Notes: generated by a model not told the origin, from the letters alone. Counted from the first letter of the stretch, positions 1-64,000 are shown. The stretch: 64,000 nt of DNA from an uncultured Acidobacteriota bacterium (GCA_963805975.1 CAWDVR010000002.1:480001-544000), one strand, 5' to 3'. Program-made: numbers and translations.

Positions 1-1
1 G

Positions 2-1810
2 GACCGCGACCTCGCGGCCTCGACCTCCTACGGTTACCAGGTCGGAGCGTTCAACAACCAGGGTGAGAAGAAGAGCGCGGTGGTCGGCGTGACGACCCCC
101 GCCGTCACCCCGATCACCGTCGCCGTCGACGCTCCCTCGGGCCCGATCACCGCCGGCGAGCCGTTCACGCTCACGGCGACCTTCACCGGGCCCGGCGAGA
201 GCGCCGACTGGACCTTCGGCGGCAACACCGCCGGCGTGTCGCAGGAACCCTGCGACGCCGGCCGCTTCTGTGCCACCCACATCTTCCGCGCTGCCGGCAC
301 TTACACGGTCGCGATCGACGTGCTGGGCGACCTGGGCCAGACGGCAGAAGGCAGTCGCACGGTGACCGTCATCGGTTCCCCGGCGGCCTTCACCACCGAG
401 GAGTCGCTGATCCAGAGCGTGATCTTCGGCCCGCGCGGCGACACCGGCACCTTCAAGAGCAATTGCTGGGTGCACAACGCGGGCGACGAGGCGGCGCTGG
501 TCGAGATCTCCTACCTGCTGCGCGGCAGCTCCAATCCCGCGCCCGAGACCCGCGAGCTGGTGGTCGACGGCGGCTCTTCCGTGCTGCTAGAGAACCTGGT
601 CTCGCGGCTCTTCGGCGAGACCAACAGCCAGGGGGCCCTGGCGCTCGCCTACCACGCTCCCGGCGGCGACCCGAGCCCGGACGTGCGCACCGTCTGCCGC
701 TCGTTCGTCGAGCTGCCCGGCAGCGCCGCGAGCTTCGGCCTCTTCGTTCCCGAGAACGTCGCCTCCACCTGGACCGCCGAGCCGAAGGTGGCGGCCGGGG
801 TGCTCGAGGGCGGCGGCTTCGCGTCGAACGTCCAGGCCTTCAACGTGGACGCGAGCGGCGGCACGGTCTTCGTCGAGGTGCTCGACGCCAACGGGCTGGC
901 CCTGGGCCCGCCGGCCGGCCTCGCCTTGGGTGGCCGCAGCATACGCTCCCGCCCGCTCGCCCAGCTCTATCCCGGCGCCGGCAGCCGGCCCGGCCCCTTC
1001 ACCGCCCGCTTCACCTCGACCGGCATCCGCTTCGTCGCCTCGGTGACTCTCCTCGAGCTCGCTTCCGAGGACCAGATCTTCGTCAACGCCGCGCCGGCCG
1101 ACACGGCCAACCCCGTGTTCGTGCCCCGCATCTCGCGTGCGCAGGGCCAGTTCAACGCCTTCCTGGTCAGCCAGCTGATCGCCAAGAACAACTCGGCAGA
1201 GGCGACCACGCTCGAGATCCAGCTCTGGAAGCGCGGTGAGGCGAACCTCGCCCCGCAGACCGTCACCCGGGTGATCCCCGGCAGCGGCGTGTTGGTGGTG
1301 GGGGACGTCATCCAGGACCTCTTCGGCCTCGCGGAAGGGGCCGGCGCCTTGCGCATCTCGTGGTCGAACGCCGACAACCTGGCGCCTCGCATCCAGACCT
1401 ACTCGTTCAACCAGAGCCAGGGCGGGCAGGGCGCCCGTTTCGGCATGCTAGTCGACTCCCGGCCGGCCGCCTCGGCCACGGCGGCGGCGGGCCATGACTT
1501 CGGCGCCGAGCAGTCCGCGCTCTTCCGCGCCGACTTCGGGCTGCTGAACCTCGGCACCGGCGGCACCCAGGTGAAGGCCGTCCTGCGCGAAGCCGATGGC
1601 GACGTCCGGGCGACGGCCACGCTCATCCTGCAGCCGCAGCAGCACCTGGAGCGCAACGTGGCCGGCATCTTCCAGAACGTGGCGATCGGTGAAGGCAGGA
1701 ACTGGACGGTCGAGACCGAGGTGCTGGCGGGTGGTCCGATCCTCTCCTACCTGGCCAACATCAACGCCAGCGGCGACATCTTCTTCGTCCCCGGACGACC
1801 CAAAGAATAA
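2..1810 (+). CDS. Large secreted protein, 5'-truncated by window edge: FN3 end, PKD domain and two repeated beta-rich domains
   Basis: Frame is open from base 2 (DRDLAASTSYGYQVGAFNNQG, an FN3-like C-terminal strand). PKD-like WTFGG...THIFRAAGTYTV follows. Stop TAA at 1810. Confidence 0.75.
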   Translation, partial: DRDLAASTSYGYQVGAFNNQGEKKSAVVGVTTPAVTPITVAVDAPSGPITAGEPFTLTATFTGPGESADWTFGGNTAGVSQEPCDAGRFCATHIFRAAGTYTVAIDVLGDLGQTAEGSRTVTVIGSPAAFTTEESLIQSVIFGPRGDTGTFKSNCWVHNAGDEAALVEISYLLRGSSNPAPETRELVVDGGSSVLLENLVSRLFGETNSQGALALAYHAPGGDPSPDVRTVCRSFVELPGSAASFGLFVPENVASTWTAEPKVAAGVLEGGGFASNVQAFNVDASGGTVFVEVLDANGLALGPPAGLALGGRSIRSRPLAQLYPGAGSRPGPFTARFTSTGIRFVASVTLLELASEDQIFVNAAPADTANPVFVPRISRAQGQFNAFLVSQLIAKNNSAEATTLEIQLWKRGEANLAPQTVTRVIPGSGVLVVGDVIQDLFGLAEGAGALRISWSNADNLAPRIQTYSFNQSQGGQGARFGMLVDSRPAASATAAAGHDFGAEQSALFRADFGLLNLGTGGTQVKAVLREADGDVRATATLILQPQQHLERNVAGIFQNVAIGEGRNWTVETEVLAGGPILSYLANINASGDIFFVPGRPKE

Positions 1811-1818
1811 GTCGGAAC

Positions 1819-1886
1819 GCCGGCTCACAAGCCGGCGCGCAACTACGCTGCCCCGCGGCCAGCCCGCGGCGCGGGCAGCCTTCTTC
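1819..1886 (+). terminator. Two GC-rich hairpins after the stop, possible intrinsic terminator
   Basis: gccggct-caca-agccggc, then gctgccc...gggcagc followed by cttctt. Confidence 0.45.
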
Positions 1887-1936
1887 AACGCTCCGAAGCA
1901 CTGAGTATAACTTCTTTCCTGTCAGCCAGTTGCGAG

Positions 1937-2041
1937 GTTTGCACAGGAACCTGTTCAAAACGCTGTAACGCCTTGAAATCGGCCTCAAACTCGATCTGGC
2001 GAGGCCTTTTCCGCGGAGTTTTCCGCAGCGGCTGTGGAGAT
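1937..2041. promoter_or_regulatory. Cluster of DnaA-box-like 9-mers with an IHF-like site
   Basis: Five 9-mers within 1-2 mismatches of TTWTNCACA or its complement. TAACGCCTTGAAA at 1966-1978 is one mismatch from the IHF consensus. Confidence 0.4.
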
Positions 2042-2081
2042 CTCTCGCGGCGCGCCGCGAAACCCCTGCCAGATATTGAGG

Positions 2082-4079
2082 TTAGGGCCCTCGGCCCGGC
2101 CACGGCAGCGGCGGAGCACAGCTCTCTCGGGGAAACGCCGCGGCTTCCGAGCTCCGCAGCACCGCTGCCGCCGGCATCGTGATCTCGCGCAGCCGCGACG
2201 CGGAGACCGGCACCGAGAACCACTCGGTGGTCCAGGGGAGGAGCCGGAAGGCGTAGAGCGAAGCCCCGCCCTGGAGGTCGTCGAAGCCCAACCCCAGGGC
2301 AGCCTCGCCACCGTCCTCGCTCACCGCCTGCACCAGGAGCGCCGCCATGGCTTCCCGCCAGCCGGGGTCGATGCCGGGCCAGGCGAGGAGCGCTCGCCGC
2401 GCCTCGGGCACCAGCTCCGGGCTCTCCTGCCACAGCCTGGCCGCCGCCAGGCGCGGCTCCGCGAGCAACGCCCGCACGCCGCAGAGCGCGGCATCCGAGC
2501 GGCCGGGGTCGATCGCCGCCAGCAGGTACGGGGCCGCAGCGGCGAGAGGGTCGAGAGCGAGGGCGCGCCGCAGCATGCCCTCGGCCTCCTCACTCAGGTC
2601 CGCGGGCTGCCTCTCGGCCAACATCGCCGCCGACACCCACAGCATGCCGAGGCCGCGCGCCTCGAGCGCGGCGCCGTAGGCAAGCTCCGCGTTGCCCTCG
2701 CCGCACCAGGCGAGCCGGGCGCGATAGAGCGGCAGGCGGGGATCGAGGCGCGCGGCCTCCTCGAGGTCGATACAGGCTTCCTCCGGCGTGCTGGCCTGCC
2801 TCGCCTGCTCGTACGCCTGCCGTGCCTGGGAAACACGCCAGGACGCCGGTAGGACCACGAGCAGCAAGCCGGCCGCCAACACCACCGGCAGCCAGCGCAG
2901 CCCGCCCCCCATTCGGCTCTTGAGGGCTCGGCGCTCGGGGGCTCTGCTCTCGCCGGCCGCCAGCACCGCGCCGCAGGCGACGGCCATGGCCAAAGGCACG
3001 GCGGTGACCGCCAGCCACGCCTCCGCCAGACCGCCGGCGGCGCCGCCGGCCAGGGAAGCGACCCCTGCCACGAGCAGAGTCGGGTCTGCCGCCCGACCTC
3101 CCGGACGCAGAGCCCGCCACAGAAAGAACACGAACGCCGTGACGAGGAGCGCCAGGCCCGGCAGACCCAGCTCGTAGGCGAGTTGCAACGGCGAGCTGTG
3201 GAGCGTACCGACCACCTCCGACGGCGGGTTGATCCCCGGCCGCGGCGAGAGATGCTCCGCGATCGTCCACGGCACCGAGCCGCTCCCCCAGCCGAGGAGC
3301 GGACGCTCGAGGATCCCCTCCCAGCCGGCTCGCCAGTAGGTCGCGCGGGCGGCGAGCGAGGGGTCCGCACCGGCGGTGAGAGAGGCCAGCCGCGGCCCCT
3401 GGAAGGCGAGCGCCGCCAGGGCCGCGGCGGCGAGCCACAGCCGGTAGCGCCCGAACCACAGCGCGGCGAACGCCGCCTCGACGGCCAGCGCCAGGGCGCC
3501 GGCAAGCGAGCGGGTGGCAACGAGCGCTGCCAGCCCGGTGAGGCAGGCGAGCCCGGCCAGAGTGCGGTGGAGCCCACGCTCGCGCAGACCGACCGCGGCC
3601 AGCGGCAGCCCGATCACCAGCCAGGCCGCGAGGAGGTTGTGATGCCCGAGGGGAAGCGCCGGCCGGGGATCGCCCGCCAGCAGCCAGCGGCCGAGCGCCC
3701 AGACGGAAAGGACGAAGATCACGGCGGCGACCCCCGCCAGGCCTCGCCGTCGCTCCTCCGGCCCACGCCAGCAAGCCGCGACCAACCAGGGAACGCCGAG
3801 CCAGAGCGTCACGGGCAGGAGAGGGCCGCCCTGGGCCGCGGCGAAGCCCGAAAGGGCCGCGCTCAGCCCGAGCACCGCCGCCGGCACGGCCAGCGGCAGC
3901 CAGCTCCAGAGCGAGAGCCGCGGCAGGCGGTCCAGGGCGTGGAGCAGGAGAACGGCCGCCCCCACCGCGAGCAGGGCGATCTCCGCCGTCAGGCCACCCG
4001 CCGCCGTGCTCCCGCCGCCCAGCGTGCCGCACCAGGCCGCGAAGACGGCGAGCAGCACGGCCGGCAGGAGGGCGCGCAC
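2082..4079 (-). CDS. O-antigen ligase (Wzy_C) family membrane protein with C-terminal TPR-like region
   Basis: Many TM segments. Motifs TRSLAG, RATYW, RPLLGWGSGS, LHSSPLQLAYELGLPG. Confidence 0.8.
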   Translation of the reverse strand: MRALLPAVLLAVFAAWCGTLGGGSTAAGGLTAEIALLAVGAAVLLLHALDRLPRLSLWSWLPLAVPAAVLGLSAALSGFAAAQGGPLLPVTLWLGVPWLVAACWRGPEERRRGLAGVAAVIFVLSVWALGRWLLAGDPRPALPLGHHNLLAAWLVIGLPLAAVGLRERGLHRTLAGLACLTGLAALVATRSLAGALALAVEAAFAALWFGRYRLWLAAAALAALAFQGPRLASLTAGADPSLAARATYWRAGWEGILERPLLGWGSGSVPWTIAEHLSPRPGINPPSEVVGTLHSSPLQLAYELGLPGLALLVTAFVFFLWRALRPGGRAADPTLLVAGVASLAGGAAGGLAEAWLAVTAVPLAMAVACGAVLAAGESRAPERRALKSRMGGGLRWLPVVLAAGLLLVVLPASWRVSQARQAYEQARQASTPEEACIDLEEAARLDPRLPLYRARLAWCGEGNAELAYGAALEARGLGMLWVSAAMLAERQPADLSEEAEGMLRRALALDPLAAAAPYLLAAIDPGRSDAALCGVRALLAEPRLAAARLWQESPELVPEARRALLAWPGIDPGWREAMAALLVQAVSEDGGEAALGLGFDDLQGGASLYAFRLLPWTTEWFSVPVSASRLREITMPAAAVLRSSEAAAFPRESCAPPLPWPGRGP

Positions 4080-4221
4080 CGCGGCATTGTACGAGTGTGA
4101 GCTCTCCCCGGAAGGTCGAGCCCGGCCTTTGCGATATCCTCGGCCCTCGCCGCCCGCCGGGCCGGGGGCACCCGAGCCCCGGTGCGCAAGTCAGCGGGCG
4201 GCCAACCCTGGAGACAGATCC

Positions 4222-5757
4222 ATGACTGTAGCGACTGAGTCCCAGGTCGAGCGCCTGCTCGCCGACCTCGAGCTGTCCGACGACAACCCGGGCGCCTTCG
4301 ACGGCGTCTGGATCGACACTCGCGGCGAGCGCGTGGTGTCTTTGAACCCGGCCACGGGCGAGCCGATCGCCTCCGTGCGCCAGGCGACCGCCGCCGACTA
4401 CGAGCGCGTGGCGGCCGCGGCCCACCAGGCGTTCCTCGACTGGCGCACCTGGCCGGCGCCCCGGCGCGGCGAGGTGGTGCGCCTCTTGGGCGAAGAGCTG
4501 CGGCGCCTGAAAGAGCCGCTCGGCCGGCTGGTGTCGCTCGAGGTGGGCAAGATCTCGAGCGAGGGCCAGGGCGAGGTGCAGGAGATGATCGACATGTGCG
4601 ACTTCGCCGTCGGCCTGTCGCGCCAGCTCTACGGCCTCTCCATGCACTCCGAACGGCCCCAGCACCGCATGTTCGAGCAGTGGCACCCGCTGGGCGTGGT
4701 AGGCATCATCTCCGCCTTCAACTTCCCGGTCGCGGTGTGGTCCTGGAACGCGGCGCTCGCCGCCGTCTGCGGCGACTCGATGATCTGGAAGCCGTCGCAC
4801 CAGGCGCCGCTGACCGCGCTCGCCGTCACCAAGATCGCCGAGCGGGTGCTGAAGGCTTCGGGAGCGCCGCCGATCTTCACCCTCGCCATGGGCGACCGCA
4901 AGGAGGTCGGTGAGCGCATGACGGCCGATCCACGGGTGGCCCTGGTGTCGGCCACCGGCTCGACGCGCATGGGCCGCGAGGTGGGCAAGGCGCTCTCCGA
5001 ACGCTTCGGCCGCGCGCTCCTCGAGCTGGGCGGCAACAACGGCATCGTGGTGATGGACGACGCCGATCTCGACCTCGCCCTCCGCGCCGTGCTGTTCGCG
5101 GCCGTGGGCACCGCCGGCCAGCGCTGCACCACCACCCGGCGGCTCTTCCTGCAAAAGGGCATCGCCGCCGAGATGAAGCGCCGGCTGGTCGAGGCCTACG
5201 GCTCGATCCGCATCGGTGATCCGCTGGTCCCGGGAACGCTCATGGGCCCGGTGATCGACGAGACGGCGATCTCCAACATGATGGCGGCGCTCGAGGTGGT
5301 GAAGACCCAGGGCGGGCGCATCCTCTACGGCGGCCGGCGGCTGGACCGGCCCGGCTTCTTCGTCGAGCCGACGCTGGTCGAGGCCGTGCCGCACATGCCG
5401 ATCACCTGCGAGGAGACCTTCGCACCGATCCTCTACCTCTTCGAGTTCGAGGGCCTGGGCGAGGCGATCGAGCTGCACAACAGTGTGCCGCAGGGCCTGT
5501 CGTCGGCGATCTTCACGCTCAACATGCGCTCTGCCGAGCGCTTCCTGGCCGCGACCGGCAGCGACTGCGGCATCGCCAACGTCAACATCGGCACCTCGGG
5601 GGCGGAGATCGGCGGCGCCTTCGGCGGCGAGAAGGAGACCGGTGGCGGGCGCGAGGCGGGCTCGGACTCCTGGAAGCTCTACATGCGCCGGCAGACCTGC
5701 ACGGTGAACTGGGGCGAGGCGCTGCCGCTCGCCCAGGGTGTCGAGTTCGACGTCTAG
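4222..5757 (+). CDS. Aldehyde dehydrogenase, ALDH7/antiquitin (piperideine-6-carboxylate dehydrogenase-like)
   Basis: ISAFNFPVAVW, LELGGNN, GTAGQRCTT, EETFAP, GAEIGGAFGGEKETGGGRE. ATG at 4222 after GGAG. Confidence 0.9.
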   Translation: MTVATESQVERLLADLELSDDNPGAFDGVWIDTRGERVVSLNPATGEPIASVRQATAADYERVAAAAHQAFLDWRTWPAPRRGEVVRLLGEELRRLKEPLGRLVSLEVGKISSEGQGEVQEMIDMCDFAVGLSRQLYGLSMHSERPQHRMFEQWHPLGVVGIISAFNFPVAVWSWNAALAAVCGDSMIWKPSHQAPLTALAVTKIAERVLKASGAPPIFTLAMGDRKEVGERMTADPRVALVSATGSTRMGREVGKALSERFGRALLELGGNNGIVVMDDADLDLALRAVLFAAVGTAGQRCTTTRRLFLQKGIAAEMKRRLVEAYGSIRIGDPLVPGTLMGPVIDETAISNMMAALEVVKTQGGRILYGGRRLDRPGFFVEPTLVEAVPHMPITCEETFAPILYLFEFEGLGEAIELHNSVPQGLSSAIFTLNMRSAERFLAATGSDCGIANVNIGTSGAEIGGAFGGEKETGGGREAGSDSWKLYMRRQTCTVNWGEALPLAQGVEFDV

Positions 5758-5769
5758 ACGAGGCCGGCG

Positions 5770-7053
5770 TCAGGCCAGCCGCAGCACGTGGTACGACTTC
5801 TTGCCGCGGCGCAGGATGACGAACTCCCCGGCCAGCACGTCGGCCTCGCCGACCACATGGCCGGGATCGGCGACGCGCCGGTTGTTGAGGTAGACGCCGC
5901 CGGCCGCGATGGCGGTTCGCGCCTGGGCCTTCGACGGGGCGAGCCCGGAGGCCGCCAGGACCGCGGGGAGCGCCGCCTCCGCGGTCCCCAGGGCCGCTCG
6001 CGGCAGCGCGGTCGAAGGCGCCTGCGCGAACGCCTCGCGCACCGCCTGGTCCGAGAGCGACGCCAGATCCTCGCCGCGGAAGAGCACCTGCGCCGTGTGC
6101 TCGGCCCTCTCCACCGCCGCGGCACCGTGCACGGCACGGGTGACCTCTCCGGCGAGCACCCGTTGCGCCTCGCGCTTCTCCGGCTCGGCCTCGGCCACGC
6201 GGGCCAGCTCTTCGATCTCGGCCAGCGGCATGAAGGTGAAGCTCTTCAGGTAGCGGACGACGTCGGAGTCCTCGGTGTTGTACCAGAACTGGTAGAGCTC
6301 GTAGGGCGAGGTCAGCTCGGGATCGAGCCACACGTTGCCCTGCTCGGACTTGCCGAACTTCTTGCCGTCGGCGCGGGTCATCAAGGGCATCGTGAGCCCG
6401 AAGGCGAGGGCGCCCCGCTGGCGGCGGATGAGGTCGGCGCCGGCGACGATGTTCCCCCACTGGTCGCTGCCCCCCATCTGCAGCCGGCAGCCGTAGCGGT
6501 CGTAGAGCTCCTGGAAGTCGTAGGCCTGGAGCAGGGAGTATGAGAACTCGGTGAAGGAGATCCCCTGATCGCGCGACTCCAGGCGCACGCGCACCGAGTC
6601 CTTGGCCACCATCGCGTTGACCGAGAAATGCTTGCCGACGTCGCGCAGGAAGTCGATCAGGTTGAGCGAGCAGAGCCAGTCCGCGTTGTCGACCAGCACC
6701 GCGCCGCGCGGGCCCTCGAAGTCGAGGAACTTCTCGAGCTGCGAGCGCAGGCCGGCGAGGTTCTGCGCCAGCCTCTCGCGGGTCAGCATCGGGCGCTCGG
6801 ACTCTTTGCCGGAAGGGTCGCCGATCAGGCCGGTGCCGCCCCCGACGAGGGCGATCGGGCGATGGCCCGCACGCTGCAGGCGCGCCAGGGCCAGGGCCGG
6901 CAACAGGCTGCCGACGTGCAGGCTGGCGGCCGTGGGGTCGAAGCCGATGTAGGCGGTGAGCGGCTCCGAGCCCATCAACGTTCGGAGCTCCGGCGCCGTG
7001 ACCTGGTGTACCAGGCCGCGCTGCTCGAGATCGGAAACAAAGCTCGCGTTCAT
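5770..7053 (-). CDS. tyrS: Tyrosine--tRNA ligase
   Basis: YIGFDPTAASLHVGS, QMGGSDQWGNI, KFGKS, C-terminal S4 domain ending RRGKK. Start set at ATG 7053. Confidence 0.97.
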   Translation of the reverse strand: MNASFVSDLEQRGLVHQVTAPELRTLMGSEPLTAYIGFDPTAASLHVGSLLPALALARLQRAGHRPIALVGGGTGLIGDPSGKESERPMLTRERLAQNLAGLRSQLEKFLDFEGPRGAVLVDNADWLCSLNLIDFLRDVGKHFSVNAMVAKDSVRVRLESRDQGISFTEFSYSLLQAYDFQELYDRYGCRLQMGGSDQWGNIVAGADLIRRQRGALAFGLTMPLMTRADGKKFGKSEQGNVWLDPELTSPYELYQFWYNTEDSDVVRYLKSFTFMPLAEIEELARVAEAEPEKREAQRVLAGEVTRAVHGAAAVERAEHTAQVLFRGEDLASLSDQAVREAFAQAPSTALPRAALGTAEAALPAVLAASGLAPSKAQARTAIAAGGVYLNNRRVADPGHVVGEADVLAGEFVILRRGKKSYHVLRLA

Positions 7054-7105
7054 CTCGGCCGGCCACTCGGTGAGCGATCGATCGTACAGGCCGCTCTCCG
7101 AGAGG

Positions 7106-8005
7106 TCAAACCTTTGGGCCCGGAGCATCTCGGCGATCGGGCCGGACCGCGGCGAGCGCCCCGGGCACCACCTCGAAGCGCATGCCCTCCGGCCCCACCG
7201 GCACCAGGCGCTCGCCGTCGCCGTAGACGTGCATCGGCCGGTCGAGACGGACGTGGGCCCAGGGGGTCTGCACGGTGAAGACCGCCGGATGCCCGAGATG
7301 AGTGCCCTTGTAGACCTTGGGGAAAACGCGGAGGAAGGTGGCCCGCGACACTTTCCTCACCACCACCAGGTCCAGCAGGCCGTCGTCGAGCCGCGCCTCG
7401 GGGGCGACCCGCATGCCGCCGCCGAAACGCGGTGTATTGGCCGCGAGCATCATCATCCCCTCGCCCGCGAAGCGGCCGCCCTCGAAGTCGATCGTGTAGG
7501 CCAGGGGCCTGAAGGTGGCGAGCGTGTGGAGCACGGCGTAGACGTAGATCAGCGGCCCGCGCAGCCGCCGCACGCGGTTCGCAGTCTCGTTGGCCACGCT
7601 GTCGAAGCCGACCCCCGCCACCCCGCCGTAGAGGCGGTCGCCGACGCGCACCAGGTCGATCGGCGACGCGGGCGCGGTGAGACCTGCCTTGACCGCCGCT
7701 TCGAGGTCGAGCGGCATGCCGAGCGAGCAGGCGATGTCGTTGCCGCTGCCGAGCGGCAGGGCCCCGAGGGCACAGGACGAGCCGGCCAGACCCTGGAGGA
7801 CGTAGTGCATCGTGCCGTCACCGCCCGCCGTGAGCAGGCGGGTGGCGCCGTCGGCGACCGCCCGCCGCGCCTCCCGGGTGAGGTCGGCGGCGTCCCGGCT
7901 CGCGACGAGCTCGGCCCCCTCCTCGGCGGCGAGCCGCCCGAGGCGGGCCGCGGAGCGGGCGGCGCGGCCCCGCCCGCCGCCGGGGTTGAGCAGGAACCGG
8001 ATCAC
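7106..8005 (-). CDS. Diacylglycerol/lipid kinase family protein (YegS/DagK-like)
   Basis: NPGGG, AGGDGT, PLGSGND, FGGGM, DDGLLD, GDGE motifs. Confidence 0.9.
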   Translation of the reverse strand: MIRFLLNPGGGRGRAARSAARLGRLAAEEGAELVASRDAADLTREARRAVADGATRLLTAGGDGTMHYVLQGLAGSSCALGALPLGSGNDIACSLGMPLDLEAAVKAGLTAPASPIDLVRVGDRLYGGVAGVGFDSVANETANRVRRLRGPLIYVYAVLHTLATFRPLAYTIDFEGGRFAGEGMMMLAANTPRFGGGMRVAPEARLDDGLLDLVVVRKVSRATFLRVFPKVYKGTHLGHPAVFTVQTPWAHVRLDRPMHVYGDGERLVPVGPEGMRFEVVPGALAAVRPDRRDAPGPKV

Positions 8006-8051
8006 GAGGCCGCGATTCTACGGGATGGGCCTCTGCGGGTAGGATTCGCCT

Positions 8052-8375
8052 ATGCCCAAGCCGCGGTTCCAGATCCTGGTCTGCACCAACGAGCGCGAGC
8101 CCGGCGCCAAGAAGCCGAGCTGCGGCCCGCGCGGCGCTCTGGAGGTCTACCGCCAGCTCAAGGACCGCGTCAAGGAGCGCGGCCTGCGCGGCGAGGTGAT
8201 GGTGGTGCGTACCGGCTGCCTCAAGCACTGCAGCCGCGGCATCACCGTGGCCTGCTGGCCCCAGAACGCCTGGTACGCGCGGGTGGGGACCAAGGACGTG
8301 GACGAGATCCTCGATGCCACGGTGAGCGGGAGAGAGGTGGATCGGCTCAAGATGCCGGACATTCCGTGGGAGTGA
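8052..8375 (+). CDS. Thioredoxin-like (2Fe-2S) ferredoxin
   Basis: ILVCTN...SC...TGCLKHC...P..WY pattern with four Cys ligands. Confidence 0.85.
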   Translation: MPKPRFQILVCTNEREPGAKKPSCGPRGALEVYRQLKDRVKERGLRGEVMVVRTGCLKHCSRGITVACWPQNAWYARVGTKDVDEILDATVSGREVDRLKMPDIPWE

Positions 8376-8397
8376 GCGGGGGCCTGAGGCCTCGCGC

Positions 8398-8772
8398 TCA
8401 CTTCTTGGCCAGGTAGATCACACCGGGGAGCTCCGCAAAGTCCACGTCGCTGGTGATGAGCTCCGCCGCGTGTACGAGCGCAGTGGCGTAGACCACGGCG
8501 TCGGCCATCGCCAGGCGATGCTCCAGGCCGAGGTCAGCCGCACCGAGCGCCAGGCTTGGGCTCAAGGGGACCAGCTTGCCTTTTTCCATGCTGGCGACGA
8601 CCAAGAGTGCCGAATCTTCTCCACGGACTCGTTTCGTCCAGCGGTAGACCTCGTACATCACGATCGTCGGAATGAGCAGCTCCGAAGGGTCGGCGAGATG
8701 GGCCTGGTACGCATCAGCCAACGGGCCGTCGCTGAGCAGCTCGATCCAGCCGGAGGAATCCACCAGCTTCAA
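8398..8772 (-). CDS. vapC: Type II TA toxin, VapC/PIN domain
   Basis: LVDSSGWIE, YEV, MADAVVYATA, TSDVDF acidic PIN residues. TTG start overlaps the antitoxin stop. Confidence 0.9.
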   Translation of the reverse strand: MKLVDSSGWIELLSDGPLADAYQAHLADPSELLIPTIVMYEVYRWTKRVRGEDSALLVVASMEKGKLVPLSPSLALGAADLGLEHRLAMADAVVYATALVHAAELITSDVDFAELPGVIYLAKK

Positions 8773-8978
8773 GGGCGATCCCTCTTGTCTCGGTAGTCAG
8801 TCGCCGGTGCGCCTTTCGCGAGCCCTCGAAGCTCCGCTATCGGCCGCTGGGGCACCAGGGTGATCACGCCCCCCTTTGCCACGACGCTGACGGTCTGGCC
8901 AACGGTCAGAGGAACCTCCCTACGAACCTCCTGAGGAATCACAAGTTGGAACTTTGGAGAGATTGTTGCCTGGGCCAT
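8769..8978 (-). CDS. AbrB/MazE-type antitoxin (69 aa)
   Basis: MAQATISPKFQLVIPQEVRR swapped-hairpin signature. AGGAGG RBS. Directly upstream of vapC. Confidence 0.9.
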   Translation of the reverse strand: MAQATISPKFQLVIPQEVRREVPLTVGQTVSVVAKGGVITLVPQRPIAELRGLAKGAPATDYRDKRDRP

Positions 8979-9033
8979 GTCTCCTCCTACATTCGGCCGA
9001 TCGATTGGCTCAGTGTAATACAACGGCGCACGG

Positions 9034-9540
9034 CTAAAGAAAGTACAGCTCCTTGTCCACCTTGGGTCTTCCCCGGCGACCGCGGCCGGCTTTCTTGAGG
9101 CGAAAGAAGTCCTCGAAGCCCTCTTCCTCTCCGGCCGCCCCCTCCCCCATCTCGCTCTCCAGGGCGTCGGGGTCTTCGCCGGCTTCCAGGCGGCGGAGCA
9201 TTTCCTCCATGCGTGGGCCCGCCTCGAGGCCGGCGGCCTCGCCAAAGCGCCGGAGGAGCCGGGCCATCTGCCGGGGGTTCTCCTCGGCGCCCTCGTCGAG
9301 CCCGCCGAAGACCGATTCCATCGCGCCCTCGAGCCGGCTCTCGTCCATGCCGGCCATCGGGTCGTCCTCCCCACCTTCGTCCTCGGCCCTGGGCCTCACC
9401 ATGGCGAAGGAGGAGGGCCTTCGTCCTAGCTGGGGCCGCCCGCAGCGCGGGCAGGCCGGCTGGGCCTCGAGATCGATCCTCGGGGAGAGGAAGCTGAAGA
9501 CGGTATGGCAGTCCGGGCAGTAGAACTCGTAGATCGGCAC
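9034..9540 (-). CDS. FmdB-family zinc-ribbon protein with acidic helical C-terminus
   Basis: GTG start giving MPIYEFYCPDC...CPRCG. Confidence 0.85.
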   Translation of the reverse strand: MPIYEFYCPDCHTVFSFLSPRIDLEAQPACPRCGRPQLGRRPSSFAMVRPRAEDEGGEDDPMAGMDESRLEGAMESVFGGLDEGAEENPRQMARLLRRFGEAAGLEAGPRMEEMLRRLEAGEDPDALESEMGEGAAGEEEGFEDFFRLKKAGRGRRGRPKVDKELYFL

Positions 9541-9597
9541 CTGGCCCTCCGGCGATGCAAGCTCCTGGATCACGGGCATTTTCAGCGCCCTGGCCAG

Positions 9598-9706
9598 CCC
9601 GAGTCAATGACTCTCACTTTGGTCAGGCGATAATCTGCCTGCCGTAACTGCAAATCCCAATCGACTTCGGAATAGAACCTCGGGATCTCAGCGTTTAGGA
9701 CTCATG
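9598..9706. promoter_or_regulatory. Two degenerate HAIR-like inverted repeats upstream of hsp20
   Basis: CCCGAGT-N7-TCTCACT (9598-9618) and TCTCAGC-N7-ACTCATG (9686-9706) versus CTTGAGT-N7-ACTCAAG. Confidence 0.3.
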
Positions 9707-9770
9707 AACCGGGAGGGAGGCGGGCCTGAGCCCGCACCCCGGACCCTGAACTCTGAAGGAGACTCAAAAT

Positions 9771-10241
9771 ATGACCAACAAATCGATGACCCGCCGCACC
9801 GTGACCCACCCGTTCTTCGCCTCCCGTGAGCCCTTCGGGCCGTTCTTCGAACGGTTCCTGAACTTCGATCCCTCCCGCGGCGAGAGCTTCGGTCTTTCCG
9901 AGGACGCGGCACGCGGCACCTGGGTGCCCGCCGTGGACATCAAGGAGACCGAGGACGCGTTCGTGGTCCATGCCGAGCTTCCCGGCCTGACCAAGGAAGA
10001 CATCCAGATCACTCTCGAGAACAACGTCCTGCGCCTGGCCGGCGAGCGGCGCTTCGAGAAGGACGACGAGAAGGACAATTACCGCCGGATCGAGCGCGTC
10101 TACGGCAGCTTCAGCCGCGTCTTCACCCTGGGCGGCGGCGTCGACTCCGAGGGGGTGACCGCCAGCTTCAAGGACGGCATCCTGACGCTGAATGTGCCGA
10201 AGAAGGAAGAGACCAAGCCGCGTAAGATCAGCGTGCAGTAA
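9771..10241 (+). CDS. Small heat-shock protein Hsp20/alpha-crystallin
   Basis: PAVDIKET, ELPGL, ERVYGSFSRVF, ASFKDGILTL, C-terminal ISV. GAAGGAG RBS. Confidence 0.95.
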   Translation: MTNKSMTRRTVTHPFFASREPFGPFFERFLNFDPSRGESFGLSEDAARGTWVPAVDIKETEDAFVVHAELPGLTKEDIQITLENNVLRLAGERRFEKDDEKDNYRRIERVYGSFSRVFTLGGGVDSEGVTASFKDGILTLNVPKKEETKPRKISVQ

Positions 10242-10271
10242 GCCGACGCCGATCTTCCATGGCTCCACTTT

Positions 10272-10302
10272 CGGCCCGCTCCCGGCGGGCCGTTTTCTTT
10301 TC
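10272..10302 (+). terminator. Rho-independent terminator of hsp20
   Basis: cggcccgc-tcccg-gcgggccg followed by ttttctttt. Confidence 0.85.
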
Positions 10303-10374
10303 CGGCCTGGCTCGGCGTGAGCCGCACGAGCGCACGATGGGAGGCCGGCAGTCGCGGGCTACAAAGCGGGCTCT

Positions 10375-11556
10375 CTACACCACCACCGGCAGCAGGCTAG
10401 CCAGGTCGCGGTTGGCCGGAGTGAGGGCGTGGCGATAGCGGCGCGCGGTGTCGGCGGTCTCTTCGCGGCTCACCAAGCGCTCGTAGAGATTGGTGCGCTG
10501 GCGGGGGAGGTAGCCGGCGCTCTCGATCAGGTGCTCCATCTCGTCCTGGCTCATGCGAAAGGCCGTGCCGGCCGAGGAGACGACGTTCTCCTCGATCATG
10601 ATCGAGCCCATGTCGTCGGCGCCGAAGGCGAGCGCCGCCTGGCCGATCTTCTTGCCCTGCGTCACCCAGCTGGTCTGGAAGTGGACGATGTTGTCGAAGA
10701 AGAGGCGCGTGGCGGCGAGCGTCTTCAGGTACTCGTCGGCATAGGTCTCCGGCACATCCGGCATGTCCGTGTGCTCGTGCTGGAAGGTCCAGGAGATGAA
10801 GGCCGTGAAGCCGCCGGTCTCGTCCTGCAGGTCGCGGACGCGCTGCAGGTGCTCCACGCGCTCCGCGAGCCCCTCCCCCATGCCGTACATCATGGTCGCC
10901 GAGGTGCGCAGGCCGTTCCTGTGCGCCTGGCGCATGATGTCGATCCACTCCTCGGCCGAGGCCTTGGGGTACGCGAGCACCTCCTTGCGCACCGCGTCCG
11001 AGAGGATCTCGGCGCCGCCGCCGGGGATCGACATCAGGCCCGCGTCCTTGAGCCGCGCGATCACGTCGTAGAAGCTCATGCGCTCCTTGCGGGCGATGAA
11101 CTTCACCTCGGGCGGCGAGAAGGCGTGGACGTGGAGCGTCGGATAGTGCTCGCGGATGTAGCGCAGCAGATCCTCGTAGTAGGCGAGCGGCAGGTCCGGG
11201 TGGACGCCGCCCTGCATCAGGATGCCGGTGCCGTTGAGCGCCAGCGTCTCTTCGATCTTGCGTCCGATCTCCTCGAACGGCAGCAGGTAGCCCTCCGGGT
11301 CGCCCGGCGGGCGGTAGAAGGCACAGAACCGGCATTTGTAGACGCAGACGTTGGTGTAGTTGATGTTGCGGTCGATGTTGTAGGTGGCGACCTCGGGGTC
11401 GTTGAAGCGGTCGCGGACCTCGTTCGCGGCCATGCCGAGCTCGAGGAGATCGCCCCTTTCGAGCAACGTGTAGACGTCGCCGGCCGAGATGCGCCGGCCG
11501 CTGGTCGCATCGCCCAGGATCTGTTCCACCAATCGGTTGGAGGGCTCGAAATTCAT
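10375..11556 (-). CDS. mqnC: Cyclic dehypoxanthinyl futalosine synthase (radical SAM)
   Basis: DRNINYTNVCVYKCRFCAFYR, QGGVHP, PGGGAEIL, QTSWVTQG, IEENVV. Confidence 0.9.
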   Translation of the reverse strand: MNFEPSNRLVEQILGDATSGRRISAGDVYTLLERGDLLELGMAANEVRDRFNDPEVATYNIDRNINYTNVCVYKCRFCAFYRPPGDPEGYLLPFEEIGRKIEETLALNGTGILMQGGVHPDLPLAYYEDLLRYIREHYPTLHVHAFSPPEVKFIARKERMSFYDVIARLKDAGLMSIPGGGAEILSDAVRKEVLAYPKASAEEWIDIMRQAHRNGLRTSATMMYGMGEGLAERVEHLQRVRDLQDETGGFTAFISWTFQHEHTDMPDVPETYADEYLKTLAATRLFFDNIVHFQTSWVTQGKKIGQAALAFGADDMGSIMIEENVVSSAGTAFRMSQDEMEHLIESAGYLPRQRTNLYERLVSREETADTARRYRHALTPANRDLASLLPVVV

Positions 11557-11735
11557 GGTTCTGATTTTACCACCCGGTCTCGCCCGGCGCCGTCCGCAAA
11601 TCCAGCCCGGCCCGAGCGTCTCCCTCTGGACCGTGACTTGCACTCCATGAGATGCAGAACTGGAGGCGTGTCGATATTCAGATCCAACGTGGATCCGTGC
11701 GTTGCGCGCTCCCCAACCGCAAAAGGAGACGACAG

Positions 11736-11996
11736 ATGGCCAACCTGACCCGTTCGAAGACGCGCTGGATCCTGCTCGGCGCTCTGCTGGTCGTGATCGC
11801 GACCGTCGCCACGCTGGTACCGCAGAGTGCCGATGCGATCCAGGGAGTGTGCGCCTACTACAGCGACGCCACCTACACCACGGTGGTGGGCGCGCGCGGC
11901 ACCGGCTGCTGCGGCAGCGTGATCAACTGGGGCATCACCACCCCCTATCGCCGCTGCGAGCAGCTCTACTGTCCTGACGTGGTCTGTCCGGACTAG
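11736..11996 (+). CDS. Small secreted 6-Cys protein (DUF6289-like), 86 aa
   Basis: AAAGGAG RBS. Signal peptide ending ADA. Mature part has YYSDATYTTVVG..GCCG..WG..TPY. Confidence 0.8.
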   Translation: MANLTRSKTRWILLGALLVVIATVATLVPQSADAIQGVCAYYSDATYTTVVGARGTGCCGSVINWGITTPYRRCEQLYCPDVVCPD

Positions 11997-12056
11997 CGCT
12001 TCGATCCGAGGGGCGGGCCCACTACGGCCCGCCCCTCGTCTTCCCCACCTCCCGGC

Positions 12057-12800
12057 CTAGAAACCGATCCGCCGCATGATGAACCGCGGCAGAGAGCGGA
12101 TCACCAGCATGATCCAGCGCCAGATCGCCGGCGCGTAGACCACCGGCGTGCCGCGGTCGAGGGCCCTGAGCACCCGCCGCGCCACCCCGTCCGGCTCGCC
12201 GGCGAACGGCGGCGGCTTCAAGCCTTCCGTCATGCCGGTCCTGACGAACCCCGGCTTGACGCAGACCACCCTGAGCCCCTGGGCCCGGAACTTGTGGTCC
12301 AGCCCCTCGAGGTAGCGCGTCAGCCCGGCCTTGGCCGCGCCGTAGAGGATCACCGGCTTTCGTCCCCGCTCGCCGGCCACCGAGCTGAAGACGCAGAGGG
12401 TGCCGCCGCCCCGCGCCAGGAGCCGCCGCCGCGCCTCCTCGCAGAATTGCACGGTGCGCGCGAAGTCCACGTCCAACACGCGCGCGGCGAGCTCGGCGTC
12501 GGCCTCCAGCCGCTCCTGCGGCGCGAAGAGGCCCGCCGTCACCACTATGGTATCGAGCCCCGAGAGCGTGTCCTCCGCTGCCGCCAGAGCAGGTGCGAAG
12601 GTCTCTGGGCGCTCCAGATCGCAAAAAGCTGTGCCCACACAAACCCCGGAATGACCTGAACGTACCTCGAGATCGCGCGCCGAGGCCTCGAGATCCGCGC
12701 GGTCGCGGCCCAGAAGGAAAACCTCGTCCCCCCGTTCCGCCAGCCGACGGGCGAGCGCCCGTCCCATTCCTTTCGTGCCTCCAATAAGAGCGACTTTCAT
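12057..12800 (-). CDS. SDR, DprE2-like decaprenylphosphoryl-2-keto-pentose reductase
   Basis: GGTKGMG, FSSVAGERGRK, YGAAK, VKPGFVRTGMT, amphipathic C-terminal YAPAIWRWIMLVIR. Confidence 0.8.
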   Translation of the reverse strand: MKVALIGGTKGMGRALARRLAERGDEVFLLGRDRADLEASARDLEVRSGHSGVCVGTAFCDLERPETFAPALAAAEDTLSGLDTIVVTAGLFAPQERLEADAELAARVLDVDFARTVQFCEEARRRLLARGGGTLCVFSSVAGERGRKPVILYGAAKAGLTRYLEGLDHKFRAQGLRVVCVKPGFVRTGMTEGLKPPPFAGEPDGVARRVLRALDRGTPVVYAPAIWRWIMLVIRSLPRFIMRRIGF

Positions 12801-12887
12801 CGTTGCGATATCCCGCTATGATTCTGGCCATCCATTGTTCTACAGCCTCCAAGTCTCGACGGTCCACCGGGAAGGGAGAGCGTACCG

Positions 12888-15800
12888 ATGTCCGCCACCA
12901 CGAGCAAGAAAGCCCTCGTTTCCCCGGCCCTGCTCCTCGCGGCGGGCCTGCTGCCGGCAGGGCAGGCGCCCGGCGACGAGAGCGGTGGTGCCGTGCTGGT
13001 GGCTCCCGCCGCGCCACGCGGGCGCATGATCGCCTCCGGCGAAGCGCATGCCTGGCGCGTCGAGGCGGCCGGCAGCCCGCTCCTGGTCACCGTCGAGCAG
13101 CTCGGCATCGATCTCGTGGTCGAGGTGCGCGGGCCGGACGATCAGAGCGCGCGAACGATCGACGGCCCCACCAGCCGCTGGGGGCCGGAGGTGGTCGTGC
13201 TCACCGCCGGCATCGCGGGCACGTACCGCCTGGAGGTCCGTCCGGGAGGGCAGGACGTTCCTCCGGGCCGCTACGCCATCGCCGTCGAGCCGCTGGAGAC
13301 GGGGGACACCGCGCGCCAGGCCGCGGCCCAGGCCATGAGCCATGCCTCCGAGCTGGTCTCCAGCGCCACGCCCGCGGCATTGAGCCTGGCCGGCACCTCC
13401 TACCGCGAAGCCCTGGAGGCCGGGCAGGCCGCGGGCGAGCCGCGCTGGGAGGCCGAGGCCTGGCACGCCCTCGCCGCCGTGGACCAGATGCGCGGCGACC
13501 TGCGCTCGGCGGCGGCCGGCTACCAGGAGGCGGCCGTGCTCTGGCGGCTCCTGGGAGACGCTCGCCGCGAGGCCGCGGCGCTCAACGGCCTGGGGCGCAC
13601 TCTCCTGGACCGCGGCGAGCTGGATGCGGCCCGCCGCACCTTCACCGAGTCGGTCGGTCTCTGGCAGCGCACGGGAGAGCGCCTCGAGGAGGGCGAGGTC
13701 CGCATCAACCTCTGCCTGGTGGAGCAGACGGCCGGCGCGGCACAGGGCGCCCTCGCCTGCTACGAGGAGGCCCGCGCGCTCTTCCAGGAAACCGGCGACC
13801 CGAGCCAGGAGGCGCGGATCCTCAACAACATGGGAGGCATCCACGACGCCCTGGGCGAGCCCGACAGGGCTCTGCGCTCGTACGAGCAGGCGCTCGCCCT
13901 GCGCCGGCGGCTCGGCGACCGTCTCGGCGAGGCCCAGATCCTCAACAACCTCGGCACCGTCCACCGGGCCCTGGGCGAGTGGCCCGAGGCGCTGCGCCTC
14001 TACGCCGAGGCACGGCAGATGCTCGCCTCTCTGAGCGCCGGTGTGGAGGAGGCCAAGCTGCTGAACAACATCGGCTTCGCCTACACCAGCCTGGGAGAGC
14101 CGCAGCGGGCGCTGGTTTCGCACCAGGAGGCCCTGAGGCTGCGCCGCGAGACCGGCGACCGGCGGGGAGAGGTCGTCTCGCTCAACAACCTGGGCATCGC
14201 CTGGCGCAGCCTCGGCGAGCTGCAGACGTCCCTCGACCACCACCGGCGGGCCTTGGAGATCGCCTCGGCGCTCGGCGACCCTCGCCAGCAGGCGATCAGC
14301 CGTCTGCGTCTCGCCGAGGCCCTGCTCGATCTGGGCGAACCCGAGGCCGCCCTGCGCGAGCTCGGCACCACCTCGACCTATCTGCGCGAGGCGGGGGACC
14401 GCCGCAACGAAGGCCTGATGCTCCACCTGCGCGGCCGGGCCCTCACTCTCGCAGGCCGCCCCCGGGAAGCCTTGCCGCTGCTCGAGGAGGCATTGGAACG
14501 GCGGCGGGCGGTGAGCGACCGCGCGGGCGAGGCGGACACTCTCCATGCTCTGGGCGCCGCGGCTCGCAGACTCGGCCTGACCCGAGAGGCGCGCGCCCAC
14601 GCCGAGGCGGCGGTGTCCCGGGTCGAGGCCATGCGTTCCCGTTTCGTGAGTCCCAACCTCCGCGCCGCCTTCCTCGCGGCGCAGCGGAGCGCCTACTCAC
14701 TGCTCATCGACCTGCTGATGGACCGCCACGCCGCCGAGCCCACGGCCGGCCACGACCGGGCCGCGCTCGAGGTCAGCGAGCGGGCGCGCGCCCGCACGCT
14801 CCTCGACCGCCTGAGCGAGCGGCCCGGTTCGGCTGGCGCAGCCGCCAACTTCGGCACCGAGACCGGTCTGCTCGAGCGCCGGCGGTCGCTCCGCCGCCGG
14901 CTGAGCGCCAAGACGGACCAGCTCCTGAAGCAGGCGGGCGCCAGCGCCGAGGCGCTGGGGCGCGAGATCGAGGTCCTGCTCACCGACCTCGACGGCGTCG
15001 AGGCGGAGATCCGCGGGCAGAGCCCCGGCGCTGCCGGTGCCGGCGACCCGCGGCCGATCTCCCTGCCCGAGATCGCCGGCCTTCTCGACCCCGAAACGCT
15101 GCTCCTCGAGTATTCGCTCGGTGAGGAGCGGAGCTTCCTCTGGGCGGTGGGGGCCGGCACCTTCCGCAGCTTCGTCCTTCCTCCCCAGCGGGAGATCGAG
15201 GCGCTGGCCCGCCAGGTGTACCAGGAAGTCTCGACCGTCGAGGTAGGAGCGGGCCCTCAATCGAGCCCAGCCCAGGAGGCGCTGGCCCAGATCCTCCTCG
15301 CCCCGGTGTGGAGCGAGGCGGAGCGCGGCAAGCGGCTGGTCCTGGTGCCGGACGCGTCGCTGCACCTCGTGCCTTTCGCGGCCCTGCCGGTGCCCGTGCC
15401 AGGGCTGGCCTGGGACGCGGCAGGAGGTCCCCGCCAACCCCTCCTCGAGCGGCAGGAGGTGGTCTACCTCCCTTCTGCCTCGACCCTGGCCCTCGAGCGG
15501 CTGCGGCTCGGCCAGCGGGGCGTGGCTCCGAAGTGGGCGGCAGTCCTGGCCGATCCGGTCTTCGCAGCCGACGATCCCCGCCTGGCGGGTCCGAACCTCG
15601 CCCGCCGTCCGGCGCCGGCCGCGAGCGCCCTGGCCTCGACGGCGTTGGAGCGGGGTGCGGAGGCCGCCGGCGGACCCCCTCTCTTCGAGCGCCTGCCCGG
15701 CAGCCGCCGCGAGGCCGAAGCGATCGCCAGGCTCGCACCCACGGGCCAGGTGTGGACGGCCCTCGACGCCGCGGCCAGCCGGGACGCCGTGCTCTCCGGC

Positions 15801-16262
15801 CAGCTCCGCACGTACCGCGTGGTCCATTTCGCCACCCACGCGATTGCCGACACCCGCAACCCGGAACGATCGGGGCTGGTGCTCTCGCTCGTCGATGCCG
15901 CCGGCCATCCTCTGGAGGGCTTCCTCGGCCTGCCCGAGATCTACGAGCTGAACCTCGACGCCGACCTCGCCGTCCTCTCCGGCTGCCAGACGGCCCTCGG
16001 CCGTGAGATGCGCGGCGAGGGCCTCATGGGGCTCACCCGGGGCTTCCTCTACGCCGGCGTGCCGAGGGTCGTGGCGAGCCTGTGGCGGGTGCAGGATCGG
16101 GCCACGGCGGACCTCATGTCCCACTTCTATCGGGCGCTGTGGCGCGACGGCCTCCCCCCGGCCGCGGCCCTCCACGCCGCCCAGCGCTCCCTGCGCCGCG
16201 ATCCGCGCTATCGCGACCCCTACTCCTGGGCCGGCTTCGTGCTCCAGGGGGAGTGGCGCTGA
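12888..16262 (+). CDS. Exported TPR-repeat CHAT (caspase-like) protease with N-terminal beta domain
   Basis: Signal-like N-terminus. VTVEQLGIDLVV domain. Repeated LNNLG TPR units. CHAT motifs LVPDASLH, HFATHA, VLSGCQT, ASLWRV, PYSWAGF. Confidence 0.92.
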   Translation: MSATTSKKALVSPALLLAAGLLPAGQAPGDESGGAVLVAPAAPRGRMIASGEAHAWRVEAAGSPLLVTVEQLGIDLVVEVRGPDDQSARTIDGPTSRWGPEVVVLTAGIAGTYRLEVRPGGQDVPPGRYAIAVEPLETGDTARQAAAQAMSHASELVSSATPAALSLAGTSYREALEAGQAAGEPRWEAEAWHALAAVDQMRGDLRSAAAGYQEAAVLWRLLGDARREAAALNGLGRTLLDRGELDAARRTFTESVGLWQRTGERLEEGEVRINLCLVEQTAGAAQGALACYEEARALFQETGDPSQEARILNNMGGIHDALGEPDRALRSYEQALALRRRLGDRLGEAQILNNLGTVHRALGEWPEALRLYAEARQMLASLSAGVEEAKLLNNIGFAYTSLGEPQRALVSHQEALRLRRETGDRRGEVVSLNNLGIAWRSLGELQTSLDHHRRALEIASALGDPRQQAISRLRLAEALLDLGEPEAALRELGTTSTYLREAGDRRNEGLMLHLRGRALTLAGRPREALPLLEEALERRRAVSDRAGEADTLHALGAAARRLGLTREARAHAEAAVSRVEAMRSRFVSPNLRAAFLAAQRSAYSLLIDLLMDRHAAEPTAGHDRAALEVSERARARTLLDRLSERPGSAGAAANFGTETGLLERRRSLRRRLSAKTDQLLKQAGASAEALGREIEVLLTDLDGVEAEIRGQSPGAAGAGDPRPISLPEIAGLLDPETLLLEYSLGEERSFLWAVGAGTFRSFVLPPQREIEALARQVYQEVSTVEVGAGPQSSPAQEALAQILLAPVWSEAERGKRLVLVPDASLHLVPFAALPVPVPGLAWDAAGGPRQPLLERQEVVYLPSASTLALERLRLGQRGVAPKWAAVLADPVFAADDPRLAGPNLARRPAPAASALASTALERGAEAAGGPPLFERLPGSRREAEAIARLAPTGQVWTALDAAASRDAVLSGQLRTYRVVHFATHAIADTRNPERSGLVLSLVDAAGHPLEGFLGLPEIYELNLDADLAVLSGCQTALGREMRGEGLMGLTRGFLYAGVPRVVASLWRVQDRATADLMSHFYRALWRDGLPPAAALHAAQRSLRRDPRYRDPYSWAGFVLQGEWR

Positions 16263-16358
16263 GATTTCTCGCTCCCCGGTGAGATAGCGGCGGCCGCCGC
16301 GACAGCAGAGAGGAAACCACCTCGGCGCCGGGAGCGCCGGAAACCAAGAGGAGGAGCC

Positions 16359-16748
16359 ATGAGCCGCACTCTCATGAAAAGGACCCTGGGCTGGAAAGTC
16401 GACGAGATTCCCTCGACGATGTACGACCTGGGCCTCGCCCCGGTGCCCGTCATGCCCACCCTCAAGTTCCTGGATACCGGCAGCCACCTGAGGATCGACG
16501 ATTCCGGCGCCGGAAGCCGCTGGAACGACGTGCTCTGCGCCCCCGCTGCCGGCTCTCTAGAGAAGGAGTGGACCGGCACGCTGGAGAACCCCTCTCAGGC
16601 CTTCGTCATCACGCTGTCGACGAGCGGCTCGAAGAGCTTGGAGGTGAGCGTCGCCGCCGCTGTGACTCCGGATCCCCGCGGCGGTGGCCGCGACGACAAC
16701 TACGGCCCCCCGGCCGGCGGTTCCTGGACCGCGCAGGAAGGTAGCTGA
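16359..16748 (+). CDS. Hypothetical protein (129 aa) in the CHAT-sigma cassette
   Basis: Strong GAGGAGGAG RBS, ATG start and host-like codon usage. No family recognised. Confidence 0.75.
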   Translation: MSRTLMKRTLGWKVDEIPSTMYDLGLAPVPVMPTLKFLDTGSHLRIDDSGAGSRWNDVLCAPAAGSLEKEWTGTLENPSQAFVITLSTSGSKSLEVSVAAAVTPDPRGGGRDDNYGPPAGGSWTAQEGS

Positions 16749-16910
16749 GGCCGCCGGCGGCTTCCGGTGAGAGATCGACCGAGAAGGTGATCCATGTGCG
16801 CGGCAGTGACAGTGGCGCTCGGAGAGCGGGGTATGATGTTCCCTCTCCCGGCGAGATCTCCGGCACGCGCGGCAGAGGGCTTGCGCCCACGCCGAGACGC
16901 AGTGGGCGCC

Positions 16911-17519
16911 ATGAGCACCGATGCGGCACCCGAGCTTTCCGAGGCCGAGGTCGCGGCCGACCTCGGCCGGCGGATCGCGGCCGGCGACGCGGCGGCCGAA
17001 GGGCAGCTCGTCGAGCGCTACAGCCGCGGCCTTCTCTACCTCCTGCGGCGCCTGGGCGCTCCGCCGGAAGCCGCGGAGGATCTCCACCAGGAATCCTTCC
17101 GCATCGCCCTCGAGCGGCTGCGGACCAGCGGCCTCGACGACCCGGCGGGCCTCGGCGGTTTCCTGCGCGGTATCGCGCGCAACCTGATGGTGGCCGACCG
17201 GCGCAAGAGCGCCCGCCGCCGCACCGAGGCCGACCCCGAGCGGCTCGAGCAGGCCGCCCATCCCGCGCCGAGCCAGCTCTCCTGCGTGCTCCACGACGAG
17301 GAGGCCGCGATCGTGCGGCGGCTGATCGGCGAGCTGCCGACCGACCGCGACCGGCAGCTCCTGCTGCGCTTCTACGTTGCCGAAGAGGAAAAGGAAAGCA
17401 TCTGTGCCGACCTCGCCCTCGACAGCCTCCACTTCAACCGCGTCCTGTTCCGCGCCCGGCAGCGCTTCAAGGAGCTCCTGGAGCATTCCGCGGGACGGCA
17501 GGCGCAGTGGAGCTCGTGA
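16911..17519 (+). CDS. ECF RNA polymerase sigma factor
   Basis: Region 2 AEDLHQESF...FLRGIARN. Region 4 [15 protein letters not shown]...VLFRARQRFKE. Confidence 0.9.
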   Translation: MSTDAAPELSEAEVAADLGRRIAAGDAAAEGQLVERYSRGLLYLLRRLGAPPEAAEDLHQESFRIALERLRTSGLDDPAGLGGFLRGIARNLMVADRRKSARRRTEADPERLEQAAHPAPSQLSCVLHDEEAAIVRRLIGELPTDRDRQLLLRFYVAEEEKESICADLALDSLHFNRVLFRARQRFKELLEHSAGRQAQWSS

Positions 17520-17535
17520 GGTGAAAAGAGAGGCC

Positions 17536-18399
17536 ATGGACCACACCTACATCGAGGAGCACCAGATCGTCGAGCGCTATGCGATGGGCAAGCTCCTGGA
17601 ACCGGAGCTGGGGCCCTTCGAGGAGCATTACCTCTCCTGCCCGCGTTGCCTGGACCGGCTGGCCCTGGCGGAGGCCATGGAGCGGGGCTTCAAGCGCGCC
17701 GCCGGCGAGGACACCCAGCGGCTCGCCACCGCCCGACAGCTCGCCCTGGTGGCCTGGCTCACCCGCCTCGGCCGCTCGCGCCAGCTGGCCCTGGTGGCGA
17801 CAGCGCTCCTCGTCGCCGCGCTGCCTGCGGGCTTGGCCGTGCGCGAGGCGCGGCAACGAAACGAGGAGCTGGCGGAGGTCCGCTCGGCCCTGGTGGAGGC
17901 GCGAGCGCGATCTGCCGCGGGCTCGCGCGAGGCGGTGGCCGAGGCCGAGAGGCTGCGCGGCGAGCTCGACGCGAGCCACCTCGAGCTCGCCCGCGAGCAG
18001 GAGGCCCGTGCCCGGACGGCCGCGGAGCTGGCGGCGGCACGTTCCCCCCAGGCCAACGTCCCGATCCTGTTCCTGAGTGCCGAACGCGGCAGCGGCCCGC
18101 CCGCGGAAGGGCCCACCTACCTCCTCCGCCTGCCCGAGAGCCCGGGATGGATCGTTCTCGCCCTGGAGATCGAGCCGCCGCACCAGCCTTCCTACCGCGC
18201 CGCGCTTCGCGATCCGCGGGGGAAAGAGATCTGGCGTGGCGCGGGCCTCAGGCCGAGTGAGCTCGAGACCCTGAGCCTGAGCCTTCCCACCTCGCTCCTC
18301 GCGCCGGGCGACTATGCCCTCTCCGTGGAAGGCGTCCCCCCGGGCGGCAAGCCCGTGGCCGCCGGGCGCTTCACCTTCCGCGTGCTTCCCGCCGCCTGA
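17536..18399 (+). CDS. Zinc-binding (zf-HC2/ZAS) membrane anti-sigma factor
   Basis: EEHYLSCPRC (HxxxCxxC), one TM segment, coiled coil, then an Ig-like C-terminal domain (LAPGDYALSVEG). Confidence 0.85.
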   Translation: MDHTYIEEHQIVERYAMGKLLEPELGPFEEHYLSCPRCLDRLALAEAMERGFKRAAGEDTQRLATARQLALVAWLTRLGRSRQLALVATALLVAALPAGLAVREARQRNEELAEVRSALVEARARSAAGSREAVAEAERLRGELDASHLELAREQEARARTAAELAAARSPQANVPILFLSAERGSGPPAEGPTYLLRLPESPGWIVLALEIEPPHQPSYRAALRDPRGKEIWRGAGLRPSELETLSLSLPTSLLAPGDYALSVEGVPPGGKPVAAGRFTFRVLPAA

Positions 18400-18673
18400 A
18401 GCTTCGCCTCAGAGCGGGTCGCCCAGCAGCCGCACCAGAGCTCGCCGAGCCCACCGGCCGCTACCCGCCGCAGCCAAGCTCTCACCCGCGGAGGCGGCGG
18501 CGGCGCAAGAGCGCGGCACCCCGGATGCCGGCAAGCCCAAGCAGTAATAGCTGAGGACACCGCGCCGAGCTGACCCTGCCCGACAGCTGAGGAAATCCCC
18601 TGTTTGGGAAGGAATGGGTCTCTCGCCAGCAGACCTTGACCGGCGCCGTGTGGGAGGTCGCGGCCGGGGCGCT

Positions 18674-20014
18674 CTATCGGCGGTCGTCCAACAGGCGCGC
18701 CGACTGTGCGCTCGCCAGGCGGTGCTGGGGGTCCCAGCGCCGCCTGGTCTCTTCGAAGCGAGGGAGGCGGTCGGCCTCCATGGCGCGGAAGTGCTCCGGG
18801 CGGGTGAAGGCGTCCTTCGCCAGATAGACCCGGCCGCCTTCCTCGATCACCCGCTCGTTCAAGGCGTCGATCAGCTCCTGCGTGTCGCCGCGCACCGGCA
18901 GGTCGGCGGCGATCGAGATGCCCGGTCGCGGGAAGGAGAGCAATCCTTCGCCTTGCGCGCCGCAGTCCTTGATCACGCAGAGGAAAGAGGCGCCGCCGCG
19001 GCGGGTGAGCTCGCCGAGCACCCTTCGTGCCGCGCCCGGCCGCTCGCCCTCGGGCAGCACGCACTGGTACTGGGTGAAGCCGCGGGGCCCGTAGATCCGG
19101 TTCCAGTGGAGCACGGCGTCGAGCGGGTAGAAGAAGGTCTCGGGATCGACGATCCGGCGCCGCAGCCGGGTGAGCTGGGAGCGGTAGTAGACCTCGTTGA
19201 AGAGACGGACGGTGGCTCGCGACAGCGCCCAGCCGGGAAACACCACCGGCACGCCGCGCCGCCGGCGTGGCTTCGGGAAGCTCTGCGGCGCCTGCCCCGG
19301 CTCCGCCCAGCGCCCGCGGATCAGAAGGCCACGCCCCAGGGCCCGGCCCTTCGCCAGGCAGTCGATCCATCCCACGGTGTAAGGCCAGTCCACGGCCGAC
19401 CGCCGCAACTCGGCGAGGAAGGCGTCGAGGTCCTTTATGCGCTCGCTCTCGCACCAGAGCCAGGGCGAGGGGACGCGTTGCAGGCGGGCTTCGACCTCCA
19501 GGATGTGGCCGGTGAGGCCCATCCCGCCCAGAGTGGCGCGGAAGAGGTCCGGCTCCTCGCTGCGCGAGCAGGTCACCACCCGGCCGTCGGCACAGAGCAT
19601 CTTGAGAGCGGTGACGTGGTTGCCGAAGGTGCCGTCCTTGTGATGGCTCTTGCCATGGACGTCGGCGGCCACCATGCCACCGAGCGTCACGTACTGGGTG
19701 CCGGGCGAGGAGGGTGGCCAGAAGCCGCGCGGCAGGAAGAGGCGGATGACCTCGGCCAGCGAGAGCCCGGCCTCGGCGCGCAGCAACCCGGTTTGGGCAT
19801 CGAAGGAGAGGACGCGGTCCGCGAGCGTCGAGCCGGCGACGTCGAGCGCACCCGGCGGCGGCAGCGAGGAATCGCCATACGAGCGGCCGAGCCCGCGGGT
19901 CAGGGGGAGGCCGCGAGCGATGCGCTCGAGATCCTCGGAGCGGATCTCGCGGCCCGGCACCGGCAAGCGGCCCCAGCCGGAGAGCGTGGGCTCGCTCGGG
20001 AGCGGGCTCGTCAC
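18674..20014 (-). CDS. FAD-binding oxidoreductase, DprE1-like
   Basis: LSGWGR, RGLGRSYGD, PGTQYVTLGGMVAADVHGKSHH, FFYPLD, WNRIYG..GFTQYQ, GRVYLAKD. GTG start overlaps the mqnA stop. Confidence 0.88.
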   Translation of the reverse strand: MTSPLPSEPTLSGWGRLPVPGREIRSEDLERIARGLPLTRGLGRSYGDSSLPPPGALDVAGSTLADRVLSFDAQTGLLRAEAGLSLAEVIRLFLPRGFWPPSSPGTQYVTLGGMVAADVHGKSHHKDGTFGNHVTALKMLCADGRVVTCSRSEEPDLFRATLGGMGLTGHILEVEARLQRVPSPWLWCESERIKDLDAFLAELRRSAVDWPYTVGWIDCLAKGRALGRGLLIRGRWAEPGQAPQSFPKPRRRRGVPVVFPGWALSRATVRLFNEVYYRSQLTRLRRRIVDPETFFYPLDAVLHWNRIYGPRGFTQYQCVLPEGERPGAARRVLGELTRRGGASFLCVIKDCGAQGEGLLSFPRPGISIAADLPVRGDTQELIDALNERVIEEGGRVYLAKDAFTRPEHFRAMEADRLPRFEETRRRWDPQHRLASAQSARLLDDRR

Positions 20015-20808
20015 GCCGCCCACAGCTCGAGCTCCCGCGGCGTCTCGATCAGGCCGTGGAGGTGAGCGCGGCGGTAGTACTCCTTGAGCGAGGCGATCTC
20101 CTCGTCGCGCAGGAAGTAGTGCAGGTTCTGCGTCAGGTAGGTCTCGACCTCGGCCGGCGGCAGCCCCAGCTCGGCGGCCGACTCGGCGACCAGCTCGGAC
20201 ATGGACGAGAGCCCGTAGAGCAGGCTGCTCTTCAGGTAGTGGGTCAGGCCGGGCAGGTCGACGTGCGGGCGCACCGCCCAGACGGCGAAGACGGCGGGCC
20301 GGCCGGTCAGAGCCCGCCACTCGGCCGCGAGGTCCAGGATCTGGTAGCGCTCGCGATCCACGGTCAGGGCCGGGTCGCCGATCACCAGCGCGGCATCGGC
20401 GTCCGCGAGCATCGCCTCGAGGTCCGGCTTCGCCGCCACGTACTCGGGCGCCAGGCCGTAGCGGTCGGCGAGCAGGATCTTCACCAGCCCCGCCGAGGTG
20501 CGGCTGTTGACGTCGAGCGCCACGCGGCGCACCTCCTGAACCGGCCGGCCGAGGACGAGGAGGACGCTCCGCACCTCGCGCTCCGCGGCCACGCAGAGGT
20601 CGGGCACCACTTCGAGGCCGGGGATTCGCTGCACCTCGATGGCCGGGATCAGACCGACGTCGAGAGTGCCCGCGGCCAGCATGTCCGCCACCTCGGCCGG
20701 CGGGCGGTAGCTCGCCTCGAAGAGGTCGGCGTGGCGGCCCTTCAAGAAGCCCCACGCCAGCGGCTTGCTGTTGAGGAAGTTGACGATCCCGACCCGAAGT
20801 CGACTCAC
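20011..20808 (-). CDS. mqnA: Chorismate dehydratase (futalosine pathway)
   Basis: VNFLNSKPL, VRSVLL, SRTSAGL, AALVIGDPAL, DLAAEW..LTG.P.VFAVW. Confidence 0.9.
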   Translation of the reverse strand: MSRLRVGIVNFLNSKPLAWGFLKGRHADLFEASYRPPAEVADMLAAGTLDVGLIPAIEVQRIPGLEVVPDLCVAAEREVRSVLLVLGRPVQEVRRVALDVNSRTSAGLVKILLADRYGLAPEYVAAKPDLEAMLADADAALVIGDPALTVDRERYQILDLAAEWRALTGRPAVFAVWAVRPHVDLPGLTHYLKSSLLYGLSSMSELVAESAAELGLPPAEVETYLTQNLHYFLRDEEIASLKEYYRRAHLHGLIETPRELELWAA

Positions 20809-20857
20809 GCTTGGCTCACCCCGGACTAGGCTCTGAGTGTAATCGCCATCGCTCGCC

Positions 20858-20930
20858 GGCGTCGCGGGTCTCCTGCGAGGAGCGCAGCGAGCTCCGGCGT
20901 CGAGCACCGCAGCAGGAGACTCGCGACGCC
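20858..20930. repeat. 19-bp inverted repeat between rho and mqnA
   Basis: ggcgtcgcgggtctcctgc ... gcaggagactcgcgacgcc, one mismatch. Confidence 0.7.
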
Positions 20931-20940
20931 TCCGCTCTCC

Positions 20941-22230
<1,290 letters not shown>

Positions 22231-22261
22231 GTCATTCCTCTAAAAGTGCGATCAGCGCGCG

Positions 22262-22400
22262 TCCGCCGATAGATGTGGGTCGAGCGCCCGCCGCAGCGAT
22301 CACTGCCCGCCCGGCGCGAGATGCTCGTCGAGCGCGCGCCCCTCCGATTCCTACGCACTCGGCGCGAGATGCTTGTCGAGCGCGTGCCAGAGCGGTTTGA
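22262..22400. repeat. Three degenerate 48-bp tandem units spanning the engB 3' end and rho leader
   Basis: agatgNNNgtcgagcgc cores begin at 22271, 22319 and 22367. Confidence 0.8.
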
Positions 22401-22962
22401 TGCCCTCCGCCGTGTGCGTCGAAACCGCCACGGCCCCCTCTTCCCCTTCACCAAGGCCGAGCGTGCGCCGGATGTCGGCCAGCGCACGCAGTCTTTCGTT
22501 GCTCTTCAGCCGGTCCACCTTGGTCGCCACCACCCACGTCTCGAGCCCGAAGTCCCGCAGGTACTGGTGCCCCTCCTCGTCGAGCCGCGTGGCGCCCACC
22601 TTCGAGTCCACCAACTGCACGACCAGGACCCGGTCTCGGTGCTCCGGCCGGGCGGCGCCGCAGAAATAGGCGTCGATCAGCTCCGCCCAGCCCTGCCGCT
22701 CCTGCTTCCCCGCCTTGGCGTAGCCGTAGCCCGGCAGGTCGACGAAGTAGAAGCGGCCGTTGACCAGGAAGTAGTTCACCGATCGTGTGCGCCCCGGCGT
22801 GGAGCTCGTCCTGGCCAGGCCCCGTCGCCCCGTGAGCGCGTTCAACAGGCTCGATTTCCCGACGTTGGAACGGCCGATGAAGGCAATCTGCGGCCGGCCG
22901 TCGACGATCAGGTCTTCTTTTCGGTAGGCCGCGCGGGCAAGCTCCGCGGAGTCGATCTTCAA
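22351..22962 (-). CDS. engB: Ribosome biogenesis GTPase YihA/YsxC
   Basis: GRSNVGKSSL, TPGRT, DLPGYGYAK, TKVD. TTG start. Confidence 0.93.
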   Translation of the reverse strand: MKIDSAELARAAYRKEDLIVDGRPQIAFIGRSNVGKSSLLNALTGRRGLARTSSTPGRTRSVNYFLVNGRFYFVDLPGYGYAKAGKQERQGWAELIDAYFCGAARPEHRDRVLVVQLVDSKVGATRLDEEGHQYLRDFGLETWVVATKVDRLKSNERLRALADIRRTLGLGEGEEGAVAVSTHTAEGIKPLWHALDKHLAPSA

Positions 22963-22998
22963 AGGTTCGGGAACCCGGTATACCGCCGGGGTCGGATG

Positions 22999-25413
22999 CT
23001 AGTGGGCCAGAGAGTCGGTGCCTATGGGCGGCTTGGCAGCTTCGTCGAACTCGCCCTTCACCTTCGCCAGGGGGCTGAGCTCGCCATCGAGGGCGATCCG
23101 CAGCACTTCGTCCATCGATTCGATGAGGTGGATTTCGAGCCGCTCGGAAACCTCGGCAGGGATGTCCTCGAGGTCTTTCTCGTTTTCTTTGGGCAGGACG
23201 ACTTCCGTGATTCCCGCCCGGAACGCAGCCAGGACTTTATCCTTAATCCCGCCCACGGGCAATACCTTGCCGCGCAACGTGATCTCGCCGGTCATCGCCA
23301 CGTCCTTCCTGACCGGGATGCGGGTCAGGGCTGAAACCAATGCAGTCGCCATGGTGATGCCGGCCGAGGGTCCGTCCTTCGGGATGGCGCCCTCGGGCAC
23401 GTGGATGTGGAGGTCCATCGCGTCGTTGAACTCCGGGTCGATGCCCAGGAGCGGGGCACGGCTGCGCAGGTAGGAGACTGCGGCGCGCGCCGACTCCTGC
23501 ATCACGTCGCCCAGCTTGCCGGTCAGGATCAGCTTGCCCTTGCCCTTCATCGGGCTGACCTCGGTCTCGAGAAGCTCGCCGCCGACCTGGGTCCAGGCCA
23601 TTCCCGATGCGACGCCGATCTCCGAGGTCTCGTTCTTCATCCGCGAGCGGAACCGGATCTTGCCCAGGAGCTCCCCTACCGTGTCCGAGCTCACCGCGAG
23701 CTCGAGCTTCTTGCCTTGCACCACCGTCTTGCGGGCGATCTTGCGGCAGATCGAGCCGATCTCCCGTTCGAGGTTCCTCACTCCGGCCTCGCGGGTATAG
23801 CCGTCGATCAGCTTGCTCAGGGCGTCGTCGCCGAACTGCACGTCGACCGGCTTCAGACCGTGGGCCTCGAGCTGCTTGGGCACCAGGAACTGCCGGGCGA
23901 TGGCGAGCTTCTCGTTGGGCGTGTAGCCGGAGAGCTCGATCACCTCCATGCGGTCCTTGAGCGGCGGCGGGACGGTGTGCACCACGTTGGCGGTGGCGAT
24001 GAACATCACCTTCGACAGGTCGTAGTCCACGTCCAGGTAGTGATCGACGAAGGTGCTGTTCTGCTCCGGGTCGAGCACCTCGAGCAGGGCCGCTGCCGGG
24101 TCGCCCCGGAAGTCCATGGCCATCTTGTCGACCTCGTCGAGCAGGAACACCGGGTTCACCGTGCCCGCCTTCTTCATCATCTGGACGATCTGGCCGGGAA
24201 AGGCGCCGATGTAGGTGCGCCGGTGGCCACGGATCTCGGCCTCGTCGCGCACGCCGCCCAGCGAGAGGCGGACGAACTTGCGGTTGGTGGCGCGGGCGAT
24301 CGACTTGGCGAGCGAGGACTTGCCCACGCCCGGCGGGCCCACGAAGCAGATGATCGAGCTCTTGCTCTGGCCGACGAGCTGGCGCACGGCCAGGAACTCG
24401 AGGATGCGCTCCTTGATGCGCTCGAGGCCGTAGTGGTCGCTGTTCAGGATCTCTTCGGCGCGCTTGAGGTCTTTGCGCTCCTTGCTCGACTTACGCCACG
24501 GCACCGAGACCAGCCAGTCGATGTAGTTGCGGGACACCGTGGCCTCGGCCGAGACCGGGGGCATGGCTTCCAGGCGCTTGAGCTCCTGCTCGGCCTTCTC
24601 CTTGGCTTCCTTGGGCAGGCCGGCCTTCTCGATCTTCTGCCGCAGCTCGGCGACCTCGTCGCTGCGGTCGTCGCTTCTCCCCAGCTCCTGATGGATGGCC
24701 TTGATCTTCTCGTTGAGGTAGTACTCCTTCTGGGCCTTCTCCATCTGCTTCTTGACCTTGACGTTGACGCGCTTGTCGATGTTGACCTTCTCGATCTCGA
24801 TCTCGAGCAGGTCGTGCAGGCGCTGCAGGCGCTCGTACGGGTTCACCAGGTCGAGCAGCGACTGCTTCTCCGCCGTGGTCACCATCAGGTGTGCGGAGAG
24901 GATGTCGGTGAAGCGATCGGCGTCGTCGACCTTGACCGTCGACATCAGGCCTTCGAAGGCCAGGTGGTGCGACATCTTCGCGTACTGCTCGAAGACCTGC
25001 AGCACCTTGGACATGTAGGACTGGAGCTTCTCGTTGAGGGGATAGCGGACCTCGAAGGTCTCGACCTCGACCGACAGCACGCCCTCGCTGTCCAGCACGT
25101 CGAGCACCCGGCCGCGCTGCACGCCCTCGACCATCACCTTGACGTTGCCGTTGGGCAGCTTCAGGTTCTGGATGATCGCCGCCACCACGCCGATGTCGTA
25201 GATGTCGTTGCGCAACGGCTCGTCGACCCGCGGGTCCTTCTGCGCCACCAGGAAAATGCGCTTCTGGGAGGTGTTGAGCGTGGCCTCGAGGGAGCGTACC
25301 GAGCTCTCTCTGCCAACGATGAACGGCGCCATCATGTGCGGGAAGACAACCATGTCCCGGAGCGGGACGAGGGGCAGAGTTTCGCGCTGGGTCTTGACGA
25401 AGGTCGAGTTCAT
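22999..25413 (-). CDS. lon: Lon ATP-dependent protease
   Basis: [41 protein letters not shown]. Confidence 0.98.
23234..23262 (-). promoter_or_regulatory. Candidate sigma70 promoter inside the lon 3' end, for engB-rho
   Basis: TTGCCC-17 bp-TAAAGT within a locally AT-enriched stretch. Confidence 0.4.
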
Positions 25414-25447
25414 AGTCGGGTTTCTGTCGAGTTTCTGGGAGTGCGGC

Positions 25448-26686
<1,239 letters not shown>

Positions 26687-26791
26687 CTTCCCTCCGACGT
26701 CGTCAACTAGAACAGACCACCGTCCTTTGGCTATTCCGCCCGCCCGCCCTGCCAGCTCTCGCGGCCGTCCAGGTTCTGAAATCGTCTGTCG

Positions 26792-27379
26792 TCAAGGGCT
26801 CCGGCGCCGCATCACGCGGTCCGCGAGCCCGTAGGCCACTGCTTCGTCAGCACCGAAGATCTTATCGCGCTCGGTGTCGCGGTGGACTTCTTCCTTGGTG
26901 CGCCCGGTGTGCTCGACCAGGATCTCCTCGATCCGCTCGCGCATCTTGAGCAGCTCCTCGGCGTGGATCTGGATGTCCGTCTGCTGGCCCTGGAGGCCGA
27001 ACATCAGCGGCTGATGGATCAAGACTCGGCTGTTGGGCAGCAGCGTGCGCTTGCCGCGCGCGCCGGAGGTCAGCAGCACGGCCGCCATCGAGGCGGCCTG
27101 CCCCACGCAGTAGGTGGCCACGTCCGGCTTGATGTACTGCATGGTGTCGTAGATCGCCATGCCGGCCGAGATCGAGCCGCCCGGCGAGTTGATGTAGATC
27201 GAGATGTCCTTCTCCGGGTTCTCGGCTTCGAGGAACAGCATCTGGGCGATGACCAGGCTCGCCACATCGTCGTCGATGGGACGGCCCAGGAACACGATGT
27301 TGTCTTTGAGCAGCCGGGAGAAGATGTCCATCCCCCGCTCGCCGCGGTTGGTCTGCTCGATGACGTACGGTAGATACAT
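26792..27379 (-). CDS. clpP: ATP-dependent Clp protease proteolytic subunit
   Basis: DIFSRLL, YINSPGG, QAASM, IHQP. Confidence 0.97.
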
Positions 27380-27430
27380 GGCGGGGGGTCTCGTCTCCAG
27401 GTGCGTTGACAGCCGCTCTAACCTCGCGGC

Positions 27431-28789
27431 CTAGCCTGCCGATTCCCCGGCCGCGCTCTCGACAGCCGCGCCACCGAGCAGCGGCGCGTCCGACTCTCCC
27501 AGAAGGGAGCGGATCGTCCGCTCCCGGCGCAGTTGGGCTCGCAGCGGGCCGAGCTTACCAGCTTCGTCGAGCTCGCGTCGCACGACCGGCGCCGAGCGGC
27601 CTTGCATGCGGGCGAGCGCCGCGAGCGTCGCTTCGAGCTCGTCCTCGCCGACCCGGATCGCCTTCGCTTCGGCGACCGCGTCGAGCAGCAGCCGACTGTG
27701 CACCCGCCGCGTCGCCTGCGGCCGCGCCTCCTCGGCGAGCTGGCTCCAGTCGATGGCGGCGCGCTCGACGTCGACACCCTGGCGCGCCAGCTCCTCGGCG
27801 TATTCGGAAAGGAGCAGCTTGATCTCGTTCTCCAGCACCCATTCCGGCAAAGGGATGGGGTGGCGCTCGACGAGCTGGTCGAGGAGGGCACGCTCGCGCC
27901 GGCGCCGGCTGTCCGCCACCTTGGCGCTGCGCAGGCGGCTTTCGATCTCGGCGGTCAGCTTCCCCACCTCGTCGAAGCCCACCGCCTTGGCGAGCTCGTC
28001 GTCCAGCGCCGGCAGCTCCGGCTCCTGCACCGTATCGAGGCGGAAGCGGTAGCGGTGCTCGTGATGTGCGGCTTGGTGGGCGCCTTCGCCGTGCTCGCCA
28101 GCCGCGTCAGCCTCGCCGTGAACGGCTCCCGGATGGGTGCGCGTGAGCTCGACCTCACGGCCGGCGGCGACGCCGGTGACGGCGAGGGACAGCTCCTCCC
28201 ACACCTGAGAGTGCCCTACCTCGAAGCGGGCGGGACGGGGCTCGCTGCCGTTCAGCTCGCCGTCGGCCGAGATCTCGGTGAGCTGGCCCTCGACGAAGTC
28301 TCCCCGCGAAGCGGGCCGGTCGACGGGCACCAGCTTGGCCTGGGCTCGGCGCAGGTCGTCGATCGCCTTGGCCACTTCCTCGCGGCTGGGCTCGCCCTCG
28401 ACAGGAGGCAGCGCAAAGTCCGCGACGTTGCGCAGCTCGATCTCCGGGCGCACCTCGACGGTGGCGACGAAGGTGAGGCCGGAATCGGCGCCGTGCTCGA
28501 CCTGGCCCACCCGCGGCGGCAGCAATGGGTCGAGGCCGGCCTCGGCCTCGGCCTGTCGCCAGTAGCGGGGCACCAGGCGCTCCAGGAGCTCGTGCTCGAG
28601 GTCTTCTCGATACCGCTGCTGCACCAGGTGCTGAGGCACCTTGCCACGGCGGAAGCCGGGGAGCTGCACGCGCTTGGCGATCTCGCCGAGCACCCGCTGG
28701 CTCTCGGCCTCGACCGCCGGCGCCGGCACTTCGATCTTCACCTCGCGCCGGCAGGGACCGACCTCCACGTTCGAGACGATCACGCTCAT
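27431..28789 (-). CDS. tig: Trigger factor
   Basis: LPGFRRGKVP signature. Position in the tig-clpP-clpX-lon operon. Confidence 0.93.
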   Translation of the reverse strand: MSVIVSNVEVGPCRREVKIEVPAPAVEAESQRVLGEIAKRVQLPGFRRGKVPQHLVQQRYREDLEHELLERLVPRYWRQAEAEAGLDPLLPPRVGQVEHGADSGLTFVATVEVRPEIELRNVADFALPPVEGEPSREEVAKAIDDLRRAQAKLVPVDRPASRGDFVEGQLTEISADGELNGSEPRPARFEVGHSQVWEELSLAVTGVAAGREVELTRTHPGAVHGEADAAGEHGEGAHQAAHHEHRYRFRLDTVQEPELPALDDELAKAVGFDEVGKLTAEIESRLRSAKVADSRRRRERALLDQLVERHPIPLPEWVLENEIKLLLSEYAEELARQGVDVERAAIDWSQLAEEARPQATRRVHSRLLLDAVAEAKAIRVGEDELEATLAALARMQGRSAPVVRRELDEAGKLGPLRAQLRRERTIRSLLGESDAPLLGGAAVESAAGESAG

Positions 28790-28835
28790 AGGAATTGGCT
28801 GTCTTTCTCTTATCTGTCTTCTTGGGGCTGGCCAG

Positions 28836-28920
28836 TGGTGCGAAAGGGGGGACTCGAACCCCCAACCCGTGAGGGACTAGATCCTAAGTCTAGCGCGTCT
28901 ACCAGTTCCGCCACTTTCGC
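28836..28920 (-). tRNA. tRNA-Leu (anticodon TAG)
   Basis: GCGAAAGTGGCGGAACTGGTAGACGCGCTAGACTTAGGATCTAG...GTTCGAGTC...TTTCGCACCA, with long variable arm. Confidence 0.97.
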
Positions 28921-28972
28921 ATCGGGAGGAAGCCGAGGAGCCGAACGCGACAGGAGACTGCAAAAGGAGAGT

Positions 28973-29048
28973 TGGTGAGCCGCGAAGGAATCGAACCTTC
29001 AACCCGCAGATTAAGAGTCTGCTGCTCTGCCAATTGAGCTAGCGGCCC
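28973..29048 (-). tRNA. tRNA-Lys (anticodon CTT)
   Basis: GGGCCGCTAGCTCAATTGGCAGAGCAGCAGACTCTTAATCTGC...GTTCGATTC...GGCTCACCA, 76 nt. Confidence 0.97.
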
Positions 29049-29059
29049 AGAGCCTGCGA

Positions 29060-29088
29060 AATATACCGGACGGGCGCGGGCTTGACAA
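29060..29088 (-). promoter_or_regulatory. sigma70 promoter of the tRNA-tig operon
   Basis: TTGTCA-17 bp-TATATT, 11 bp upstream of tRNA-Lys. Confidence 0.8.
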
Positions 29089-29098
29089 GGCCCACAAG

Positions 29099-29235
29099 CC
29101 CCTCACCCCAACCCTCTCCCCGCTAACGCGGGGCGAGGGCGCCGGAAGGGAGACAGTCGCGGCAGCGCCGCGGGGCGAGGGCGCCACCCTCCGGTTCCCT
29201 CTCCCCGCTCGCGGGGAGAGGGCTAGGGTGAGGGG
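29099..29235. repeat. REP-like palindromic element, inverted pair
   Basis: CCCCTCACCCCAACCCTCTCCCCGC..GCGGGGCGAGGG and inverted CCCTCTCCCCGC..GCGGGGAGAGGGCTAGGGTGAGGGG. Confidence 0.8.
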
Positions 29236-29246
29236 TTCCGACAGGC

Positions 29247-30599
29247 TTACGGCACAACCTGCGACCAGGCCGAGAGATTCCCGCTCTCGAAACCATCGTC
29301 GAAGATCGGGATGCCCCCCACCGGGATGTCCGTCCCCTGCACCACGCCGAGCGGCGAGTAGCCGGCGTAGCCGGGGAAGATGGCCGGGATCTGGCTGTTG
29401 CCCAGACGGCGGATCAGGATCTCGGTGAGCACGCGGCGGAAATCGGTGGTCACCGCCACGTCGTCCCCCTCGTAGAGAGCGCCAGGCGCCAGGCCCGGCC
29501 ACTGGCCGTGCAGGCCGCCGATGGCGTTGCCGGAGAGCACCAGCATCTGGTTGGCGTGGCCGTGGTCGGTGCCGTCGTCGCCGTTCTGGTAGGCGCGGCG
29601 GCCGAACTCGCTCATCACCACGATGGTCATGCGGTTGGTGTAGTTGGTGGGGCCGGAGAGATCGGTGTAGAGGGCGGAGAGGCCCTGCGCCAGCTCGCCG
29701 ACCAGGCCGGCGTAGTAGCCGCCGGCGCCGTTGCCCTGGTTCTCGTGCGTGTCCCAGCCGCCGAGATCGACCGTCGCCACCCGCAGGCCCAGCTCCAGCT
29801 TCACCATCTGGGCGACGAGCTGCAGGTTGCCGCCGAAGAAGCTCTCCGGGTAGACCGCTCCGTTGCCGGGCGTGTAGCCCGCGCCGGCGTTGAGCTCGAT
29901 GATGTCGAGAGCGTTCAAGGTCTGGAGCCCGGTCTGGTGCAGCCAGGTGTCGTTGCCCGAGTAGAGGTGCCGCAGGGCCACCCGCTGGGCGTCGAGCCAG
30001 CGCCAGGGACCGATGTTGAGCGAGAAGGTGCTGACGTCCTGGAGGTTGATGGTCTCGTAGCTCCCCAGGAGCGAGGTGGTCTGGGTGGCGCCCACGGCGA
30101 GCGAGGGCATGACGATCTGGGCGGGCAGGTTGGGCGCGGTGAGCAGGTGGCGGGTGAGCCAACCGCTGGTCGCGCTCGAGATTCCCGGGGTGCCGAGCTC
30201 CATCCAGTCCATGGAGTCGAAGTGGCTGCGCTGGTTCTCGTGCATGCCCACGGCTTGGACGATGGCGAGCTTGCCGTCCTGGTAGAGCTCGTGGAGGGGG
30301 GCCGCCGCCGGGTGCAGCCCGAAGCCCGTGCCGCCCAGGGGGAGCGCCGCCCCGGGCCCGGAGACCGGCACCTTGAGGGCCGGGCGCAGGGCCTCGTAGA
30401 AGCCGCGGTCGGCGCCACCGATCGGCGGCACGAGGTTCAGGCCGTCCATGCCGCCGCGCAGGAAGAGGACCACCAGGATGTCCTCGTTCGTGGTGCCCGA
30501 GGTCGAGCCGAAGGCCAGGGAGTTGAAGCGCGAGCCGGCGAGGCCGGCGATCGCGGCCGAGCAGCCGACGAGGAAGCTCCTGCGGGAGGATTCGCACAT
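29247..30599 (-). CDS. DUF1501 family protein, Tat-exported, with C-terminal IFDDGFESG motif
   Basis: SRRSFL signal, FLRGGMDGLN, RSHFD, GGWDTH, SEFGR, GTDHG. Confidence 0.9.
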   Translation of the reverse strand: MCESSRRSFLVGCSAAIAGLAGSRFNSLAFGSTSGTTNEDILVVLFLRGGMDGLNLVPPIGGADRGFYEALRPALKVPVSGPGAALPLGGTGFGLHPAAAPLHELYQDGKLAIVQAVGMHENQRSHFDSMDWMELGTPGISSATSGWLTRHLLTAPNLPAQIVMPSLAVGATQTTSLLGSYETINLQDVSTFSLNIGPWRWLDAQRVALRHLYSGNDTWLHQTGLQTLNALDIIELNAGAGYTPGNGAVYPESFFGGNLQLVAQMVKLELGLRVATVDLGGWDTHENQGNGAGGYYAGLVGELAQGLSALYTDLSGPTNYTNRMTIVVMSEFGRRAYQNGDDGTDHGHANQMLVLSGNAIGGLHGQWPGLAPGALYEGDDVAVTTDFRRVLTEILIRRLGNSQIPAIFPGYAGYSPLGVVQGTDIPVGGIPIFDDGFESGNLSAWSQVVP

Positions 30600-30623
30600 G
30601 ACGGTATTTCCCCTTCGGTGGCT

Positions 30624-32336
<1,713 letters not shown>

Positions 32337-32432
32337 GGGCGCTCCCCTATCGAGCAAATCGCGGGACGAAAGCCCCGCCATCGTAGGGAAGAGCCCGCCG
32401 GGGCGCAGTGAGATGGTTCACATGAGCCGTTC

Positions 32433-32636
32433 TCAACCCCCCTGCACGAAGTGAACGATCTCGAGCCGGTCCCCGGCCTGGAGCGTAGTGACTACGTAGC
32501 GGTCGCGCGGCAGGATCTCACCGTTGAGCTCCACCGCCACGGTGCGCGGGTCGCGGCCGGCCGCGGCGAGCAGGTCGAGGAGCGTCGTCGCGGGAGCGAG
32601 CGAGCGCGGCTCGCCGTTGACCTCGACCTCGATCAT
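32433..32636 (-). CDS. thiS: Sulfur carrier protein ThiS
   Basis: VNGE, VAVELNGEI, GDRLEIVHFVQGG C-terminus. Confidence 0.92.
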   Translation of the reverse strand: MIEVEVNGEPRSLAPATTLLDLLAAAGRDPRTVAVELNGEILPRDRYVVTTLQAGDRLEIVHFVQGG

Positions 32637-32646
32637 TCTGCTTCGT

Positions 32647-33369
32647 CTACAGCAAGTGCTTGAGCTCGGCCGAGCCGATGGCGCTCGCCGCGGTGATGAT
32701 CAGCGCGGCGGCGCCGCCGCCCAGCTCGGGGATGAAGAAGTTGAGCTGCAGGCCGCCGCCGGAGTCGGTCTCGCCGGTGGCGAGGGTCCGCGCCTCGGCC
32801 ACCGTCGAGATCAGCTTCACGTCCACGTGCGCGCCGGTCACCGGCTCGCCGCTGCGGCTGGAGGTGGCGAGCAGCCGCAGCCGCGACGGCAGGCCGACCG
32901 ACAGCGCGGGCTCTCCTTCCAGGGCGAGCCGGAGCTGTTCGCGGTCGGCCTCGCTGGTCAGGTAGTCGAGGATCACCTGGTCGAGGGTGGTCTCGGACTC
33001 GGTGACCTTGGTGGCGGTCAGCACGTCGGCGGGCTCGGACAGCGCCGCGGCCGCGGCGGCAACCAGGGGGGAGGCCACCAGGGGCGCGGCGACCTTGCCC
33101 AGCATCAGGTGGAGCTTGTCGTCGAACTTGCCCTGGCGGATGGCGGCGATCACCGTGCGGTGCTGCGTCTCCATCAGGCCACTGATGGCGTCCGGGCCCT
33201 TACCGTCGGCCAGCAGGGCGGCGTAGCTCGCCCGCTTGGCAGCCAGCACCCGGCCGCCGACGTATACCAGGCTCTCTATGAACGGGTTCGCGGTGCCCTT
33301 GTCCTCCGTCTGCACGTGGAAAACCGTGTCGGCGTGGCGGACATCGGTGTTGTAGCCGGCGATCATCAC
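32647..33369 (-). CDS. Conserved hypothetical protein
   Basis: GYNTDV...FHVQTED...IESLVYVGG N-terminal domain, LDQVILDYL linker motif, beta-rich C-terminus. Host-like codons. Confidence 0.75.
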   Translation of the reverse strand: MMIAGYNTDVRHADTVFHVQTEDKGTANPFIESLVYVGGRVLAAKRASYAALLADGKGPDAISGLMETQHRTVIAAIRQGKFDDKLHLMLGKVAAPLVASPLVAAAAAALSEPADVLTATKVTESETTLDQVILDYLTSEADREQLRLALEGEPALSVGLPSRLRLLATSSRSGEPVTGAHVDVKLISTVAEARTLATGETDSGGGLQLNFFIPELGGGAAALIITAASAIGSAELKHLL

Positions 33370-33591
33370 TGGGGTCTGAAGAGCTCGGGAGCGGCCCTCT
33401 ATCCTAGAACAGACGACAGGCGAAGGGCAGAGGCTTAGGCACCCGGCTCATTCGAGCCGCTCTTTGTGCGAGAATCTTCCGCGGTGCGGCTCCCCCCGCC
33501 CTGAACACCCCAATCCCTGGAACGACTGCCGCCGGAGGCGTGCTCGCCCGCGGCCGGCCCCTTCAGCCGCCAATCTAAGGAGAGAAGAACG

Positions 33592-34404
33592 ATGTCCCAG
33601 ACCACCACGGAGACCGCCGAGCGGACGCTGGTCCACTACGAAGCGCGCGAAGGCGTCGCCTACCTCACCCTGGACGACCCGCCGGCCAACACCTACACGC
33701 ACGAGATGATGCGCCAGATCGACGAATGCATCCTCAAGGCCCGCTTCGATGCCGGCGTGCACGTCATCGTGATCACCGGCGCCGGCGAGAAGATGTTCTG
33801 CGCCGGGGCCAACATCAACATGCTGAAGGGCTCGGACCCAACCTTCAAGTACTTCTTCTGCCTGCACGCCAACGAGACCCTCTCGCGCCTCGAGCAGACC
33901 CCCAAGCTGGTGATCGCGGCGCTCAACGGCAACACCGTGGGCGGCGGCCTCGAGATCGCCATGGCCGCGGACCTGCGCATCGCCAGGAAGGGCGCCGGCA
34001 AGGTCGGCCTGCCCGAGGTATCGCTCGGGGTGCTCCCCGGCACCGGCGGCACCCAGCGGCTGGTGCGCATCGTGGGCAAGAGCCGGGCGATCGAGATGAT
34101 GGTCACCGGGCGGCTGTTCTCGATGGAAGAGGCGCAAGGCTACGGCATCGTGGACGCGATCTTCGAGGGCGACGACTTCCGCGGCCAGATCCACGCCTAC
34201 GCCCGGCAGTTCTGCCCGCCCAACAAGGCGTCCAAGGCCGTGGGCCGGATCAAGCGCTCCGTGCAGTCCGGCGCCGAGGTCCCGTTCGAGTACGGCCTGA
34301 CGCTCGAGCGCGAGCTGCAGCAGCAGCTCTTCCAGAGCGAGGACGCGAAGGAAGGCCTGGCCGCCTACGTCGAGAAGCGGCAGCCGGAGTTCAAGGGCGC
34401 CTGA
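33592..34404 (+). CDS. Enoyl-CoA hydratase/isomerase
   Basis: FCAGAN, GGGLEIAMAAD, PEVSLGVLPGTGGTQRL. AAGGAG RBS. Confidence 0.92.
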   Translation: MSQTTTETAERTLVHYEAREGVAYLTLDDPPANTYTHEMMRQIDECILKARFDAGVHVIVITGAGEKMFCAGANINMLKGSDPTFKYFFCLHANETLSRLEQTPKLVIAALNGNTVGGGLEIAMAADLRIARKGAGKVGLPEVSLGVLPGTGGTQRLVRIVGKSRAIEMMVTGRLFSMEEAQGYGIVDAIFEGDDFRGQIHAYARQFCPPNKASKAVGRIKRSVQSGAEVPFEYGLTLERELQQQLFQSEDAKEGLAAYVEKRQPEFKGA

Positions 34405-35585
34405 TGGGCAAGGGCATCGTTCTCGCCGCGCCGGTGCGCACGCCGATCGGAAAGTTCGGCGGCGCGCTGGCCTCGCTCTCGGCGGCCGACCTGGGCACCG
34501 CTGCCGCCACGGCTTGCCTCGAGCGGGCCGGCCTCGCCGCCGCGGACGTGGAGCAGGTGATCCTCGGCCACGCGCGGCAGGCGGGCGGCGGCCCCAACAC
34601 GGCGCGGCAGGTGGGCTACCGCGCCGGCGTGCCGGTCGACCGTCCCGCCTTCACCATCAACCAGGCCTGCGGCTCCGGGCTCCAGGCCGTGCTCTCCGCG
34701 GCGCGCACCATCCTGAACGGCGAGGCGGAGGTGATCCTGGCCGGTGGCACGGAGAGCATGTCCAACACGCCCTATCTCCTGCCGCGGGCGCGCTGGGGCT
34801 ATCGCCTCGGACACGCCGAGCTGACCGACGGCATGTACAAGGACGGCTTCAACGACCCGCTCTCCGGCCTGGTGATGGGCGAGACGGCCGAGGAGCTGGC
34901 CGCGGAGACCGGCATCGACCGCACCGCGGCCGACGCCTACGCCCTCGAGAGCCAGCTCCGCTGCGAGGCGGCGCGCACGGCCGGCCGGTTCGTGCCCGAG
35001 ATCGCGCCGATCTCCGTGCCGGGGAAAAAAGGCGAGACCCGCATCGAGACCGACGAGCACCCGCGCGACGGCATGACGCTCGCGGACCTCACCAAGCTCG
35101 CGCCCGTGTTCCGCGAGGGCGGCACGGTGACCGCCGGCAACGCCTCGGGCATCACCGACGGCGCGGCGGCGCTGGTGGTGGCCTCGGAGGCGGCGGCCGA
35201 GCGGCTGGGCCTGGTACCCGTCGCCCGGCTGGTGGATTGGGAGGTGGTGGGGGTCGAGCCGCGGATCATGGGCATCGGCCCGGTGCCGGCCTGCCGGAAG
35301 CTCCTGGAGCGCCAAGGGCTCTCCGGCCAGGACATCGACGCCGTGGAGCTGAACGAGGCCTTCGCCAGCCAGGTGCTGGCCTGCGTCCAGGGCCTAGACT
35401 TCGCACCCGAAATCGTCAACCCGGACGGCGGCGCCATCGCTCTCGGCCATCCGATCGGCGCCACCGGCTGCCGCATCCTCGTGACCCTGCTCCATGGCCT
35501 CGCGGCCCGCGGCGGCAAGCGCGGCATCGCGACCCTCTGCGTCTCGGGCGGGATGGGCCTGGCGGCGCTGGTCGAGCGGGTCTGA
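34404..35585 (+). CDS. Acetyl-CoA C-acyltransferase (thiolase)
   Basis: RTPIGKF, NQACGSG, GNASGITDGA, NEAFA, GHPIGATG, LCVSGGMG. TGATG translational coupling. Confidence 0.95.
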   Translation: MGKGIVLAAPVRTPIGKFGGALASLSAADLGTAAATACLERAGLAAADVEQVILGHARQAGGGPNTARQVGYRAGVPVDRPAFTINQACGSGLQAVLSAARTILNGEAEVILAGGTESMSNTPYLLPRARWGYRLGHAELTDGMYKDGFNDPLSGLVMGETAEELAAETGIDRTAADAYALESQLRCEAARTAGRFVPEIAPISVPGKKGETRIETDEHPRDGMTLADLTKLAPVFREGGTVTAGNASGITDGAAALVVASEAAAERLGLVPVARLVDWEVVGVEPRIMGIGPVPACRKLLERQGLSGQDIDAVELNEAFASQVLACVQGLDFAPEIVNPDGGAIALGHPIGATGCRILVTLLHGLAARGGKRGIATLCVSGGMGLAALVERV

Positions 35586-35613
35586 CGCCGGGTCCCAATC
35601 GCGAGAAGGAGCC

Positions 35614-36312
35614 ATGCGCATCCTCGTCACCTGCGAAGGGGCCCACAAGGCGCCGCCGTATCTTGCGGCGCTCGTGGCCGCCGGCTTCGCGGAGGAGGAC
35701 CTGAAGCTGATCCTGCCCGGCGAAACGGCGGACTGGAGCCGGCTGGGCGCCGAGGCGGATGGCCTCCTCCTCTGCGGCGGCCCCGACGTCGAGCCTTGGC
35801 GCTACGGCGAGGAGCCGCTGACCGGGGCCGGGCTCGACCTGCTGCCGCCGCTCGACGAGATCGAGCTCGGGGTGCTCGCCGGCGCCCGGGAGACGGCACG
35901 GCCCGCGCTCTGCATCTGCCGCGGCCAGCAGGTGGCCAACGTCTTTCTCGGTGGCACCCTCTACCAGGATCTCGCCATCCAACGGCCGGGGCTCGTGCCG
36001 CACCAGGTGATGATGCCCAAGGATGCCTTGGCGCATGACGCCCAGGTGGCGGACCTCGATCACCCGCTGGCGGAGCTCCTGGGCAGCGAGCCGCTGCCGG
36101 TCAACAGCCGGCACCATCAGGCCATCCATCGGCTGGGAGAGGGGCTGGAGGTCATCGCCACCGCGCCGGACGGCGTGATCGAGGCCGTGGCCCTTCCCAG
36201 GGAGCACGATGGCTGGTGGCTCGAGGCCGTGCAGTGGCACCCGGAGAACCTGCTGGCTCTCGACCGGCATCGGGCCCTCTTCACCCGTTTCGCGGCCGAG
36301 GTGGGCCGGTGA
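35614..36312 (+). CDS. Peptidase C26 / gamma-glutamyl hydrolase-like class I amidotransferase
   Basis: GGPDV, ICRGQQ, VNSRHHQA, VQWHPE. Confidence 0.9.
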   Translation: MRILVTCEGAHKAPPYLAALVAAGFAEEDLKLILPGETADWSRLGAEADGLLLCGGPDVEPWRYGEEPLTGAGLDLLPPLDEIELGVLAGARETARPALCICRGQQVANVFLGGTLYQDLAIQRPGLVPHQVMMPKDALAHDAQVADLDHPLAELLGSEPLPVNSRHHQAIHRLGEGLEVIATAPDGVIEAVALPREHDGWWLEAVQWHPENLLALDRHRALFTRFAAEVGR

Positions 36313-37073
36313 GCACCGTCCTCGTCCAGCTCGACGGCCGCGTGGCCACGGTCACCGTCAACCGCCCGCCGCTCAACATCCTGGACCTCGAAACCCTGTC
36401 CATGCTGGGCGAGGCGGTGCGCGGTCTGGCCACCGTCGCCGACCTGGGGCTGGTAGTGGTGCGCGGCGCCGGGCCCAAGGCGTTCTCCGCCGGGGTCTCG
36501 GTGGCCGACCACACGCCGGACAAGGTCGCGGACATGCTCTCGCTCTTCCACGGCGCGCTCCAGGCGCTCGCCGCGATCGAGGTGCCGACCCTCGCCGCGG
36601 TCCACGGCCACTGCCTGGGCGGCGGCATGGAGCTCGCCGCCGCCTGCGACTTCGTGCTCGCCACGGAGGACGCGCGATTCGGCCAGCCGGAGATCGAGCT
36701 CGGCTGCTACCCGCCCTACGCGGCGGCCCTCTACCCCTCCCGCCTCGGCCGGGCACGGGCTCTCGAGCTGATCCTGACCGGCCGTGTGCTCTCCGCCGCC
36801 GAGGCGGAGAGGCTGGGCTTCGTCACCTGGCTGGCGCCGGCCGGGGGGTTGGACGCCAGGCTGGAGGAGATCGTCGCCCTGCTGACCGCGAAGAGCGCCG
36901 CCGTGGCGCGCCTCGCCAAACGCGGCGTCGACGCCGGAGCCGCTCGGCCCTTCGCGGAGGCGCTGGCCGAGAACGAGCGCCTGTACCTCGAAGACCTTTG
37001 CGCCACCGAGGACATGCACGAGGGGCTGGCCGCCTTCGCCGAGAAGCGCCGCCCGCAGTGGAAGCACCGCTAA
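36309..37073 (+). CDS. Enoyl-CoA hydratase/isomerase (Dch-like)
   Basis: PPLNILD, FSAGVSVADH, CLGGGMEL, GQPEIELGCYPP. Confidence 0.85.
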   Translation: MSTVLVQLDGRVATVTVNRPPLNILDLETLSMLGEAVRGLATVADLGLVVVRGAGPKAFSAGVSVADHTPDKVADMLSLFHGALQALAAIEVPTLAAVHGHCLGGGMELAAACDFVLATEDARFGQPEIELGCYPPYAAALYPSRLGRARALELILTGRVLSAAEAERLGFVTWLAPAGGLDARLEEIVALLTAKSAAVARLAKRGVDAGAARPFAEALAENERLYLEDLCATEDMHEGLAAFAEKRRPQWKHR

Positions 37074-37098
37074 ACCACCTGTTTCGAGGGAGAGAGAG

Positions 37099-37875
37099 AT
37101 GCCCGAGACCGTCCTCCTGGAGCGCGAAGGCCGCGTCGCCATCCTGACCGTCAATCGCCCCGACAAGCTCAACGCCTTGAACCAGCAGGTGCGGGACGAC
37201 ATGCTCGCCCACCTCACCGCGCTCGAGAGCGACGAGTCGATCGGGGTGCTCGTGGTCACCGGCAGCGGCGAGAAGTCCTTCATCGCCGGCGCCGACATCG
37301 GTGAGTTCGAGGGCCGGAGCCCGTTCGACCAGCGCCAGGCGATGGCGAGCCCACGCATCTTCGACGTGATGGCGAACTATCCCAAGCCGGTCGTCGCCAT
37401 GATCAACGGCTTCTGCCTCGGCGGTGGCTGCGAGCTGGCCCTCTCCTGCGACTTCCGGGTCGCATCCGAGAAGGCCCGGTTCGGCCAGCCCGAGATCAAG
37501 CTCGGTCTGATCCCCGGCGGCGGCGGCACCCAGCGCCTGCCGCGGCAGGTGGGTCTCGGCCACGCCATGCGACTGATCCTCTCCGGCGCCATGATCGACG
37601 CCGCCGAGGCGAAGCAGATCGGCCTGGTGGAGGTCGTGGTGCCGGCGGAAGAGCTGCGCGCCAAGACCCTCGAGATCGCGGCCGAGATCGCCGCCAAGAG
37701 CCCGCTCACCCTGCGTGTGGCCAAGGAGGCCCTGCGCGCGAGCCAGCGCATGGCGGTCGAGGAAGGCATCGCTTACGAGCGCGACCTCTTCTGCCTCTGC
37801 TTCTCGAGTGAGGACAAGAAAGAAGGCGTGGCCGCGTTCCTGGAGAAGCGGCAAGCAGAGTGGAAAGGGCGTTAG
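37099..37875 (+). CDS. Enoyl-CoA hydratase (crotonase)
   Basis: NRPDKLNAL, FIAGADI, GGGCEL, GQPEIKLGLIPGGGGTQRL. Confidence 0.93.
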   Translation: MPETVLLEREGRVAILTVNRPDKLNALNQQVRDDMLAHLTALESDESIGVLVVTGSGEKSFIAGADIGEFEGRSPFDQRQAMASPRIFDVMANYPKPVVAMINGFCLGGGCELALSCDFRVASEKARFGQPEIKLGLIPGGGGTQRLPRQVGLGHAMRLILSGAMIDAAEAKQIGLVEVVVPAEELRAKTLEIAAEIAAKSPLTLRVAKEALRASQRMAVEEGIAYERDLFCLCFSSEDKKEGVAAFLEKRQAEWKGR

Positions 37876-38201
37876 GGCCGGGCGAAGACCTCCGCGAGGC
37901 TCCGGGCCGTGAGCACCCGCTCTGCCCAGGCGAGTAGCGTCTCCGCGTCGGCAGCTTCCACAAGACCGCGCGTCTCTTCGTCGAGCGGGCCGAACCGCCT
38001 TTCCAGCTGCCGAGCCAGCAAGCGGGCCTCACCTTCCCGGAGGCCCTGTTTGCGACCTTCTTCCCGGCCCTGTTTCCGGCCTTCTTCCCGACCTTCTTTG
38101 CGGCCTTCTTTGCGGCCTTCTTTGCGGCCTTCTTTGCGGCCTTCTCTCAGCCCGTCCTGCTTCCATTGCTCGGTCCACTCGATCACGCGTTCTGCGAGCA
38201 T
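37872..38201 (-). CDS. Putative intragenic small Rpn protein (antitoxin), 109 aa
   Basis: In-frame ATG (MLAERVIEW) preceded by GGGAG 9 nt upstream. Confidence 0.55.
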   Translation of the reverse strand: MLAERVIEWTEQWKQDGLREGRKEGRKEGRKEGRKEGREEGRKQGREEGRKQGLREGEARLLARQLERRFGPLDEETRGLVEAADAETLLAWAERVLTARSLAEVFARP

Positions 38202-38924
38202 GGTCTTGATCTCCCGAAGTTCCGCCAGCGCGGGCACCCGGATGCCGGGCAGCCTCCCTGGCAGCAGCACCCGTGCGAGCCAGGTGGCAAAGGCTCGCCG
38301 CAACTCCCTCCCATCGGGTGCCGCCAGCGAAGCCGTGAGTGACGCCACTTCCTCTCTCACTTCCTCAGGTCCACGGCTGCGCTCGAGCCGCACCAGCGAC
38401 GCTGCGACGTTGGGCGCGCCGGACAGCGCGTCCAGTGAAAGAGCGTTCTCGTCGAGGACCAGGTAGCGCAGGCGGGGCCGGAAGACATCGAGGCCACCAG
38501 GCAGGCGCGCGATCAACCGAGAGACCTCCCGCGCCGCCCACCAGCGCCGGCGACCATTGTAGAGCACCAGCGGAACGACGGGCGGGAGCTTGCCGTCCGG
38601 CGCCAGCTCGCCGCGCCGGATGAGGTCCTGGTACAGCAATGCGACGTAGGCCAGCGCGCGAACCGCCATGAAACGATCCACCGTGGACTGGAACTCGAAC
38701 AAGAGGTAGACGTACAACCACGGCCCGCCTCGCGACCGCAGCCGCCAGACCACGTCCTCCTCCCGGTGCTTGAGATCGTCGCTGACGTGCGCGGGGTTCA
38801 CGCGCTCCAAGGTCGAGAAATCCAGGCCGGCCACCCAGGGCTGGTGCACGAACCCGCGCAGCAGGTCCGCCACCATCCTGGGGTGTGAGAAAAGGAGCTT
38901 GTAGCCGCCGTCGTGGTCGGGCAT
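37872..38924 (-). CDS. Rpn/YhgA-like PD-(D/E)XK nuclease with DUF4351-like C-terminus
   Basis: HDGGYKLLFS, EDVVW, LFEFQS, PLVLYNG..W, EGRK repeats, QLERRFGPL. Confidence 0.88.
   Translation of the reverse strand: MPDHDGGYKLLFSHPRMVADLLRGFVHQPWVAGLDFSTLERVNPAHVSDDLKHREEDVVWRLRSRGGPWLYVYLLFEFQSTVDRFMAVRALAYVALLYQDLIRRGELAPDGKLPPVVPLVLYNGRRRWWAAREVSRLIARLPGGLDVFRPRLRYLVLDENALSLDALSGAPNVAASLVRLERSRGPEEVREEVASLTASLAAPDGRELRRAFATWLARVLLPGRLPGIRVPALAELREIKTMLAERVIEWTEQWKQDGLREGRKEGRKEGRKEGRKEGREEGRKQGREEGRKQGLREGEARLLARQLERRFGPLDEETRGLVEAADAETLLAWAERVLTARSLAEVFARP
38032..38151. repeat. 12-bp coding tandem repeat (EGRK)
   Basis: Four perfect ccttctttgcgg copies at 38092-38139 with degenerate flanking copies. 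Confidence 0.9.
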
Positions 38925-38997
38925 GCCGCCTTCCGCCTCCGTTCAACTGGAGAAAGACGGAATCGCACGGCCCGACCTTACGAGCGGGGCCTCGGCT

Positions 38998-39870
38998 TCA
39001 GGGGATCCCGTACCGCCGCCGCCTCTCCCAGAGCGACTTGCGGCTGATGCCCAGGAGCTCGGCCGCGTGCGCCTGATGGCCGCGGGTATAGGCCAGGGCG
39101 CGGCGGATGGCTGCCTCCTCCAGCTCGGCGAGCGGCAACGGCCGGGCCTCGGTCGAGCCCGAAGGCAGCTCCGGGCTGAGCGGCGCCATCGGGTCGAGGA
39201 TCAGGGCACGCTCGAGGACGTTCCGGAGCTGGCGGAGGTTGCCAGGCCAGGCGTAGTCCCGCATCCACTCCCAAGAGGCGCTCGCGATCTCCGGCGCCCG
39301 GAGGCCCAGCCGCAGCGCCAGGTCGGCGAGGATCCCCGCCACCAGGCCGGGCAGCTCGGCCCGGCGCTCGCGCAGCGGCGCCAGGCGGAAAGCCAGAACC
39401 TCGAGCCGGTAGTAGAGGTCGGGGCGAAAGACGCCGCGCGCGAGGCGATCGCCCAGGTCCTCGGGGCCGAGGGCGATGAAACGGACGTCGGCCTGCCGCT
39501 CCCGGCCGCCGAGCGGAACGTAGCGCTTCTCGGCGAGCAGGCGCAGGAGCTTGGGCTGCGCCGCGAGCGGCAGGGCCTCTACGTGGTCGAGCACCAGCGT
39601 ACCCGCCTCGGCCCTGGCCACCCGGCCTTTCATCGAGCGCTCGGCGCCGGTGAAGGCGCCCTTCTCGAAACCGAAGAGCTCGCTCTCGAACAGCTCCGCC
39701 GGAAAGCCGGCCGGGTCGATCTCGACCAGCGGCCCCGCGGCGCGGGCGGAAGCCGCGTGAATCTCCCGCGCCAGGCGCGACCGCCCGGTCCCCGGCTCGC
39801 CGAGAATCAAAACCGGGGCGTCGCTCGCCGCGGCCCGCGCCAGCCAGTCGGAAGTGGAAGGATCGAGCAT
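38998..39870 (-). CDS. sigma54-interaction domain protein with Fis-type HTH and no sensory domain
   Basis: ESELFG..KGAFTGA, FRPDLYYRL, WPGNLRQL, AAELLGISRKSL. Confidence 0.85.
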   Translation of the reverse strand: MLDPSTSDWLARAAASDAPVLILGEPGTGRSRLAREIHAASARAAGPLVEIDPAGFPAELFESELFGFEKGAFTGAERSMKGRVARAEAGTLVLDHVEALPLAAQPKLLRLLAEKRYVPLGGRERQADVRFIALGPEDLGDRLARGVFRPDLYYRLEVLAFRLAPLRERRAELPGLVAGILADLALRLGLRAPEIASASWEWMRDYAWPGNLRQLRNVLERALILDPMAPLSPELPSGSTEARPLPLAELEEAAIRRALAYTRGHQAHAAELLGISRKSLWERRRRYGIP

Positions 39871-39918
39871 CGGTGCAACGGACGCTGCGGCAAGAGCCGT
39901 GCGGCCGGCAGCGGCCGC

Positions 39919-40335
39919 CTAGCGGCGGTGATCGAGGCTCTTCTGGCCCGCGCCACGCTCGAAGCCCGCAAAGTCGCCGGTCACGTCCGGCGCGTCGGAC
40001 CACAGGCGCTCGAGGGCGTAGAAGCCGCGGCGCTCGTCGTCGAAGACGTGGACCACGAAATCACCGTAGTCCATCAGCACCCACTTGGCATCCGACTGGC
40101 CCTCGACGTGGAGTGGCTTCACCCGCGACGCGACGAGCTTCTGCGCCACGGCATCGGCGATCGCCTGCACCTGGCGGGAATTCGAGCCGCTGCAGATCAG
40201 AAAATAGTCCGTGAAGTCGGTGACCGGCTCCAGGTGCAGAACCTTGAGGTCGGTGGCCTTGTGGTCGAGCGCGGCGCTGGCGACGTCTTGGACCAGGCGC
40301 GGGATGTCGATGGTCTGGTCTGAGGTAGAGCTCAT
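39919..40335 (-). CDS. rsfS: Ribosome silencing factor
   Basis: DYFLICSG..RQV, WVLMDYGDFVVHVF...FYALERLW. Confidence 0.95.
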   Translation of the reverse strand: MSSTSDQTIDIPRLVQDVASAALDHKATDLKVLHLEPVTDFTDYFLICSGSNSRQVQAIADAVAQKLVASRVKPLHVEGQSDAKWVLMDYGDFVVHVFDDERRGFYALERLWSDAPDVTGDFAGFERGAGQKSLDHRR

Positions 40336-40940
40336 GTGTAGAGGTCGTACTTTCGGATGAATTCTAGCACCAGGGGCGCCAGTGCCCCGGGTGGCGGATC
40401 CTCGCCGCGCGCCAGCAGGCCGCGGATCGCGGTCGAGGAGAGGTCGATCGCCGGGCCGGGGAGAAAGGAGGCCCGGCCGCTGTCGAGGAGCGCCAGAACC
40501 TCCTCCGGCGCTTCTGCACGCACCCTCGTCTCGTCCCACCCCGGCCGCGGCAGCACCGCGAGCCAGGCGAGCTCGGGGAGCTCCTGCCACCGCCGCCAGG
40601 TGGCGAGCCGTGCGAAGGAGTCGCTGCCGACGATCAGGAACATCTCGTCGCCCGGCAGCACGCGACGGAAGTGCGCGAGCGTGTCGGCGGTGTAGCGCAC
40701 CTCGCCGGGCGTCAGCTCGTGGGCCGAGGCGAAGAGCTTGCTCTCGGCCAGCAGCGCCAGCTCCACCATGGCATAGCGCGCGTGGGCCGGCGCCGAGCGC
40801 GGCCCCGGCTTGTGGGGCGGCTGGGCGGTCGGCAGGAAGAGCACGCGGTCGAGCCCGAGAGCTTCACGCGCCGCCTCGACCGGCTGTACGTGGCCGCGAT
40901 GGGGAGGGTCGAAGCTGCCGCCGAAGAGGCCAGTCCTCAT
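40332..40940 (-). CDS. nadD: Nicotinate-nucleotide adenylyltransferase
   Basis: [27 protein letters not shown]. Confidence 0.93.
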
Positions 40941-41989
40941 CGCCCGCCGCCTTCTTCCACGCCTCCCTCGGCCGGACTGCCGTGCGCTGCCGCCGGCAGC
41001 ACCGCGAGCAGGCGCTCGAGCTCGGCGACCAGCTCGTCGAGGCCGGCGTGGGTGGCGGCGCTCACCTCGCGGTAGGCGAGGCCGCGCTCGGCCACCACCT
41101 GGGCCAGCTCTTCGCGGCGCTCGTCGCGTACCGCATCGAGCTTGCTCCCCACCACGATCCTGGCCCGTTCGAGGAGCTCGGGGTTGAAGGCGGCGAGCTC
41201 TCTCTCGACCACCTCGAGATCCTCCCTGGCGCTTCCCTCCGCCGAGAGGTCCACCAGGTGGACCAACACCCGGCAACGCTCCACGTGGCGCAGGAAGCGG
41301 ATACCGAGCCCGGCACCCTGGGCCGCTCCCGCGATCAGCCCCGGCAGGTCGGCGATCACGAACGGCGAGGACAGCGGGCCGCGGGCCACCACGCCGAGCT
41401 GTGGCACGAGGGTGGTGAACGGGTAGTCGGCGATCTTCGGGCGCGCCGCCGAGACGACGCTGATCAACGTCGACTTGCCGGCGTTCGGCAGGCCCACCAC
41501 GCCGACGTCGGCCAGCAGCTTGAGCTCCAACCGCAGCCGCCGCTCCTCGCCCTCCCGCCCCGGCTCGTGCCGGCGCGGAGCTTGATTGGTCGAGGTGGCG
41601 AAGCGGGCGTTGCCGCGTCCTCCCATACCACCTCGAGCCACCACCAGACGCTGGCCCTCGGCCAGGATCTCGCCCAGCACCTCACCGCTCTCGGTGTCCT
41701 GGACCACCGTACCCAGCGGCGCCCAGACCTCGAGATCCGCGCCGGAGTGGCCGGTGCGGTTCGAGCCCTCGCCGTGACGGCCCCGTTCCGCGTCGTAGAG
41801 CGACTGGAAGCGCAGATGGAACAGGGTGTTGAGACGGCTGTCGCCGATCAGGACCACGGAGCCGCCATGGCCACCGTCGCCGCCCGAAGGACCGCCCCGC
41901 GGCACGTACTTCTCGCGCCGAAAGGCGAGGCAGCCGTTACCGCCGCGTCCGCCCTGGACGTGGATAACGGCTTCGTCGATGAAGTTCAA
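40937..41989 (-). CDS. obgE: GTPase ObgE/CgtA
   Basis: [37 protein letters not shown]. Confidence 0.97.
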
Positions 41990-42034
41990 TGGCTGAATTT
42001 CCCCGCTGCGGGGGCGCCCATCGGGGAGACTGGG

Positions 42035-42292
42035 CTACTCGGCAGGATGGACGTGGACGAACCTGCCCTTGCGGCCACGGTCCTGGAACTGGACCTTGCC
42101 GGTGATCTTGGCGAAGAGGGTGTCGTCCTTGCCACGGCCGACGTTGGTGCCGGGGAAGAACTGGGTGCCGCGCTGGCGCACGATGATGCTGCCGCCGGAA
42201 ACCAGCTCGCCGCCGAAACGCTTCACTCCGAGGTACTGCGGGTTCGAGTCGCGGCCGTTCCGGGTCGAACCCTGGCCTTTTTTGTGTGCCAT
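42035..42292 (-). CDS. rpmA: 50S ribosomal protein L27
   Basis: [29 protein letters not shown]. Confidence 0.98.
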
Positions 42293-42328
42293 CGTGCTTC
42301 TCCTTGCCGATCCGGGGGTCGATCCGGG

Positions 42329-42643
42329 CTAGCCGGCGATCTCGTCGATGCGGATGCGGTGCAGATCCTGCCGGTGACCGTTGGTGCGGCGATACTGCTT
42401 GCGCCGCTTCTTCTTGAAGACGCGGATCTTGGCGCCGCGGACCTCGGCGACGAGCGTGGCCTTGACCAGCGCGCCGTCGAGGGCAGGGCTCCCGACCTTC
42501 ATGTCGTCGCCGCCGCCGACCATCAGCACACGATCGAACTGGATGGCACCGCCGTCGCCGACGCTGGCGACGCGCTCGACGTCGAGGACCTCACCCGGCT
42601 CGACACGGTACTGTTTGCCGCCGGTCTCGATGATTGCGTACAT
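42329..42643 (-). CDS. rplU: 50S ribosomal protein L21
   Basis: MYAIIETGGKQYRV, FKKKRRK, GHRQ. Confidence 0.97.
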   Translation of the reverse strand: MYAIIETGGKQYRVEPGEVLDVERVASVGDGGAIQFDRVLMVGGGDDMKVGSPALDGALVKATLVAEVRGAKIRVFKKKRRKQYRRTNGHRQDLHRIRIDEIAG

Positions 42644-42703
42644 ACCTTGAATGCTCCTGGGGCGATCTCTGGGAAACTGGTGGGCCCGCACGCGGGACGG
42701 GGG

Positions 42704-42733
42704 AAAGTAGCACGAACCTCCGGCAAGGGTCAA
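42704..42733 (-). promoter_or_regulatory. sigma70 promoter of the rplU operon
   Basis: TTGACC-18 bp-TACTTT with an extended TG. Confidence 0.6.
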
Positions 42734-42797
42734 CCTCCACGGGAGACCGTTCACGGGATACCCCTGGGCCTCGAAAGGGCGTATTCTTGCGAGCGAC

Positions 42798-43028
42798 ATG
42801 TCCGTGCCGGACTACATGGTCTGCCTCAATTGCGAGACTCCCTGCTACGTCTTCGAGTGGAACGACGCCGGCAAGGTGACCGAGGTTCTCTGCCAGGTCT
42901 GTGGCAACGACGAGCTGGACGAGTTCTCCACCCCGGAAGAGTTCGAAGAGCTGACGGCGGACGACCGCTGGGGCCGGCGATCGGTCCAGGACCCCAAGCT
43001 GGGTCCTGTCAGGACGGGCCCTCACTAG
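42798..43028 (+). CDS. Small zinc-ribbon protein
   Basis: CLNC...CQVC pairs, acidic tail, host-like codons. Confidence 0.75.
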   Translation: MSVPDYMVCLNCETPCYVFEWNDAGKVTEVLCQVCGNDELDEFSTPEEFEELTADDRWGRRSVQDPKLGPVRTGPH

Positions 43029-43064
43029 CGGAGCCGCCAGAAAGCTACCCAGGAAACCACAGCC

Positions 43065-43949
43065 ATGAGCCACTCATCAGCGCGCCGTTTCGCGACCATC
43101 CTCACCGGCGGTCTCTTCTCGCTGGCGCTCGCCACCCCCGCCGCCGCCGACCGCGTGCTGCTGGTCAACGGTGAGGCGTTCGAGGACGTGCTGGTGGTGG
43201 AGACCGGCACCCAGGTGCGGATCCGGCTCGAGGGCGGCGAGATGCGGCTGGCCAAATCGCAGGTCCGCGAGATCGAGAAAACCAGCTCGCCCTATCCCAC
43301 CTACCTTTCCCGCCGCGCCGAGCTCGAGGCCTCCGCCGAGACCCAAGCCGGCGACTGGCTCGAGCTCGCCCGCTGGGCGCTCGCCCGCGACCTCCGGCAC
43401 AGCGGCCGGCTGGCGGCTCTCGAGGCCGCACGTCTGGACCCTCATACGAGCGGCCTCGAGCCCGTGCTCAAGGGTTTCGGCCTGGTGCTCGACCCCGAGA
43501 CCGAGACCTGGATGCCGCTCGGCCAGCACATGGCCCGCCGCGGCCTGGTGCACCACGACGGCCATTGGATGCGGCGCGAGGAGCGCGACGCCAGCCTCGC
43601 CGCCCGCGCCGCGGAGATCGAGGCGCGCCGCAGGGCCCTGGACGACGAGCGCCGCACGCGAGCCCTGGAGCAGGTGGCCGCGACCTCGGCCCGCCGGCAG
43701 GCCGCGGACACCACCGTGGTGGTGGTGCCGATGATGGCCTCGATCCCCGCCCCGTTTCTCGTCCTGCCCTCGTGGCCGGCGATCCCCGGCCAGCCACCGG
43801 TACCGGGGCCGGAAGTCGTCGTGGGCCCGCCCGCCGGCGGACCCACGCTCGACATCTTCGAGCGCCAGCCCGGCAGCCTGATCCCCGCCACGGGAAACCT
43901 GAACGCTCCGCCGCGAGCGGCAGGCCGCGGTCCCGGCTCCGGGCGCTAG
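43065..43949 (+). CDS. Hypothetical exported protein
   Basis: Signal peptide ending AAA-DRVLLVNG, helical middle, Pro-rich tail. Confidence 0.7.
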   Translation: MSHSSARRFATILTGGLFSLALATPAAADRVLLVNGEAFEDVLVVETGTQVRIRLEGGEMRLAKSQVREIEKTSSPYPTYLSRRAELEASAETQAGDWLELARWALARDLRHSGRLAALEAARLDPHTSGLEPVLKGFGLVLDPETETWMPLGQHMARRGLVHHDGHWMRREERDASLAARAAEIEARRRALDDERRTRALEQVAATSARRQAADTTVVVVPMMASIPAPFLVLPSWPAIPGQPPVPGPEVVVGPPAGGPTLDIFERQPGSLIPATGNLNAPPRAAGRGPGSGR

Positions 43950-44049
43950 CAGCCGGTGCCCGGCCGCTCGCGGCCGTTGCCCGCTGCTAGGCATCCCCGC
44001 CCCATCACGAGAGGATAGAGAGCCATGCCGCGCCGAGGACTCGACCGTC

Positions 44050-45252
44050 GTGGTCACCGGGCTGGGGGCCGTCTCCGCGGTAGGCACCGACCGTGAGAGC
44101 TTCTGGCAGGGCCTGGTCGAGGGCCGGAGCGGCATCCGGGCCCTGGCTCTTTTCGATCCTGCCCAGTACCGCACTCAGACCGCGGCCTGGATCGACGAGG
44201 CCGAGCTCGATCTTTCCTTCCTCTCGCCGCGTGACCGGCGCACCACCTCGCGGGCGGACCGCTTCGGCCTGCTCGCCGCCCGTCAGGCGGTCGAGGACAG
44301 CGGGATCGACCTCTCCGAGCTGCCGCCGCAGCGCATTGCCGTGGTGCTCGGCGCCGGGGCCTGCGGACTCTTCGAGGCCGAGAGCTGGTTCGAGCGCCGC
44401 CTGCTCCAGGGGCGGCCGGGGCGGCCGGCCCAGATCATCGCCCACGGCCCGGACCTCTTGACCAACCGCATCGCCTCCTACTTCGGCGCCGGCGGCATCC
44501 GCTCGACCGTCACCACCGCCTGCTCCAGCTCCACGATCTCGGTCGGCCAGGCCGCAGACCTGCTCCGCGCGGGCCTCGCGGACGTGGTGCTGACCGGCGG
44601 CAGCGACTCGCTCGCCCGTCTGACCTACGGCGGGTTCAACGCGCTCCGCGCCGTGGACCCGGAGCCCTGCCGCCCGTTCGACCGGGAGCGCAACGGCCTG
44701 TCGCTCGGCGAAGGCGCCGGCATCCTGGTGCTGGAGCGCGAGGCCGATGCCCGCGCCCGCGGCGCCCACATCTACTGCCGGGTGGCGGGCTACGGAGTGA
44801 CCGCCGACGCCCACCACATGACGGCGCCGGAACCGACCGGCGAGGCGGCGGCCCGCACTTTGCGCGCCGCGCTCGCCAGCGCCCGGGTCGACGCTTCCGC
44901 CGTGGACTACGTCAACGCCCACGGCACCGCCACGACCCACAACGACAGTGCCGAGGCGGCGGGCCTCCACCGGGTGTTCGGCGAGCGGGCGGCACGGCTG
45001 CCGGTGAGCTCGATCAAGTCCATGATCGGCCACTGCCTGTGCTCGGCTGGCGCGCTCGAGGCGGTGGCCACGGCGCTCACCATCGAGCGCGGCGTGCTGC
45101 CTCCCACGCTGCGCTGGCAGAACCCGGACCCGGAGTGCCCGCTCGACGTGGTGCCCAACGAGGCGCGGGCGATGCCGGTCGCGACCGCGATCTCGAGCTC
45201 TTTCGCCTTCGGCGGCAACTCCGCCTGCCTGGTGCTCCAAGCTTGCGCATGA
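44050..45252 (+). CDS. Beta-ketoacyl-ACP synthase (FabF-like), start uncertain
   Basis: VTGLG, TACSSS, GEGAG, NAHGTAT, GHCL, SFAFGG; complete Cys-His-His triad. Confidence 0.9.
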   Translation: MVTGLGAVSAVGTDRESFWQGLVEGRSGIRALALFDPAQYRTQTAAWIDEAELDLSFLSPRDRRTTSRADRFGLLAARQAVEDSGIDLSELPPQRIAVVLGAGACGLFEAESWFERRLLQGRPGRPAQIIAHGPDLLTNRIASYFGAGGIRSTVTTACSSSTISVGQAADLLRAGLADVVLTGGSDSLARLTYGGFNALRAVDPEPCRPFDRERNGLSLGEGAGILVLEREADARARGAHIYCRVAGYGVTADAHHMTAPEPTGEAAARTLRAALASARVDASAVDYVNAHGTATTHNDSAEAAGLHRVFGERAARLPVSSIKSMIGHCLCSAGALEAVATALTIERGVLPPTLRWQNPDPECPLDVVPNEARAMPVATAISSSFAFGGNSACLVLQACA

Positions 45253-45262
45253 GGCGTCCGCC

Positions 45263-46441
45263 ATGAGGCCGCTCGCCATCACCGGCGTGGGCACGATCTC
45301 GCCGCTCGGCGAAGGCCCGGAGGCCCTGCTCGCCGCCCTCGATGCCGGCCGCTCGGGGCTCACCGAGGCGCCGGCGATCGAGCCCGGTGCGACCGCAGGC
45401 TGGGCCGGCCGCATCGCGAGCTTCGATTCGTCTCCCTACATCACGCCGATGAAGGCCCGGCGGTTGGACCGGGGCAGCCTCTTCGCCGTGGCCGCGGCCC
45501 GCCAGGCGATCGCCGTGGCCGGGCTCGCCGCCGATCCGGCGCTCGCGCAGGATCTGGGCGTCCTCGTCGGCACCTCGAGCGCCGGCTCCGGGCCGGTGAC
45601 GAGCTTTCTCGACGCCCTCTTCCGCCAGTCGCCGGAGGCGGCGCCCCCGTTCGAGTTTCCGAACACGGTGATGAACGCGCCGGCGAGCCACGTGTCGATC
45701 CAGCTCGGCCTCCAGGGGCCGAACGTCACCCTGGCCCACGGCGAGGCCGTGATCGCCACGGCGCTGCTCTACGGCGGACTGATGGTCGGGGACGGTCGCT
45801 GCTCGCGCCTGCTCGCCGGCGCGGTCGACGAGTGGAACCCCTACTACCAGGCCGGTTACGAGCAGTTGGGTGCCCTGCGGCACGCGCCGGCCGGCGGCGG
45901 CGGGAGCCTGCTCACCGAAGGTGCCACCCTGCTGCTGCTCGAGGCCCCCGAAGAAGCCGCCCGGCGTGGCGCCCGCGTTCTCGCCCGCGTGCGGAGCGCG
46001 GCCGTGGCCTCCGCCGCCGGCGAGCCCTACCGCTGGGTGGCGGACGCCGCCGTGCTCTCCGACGTGATCTCCGACGCACTGGACAAGGCCGGCCTCGCGG
46101 CCTCGCAGGTCGGCTCTGTGTTCCTGGCGGCGAACGGCGTCGAGGCGATGGAGGAGGCCGAGGCCGAAGCGCTCGCCCAGGTCTTCGCCGGCGAGACGAC
46201 GCTCGTGGCGAGCGGCGTCAAGGGGGCGCTCGGCGAGCGGGCCGTGGCCGGGGCCACGAGCCTGGCGGTGGCGGCCCTCAGCCGGGGGCGGGGCCTGCTG
46301 CCGCCCTTCGCCGGCAGCGCGCTCGCCCGCTGGCCGGCATCGGTCGAGATCGCCAGCTCTCCGACTCCCCTGCCGCCGGGAGCAACGCTCGTGGTGCTCT
46401 GCGGCGTGGGCGGGAACTACGCGGCGGTGGTGCTGGACTGA
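45263..46441 (+). CDS. Catalytically degenerate ketosynthase (chain-length-factor-like)
   Basis: KS fold (ITGVG, FPNTVMNAPA, EGA, KGALGE) with the catalytic Cys and both His replaced. Confidence 0.8.
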   Translation: MRPLAITGVGTISPLGEGPEALLAALDAGRSGLTEAPAIEPGATAGWAGRIASFDSSPYITPMKARRLDRGSLFAVAAARQAIAVAGLAADPALAQDLGVLVGTSSAGSGPVTSFLDALFRQSPEAAPPFEFPNTVMNAPASHVSIQLGLQGPNVTLAHGEAVIATALLYGGLMVGDGRCSRLLAGAVDEWNPYYQAGYEQLGALRHAPAGGGGSLLTEGATLLLLEAPEEAARRGARVLARVRSAAVASAAGEPYRWVADAAVLSDVISDALDKAGLAASQVGSVFLAANGVEAMEEAEAEALAQVFAGETTLVASGVKGALGERAVAGATSLAVAALSRGRGLLPPFAGSALARWPASVEIASSPTPLPPGATLVVLCGVGGNYAAVVLD

Positions 46442-46833
46442 GTACGGCACCACGGCGCGCAGATCAGCCAGGGTCGACAGCCTGCCGGCGCGGTCGGCGA
46501 CTGGCCCACGAAAGGCACCTGCGGAGACGAGATATAGGCCTGTCCCGTGCATCCGGCACCGGCGAAAAAGGCGACGATCGCCGGGTACGGCAACCCGTGC
46601 AGCACTCCCTCCTCTGAAACCCGCACCGCGAAGAGCCGGCCGTTGCGCTCGAAGGCCAGGACGGCGCTGGTTTCATTGCTCTCATGGAGATTGTGCACCG
46701 CTCCCACGATCGCGCCGGTAGCGTCCTCGAGGACCAGCGTCTGGACGACTCCGACCGTCGGCTGGGCGCGGGCGAGATCGAATGCTGCCAGGCCGAGCAG
46801 AACGGAGAGACCGACCATCGTCCGGGTTCGCAT
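46417..46833 (-). CDS. Hypothetical exported protein, possibly truncated
   Basis: AGGAGG RBS, signal peptide, FFAGAGCTGQAY motif. The 3' end overlaps the convergent gene. Confidence 0.55.
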   Translation of the reverse strand: MRTRTMVGLSVLLGLAAFDLARAQPTVGVVQTLVLEDATGAIVGAVHNLHESNETSAVLAFERNGRLFAVRVSEEGVLHGLPYPAIVAFFAGAGCTGQAYISSPQVPFVGQSPTAPAGCRPWLICAPWCRTQSSTTAA

Positions 46834-46848
46834 GCATGCCTCCTGGCC

Positions 46849-47385
46849 TTACGGCCTGAACCTGAGTTGCACCCATCGCGCCACTCCTGGGGCATAGACC
46901 GTGGCCACGAAGAGGTTGTCGTAATCGTCGTCACCGATCGCCTCGATGGCGGGCGCGCCGAGGGCTTCGAGGATGGGGCCCAGGGTGTTGCTGTGCCCGG
47001 CGATGACGACCGTGCCACCCGGGTGACCGAGGATGGCCTGCGCCATGGCGGCGGTGTCCTTCGCCGTGACCACGCCCACCGGCACCGCCAGCCGCGCGGC
47101 GAGCGGCGCCAGGGTGAGCTGCGTGCGCCGGGTGTCCGTGGCATAGAGCGCCGTCGCTCCGCTCTTCTCCAGCAGGTCGGCCAGTCGCGCGGCACGGCGT
47201 TGGCCGGCCTCGGAGAGCGGCGGGTCGTCCTTGGGCTCCGCGGCTTTCTCGGCGTGGCGGACGAGGATCGCCGTGATGGGTTGAAAACCTGGCTCCGGGG
47301 CCGGCGCCTGGGCCACCAGGGCGGTCGCGACCAGCCCCAGGCCGGCGGCCAGCGCAGCGGCTCTTCGTCCCCATCTCTTTCTCAT
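46849..47385 (-). CDS. Exported histidine phosphatase family protein (SixA/PGM-like)
   Basis: Signal peptide, LVRHAEK, RTQLT, GHSNT. Confidence 0.85.
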   Translation of the reverse strand: MRKRWGRRAAALAAGLGLVATALVAQAPAPEPGFQPITAILVRHAEKAAEPKDDPPLSEAGQRRAARLADLLEKSGATALYATDTRRTQLTLAPLAARLAVPVGVVTAKDTAAMAQAILGHPGGTVVIAGHSNTLGPILEALGAPAIEAIGDDDYDNLFVATVYAPGVARWVQLRFRP

Positions 47386-47445
47386 CGTCCCAGTCCTTTC
47401 TGAAGGCTGCTTGCGCCAGAATACCGCGACCTCGAGGAGCGACCG

Positions 47446-49629
47446 ATGACTGAGAAGCCCTGGTTGGCGGCACCGGCCCGGAGCGCCGTGCTGGTCCTGG
47501 CCCTGATCGCCGCACCGCTGGCGGCGGAGCCCCCGTTCACCGTCGACCGGGTGCTGTCGGCCCCATTCCCGGACCAGCTCGTGGCGGCGCCGGCGGGCGG
47601 GGCCGTGGCCTGGGTCGCGAACGACCGCGGCGTGCGCAACGTATGGGTCGCCGAGCCGCCCGCCTACCACGGCCGGCAGCTCACCCACTACGGCTGGGAC
47701 AGCGGCCGGGAGATCGGCGGCCTCCTCTTCACGCGCGACGGCAAGACGCTGGTCTACGAGCGCGATCCCGATCCGGCCGCGGCACCCACCCCCAACCCGC
47801 TGTCGCTCGCTTCCGGCACCGAGCCCGCGATCTGGATCGTGCCCCTCGGCGGCGGCGAGCCGCGGAAGATTGCCGAGGGCTCTTCGGTTCTGATCTCACC
47901 GGCCGGCAAGGAGCTGGTCTTCCTCAAAGACGGCAAGGTCTTCCGCGCGCCGCTCGCCGGCAAAGGCGAGCCGAAGGAGCTCTTCGCGCCGCGGGGCAAC
48001 GTGCGCGACCTCCGCTTCTCGCCGGACGGCGGGCGCCTGGCCTTCACCAGCGGCCGGGACCGCCACAGCTTCGTCGGCGTCTACGACCTGGCGGCGGGGG
48101 CCCTCCACTGGTTCCAGCCGGGCGTGGACGAGGACGTGGCACCGGTATGGTCGCCGGACGGCACGGAAGTGGCCTTCCTACGCTTGGCAGCGGTCGCCGA
48201 GGACATCCCTTTCTTCAACCAGCGCGAGGGTCAACCGTGGTCCATCCGTGTCGCCCACTGGGCCACGGGCGAGGTGCGGGAGGTGTTCCGCGCGGAGCGT
48301 GGCCGGGGCAGCGTGTACCGCGGCATCGCCGTGGCCGACCAGCTCCTGTGGATGGCCGACGGGCGCATCGCCTTCCCGTGGGAGAAGCTGGGCTGGACCC
48401 AGCTCTGGGCCGTGCCGGCGCGCGGTGGAGCCGCCGTACCGCTGACGCCGGGAGAGCACGAGGTCGAGGCGGCGGTGCTCTCCCCCGATCGCTCGACCGT
48501 CTTCTTCACTTCGAACCTCCGGGACGTGGACCGCCGCCACCTGTGGAAGATCGAGGCCGGGAGCACCACGCCGGTTCAGATGACCCACGGCAACGGCATC
48601 GAGTGGTCGCCGGTGCCCACCGGCGACGGCAAGGCGCTCGCCCTCCTGCGCTCGGACGCCCGCCTGCCCGCGCGCCCGGCGATCCTCGCGGGAGGCGAGC
48701 CGCTTCGGGATCTGACGGCCGGTCCGCCCGCGGGCTTCCCGGCCGCAGCGCTGGTCGAGCCACGACAGGTGGTCCTCAGCGCCACGGACGGGCTGCCGAT
48801 CCATGCACAGCTCTTCCTGCCCGCCGATCTCCAGCCCGGCGAGCGGCGGCCAGCGGTGGCCTTCTTCCACGGTGGCTCGCGGCGCCAGATGCTCCTCGGC
48901 TGGCACTACATGCTCTATTACCACCACGCGTACGCCTTCAATCAGCTCCTCGCCAGCCGCGGCTACGTGGTGCTCTCGGTCAACTACCGGAGCGGCATCG
49001 GCTACGGCCTGGAGTTCCGCGAGGCCGAGCGCTACGGCGCCGGCGGCGGCAGCGAGCTGGCGGACGTGCTCGGCGCCGGGCTCTACCTCGCCGGCCGCGC
49101 GGACGTCGATCCGAAACGGATCGGTCTCTGGGGCGGCTCCTACGGCGGCTACCTGACGGCCATGGGTCTCGCCCACGCGTCCCATCTCTTCGCCGCGGGG
49201 GTGGACGTCCACGGCGTACACGACTGGAACGTCGCCATCAAGAACTTCGCGCCCGCCTACGAGCGGCTCGCCAACCCCGACCGCACCCGCCGCGCCTTCG
49301 AGGCCTCGCCCCTCGCGGCCGTCTCCGGCTGGCGCTCGCCCGTGCTCCTGATCCACGGCGACGACGACCGCAACGTCCCCTTCAGCGAGACCGTCGACCT
49401 GGTGGTGGCGCTGCGCAAGCAGGGGGTCGAGACCGAGGAGCTGGTCTTCCCGGACGACCTCCACGACTTCCACCTGCACGCCAACTGGAAGCAGGCGTTC
49501 GAGGCGGCGGCGGGCTTCTTCGAGCGCAAGCTCGGGAGGCCGTGCCTTGAGCAGCGGCTCGGGTTCCGACGTGGTGGTACCATGAAAACGTCATGGCCCT
49601 GGCGATCGAGCGCACATCCTATCGGCTGA
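47446..49629 (+). CDS. S9 family peptidase with PD40 beta-propeller
   Basis: Signal peptide, FSPDG/WSPDG repeats, GGSYGG, HGDDDRNV, His in DDLHDF. Confidence 0.92.
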   Translation: MTEKPWLAAPARSAVLVLALIAAPLAAEPPFTVDRVLSAPFPDQLVAAPAGGAVAWVANDRGVRNVWVAEPPAYHGRQLTHYGWDSGREIGGLLFTRDGKTLVYERDPDPAAAPTPNPLSLASGTEPAIWIVPLGGGEPRKIAEGSSVLISPAGKELVFLKDGKVFRAPLAGKGEPKELFAPRGNVRDLRFSPDGGRLAFTSGRDRHSFVGVYDLAAGALHWFQPGVDEDVAPVWSPDGTEVAFLRLAAVAEDIPFFNQREGQPWSIRVAHWATGEVREVFRAERGRGSVYRGIAVADQLLWMADGRIAFPWEKLGWTQLWAVPARGGAAVPLTPGEHEVEAAVLSPDRSTVFFTSNLRDVDRRHLWKIEAGSTTPVQMTHGNGIEWSPVPTGDGKALALLRSDARLPARPAILAGGEPLRDLTAGPPAGFPAAALVEPRQVVLSATDGLPIHAQLFLPADLQPGERRPAVAFFHGGSRRQMLLGWHYMLYYHHAYAFNQLLASRGYVVLSVNYRSGIGYGLEFREAERYGAGGGSELADVLGAGLYLAGRADVDPKRIGLWGGSYGGYLTAMGLAHASHLFAAGVDVHGVHDWNVAIKNFAPAYERLANPDRTRRAFEASPLAAVSGWRSPVLLIHGDDDRNVPFSETVDLVVALRKQGVETEELVFPDDLHDFHLHANWKQAFEAAAGFFERKLGRPCLEQRLGFRRGGTMKTSWPWRSSAHPIG

Positions 49630-50162
49630 GCTACGACGACTGGCTCGACCTACCGGAGGATGGGCGCCTCTACGAGATCCTCGACGGAGAGCTCTTCGTG
49701 TCCCCAGCACCCAGCTACCGTCACCAGCGCATCTCGATCAAGCTTCTGGGGTTCTTGATCCCGTTCCTCGCCCGAGAGAACCGTGGCGAGGTCCTCCATG
49801 CTCCCTTGGGCGTCAAGCTCTCGGACTTCGACGTCCCGGAGCCCGATCTTCTCGTCGTCCTCGCTGCCCACCGCTCTCGCATCTCCGAGAATGGGGTTCA
49901 GGGCCCTCCGGACTTGGTGGTGGAGATTCTTTCTCCGGGGACCGCGGGCCTCGACCTGGGGGTCAAGCGCCAGCTCTACGAGCGGTTCGGCGTTCCGGAG
50001 TACTGGATCGTGGACCCGCGGGCCGAACAGGTCGAGGTACTCACGCTCCGGACCGGTCAGTACAGAGCGTTCGGCCTCTTCCAACGCACCGAGGCCCTGC
50101 GCTCGCCACTGCTCTCGGGTCTCGAGATCCCCCTCGCCGAGATCTTCGGCGATTCCTTCTGA
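49593..50162 (+). CDS. Uma2 family endonuclease
   Basis: YEILDGEL, EPDL, PDLVVEILSP, KRQLY..GVPEYWIVDP. Confidence 0.92.
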   Translation: MALAIERTSYRLSYDDWLDLPEDGRLYEILDGELFVSPAPSYRHQRISIKLLGFLIPFLARENRGEVLHAPLGVKLSDFDVPEPDLLVVLAAHRSRISENGVQGPPDLVVEILSPGTAGLDLGVKRQLYERFGVPEYWIVDPRAEQVEVLTLRTGQYRAFGLFQRTEALRSPLLSGLEIPLAEIFGDSF

Positions 50163-50253
50163 GGTTCTTCCCGGTTCCGCCGCGGCCCACCTTGCCGGCC
50201 GGGGCCGGGCCGGGTAGATTCGCCGGCGTTCCCAAGCCCGCGGAGGGTGGCCG

Positions 50254-52095
50254 ATGCGAAAAGTCGCGAGCGTCCCGCCGGAGATCTCTCCGAGCCGCTA
50301 TATCGAGAAGGTGAGCCTGGCGACCGACGAGGCCATGGACGTCGAGATCCTGCCGCAGCAGCTCCTGGTCCACCAGCACCGCGACTACCACCCGGTCGAC
50401 GTCCAGGCGCGGCGGCTGATGAGCCGCCTGGTGCGCTCGACCGGCGACGAGCAGCATGCGCGCCAGCGTATGAAGGAGATCCGCAACCTCGGGCACCGCG
50501 CGTCGGAGGTGATCGGCAAGGCCGTGGGCTCCGATCCGGCCAAGGTCGCCCGCACCCTCTTCGGCCTCAAGAATCGCGAGTACTACTTCCGCTACAAGCA
50601 GCACCCTCACACCCACGAGGAGATCGAGGCCAAGATCGAGGCGCTCAAGAAGGAGGCCTTCGCCAGGCTCGCCGCCGTCACTCACGAGGGGCGCCTCCGC
50701 CTGCGGGTGCTGCTGACCGGCGGCACCGGCTTCGTGGGCAAGGAGGTGCTGTGGCAGGCGGCGCACGACGACGACATCGCCGAGATGGTGGTGCTGATCC
50801 GGCCGAAGACGATCGTCGACCGCAAGAGCGGCGAGGTGAAGGGAGTGGTCACCCCTGCGGAGCGCGGCGAGGAGCTCCTCTCCCAGCTCTGGCTCGAGGC
50901 GCCCGAGGCGCGCCAGAAGTTCCGCTTCCTGGCCGGCGACGTCGAAGAGCCCGGCATGGGGCTCGCTCCCTTCGAGATCGAAACGCTCGCGGCGACCCTC
51001 ACCCACGTCATCCACTGCGCGGCGAGCGTCTCCTTCGACGATCCCTACGAAGAGTCCTTCCGCGCCAACGTCACCGGCACGCTCAACGCGCTCGAGTTCT
51101 CGCTCGGCCTGCAGCAGACGCCGGGGAGCCCGTTCGTCGCCCACCTCGCCATCGAGACCTCCTACATCCACGGCCGGCAGGCGCACGACCTGGCACGCGA
51201 GGACCAGATCGTCTTCCCCCGCAACTTCTACAACAACTACTACGAGCTGACCAAGGCCATGGCCTCGCTCGAGACCGAGCGCTTCCTGCTCGAGCGCGGC
51301 CTGCGCGTGGTGCAGCTCTGCCCGGCGATCGTGATCGGCGAGTCCCGCGCCGGCAACAACCGCGGCGACACCAAGGTGGTCAACGCGCCGGTAAACGTCT
51401 TCGGCCGCGCCCACCAGGCCCTGTCGCAGCTCACCGGCACCTGGGTGGAGCGCTCCTCGGCCACGGTGCTCGCCAAGATGGCGACCGTGTTCCCCGGCGA
51501 CCCTTCCGCCGAGCTCAACCTGATCCCGGTCGACTGGGTGGTGGACGGGATCGTGGCCGCCCTGAAGCGTCCGCAGGCGACCGGCGAGCGCATCCATCTC
51601 GCGACCGACAACCGCCTCACCTCGCAGCAGATCCGCGACACCGTGCACGAAGAGCTGGGGGTCGAGGTGCGCCTGGCCGAGCCCACCCTGCACCGGAACG
51701 TCACTCTCCCCGTGCTCTCCAAGGTGCTCACCCGTTTCAAGCAGGAGCGCCTGGCCGGGGCGCTCGAGAAGCTCGGCACCATCTTCGGCGGCTACTCCGA
51801 GTGGGGCCAGCCGGTGCACGAGGTGGGAAACGACGTTCGCGTTCTGGGCCTGCCGCTGCCGCGCCCGAACACCCTCTTCGCCTTCCGCATGCTCTGCCGC
51901 CACAACCGCTACGTGCAGAACTACGGGCAGGTCAAGGACCTGAACGAGATCTCCCGGCGCGAGAAGGTGTGGTGGGAGCTCGTCCACCAGCTCGAGACCG
52001 CAACCGGCGGGCCGGTGGGCGCGATGGGGGCGGAGGAGTTCCGGAAGGAATTGGGTGAGAGGGTGGACCTCGAGAAGTTCGTGCTCGTGAGCTGA
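50254..52095 (+). CDS. Extended SDR (fatty acyl-CoA/thioester reductase-like) with long N-terminal extension
   Basis: LLTGGTGFVG, IHCAASVSF, ANVTGT, YELTK, PAIVIG, IPVDWV. Confidence 0.8.
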   Translation: MRKVASVPPEISPSRYIEKVSLATDEAMDVEILPQQLLVHQHRDYHPVDVQARRLMSRLVRSTGDEQHARQRMKEIRNLGHRASEVIGKAVGSDPAKVARTLFGLKNREYYFRYKQHPHTHEEIEAKIEALKKEAFARLAAVTHEGRLRLRVLLTGGTGFVGKEVLWQAAHDDDIAEMVVLIRPKTIVDRKSGEVKGVVTPAERGEELLSQLWLEAPEARQKFRFLAGDVEEPGMGLAPFEIETLAATLTHVIHCAASVSFDDPYEESFRANVTGTLNALEFSLGLQQTPGSPFVAHLAIETSYIHGRQAHDLAREDQIVFPRNFYNNYYELTKAMASLETERFLLERGLRVVQLCPAIVIGESRAGNNRGDTKVVNAPVNVFGRAHQALSQLTGTWVERSSATVLAKMATVFPGDPSAELNLIPVDWVVDGIVAALKRPQATGERIHLATDNRLTSQQIRDTVHEELGVEVRLAEPTLHRNVTLPVLSKVLTRFKQERLAGALEKLGTIFGGYSEWGQPVHEVGNDVRVLGLPLPRPNTLFAFRMLCRHNRYVQNYGQVKDLNEISRREKVWWELVHQLETATGGPVGAMGAEEFRKELGERVDLEKFVLVS

Positions 52096-52098
52096 GAG

Positions 52099-52193
52099 GC
52101 ACGCAAGCCAGCCAACCCACAGCTCGGGGCCAGTTGGCTTGCGGTGACGTGGAGAGCCAGTGCGGAGAAAGGCCTCTCCGCCGGGTTGCGTGC
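52099..52193. other. Structured intergenic element between convergent genes
   Basis: Outer gcacgcaa/ttgcgtgc stem, with inner agccaac/gttggct and gcggaga/tctccgc stems. Confidence 0.45.
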
Positions 52194-52196
52194 TAT

Positions 52197-52784
52197 CTAG
52201 TCGTCGTCGCCGCCGCGCACCTTGACCCAGCCGTACATGCTGTCGTTGACGAAGTGGGGCAGGATGCCGCAGATCACCAGGTAGTCACCGGGCTCGGCGA
52301 AGTTCACGGTCTCGACGCGGTCGCGCGCCACGAGGCTCGGGTCCTGGCCCATGTAGATGCGGCCCGTCGGGTCGTTGATGATCGGGATGCCGGCCGGGGT
52401 TCCGGTCGTCAGCGTGATGAGCGTGGTGTCGATGTCCTCGGGCTCGACGCCGTCTTCGTACACCGCCATCTGGTGGAAGCCGGAGATGATGAAGTCCACC
52501 GAGCCGCCGGCCTCGACCCGGACCTCGAACGGCTGCATCTTGTGGAGGTTCGGCACACCGGCAGAGACGTTGGGGAAGCGGTTGATCGGCGGGTGCGTCA
52601 TCCAGGCCCCGAAGCCGACCGTCACACGATCCTTGAGATCGTTGTCATGGCCGTTCCCATGGCCATTGCCGTGACCGTTGCCGTGGCCGTTCCCATGACC
52701 ATTGCCGGCCACCGCGGACGACGCGACCAGCGCGCCGCAGAAGACGGCTGCACAGAACATCAAGGCCAATTTCCCTAGCTTCAT
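52197..52784 (-). CDS. Exported cupredoxin-like protein with (GNGH)5 N-terminal repeat
   Basis: GGAGGAG RBS, signal peptide, upstream His (GFHQ), PGDYLVICGILPHFVNDSMYG type-1 copper loop. Confidence 0.8.
   Translation of the reverse strand: MKLGKLALMFCAAVFCGALVASSAVAGNGHGNGHGNGHGNGHGNGHDNDLKDRVTVGFGAWMTHPPINRFPNVSAGVPNLHKMQPFEVRVEAGGSVDFIISGFHQMAVYEDGVEPEDIDTTLITLTTGTPAGIPIINDPTGRIYMGQDPSLVARDRVETVNFAEPGDYLVICGILPHFVNDSMYGWVKVRGGDDD
52647..52706 (-). repeat. Five 12-bp units encoding GNGH
   Basis: Direct translation; synonymous variation between units. Confidence 0.9.
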
Positions 52785-52968
52785 CTTCTCCTCCCGAGTC
52801 TCCGAGGACTCTTCCTGGACGTTGAGATACCTGGTCCGAGCCAAGTTTGCTCACTCGACTCCGAGCAGCCATGACCATATGCACAAGGATGGCGCTCCGT
52901 AACGCCGGATATCTAGTGCGCCTGGCGCGGTGACCTGGGACAAGTCCAGACAGGTGATCGCGTGCGTC

Positions 52969-53310
52969 TCACCCAGGAGGCCAGGGCGAGCAGCGGCAGA
53001 AACGCCGCTCGTCCGCGGAGCACCGCAGCCCGTTGACGGTGCAGTTCCCCCACCCGTCGTTGACCGCGCAGAGCTGGCCGATCACCAGCCCCACGCAGTT
53101 GATGCTGCAGACACCGCAGGGCTCGCCCACCAGCGGTGTAGTGTCTGGAGCGAGGAGGTCAGAGCCGTCCACAGGACCCTCCGTGCAGGGCAGTGCTCCG
53201 GAAGACAGTGAACCCGGAGTCAAGAAGGGCTCCGCGGCCGGGTCCTGGGCAGCGCCCGCCACGGCGGTCATCAGCAAGGCGAAGATCCACAGCGTGATCC
53301 TGGCTCTCAT
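52969..53310 (-). CDS. Small secreted Cys-rich protein (113 aa)
   Basis: GAGGAG RBS, signal peptide, acidic spacer, 8-Cys C-terminal domain. Confidence 0.75.
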   Translation of the reverse strand: MRARITLWIFALLMTAVAGAAQDPAAEPFLTPGSLSSGALPCTEGPVDGSDLLAPDTTPLVGEPCGVCSINCVGLVIGQLCAVNDGWGNCTVNGLRCSADERRFCRCSPWPPG

Positions 53311-53352
53311 ATCGGGTCTCCTCTCGGAAGGAGTGTGCCCGGGGGTCACCAT

Positions 53353-54897
53353 TCAGGGGCAGGTGTCGAACGCTCCCGTGTCCTGTACCGCCACGAAGGC
53401 CCGGTCGAGCGGGTTCTCGTAGACCCGGGCCAGCCCGGCCTCGGTATCGATCACGGTCAGGCGCAGCTCGACGTTGGTGAGGCCCGCGGCAAACACCCAG
53501 AAGCGCTCGAAGGGCGGCGCGCACGCGTCCCGCACCTTGACGAAAAGCTCCGGGTTTGCGGCGTTGAAGAACCAGAAGTAGCCCGAGTCCGCGGTCAGCG
53601 GCACGGCCTGGCCCGCACCCTGCTGGCCGGCACCCGTGCGCCAGGAAACCTCCACCTGGAAACGGCCATTCACGAGGCAGAGCCTGTTGGGGCCCGGCTG
53701 GCAGCTCGTGGGCAGTGCCGGCCCGTCCAGCCGGTAGAGGCGCCCGCTGCCCACGGCGTAGAGCTCGCCATCCCCGTCCTCGCCGAAGCTGGTCAACCCC
53801 GAGAGCGTCGGCGCCAGATCGAAGCTCTGCCAGGCAGTGCCATGTTTCTCTGCCGCCCACAGCTCGCCGGTGCAGAAATCACCATACAGGTACGAGCCAT
53901 AGAGGCCGGGGATGCGGCTGCCACGGTACACATAGCCGCCGATCACCGAGCAGCCACCGCCGTCGTGGTCGTAGTCGAGGATCGGCGCTTTGTATGCGGG
54001 TGCATTGCAGCCGGGAACGGCTCCCGGGCAGCCGGCGGTCGAGCCCAGGCAGAGGTTGCCTTCCATCATCTTCCAGCCGTAGTTCTCGCCGCCGGCGCTC
54101 GCCCGCGGTTGGAAGCTCACCTCCTCGCGGCTGTTCTGGCCCACGTCGCCGATGAAGAGGTCGCCCCGCAGGCGGTCGAAGGAGAACCGCCACGGGTTGC
54201 GCAGCCCCTTCGCCCAGATCTCGTTCAACGGCGGGCCGGCGCCCCCGAACGGGTTCGACGGTGGGATGCCGTGGTAGGGCGGCTGGTCCACGTTCTGGTT
54301 GACATCGAGCCGCAGCATCTTGCCGAGCAGCGTGTTGTCGCGCTGCGCGTAGCACTCGGGGTCGAAACCGGAGCCGCCATCGCCCATTCCCACATAGAGA
54401 TAGCCGTCCGGCCCGAACTGGAGCTGGCCGCCGTTGTGGTTGGCGTAGGGCTGGGCGATGCGGAGCAGCACGCGCTCACTGTTCTCGAGGGCATCGTTGG
54501 GGTTGCCCGCCGCAACCGAGAAGCGGGAGATCACGGTGTCGCCCCCCAGGTCCGTGTAGTTCGCGTAGAAGAAACCGTTGGCCTGGTAGGAAGGGTGGAA
54601 GGCGACGGAGAGCAGGCCCTGCTCGCTCCCCAGGAGCACCCGGCCGCGGATGTCGAGGAACGGCTGGACCAGGACGGCGGAGCCGTTCCAGATCAGCACC
54701 CTCCCCGCCTGCTCGGTGACGAACAGGCGGCCGTCACGGGCGTGGGTGATCGATACCGGTTGCGCGAGCCCCTGGGCGAGCTGGGTCAGGCTGATGGGGG
54801 GCGGGGCGGCCAGGGCCGGAAGAGCGAGGACTGCTATTGCGAGGCAGAGAGTCACGTGCAGGCGAGAGTGAGCGGAGCTTGGTCCGGGTGTGCGCAT
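53353..54897 (-). CDS. PQQ-dependent sugar (glucose/sorbosone) dehydrogenase family protein with extra C-terminal domain
   Basis: EQGLLSVAFHP, NHNGGQLQFGPDG, GLRNPWRFSFD, DVGQ..REE, SFGED. AAGGAGG RBS. Confidence 0.9.
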   Translation of the reverse strand: MRTPGPSSAHSRLHVTLCLAIAVLALPALAAPPPISLTQLAQGLAQPVSITHARDGRLFVTEQAGRVLIWNGSAVLVQPFLDIRGRVLLGSEQGLLSVAFHPSYQANGFFYANYTDLGGDTVISRFSVAAGNPNDALENSERVLLRIAQPYANHNGGQLQFGPDGYLYVGMGDGGSGFDPECYAQRDNTLLGKMLRLDVNQNVDQPPYHGIPPSNPFGGAGPPLNEIWAKGLRNPWRFSFDRLRGDLFIGDVGQNSREEVSFQPRASAGGENYGWKMMEGNLCLGSTAGCPGAVPGCNAPAYKAPILDYDHDGGGCSVIGGYVYRGSRIPGLYGSYLYGDFCTGELWAAEKHGTAWQSFDLAPTLSGLTSFGEDGDGELYAVGSGRLYRLDGPALPTSCQPGPNRLCLVNGRFQVEVSWRTGAGQQGAGQAVPLTADSGYFWFFNAANPELFVKVRDACAPPFERFWVFAAGLTNVELRLTVIDTEAGLARVYENPLDRAFVAVQDTGAFDTCP

Positions 54898-55022
54898 TGG
54901 GCTCCTCCTTTTGCGCATTGTAGAGCGCGTCGCCACGGAGAAGCCGCCGAATACTAGAGAGGGCAGGGCGGCGTGTGCGGAATCCGTCACTGACCCTCAC
55001 TCTGCGGCGCGCACATCTCTCC

Positions 55023-55073
55023 TCTTGACAATCTACAGGAGGGCCCCTAGGCTCTTCTTGTAGATCATCTAGA
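55023..55073 (+). promoter_or_regulatory. padR promoter with two palindromic operators
   Basis: Perfect -35 TTGACA at 55025. TCTTGA-caa-TCTACA (55023-55037) and TGTAGA-tca-TCTAGA (55059-55073). Confidence 0.7.
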
Positions 55074-55081
55074 GGAGAGTC

Positions 55082-55414
55082 ATGGCCACAGAAAAGTCCG
55101 ACCTGCTGCAAGGGACGCTGGACCTGTTGATCCTGAAGACCGTGGCTGTGGCGCCTGCCCACGGCTGGGGGATCTCGCAGCGCATCCAGCAGGTGTCGGA
55201 AGACGTCCTCAAGGTCAACCAGGGCTCGCTCTATCCGGCGCTCTACCGCCTGGAGCGGCAGGGCTTGATCAGCGCCGAGTGGGGGGTTTCCGAGAACGGC
55301 AGGCAGGCCAAGTTCTATCGCCTCACCGCCAGCGGTCGCCGCCGGCTCGCACGCGAGGAAGAGAGCTGGCAGCGCCTGGCCGGAGCCGTGGCGCGGGTCC
55401 TTCAGACGGTGTAG
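55082..55414 (+). CDS. PadR family regulator (acidobacterial type)
   Basis: LLQGTLDLLILK, HGWGI, QGSLYPALYRLE, AEWGVSEN.R.AKFY. Confidence 0.95.
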   Translation: MATEKSDLLQGTLDLLILKTVAVAPAHGWGISQRIQQVSEDVLKVNQGSLYPALYRLERQGLISAEWGVSENGRQAKFYRLTASGRRRLAREEESWQRLAGAVARVLQTV

Positions 55415-55426
55415 GAGAGGACGAAC

Positions 55427-58081
55427 ATGCACCGGCTCAAGCACTGGTTTCCCCGCCTCTGGAACCTCACCCACCGCCGGCAGGTGGAGCGCGAGCTGGC
55501 GGCGGAGATGGACTTCCACCTGGAGATGGAGGCGGCGAGCCTCGCCGCTCGCGGCCTTCCCGCCGAGGAGGCCCACCGCGCCGCCACCCACCGTTTCGGC
55601 GGCGTCGAGACGGCGAAGGACGAGTGCCGGCAGGAGTCGGGAGTCCTCGGCTGGGAGCGGCTGCGCCAGGATCTGCGCTTCACGTTCCGCTCCCTGGTGC
55701 ACAACCCCGGCTTTGCCCTGGCGGTGATCGCCACCCTGGGCCTCGGCATCGGCGCCACGACCTCGATCTTCAGCGTGGTGGAGAGCGTGCTCTTGACGCC
55801 GCTCCCCTATCCGCAGGGCGAGCAGCTCGTGGTGCTCCGCCAGCACGCGCCGGGGCTGGGTATCGAGGACGCGTCGCTGTCGATCCCCGAGCTGGCGGAC
55901 TACCGGGCCGGCGCCCCCGCGCTCAGCGGCCTGGTCGAGTACCACCAGATGTGGTTCAACCTCCTCGGCCGCGGCGAGCCGCGGCGGGTCGAGACCGGCG
56001 TGGTCTCGGCGGAGTACTTCGACCTCTTCGGCATCGAGCCGCTGCTCGGCCGGACGTTCCTCTCCACGGACGAGAGCCCCGGCGCCGAGCCGGTGCTCGT
56101 CCTCTCGCACCGCTTCTGGCAGAGCCAGCTCGGCGGCGATCCGGCGATCGTCGGCAAGACCTTCGAGATGAACGACCGCGTGCACACCGTGGTCGGAGTG
56201 CTGCCGCCGGTGCCGCTCTACCCCCACGAGAACGAGGTCTACATGACGACCTCGGCCTGCCCGTTCCGCTCTAGCCCCGGGCTCGAGCAGAACCGTGAAG
56301 CGCGCGGCTACCGCGCCTTCGGCCGCCTGCGGCCGGGCGTGACGCTGAGCGAAGCCCAGGTCGAGCTCTCGACCGTGGCACGGCGCATGGCTGGCGAGCA
56401 CCCGCAGTCCTACCCCGCCGGCTCGGGCTTCGACGTGCGCACTCTGTCGCTCGCCGGCGAGATCACGCGCCACGGGCGGACCACTTTCCTGCTGCTCCTG
56501 GCGACCGTCGGGCTGCTGCTCGCCACCGCCGCCGCCAACGCCGCCAACCTGATCCTGGCGCGGTTCCTCTCCCGCGACGCCGAGATCGCCCTGCGCTCGG
56601 CCCTGGGCGCCTCGCGGCGCCGCCTGCTGCGCCAGCTCGTCACCGAGACCACGGTGCTGGCGCTCGCCGGCGGAGCGCTCGGCCTCGCCCTCGCCGTGGC
56701 GGGCCGCGGGCTGCTGGTGACCTACGCCAGCCGCTTGACGCCCCGCGCCCAGGAGATCGGCGTCGGGTTGGAGGCCCTGCTCTTCACACTGCTGGTGGCG
56801 ATGGCGACCGGGCTCGTCCTGGGGGCCGTCTGTGCCTGGCAGGTCAGCCGGCGCAACCTTCTCGGCCGCCTCAAGGAAGGCAGCGGCTCGGCGGCGGGCG
56901 CGCGGACCGGCCTGCGCGGCGCGCTGGTCTCCGCACAGCTCGCGGTGGTGGTGATGCTCGCGATCGGCGCCGGGTTGATGACCAAGAGCGTCGTCAGGCT
57001 GCAGGCGGTGGACACCGGCTTCGATGCGCGGCGGGTGGCCACCGCTTCGATCGACCTCGACTGGACGAAGTATCCGGACGGTGCCAGCCGGGTCGGCTTC
57101 TACCAGCGCCTCCTCGCCGAGCTCGAGGCGCGGCCCTGGGTCGAGGCCGTGGCGCTCGCCAGCGAGGTGCCGCTCGGCGGCGACCTGCGCGGCACCGGCC
57201 TCTCGATCGAGGGCCGGCCCGCCGAACCCAACAATCCCGGCAGCCGCAAAGACGTGCGCTCGGTCAGCCCGTCCTACTTCCAGGCCCTCTCCATCCCGTT
57301 GCTGGCCGGGCGCGCTTTTTCTTCGAGCGACGGGCCCGACGCGCCCCTGGTCGCCATCGTCAGCCGTTCGCTCGCCCGACGCTACTGGGGCGAAGGCGAT
57401 CCGCTGGGGGCGCGCATCGTGGTCAGCAGCGAGGGCGATCAGCCCCGCACCATCGTGGGGGTGGTCGGAGACGTGAAGCAGTACGGGCCGGACCGCGAGA
57501 CCCGCGAGGAGGTCTACCTGCCCGTGGCCCAGGAGCCCACCCTCTCCGCCACCCTCATGCTGCGCAGCACGGCGGACCAGGCCCTCGTCGGGCGCGAGGT
57601 GCGCCAGGCGGTCTATCAGCTCGACCCGCAGCAGCCGATCTTCAACCTGCGGACGCTGGAGGCCATGCGGCGGGACTACGTGGCCTCGCCCCAGCTCACC
57701 ACGACGCTCCTCGGCCTGTTCGCGCTGCTGGCGGGCGCCATCACCCTTCTCGGCATGGCCGGCCTGCTGGCGTACTCGGTGCGCCAGCGGCGCCGCGAGA
57801 TCGGCATCCGCATGGCGCTCGGCGCCGAGCAGGCGGGGATCGCCGCCCTGATCCTGCGGCAGGGCCTCACTCTGGTGGCGGTCGGGCTGGTGCTGGGCCT
57901 GGCCGGCGGCCTCGCCACCAGCCGGCTCCTCCGCGGCCTGCTCTTCGCCGTCGAGCCCTACGACCCTGCCACCTACGCCGCCGTGGCGCTGTTGCTGATC
58001 GTTGCCGCCGCCGGCGCCTGCTGGCTGCCGGCACGGCGTGCCGCGGCCATCCAACCCGTCACCGTGCTCAAGGAAGGCTGA
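55427..58081 (+). CDS. ADOP-type duplicated MacB/FtsX ABC permease
   Basis: ELAAEMDFHLE prefix, LGLGIGATT, two MacB-PCD plus FtsX halves, REIGIRMALGA, PARRAA. Confidence 0.93.
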   Translation: MHRLKHWFPRLWNLTHRRQVERELAAEMDFHLEMEAASLAARGLPAEEAHRAATHRFGGVETAKDECRQESGVLGWERLRQDLRFTFRSLVHNPGFALAVIATLGLGIGATTSIFSVVESVLLTPLPYPQGEQLVVLRQHAPGLGIEDASLSIPELADYRAGAPALSGLVEYHQMWFNLLGRGEPRRVETGVVSAEYFDLFGIEPLLGRTFLSTDESPGAEPVLVLSHRFWQSQLGGDPAIVGKTFEMNDRVHTVVGVLPPVPLYPHENEVYMTTSACPFRSSPGLEQNREARGYRAFGRLRPGVTLSEAQVELSTVARRMAGEHPQSYPAGSGFDVRTLSLAGEITRHGRTTFLLLLATVGLLLATAAANAANLILARFLSRDAEIALRSALGASRRRLLRQLVTETTVLALAGGALGLALAVAGRGLLVTYASRLTPRAQEIGVGLEALLFTLLVAMATGLVLGAVCAWQVSRRNLLGRLKEGSGSAAGARTGLRGALVSAQLAVVVMLAIGAGLMTKSVVRLQAVDTGFDARRVATASIDLDWTKYPDGASRVGFYQRLLAELEARPWVEAVALASEVPLGGDLRGTGLSIEGRPAEPNNPGSRKDVRSVSPSYFQALSIPLLAGRAFSSSDGPDAPLVAIVSRSLARRYWGEGDPLGARIVVSSEGDQPRTIVGVVGDVKQYGPDRETREEVYLPVAQEPTLSATLMLRSTADQALVGREVRQAVYQLDPQQPIFNLRTLEAMRRDYVASPQLTTTLLGLFALLAGAITLLGMAGLLAYSVRQRRREIGIRMALGAEQAGIAALILRQGLTLVAVGLVLGLAGGLATSRLLRGLLFAVEPYDPATYAAVALLLIVAAAGACWLPARRAAAIQPVTVLKEG

Positions 58082-58108
58082 CACCCGGCAACCAGGAGAC
58101 TTTTACTC

Positions 58109-59128
58109 ATGAGACATTTCCGGACCGCTCTGTTCGCCCTGGCTCTCGCCGCCTGCCCCGCCCTGGCCCAGCCCGACACCGGTGCTCTGGCGGTGGCCCT
58201 GAACGGCCTCGACCCCGTCCTGCTGGTCGCCGGCAAGGAGCGGCAGGGCAGCGAGAGCCTCGCCCTGGAGCGCGGCCGCTTCCGCTACCTCTTCGCCACC
58301 GCCGACAACCGCTCCAGGTTCTCGGCCGAGCCGGAGAAGTACGAGATCCAGCGCGGCGGCCAGTGCGCCACCATGCCGCACGCCACCGGCGATCCCAATC
58401 TCTTCGCGGTACACGACCACCGCATCTACGTCTTCGGCAGCCCCGGCTGCCGCCAGAGCTTCCTCGCGGACCCGGCCCGCTACCTTGCCGGCGACGAGCG
58501 GCGGCAGGTCGCCATCCTGGTCTTCGACGGTGTCGAGCTGCTGGACTTCGCCGGGCCCGGCGAAGTGTTCGCCGCCGCCGGCCACGGCCAGGCGTTCGAG
58601 GTCTTCACGGTTGGCGAGACGCGCGCCCCGATCACCAGCCAGGGCTTCGTCCGGGTGACTCCCGAGCACTCGATCGCCGACGCTCCCACACCGGACGTGC
58701 TGGTGATCCCCGGTGGCAGCGTGCGCGCCGTGCTCGGCAGCCCGGCGCTGATGAGCTGGGTCCGGGCAACGGCCGGCAAGGCCACGGTGGTGCTGTCGGT
58801 GTGCAACGGCGCCCTGGTGCTCGCCAGCGCCGGGCTGCTCGACGGCCTCGAGGCCACCACCCACCACGGCTCGATCGACGCCCTGCGCCAGGTCGCGCCC
58901 CGGACCGTGGTCCACACCGACCGGCGCTTCGTCGACAACGGCAAGGTGGTCACCGCGGCCGGCGTCTCGGCGGGCATCGACGCCTCGCTGCACGTGGTCG
59001 GCCGCCTGCTGGCGCCGGCAGAGGCCGAGCGGACCGCGCGCTACATGGAGTACGCCTGGGCTGGTTCCACGGCCGGTGCGTCAGCGCCGCGCCAGGCGCT
59101 CCGGGCCGGCGCGGAGGGCAACCGATGA
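58109..59128 (+). CDS. Exported YHS-domain plus DJ-1/PfpI fusion protein
   Basis: Signal peptide, GLDPV..YLFAT..F..PEKY, ELLDFAGPGEVF, SVCNGA, TAAGVSAGID. Confidence 0.85.
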   Translation: MRHFRTALFALALAACPALAQPDTGALAVALNGLDPVLLVAGKERQGSESLALERGRFRYLFATADNRSRFSAEPEKYEIQRGGQCATMPHATGDPNLFAVHDHRIYVFGSPGCRQSFLADPARYLAGDERRQVAILVFDGVELLDFAGPGEVFAAAGHGQAFEVFTVGETRAPITSQGFVRVTPEHSIADAPTPDVLVIPGGSVRAVLGSPALMSWVRATAGKATVVLSVCNGALVLASAGLLDGLEATTHHGSIDALRQVAPRTVVHTDRRFVDNGKVVTAAGVSAGIDASLHVVGRLLAPAEAERTARYMEYAWAGSTAGASAPRQALRAGAEGNR

Positions 59129-60243
59129 GCAAGGCGGTTGCGAGGCTCGCGCTGGCGCTCGTCGTTCTCTGCCTCGCCGCGATCCCGAGGCTTGCCGCGG
59201 CCCAAGCGCCGGTCGAGCCGCTCGAGGGGCTCGACCCGGTGCTCCTCGTCGAAGGCCGGGAGGTGCAGGGCGATCCCAAGCTGTTCCTGGATCGCGACGG
59301 CTTCCGCTACTCGTTCGCCAACCCCGAGACCCGTGCCCGCTTCGAGCGCGAGCCAGAGCGCTTCGAGATCCGGCTCCACGGGCTCTGCGCCCGCATGGGC
59401 GAGACCACGCTCGGCAACCCCGATCTCTTCCTCGTCCACGAGGGCCGCATCTACCTCTTCGGCTCGCCGCAGTGCCGCGACCTCTTCCGCGCCGCGCCGC
59501 AGCGCTTCCTCGAAGGCCCGCCTGCACGGCCCCTCGCCGAGACGGCGGACGCCGCGTCCCGCGAGCGGGGCCGGCAGCTCGTGGAAGCCGCTGTGGCGGC
59601 GATGGGCGGTGCCGCGGTCGTGGACGGAGTGGAGCGCTTCGAGGTTCGCGCCAGGGAGGAGGCGGGCACGGGCGAAGGTGCCGCTCCGCTGGCGAGCGCC
59701 TGGACCTATCGCTTCCCCGACCAGGCCCGGCTCGAAGAGCAAAGGCCCTTCGGGCTCCTGACCTGGGTGATGACCCCGAGCGGGGCTTTCAACCAGTTCG
59801 GCCGCACCACCTATCCGCTCAACGACGTACAGGTGGCCTACGTGAGGCAGCGGCTCGCCCGCCACGTGCTCGTCCTGCTCAAGGCGCGCCGCGAGACCGG
59901 CTTCGTGTCCGCCGCACTGGGTGCCGCGCGTGTTGGCGAGACGGCGGTCGAGCGGGTGGCCGTGACCGGCGGCGGCGCGGACGCCACGCTCGGCGTCGAC
60001 CCGGCGACCGGCCGGGTGGTGAGCCTCACCTATCGCGACCGCTTCGACGACGGGGCCTGGGGCGAGGTGGTCGAGGAGTACTCCGACTTCCGCGCCACCG
60101 GCGGGCTGACCCTACCCTTCCGCGTGCGCACTACCTGGAACGGCCAGCCCTGGCCGCGCCGCACGCGCGTGGTCGAGTCCGTCCACGTCAATCGCGAGCT
60201 GCCTGCCGAGACCTTCGATCGGCCCGCGTCGGGAGCGCCGTGA
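59125..60243 (+). CDS. Exported YHS-domain protein with beta-rich (LolA-like?) C-terminal domain
   Basis: ATGA overlap. GLDPV..YSFAN..F..PERF, GRIYLFGSPQC, YSDFR..GLTLPF. Confidence 0.8.
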   Translation: MSKAVARLALALVVLCLAAIPRLAAAQAPVEPLEGLDPVLLVEGREVQGDPKLFLDRDGFRYSFANPETRARFEREPERFEIRLHGLCARMGETTLGNPDLFLVHEGRIYLFGSPQCRDLFRAAPQRFLEGPPARPLAETADAASRERGRQLVEAAVAAMGGAAVVDGVERFEVRAREEAGTGEGAAPLASAWTYRFPDQARLEEQRPFGLLTWVMTPSGAFNQFGRTTYPLNDVQVAYVRQRLARHVLVLLKARRETGFVSAALGAARVGETAVERVAVTGGGADATLGVDPATGRVVSLTYRDRFDDGAWGEVVEEYSDFRATGGLTLPFRVRTTWNGQPWPRRTRVVESVHVNRELPAETFDRPASGAP

Positions 60244-61514
60244 GCGATCGGCAGCGGGGCGTTCCCCGCCGCCTCGCCCTCGCGGGCTTGACTCTCGCCC
60301 TCCCGCTCCTGGCAGCCACGGAAGGGAGCGCGCCGCAAGGATGGCCGCAGTGGGGCGGCCCGAATCGCAACTTCACGCTGGCGCCCGCGGAGCTCGCCAA
60401 CGCTTGGCCCGAGGGCGGTCCGCGCAAGCTCTGGAGCCGAGAGCTGGGCGACGGCTACTCGGGAATTGCCGCCGCGGAGGGCCGCCTGTACACACTCTAC
60501 CGCCGCGGCGAGGAGGAGGTGGCGGTCGCGCTCGACGCGGCGTCGGGCAAGACGCTCTGGGAGCGTGCCTACCCGGCGCCCTTCAGCGCCGAGTACGACA
60601 TGTCGCACGGCCCAGGCCCACACGCCATGCCGCTGGTGGTCGGGCCGAGGGTCTTCACCGCCGGCTCCACCGGCAAGCTCTCCGCCCTCGACGCGGCGAG
60701 CGGCGCGCTCCTCTGGCAGAGCGATCTCGTCGCCGGCCTCGGCGGCACGCTGCGGGTGAACGGCTACGCTTCGAGCCCCATCGCCTTCGGGGACACGGTG
60801 ATCGCGCAGGTGGGCGGCGCCGGCCACGCGCTGGTGGCGTTCCGGCAGACGGACGGCGCGATCCTCTGGCAGCGGCACGACTTCCGGAACTCGGCGTCCT
60901 CGCCGCTCCTCATCTCGCTCGACGGCCAGCAGCAGCTCGTCGCCTTCCTCTACGCCGAGGTCGTGGGCCTCGACCCTGCCACCGGCGACCTCTTGTGGAG
61001 CCACCCCACCCCGGCGGATTTCGGCCTCAACGTCAGCCTGCCGGTGTGGGGCGAGGACGGTGTGCTCTTTCTCTCCTCGTCCTACGGCAACGGCAGCCGG
61101 GCCCTGAAGCTGGCGCACAAGGCTGCGGCCACCGAGGTGCAGGAGCTGTGGTTCACCAACCGGATGCGGCTCCAGTTCTCGAACGCGGTGCGGCTGGGCA
61201 GCCGCATCTACGGCTCGAGCGGCGACTTCGGCCCGGCCCCATTCACCGCGCTGGACCTCGCCACGGGCGCCATTCTCTGGCGCGACCGCTCCCTCGCCCG
61301 CTCCTCGACGCTCGCGGTCGGCGACCACCTGCTCCTGCTCGACGAGGACGGCAACCTCGCCCTCGCCTCGCCCGGCGAGACGGGCCTCACCGTGCACGCC
61401 CGGGCCAAGCTCCTGGAAGCCCCCGCCTGGACCCCGCCAACCCTGGTGGGAACGACCCTCTACCTGCGGGACCGGAAGGTGATCGTGGCGCTGGACCTAT
61501 CGCCCGGGGGCTAG
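60240..61514 (+). CDS. PQQ-like beta-propeller repeat protein (BamB-like)
   Basis: GTGA overlap. WPQWGGPNRN, repeated ALDAASG..LW. Confidence 0.85.
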   Translation: MSDRQRGVPRRLALAGLTLALPLLAATEGSAPQGWPQWGGPNRNFTLAPAELANAWPEGGPRKLWSRELGDGYSGIAAAEGRLYTLYRRGEEEVAVALDAASGKTLWERAYPAPFSAEYDMSHGPGPHAMPLVVGPRVFTAGSTGKLSALDAASGALLWQSDLVAGLGGTLRVNGYASSPIAFGDTVIAQVGGAGHALVAFRQTDGAILWQRHDFRNSASSPLLISLDGQQQLVAFLYAEVVGLDPATGDLLWSHPTPADFGLNVSLPVWGEDGVLFLSSSYGNGSRALKLAHKAAATEVQELWFTNRMRLQFSNAVRLGSRIYGSSGDFGPAPFTALDLATGAILWRDRSLARSSTLAVGDHLLLLDEDGNLALASPGETGLTVHARAKLLEAPAWTPPTLVGTTLYLRDRKVIVALDLSPGG

Positions 61515-61585
61515 GCGGCTTCCAGACCCCTGGGTGTCTCCTTGATCGCGCCCGCACGAGACCGAGGTCGTACGGCAACCGTCGA

Positions 61586-61900
61586 CTATGGGATCGGGCC
61601 TTCGCGCCGGCTCTTCCAGATTTCCGGGTTTCGGGCCTGATGGAGCATCGCCAGAATGACGACCCGCTCTCGTTCCTCGTGGATGAAGTAGAGGATCTGG
61701 TAGGGGAAAGGCCGAGGAGAGAGCGCCCGACGCACGTCGCCGTAGACGACTGGAAAGCGGAGCGGGTGCTCCTCGATCGCGCCGAGCGTCTCACGAACGA
61801 CCACGAGGAACTCCTCTCCGAGGCCTGAACGCTGGGTTTCATACCAGAGAAAGGCGTCCGTGACATCGGCGTCAACGGCCGGCAGCGAGAAGCTTCTCAT
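61586..61900 (-). CDS. Type II TA toxin, ParE/RelE family
   Basis: WYETQRSGLGEEF, P.RFP, FPYQILY, ILAMLHQARNP..W. Confidence 0.9.
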   Translation of the reverse strand: MRSFSLPAVDADVTDAFLWYETQRSGLGEEFLVVVRETLGAIEEHPLRFPVVYGDVRRALSPRPFPYQILYFIHEERERVVILAMLHQARNPEIWKSRREGPIP

Positions 61901-62172
61901 CCCCGCTGTTGCGCCAACGCAGCCCGCGCATTGGCTTCGATCTGCTCCCAGGACAGCGTGTCGTCGGGGTTCCGGCGGTACGCCTCGAGCCGCTGATCGA
62001 TGATCTTCTTCTGCCAGTCGTACAGCGGAGGCTCGGAATCAGCCGACCGGATGTACCGGCGGAGCGCTTCACGCACCAGCTCGGAGCGGGTCCGGTGCTC
62101 CTTGCGACGGACATCTTCGACCAGATCGAAGAGCTCCTCGGGCAAGGTGATGGTCATGTTCTTGATGGACAC
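61897..62172 (-). CDS. Antitoxin: CopG ribbon-helix-helix fused to addiction-module domain
   Basis: MTITLPEEL...RTRSELVREALRRY, then WQKKIIDQRLEAYRRNPDD..SWEQI. GTG start inferred. Confidence 0.85.
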   Translation of the reverse strand: MSIKNMTITLPEELFDLVEDVRRKEHRTRSELVREALRRYIRSADSEPPLYDWQKKIIDQRLEAYRRNPDDTLSWEQIEANARAALAQQRG

Positions 62173-62232
62173 GGCGGGCAGCCCTCGACATTGAAATTCC
62201 ATGGATGACACTAGGAAACATGACCGGGGCTG

Positions 62233-63558
62233 TCAAGGCTGGCTCCTCGGCCCATTGCTACTCTGGTGACGAAACAGCAAGTAGTACACCGGCAGCCCCA
62301 GCGCCACCACTCCCAGGCCGAGGGCGACCTCACGGGGCCGCCCGGCGGCGAGCAGCACCAGGACCAGCACCACGCTCGCGAGGAAGAGGATCGGCGTCCA
62401 GGGAAAGAGCGGCGTCTGGTAGGCCGCGGCCGGCTGGCGCCTCCGGAAGCGGAAGAGCCCCACGACCATCAGCCCCAGGAAGAGCACCGTCGCGAAGACG
62501 AAGTAGGCGACGATCGCGTCGAACGTCCCGAGGATGACCAGGAGAGCGGCGAGAGAGGCCTGGAGGATGACGGCAAAGACCGGCGCGCCGGTACGAGGGC
62601 TGACTCTCGCCACCCAGGCGGGCATCAGGCCGTCCCTCGCCATGGCGAAGTAGACCCGCGGCGCCATGGTCATGAAGGCGAAGAGGCTGCCCAGGATGGA
62701 GAGCGCCACCAGGCCGGTCAGCACCCGCCCTCCCGCCTCCCCGAAGAGCGCCGTGCCGGCCTGGGCCGCAAACGCCTCGCTCGACTCCACGGCCTCGAGC
62801 GGCACCAGGTAGAGGAAGACGGCGCTCACCGCCACGTAGAGCACCGTGACCAGGGCCACTCCGAGCGCGAGCGCCCGCGGCAGGGTCCGCTGCGGCTCCC
62901 GGACCTCGCCTCCGAGCTTGGCGAGCTCCCACCAGCCCCCGAAGGAGAAGAACGCGGACACCACCGCGCCGGCGAGCGCGGGCAGGAGCGGCGAGGCTCC
63001 GGCCCGGCGCTCCAGCATGGGGAAGAAGTGGGACGAGTCGCCGGCCAGCGAGAGGAAGCCCCAGGCCACGAGCAGCACCAGGAGGCCGACCTTGGCCACC
63101 GCCAGCCAGTGGCCGATGCCCGCCGCGAGCTTCACCCCGGCGAGGTTCGCCAGCGCCACGGCGAGGATCGCCGTCAGGGCCACGGCTTGCGCCGGGAGCC
63201 CGGGCACGAGGGCGTGCACGTAGGCGCCCAGGCCGGCGGCGAGCGCCGCGTTGAGGCCCGGGTCCAGGACCATCAGGCACTTCCAGCCGTAGAGGAACGC
63301 CACCGCCGGGCCGAAGGCCTCCCGCAGGTAGACGTAGCCGCCGCCGGCCGCGGGAAAGCGCGCCGCGAGCTCCCCGAAGCAGAGCGCGCCGCAGAAAGCC
63401 GTGCCGCCCATGAAGAGCCACACCAGGAGCAGCAGGCCCGGCGAGGCGAGCGCCCGCGCCATCTCGGCCGGGGTCAGGAAGATGCCGACGCCGATCGTCC
63501 CGCCCACCACCAGGGCGGTGGCGGCGGGCAGGCCGACCTGACGGCGGAGCTCGGTCAT
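62233..63558 (-). CDS. APC family amino acid permease
   Basis: GGTIGVGIF, ELAARFP.AGGGYVYL, FGGW, EVREP.R.LPRA, PRVYFAMARDG. Confidence 0.92.
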   Translation of the reverse strand: MTELRRQVGLPAATALVVGGTIGVGIFLTPAEMARALASPGLLLLVWLFMGGTAFCGALCFGELAARFPAAGGGYVYLREAFGPAVAFLYGWKCLMVLDPGLNAALAAGLGAYVHALVPGLPAQAVALTAILAVALANLAGVKLAAGIGHWLAVAKVGLLVLLVAWGFLSLAGDSSHFFPMLERRAGASPLLPALAGAVVSAFFSFGGWWELAKLGGEVREPQRTLPRALALGVALVTVLYVAVSAVFLYLVPLEAVESSEAFAAQAGTALFGEAGGRVLTGLVALSILGSLFAFMTMAPRVYFAMARDGLMPAWVARVSPRTGAPVFAVILQASLAALLVILGTFDAIVAYFVFATVLFLGLMVVGLFRFRRRQPAAAYQTPLFPWTPILFLASVVLVLVLLAAGRPREVALGLGVVALGLPVYYLLFRHQSSNGPRSQP

Positions 63559-63614
63559 GATTTCTCGGCTCTCACGGCCACAGACACTGTCTCAAAAGGT
63601 ACGAGAAAGAGGGC

Positions 63615-63998
63615 TCAGCCCCGGCAGTAGCCTTCCCCGGGGCGCACCGTGAGGCAGTTCGTCTTCTCGGCGAGCCATTTCATGCCGGTTTCGGCGCCGG
63701 TGGTCGCCCGGATCGACTCCTTCACGCCATCGCGCTCGAACCAGATCCGGCCATCGGCGGCGGTTCCCGCGTAGACCTTCGGGCCGTCCAGGTCCTGGAT
63801 CGTGATCTCGTAATGGCCCTGGCCGCCGGCGAGGCGGAGGAATGTTCCCTCCGGTCCGTTCCATTGGCCGAGCCAGGTGTCGGTCACGGGAGCCGCGGCT
63901 TCCGGGGAGCCCGCGGGCGTCGTAGAGCCGGGCTTCGTCGCGCCGGGGCCTTCCCCGCCGCCCGGACAGCCCAGGACGAGAAGCGTCAAGGCCAGAGA
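63615..63998 (-). CDS. Putative lipoprotein, 5'-truncated by window edge
   Basis: Hydrophobic stretch with lipobox VLGC. WNGPEGT, TGMKWL, C-terminal GEGYCR. Confidence 0.7.
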   Translation of the reverse strand, partial: SLALTLLVLGCPGGGEGPGATKPGSTTPAGSPEAAAPVTDTWLGQWNGPEGTFLRLAGGQGHYEITIQDLDGPKVYAGTAADGRIWFERDGVKESIRATTGAETGMKWLAEKTNCLTVRPGEGYCRG

Positions 63999-64000
63999 GG

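Follow-up and report, generated by a model that had tools for sequence, protein, structure and literature searches.

A putative split, CRISPR-free TPR-CHAT/sigma/anti-sigma switch in uncultured Acidobacteriota

Introduction

In the DdvA/DdvS system of Myxococcus xanthus, a CHAT protease has been proposed to cut an anti-sigma factor outside the cytoplasm. In the published account (PMC11506125), this cut is still a hypothesis: enzyme and substrate lie on one chain, the trigger is unidentified, the CHAT activity is itself hypothetical and dyad mutants have no phenotype at rest. Cleavage of a truncated DdvA by RseP has been shown (PMC11506125). The survey of DdvA-like proteins lists fused forms in Myxococcota and in one Comamonas, Acidobacteria being unmentioned in the text, and only a subset of the DdvA-like pairs is near defence genes (PMC11506125).

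Other described systems also resemble the locus analysed here. In the type III-E Csx29/Csx30/CASP-sigma system, a separate TPR-CHAT protein cuts the C-terminal region of an anti-sigma factor and frees the sigma factor (PMC10028731). ECF54 sigma factors are encoded beside CHAT-domain genes (CHAT/subtilase neighbours) and their proteolytic control has been proposed (PMC8999054, PMC7826278). EACC2-caspase/ECF sigma/DUF1822 loci combine a caspase-family sensor protease with an ECF sigma factor, for which protease-gated transcription is predicted (PMC8195603). Furthermore, the locus of the SAVED-CHAT/PCaspase/PCc-sigma/PCi system of Haliangium encodes a CHAT protease along with a small protein and a sigma factor (bioRxiv 2023.06.23.546230).

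Here, we describe a module of an uncultured Acidobacteriota bacterium that we read, with a probability of about 0.55, as a split, CRISPR-free switch of the DdvA/DdvS type: a TPR-CHAT protease, predicted to be exported, would cut an anti-sigma factor at Arg184, and the freed sigma factor would transcribe the gene of a predicted beta-barrel protein and a few genes of mostly secreted proteins.

Results

Organization of the module

Gene calls confirmed four + strand ORFs within positions 12888..18399 of the window (the whole stretch of DNA analysed, 64,000 nucleotides), and bore out the initial annotation of four co-oriented genes in the strand opposite to their flanks. The features are as follows.

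12057-12800 and 18674-20023, - strand: flanking genes, neighbours labelled dprE1/dprE2; housekeeping flanks by the gene calls of the window
12888..16262, + strand: TPR-CHAT cysteine protease, 1124 aa (signal-like N-terminus, PPC-like region at about 40-140, TPR array, CHAT); predicted site-1 protease
15837..15986, + strand: catalytic dyad region (His984 codon 15837-15839, Cys1033 codon 15984-15986)
16279..16306, + strand: predicted promoter of the module's own ECF sigma factor, GTGAGATA-N14-GACAGC, 80 nt 5' of the barrel start
16359..16748, + strand: gene of a predicted 129-aa beta-barrel, fast-evolving, without signal peptide; likely first target of the sigma factor
16830..16837, + strand: housekeeping-type -10 hexamer TATGAT, 5' of the sigma/anti-sigma pair
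16914..17519, + strand: ECF sigma factor, about 201 aa, likely ATG at 16914 (alternative upstream starts 16794 and 16902)
17536..18399, + strand: membrane anti-sigma factor, 287 aa (zinc-binding anti-sigma domain, TM 84-102, coiled coil, Ig-like ectodomain at about 172-287)
18085..18087, + strand: Arg184 codon, invariant residue of an ectodomain loop (L-x-x-x-R-G/S); candidate P1 cleavage or docking residue

Both flanking genes, dprE1-like and dprE2-like, are on the opposite strand; the dprE2 label is a match below the cut-off (153 of 250 bits). A link to DprE1/E2 chemistry was rejected because dprE1 was found in 1/124 and dprE2 in 0/124 fetched loci. To judge from these loci, the dprE context of the module is incidental.

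Gene neighbourhoods indicate that the module persists across many uncultured Acidobacteriota as a linked gene set. In related genomes, a CHAT gene is located within 5 kb of 70 of the 76 full anti-sigma homologues, which were chosen by anti-sigma similarity and which, as kin, are not independent samples in this or the other conservation counts; four of the six remaining homologues sit at contig ends. A sigma frame lies beside 74/76 anti-sigmas. Among 40 more distant loci from a phylum search, 30 also have CHAT nearby and the other 10 lack it in the fetched stretch. The co-conservation of CHAT, sigma and anti-sigma is supported by these counts. Their linkage persists through four gene orders, CHAT is a separate gene in 68/68 modules, and the three genes often abut (gaps of 0-35 nt in L043, L093, L103-L110 and L112). 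The four-gene order of the window is kept in 39/68 modules; 14/68 lack the 129-aa gene. The genome contains 18 CHAT ORFs.

TPR-CHAT protease and sigma/anti-sigma pair

The 1124-aa protein matches Pfam CHAT (PF12770) at 797-1122 (E 1e-72) and has seven TPR_12 stretches, in agreement with the long TPR array previously noticed. The dyad, His984 within HFATHA and Cys1033 within LSGCQT, is intact as annotated, and homologues conserve both Cys (68/68) and His (67/68, the exception being truncated). On visual inspection, and also under a hydrophobicity rule, the N-terminus of the window protein resembles a signal peptide. A home-made rule, which takes the most favourable start of each protein, classes 42/52 homologues as having signal-like N-termini. 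This agrees with the signal-like N-terminus first proposed, and the protease appears to be exported. Residues 40-140 are a probable PPC-like domain, since PF04151 is matched by 7/41 CHAT homologues (best E 3e-5), the window's own copy being without match. When the CHAT domain was compared with the PDB by sequence, nothing was found at E 1; a profile search matched only separase, and weakly (E 0.014).

The sigma gene matches Sigma70_r2 and TIGR02937 just above cut-off. A hexamer like TATGAT precedes 47/73 sigma genes versus 645/4306 background genes; a strict promoter scanner reported no promoter at the sigma/anti-sigma pair. Anti-sigma homologues carry HxxxCxxC (71/76) and a TM helix (76/76), and zf-HC2 is matched by 54/58 members, the window's own copy having no match. 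The model of the window protein (pLDDT 91.6) displays a long helix and an Ig-like sandwich of 115 aa that forms the ectodomain. With the TM helix at 84-102, this corresponds to the layout initially given (HxxxCxxC, TM helix, coiled coil, outer Ig-like domain). In the fold search the ectodomain matched phage tail domains and macroglobulin domains (Z 8.0-8.6), which reflects a generic Ig-like fold, and the ESM Atlas gave no named family for the ectodomain or the barrel. The genome also encodes RseP (TIGR00054, over cut-off, E 1e-90).

Arg184 as candidate cut site

Conservation makes Arg184 a candidate cut site on the anti-sigma ectodomain. It is invariant in 76/76 homologues and 119/119 close relatives, and in register in 31/40 loci across the phylum. 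Only Arg184 and Tyr15 are 76/76 columns, the zinc cysteines reaching 72/76. The close relatives, however, have further arginines whose conservation almost equals that of Arg184 (Arg282, 118/119). In the model, Arg184 is located within a lower-confidence loop that joins ectodomain strands 1 and 2. The next residue is Gly or Ser in 68/76 homologues and is followed by a variable flexible loop. The five other anti-sigma-like ectodomains of this genome also have an Arg-Gly/Ser loop. A point against a cut site is that most of the 10 phylum-level loci whose fetched stretch has no CHAT still have the Arg loop, as would suit a structural role or action in trans.

The separase Asp that binds the P1 Arg (helix alpha4, numbering of PMC4626109) maps, in the weak profile alignment (E 0.014), to Ala1074, a position that is Ala in 56/68 homologues. 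A separase-type S1 Asp was rejected on this alignment, so Arg specificity would rest on a different pocket. In clan CD, helix alpha1 and loop L5 determine P1 specificity (PMC4357240). Glu942 and Asp1070, conserved in 67/68 and 68/68 CHAT homologues respectively, could form an acidic S1 pocket.

Lack of the separase S1 Asp also suits another role for Arg184, that of a docking or inhibitory pseudosubstrate residue holding CHAT; the signal would then pass through release of the pair or another site-1 protease, and the freed CHAT would cut something else. There are precedents for such a role: the gingipain prodomain occupies S1 with an Arg whose pose makes it hard to cleave (PMC4357240) and securin blocks separase as a pseudosubstrate (PMC10317155). 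All linkage data fit docking equally well. However, a small residue and then a variable flexible loop are expected after a scissile site, and RIP of an anti-sigma requires removal of the ectodomain. We therefore consider docking unlikely and retain cleavage after Arg184 as the preferred reading.

Promoter and readable regulon

The module's ECF sigma factor likely recognises GTGAGATA-N14-GACAG upstream of the barrel gene. This motif, searched with a regex built from the same sequences on which it was counted, precedes 40/55 barrel genes versus 42/4306 genes of the genome; it was found before 1/56 CHAT genes. The type of motif follows the sigma tree (5 changes versus 17 for shuffles). This genome has five strong sites, all intergenic and 80-117 nt 5' of an ATG; 11/12 column-shuffled matrices gave no sites and one gave 3. 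The four sites other than that of the barrel precede genes of a secreted trypsin-like protease, an FG-GAP protein and two unknowns. An exact pattern scan of 41 genomes yielded 25 matches versus 19 for the control, the excess being confined to some genomes with close sigmas (4 v 0 in G000, 3 v 0 in G001 and 4 v 0 in G040, against 2 v 2 in G032 and 0 v 0 in G022).

In related loci, 9/19 non-barrel targets are exported proteins. The annotated targets are a trypsin-like protease, FG-GAP, a ricin-type lectin, an SdrD-like protein and weak lipase and sphingomyelinase matches. The exported targets, as well as the 10/40 distant anti-sigmas without CHAT in the fetched stretch, could point to a co-inherited secreted-protein cassette, in which CHAT would mature the exported targets, without direct contact with the sigma/anti-sigma pair, and general envelope proteases would handle the anti-sigma. 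However, CHAT is not behind the module promoter, and the set of targets changes freely from locus to locus, whereas the CHAT, sigma and anti-sigma genes remain linked and are often adjacent. Hence, a cassette of this kind seems very improbable.

The 129-aa barrel protein

The model of the 129-aa protein (pLDDT 71, pTM 0.66) is an eight-stranded streptavidin/lipocalin-like barrel whose last strand is W-x-A-(E/Q). The best match in a fold search had Z 8.6 and rmsd 3.0 over 99 aligned positions. The protein has no Pfam, NCBIfam or PADLOC family, and no sequence match in the PDB. For comparison with CATRA/CATASP, 13+13+80 barrel sequences were searched and none belonged to a Pfam family. The barrel family comprises at least 103 clusters at 50% identity. 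At E<0.01 a clade-1 profile detects 22/53 barrels, or 19 if the last strand is left out, but none of the clade-2 group; a common origin of all barrels is thus unproven.

The protein had been proposed as a possible substrate of CHAT. A role as substrate or sensor is not supported because none of 53 barrel proteins has a signal peptide, as against an exported-looking protease, because the gene has a predicted ECF-type promoter of its own module upstream, and because it is absent from 14/68 modules; by motif search, it is also absent from all 40 phylum-level loci. The 129-aa protein is thus probably an output of the switch and not a substrate of the protease. Co-export of the barrel by the twin-arginine route is not favoured either, since many CHAT N-termini, including that of the window, have no RR pair by eye.

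Nevertheless, the barrel stays with the module in 13 rearranged loci, as it might if it belonged to the signalling core as a substrate, inhibitor or ligand of CHAT. Being induced by the sigma factor, it would need lysis or non-classical export to get out of the cell, where it could feed back on the protease. PCi is a precedent of a small neighbouring caspase inhibitor (bioRxiv 2023.06.23.546230). Unrelated-looking barrels share a last strand W-x-A/G-acidic, but in the model this motif is simply the last barrel strand, for which reason a C-terminal recognition tag was rejected. Barrel and TPR are both more diverged than sigma in two pairs, but the barrel has diverged without the TPR in L071/L078. 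Retention with the module would also be expected of a target gene, and the missing signal peptides and the loci without barrel weigh against a core role, which we hold to be quite unlikely.

A further possibility is that the same switch, in overlap with our preferred explanation, serves anti-phage defence, the barrel being a Cap15-like membrane-disrupting or signal-binding effector. DdvS controls CBASS and CRISPR genes (PMC11506125), and the fold search listed the barrel of Cap15 at rank 32 (Z 6.7, rmsd 3.6, 99 aligned), but tied with dozens of unrelated barrels. Cap15 has two N-terminal TM helices; the window barrel has no TM helix. Five barrels (L072, L080, L081, L083 and L087) have a Gly/Ala-rich hydrophobic insert before the last strand. 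In 8/8 pairs, dN/dS is highest for the barrel among barrel, CHAT and sigma; it remains below 1 (0.31-0.83), and positive selection on the barrel was rejected. Furthermore, PADLOC matched 0/32 targets and barrels. The defence response suggested initially is thus unsupported by the readable regulon, and the annotated targets also argue against this purpose, which appears rather unlikely.

Discussion

Proposed mechanism

In the preferred reading, cleavage of the anti-sigma at Arg184, basal sigma and anti-sigma would be produced from the housekeeping-type promoter and CHAT would be exported. By analogy with DdvA and Csx29, an outside signal would bind the PPC/TPR arm and align the dyad. The predicted cut after Arg184 would strip most of the Ig-like domain, and RseP would then cut the TM helix, which would release the sigma factor. 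The output would consist of the fast-evolving barrel, cytoplasmic or at the inner membrane, and of a variable set of exported enzymes, short peptides and repeat proteins. The simplest purpose would be a response to neighbouring microbes or to envelope attack. Since paralogous modules within a genome have different promoters, each would work as a channel of its own.

A bolder version, which we offer as a long shot, would make the separately encoded periplasmic caspase-family protease a dedicated RIP site-1 enzyme that cuts its anti-sigma after an invariant Arg, the module having multiplied into orthogonal channels with a promoter each; the hypervariable barrel, as first target, would be an alarm tag, released by lysis and read by the TPR arm of kin, that induces secreted enzymes and peptides.

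In the split form the enzyme can be separated from its candidate substrate, which is soluble, 120 aa long and has Arg184 as predicted site; a short promoter for a reporter is also at hand. Therefore, the CHAT-cleavage step is directly testable and the trigger can be screened for. If true, the proposed switch would give a function to the abundant uncharacterised TPR-CHAT genes of Acidobacteriota. The barrels, with their 103 or more clusters, make up a family that has no name as yet.

Comparison with known systems

The literature search, which covered mostly journals outside subscription, found no paper on this module. The term 'undescribed' can be kept to that extent, although this logic has already been proposed for DdvA/DdvS, where the parts are fused (PMC11506125).

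By description, ECF54 is actinobacterial and has no anti-sigma (PMC7826278), whereas the present module has one. Unlike EACC2-caspase loci, the module has a ZAS-TM-Ig anti-sigma and a signal-PPC-TPR-CHAT protease with a C-terminal CHAT, and DUF1822 had no match in 58 anti-sigmas or the four window proteins. The Haliangium system is cytoplasmic and cA3-triggered, its sigma factor is itself cut and PCi has a predicted CI-2 fold; unlike that locus, the present one has no SAVED domain or second caspase.

The type III-E Csx29 system works in the cytoplasm, where RNA triggers it by way of Cas7-11, and its cuts follow Met or Leu (as cited in PMC11506125); it is encoded with Cas7-11, a CRISPR array and Csx30/Csx31 partners. 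In contrast, our locus has no cas gene, and has a membrane ZAS anti-sigma and an exported-looking protease. The CRISPR-independence put forward from the start is upheld by the housekeeping flanks in the window and by the 96% complete genome, in which cas1 was not found. For the four module proteins, PADLOC returned TPR and one weak oxidoreductase match only.

With DdvA/DdvS, the module has in common an ECF sigma factor, a single-pass zinc anti-sigma, a TPR-CHAT with a His/Cys dyad that is extracytoplasmic (here by prediction), RseP and a proposed site-1 role of CHAT (PMC11506125). Unlike DdvA, in which the parts are fused, TPR-CHAT is here encoded separately and brings a signal-like N-terminus and a PPC-like domain of its own. 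The anti-sigma combines a coiled coil with a small Ig-like ectodomain in which one Arg is invariant. Finally, whereas the DdvS regulon includes CBASS and CRISPR genes, the readable regulon of the Acidobacteriota module holds the barrel and secreted proteins.

Conservation of the module

ORF calls and domain scans agree with the initial annotation on the four ORFs, their strand opposite to the flanking genes, the dyad motifs and the layout of the anti-sigma factor. The genes encode a TPR-CHAT protease (1124 aa), a small predicted barrel, an ECF sigma factor (~201 aa) and a membrane anti-sigma factor (287 aa). The nearest named relatives come from Thermoanaerobaculia and other Acidobacteriota MAGs, and the host presumably belongs with them. 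Features of the window discussed here are:

11736-11996: Cys-rich 86-aa protein with a signal-like start and DUF6289 (E 3e-10)
12800-12888: divergent SDR and CHAT gene starts, just 87 nt apart
16279-16306: putative promoter motif of the window's clade, GTGAGATA-N14-GACAG
16359-16748, + strand: 129-aa predicted beta-barrel whose terminal motif is W-x-A-(E/Q)

Among 84 stretches fetched around anti-sigma homologues (83 after removal of one duplicate), 74 carry a full anti-sigma (76 genes) and nine loci were left out. The genes had been expected to be co-conserved and indeed a CHAT gene lies at most 5 kb from 70 of the 76 anti-sigma genes (68 distinct CHATs); four of the other six sit at contig ends. 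Most of the 68 modules have the CHAT gene followed by sigma/anti-sigma (57), the others being convergent (five), in the reverse order (five) or divergent (one). Furthermore, a phylum-wide search gave matches in 60 of 301 genomes, and 30 of the 40 further loci taken harbor a CHAT gene within 2 kb. Although the relatives are not independent samples, linkage to CHAT over several gene orders and classes far exceeds chance.

The dprE flanks are not common to the related loci fetched. In the window, the cassette interrupts a dprE1-like/dprE2-like pair and the SDR gene therefore requires its own promoter. The window's genome (G000) encodes 18 CHAT-domain ORFs, many adjoining sigma and anti-sigma genes. 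Many of these are accompanied by a different partner (270-370 aa or small), suggesting several kinds of switch in one genome. A simple direct-repeat scan also found a tandem repeat array (G000:C4:576661-577911); cas1 is absent from this genome.

The CHAT protease and its putative cut site

The protease had been described as exported and catalytically intact. Cys1033 is kept in 68/68 CHATs and His984 in 67/68, the exception being truncated. A signal-like (basic, hydrophobic) N-terminus was found in 42 of 52 proteins (55 with an N-terminal domain, minus three giving no start codon) by a home-made rule that takes the most favorable start and is therefore biased toward positives. A probable PPC-like domain comes next. 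The sole relevant PDB profile match is separase (weak, E 0.014). In separase, P1 Arg is bound by an Asp (PMC10317155; residue numbering from PMC4626109). This Asp is absent from CHAT, its position mapping to Ala1074 in the weak profile alignment (E 0.014). Glu942 and Asp1070 are nearly invariant. Based on a presumed motif register, Glu942 would occupy the S1 Asp position of metacaspase, MALT1 and gingipain. In these proteases, this Asp is located on helix alpha1 (PMC4357240).

All 76 anti-sigma homologues have a TM helix and 71 have HxxxCxxC; the predicted structure shows a zinc domain and a long helix together with an Ig-like sandwich. Arg184, located in an ectodomain loop, is invariant in these 76 homologues and in 119/119 closer relatives, with a conserved Leu at -4 and a Gly/Ser next, then a variable loop. 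Across the phylum, 31 of 40 loci have this Arg in register, while in several of the remaining ones an Arg is displaced by a few columns. Most other-class homologues (L115-L154) lack HxxxCxxC; they still have the Arg loop and, as a rule, a neighboring CHAT gene.

On sequence grounds, Arg184 is the best candidate for the cut site, although it could instead be a docking residue. We favor, with a probability of roughly 55%, a signal-gated cut by CHAT after Arg184, after which RseP, whose gene is present elsewhere in the genome, would act and the sigma would be released. One locus (L142) has neither the Arg nor a CHAT in its vicinity, yet the Arg is retained in most CHAT-less loci. That Arg184 would be an inhibitory anchor seems unlikely. 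Given the linkage of the two genes, it is very improbable that CHAT and anti-sigma act without direct contact.

In addition, G000 carries an anti-sigma-like gene that stands alone (L113, G000:C3:863705-864457). It has the Arg loop, but no zinc domain was detected in it and neither sigma nor CHAT nearby. It may be what is left of a clade-2 module.

The small predicted barrel protein

Motif search followed by manual review places a barrel gene in 52 of the 68 modules (between the CHAT and sigma genes in 39, at another position in 13); two more have variants short of the full motif and 14 have no barrel gene. This review supersedes an automatic count of 49 that included two spurious matches. Motif search revealed none in the 40 phylum-level loci. 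The model, of moderate confidence, is eight-stranded, with designed barrels, streptavidin and lipocalins as best fold matches. None of 53 barrels has a signal-like N-terminus, and a role as ligand or inhibitor appears quite improbable.

Most of the 53 barrels are acidic and they form 24 BLAST clusters. Their identity to the window copy is 17-37% (64% within the genus) versus 71-87% for clade-1 sigmas, and their dN/dS (0.31-0.83) exceeds that of CHAT and sigma in 8/8 pairs, yet stays below 1. A profile search gave 103 clusters at 50% identity, of which 101 are shorter than 260 aa and 94 have the terminal motif; two satisfy the signal rule, though they do not look like signal peptides. The barrel belongs to no named family in Pfam, NCBIfam, PADLOC or PDB. 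Five barrels (L072, L080, L081, L083 and L087) have a hydrophobic Gly/Ala-rich insert ahead of the last strand that would anchor them to the inner membrane. Tandem two-domain forms also occur (L063, L054), and L095 has two consecutive barrel genes. The frame of a clade-2 barrel gene (L088:6848-7222) ends without the terminal motif, probably lost by frameshift.

Putative promoter and regulon

Barrel genes are preceded by a bipartite motif of fixed spacing, which is TGCGAT-N15-CCCACT in the second clade. A pattern spanning both types, derived in-sample, precedes 40 of 55 barrel genes versus 42 of 4306 genome genes. Motif type tracks the sigma tree (five changes versus a shuffled mean of 17, which measures clustering only), and both types occur among modules of single genomes. 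The motif precedes only one of 56 CHAT genes; a housekeeping-type -10 hexamer precedes 47 of 73 sigma genes versus 645 of 4306 genome genes. In L074, the motif lies directly upstream of the sigma gene. We infer that the module's own sigma reads the motif. Since no terminator was found inside the window module, read-through from the barrel promoter could give positive feedback.

A matrix built from 23 sites, including that of the window, detected five strong sites in G000, all intergenic.

Putative targets of the five strong sites in G000
1. Barrel gene of the module
2. Secreted trypsin-like protease, 369 aa
3. FG-GAP repeat protein, 438 aa, signal-like start
4. Gly-rich repeat protein, 340 aa, no family match, G000:C5:422121-423143 (L155)
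5. 136-aa protein, no family, G000:C1:442480-442890 (L156)

The Gly-rich protein may resemble tail-fibre-like beta-helix proteins. Look-alikes of the 136-aa protein, recognized by eye, are likewise preceded by this motif next to modules L074, L079 and L095. This unnamed family of 136-146 aa without signal peptide (L156, L074:9028-9459, L079:6787-7221, L095:2763-3203) is found beside a module or far away.

In the fetched loci, 23 non-barrel motif rows, minus three misfiled barrels and one sigma, leave 19 targets: nine satisfy the signal rule (a tenth narrowly fails), four are short NHNQT-repeat peptides, three are of the 136-aa type and two are other. The NHNQT-repeat peptides start with MKIK/QT and are encoded immediately after the anti-sigma, behind a module promoter (L071:8923, L073:8910-9071, L076:1932-2099, L078:8923-9045). 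The peptides resemble RiPP precursors, and those scanned gave no match in Pfam or NCBIfam. With 22 sequences scanned, NCBIfam gave only below-cut-off lipase and sphingomyelinase matches, and PADLOC matched 0/32 targets and barrels. A plain pattern scan of 41 genomes was barely above control overall (25 versus 19), with an excess in G000, G001 and G040.

The nature of these targets suggests a role in encounters with other microbes or under attack on the envelope. Defence, one of the purposes proposed initially, is doubtful since these targets do not resemble known anti-phage genes.

Comparison with known systems

The four genes appear sorted by compartment and promoter: the sensor-protease would be outside, the anti-sigma in the membrane, and the sigma and its probable first target, the barrel, inside. 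DdvA/DdvS and Csx29/Csx30 resemble the module in its proposed mode of action. The module is a member of neither because its CHAT is unfused and no link to CRISPR or CBASS was found. ECF54 is described as having no anti-sigma, whereas the module has one, and EACC2 systems rely on DUF1822, unlike the module. No publication on this module was found within the accessible literature.
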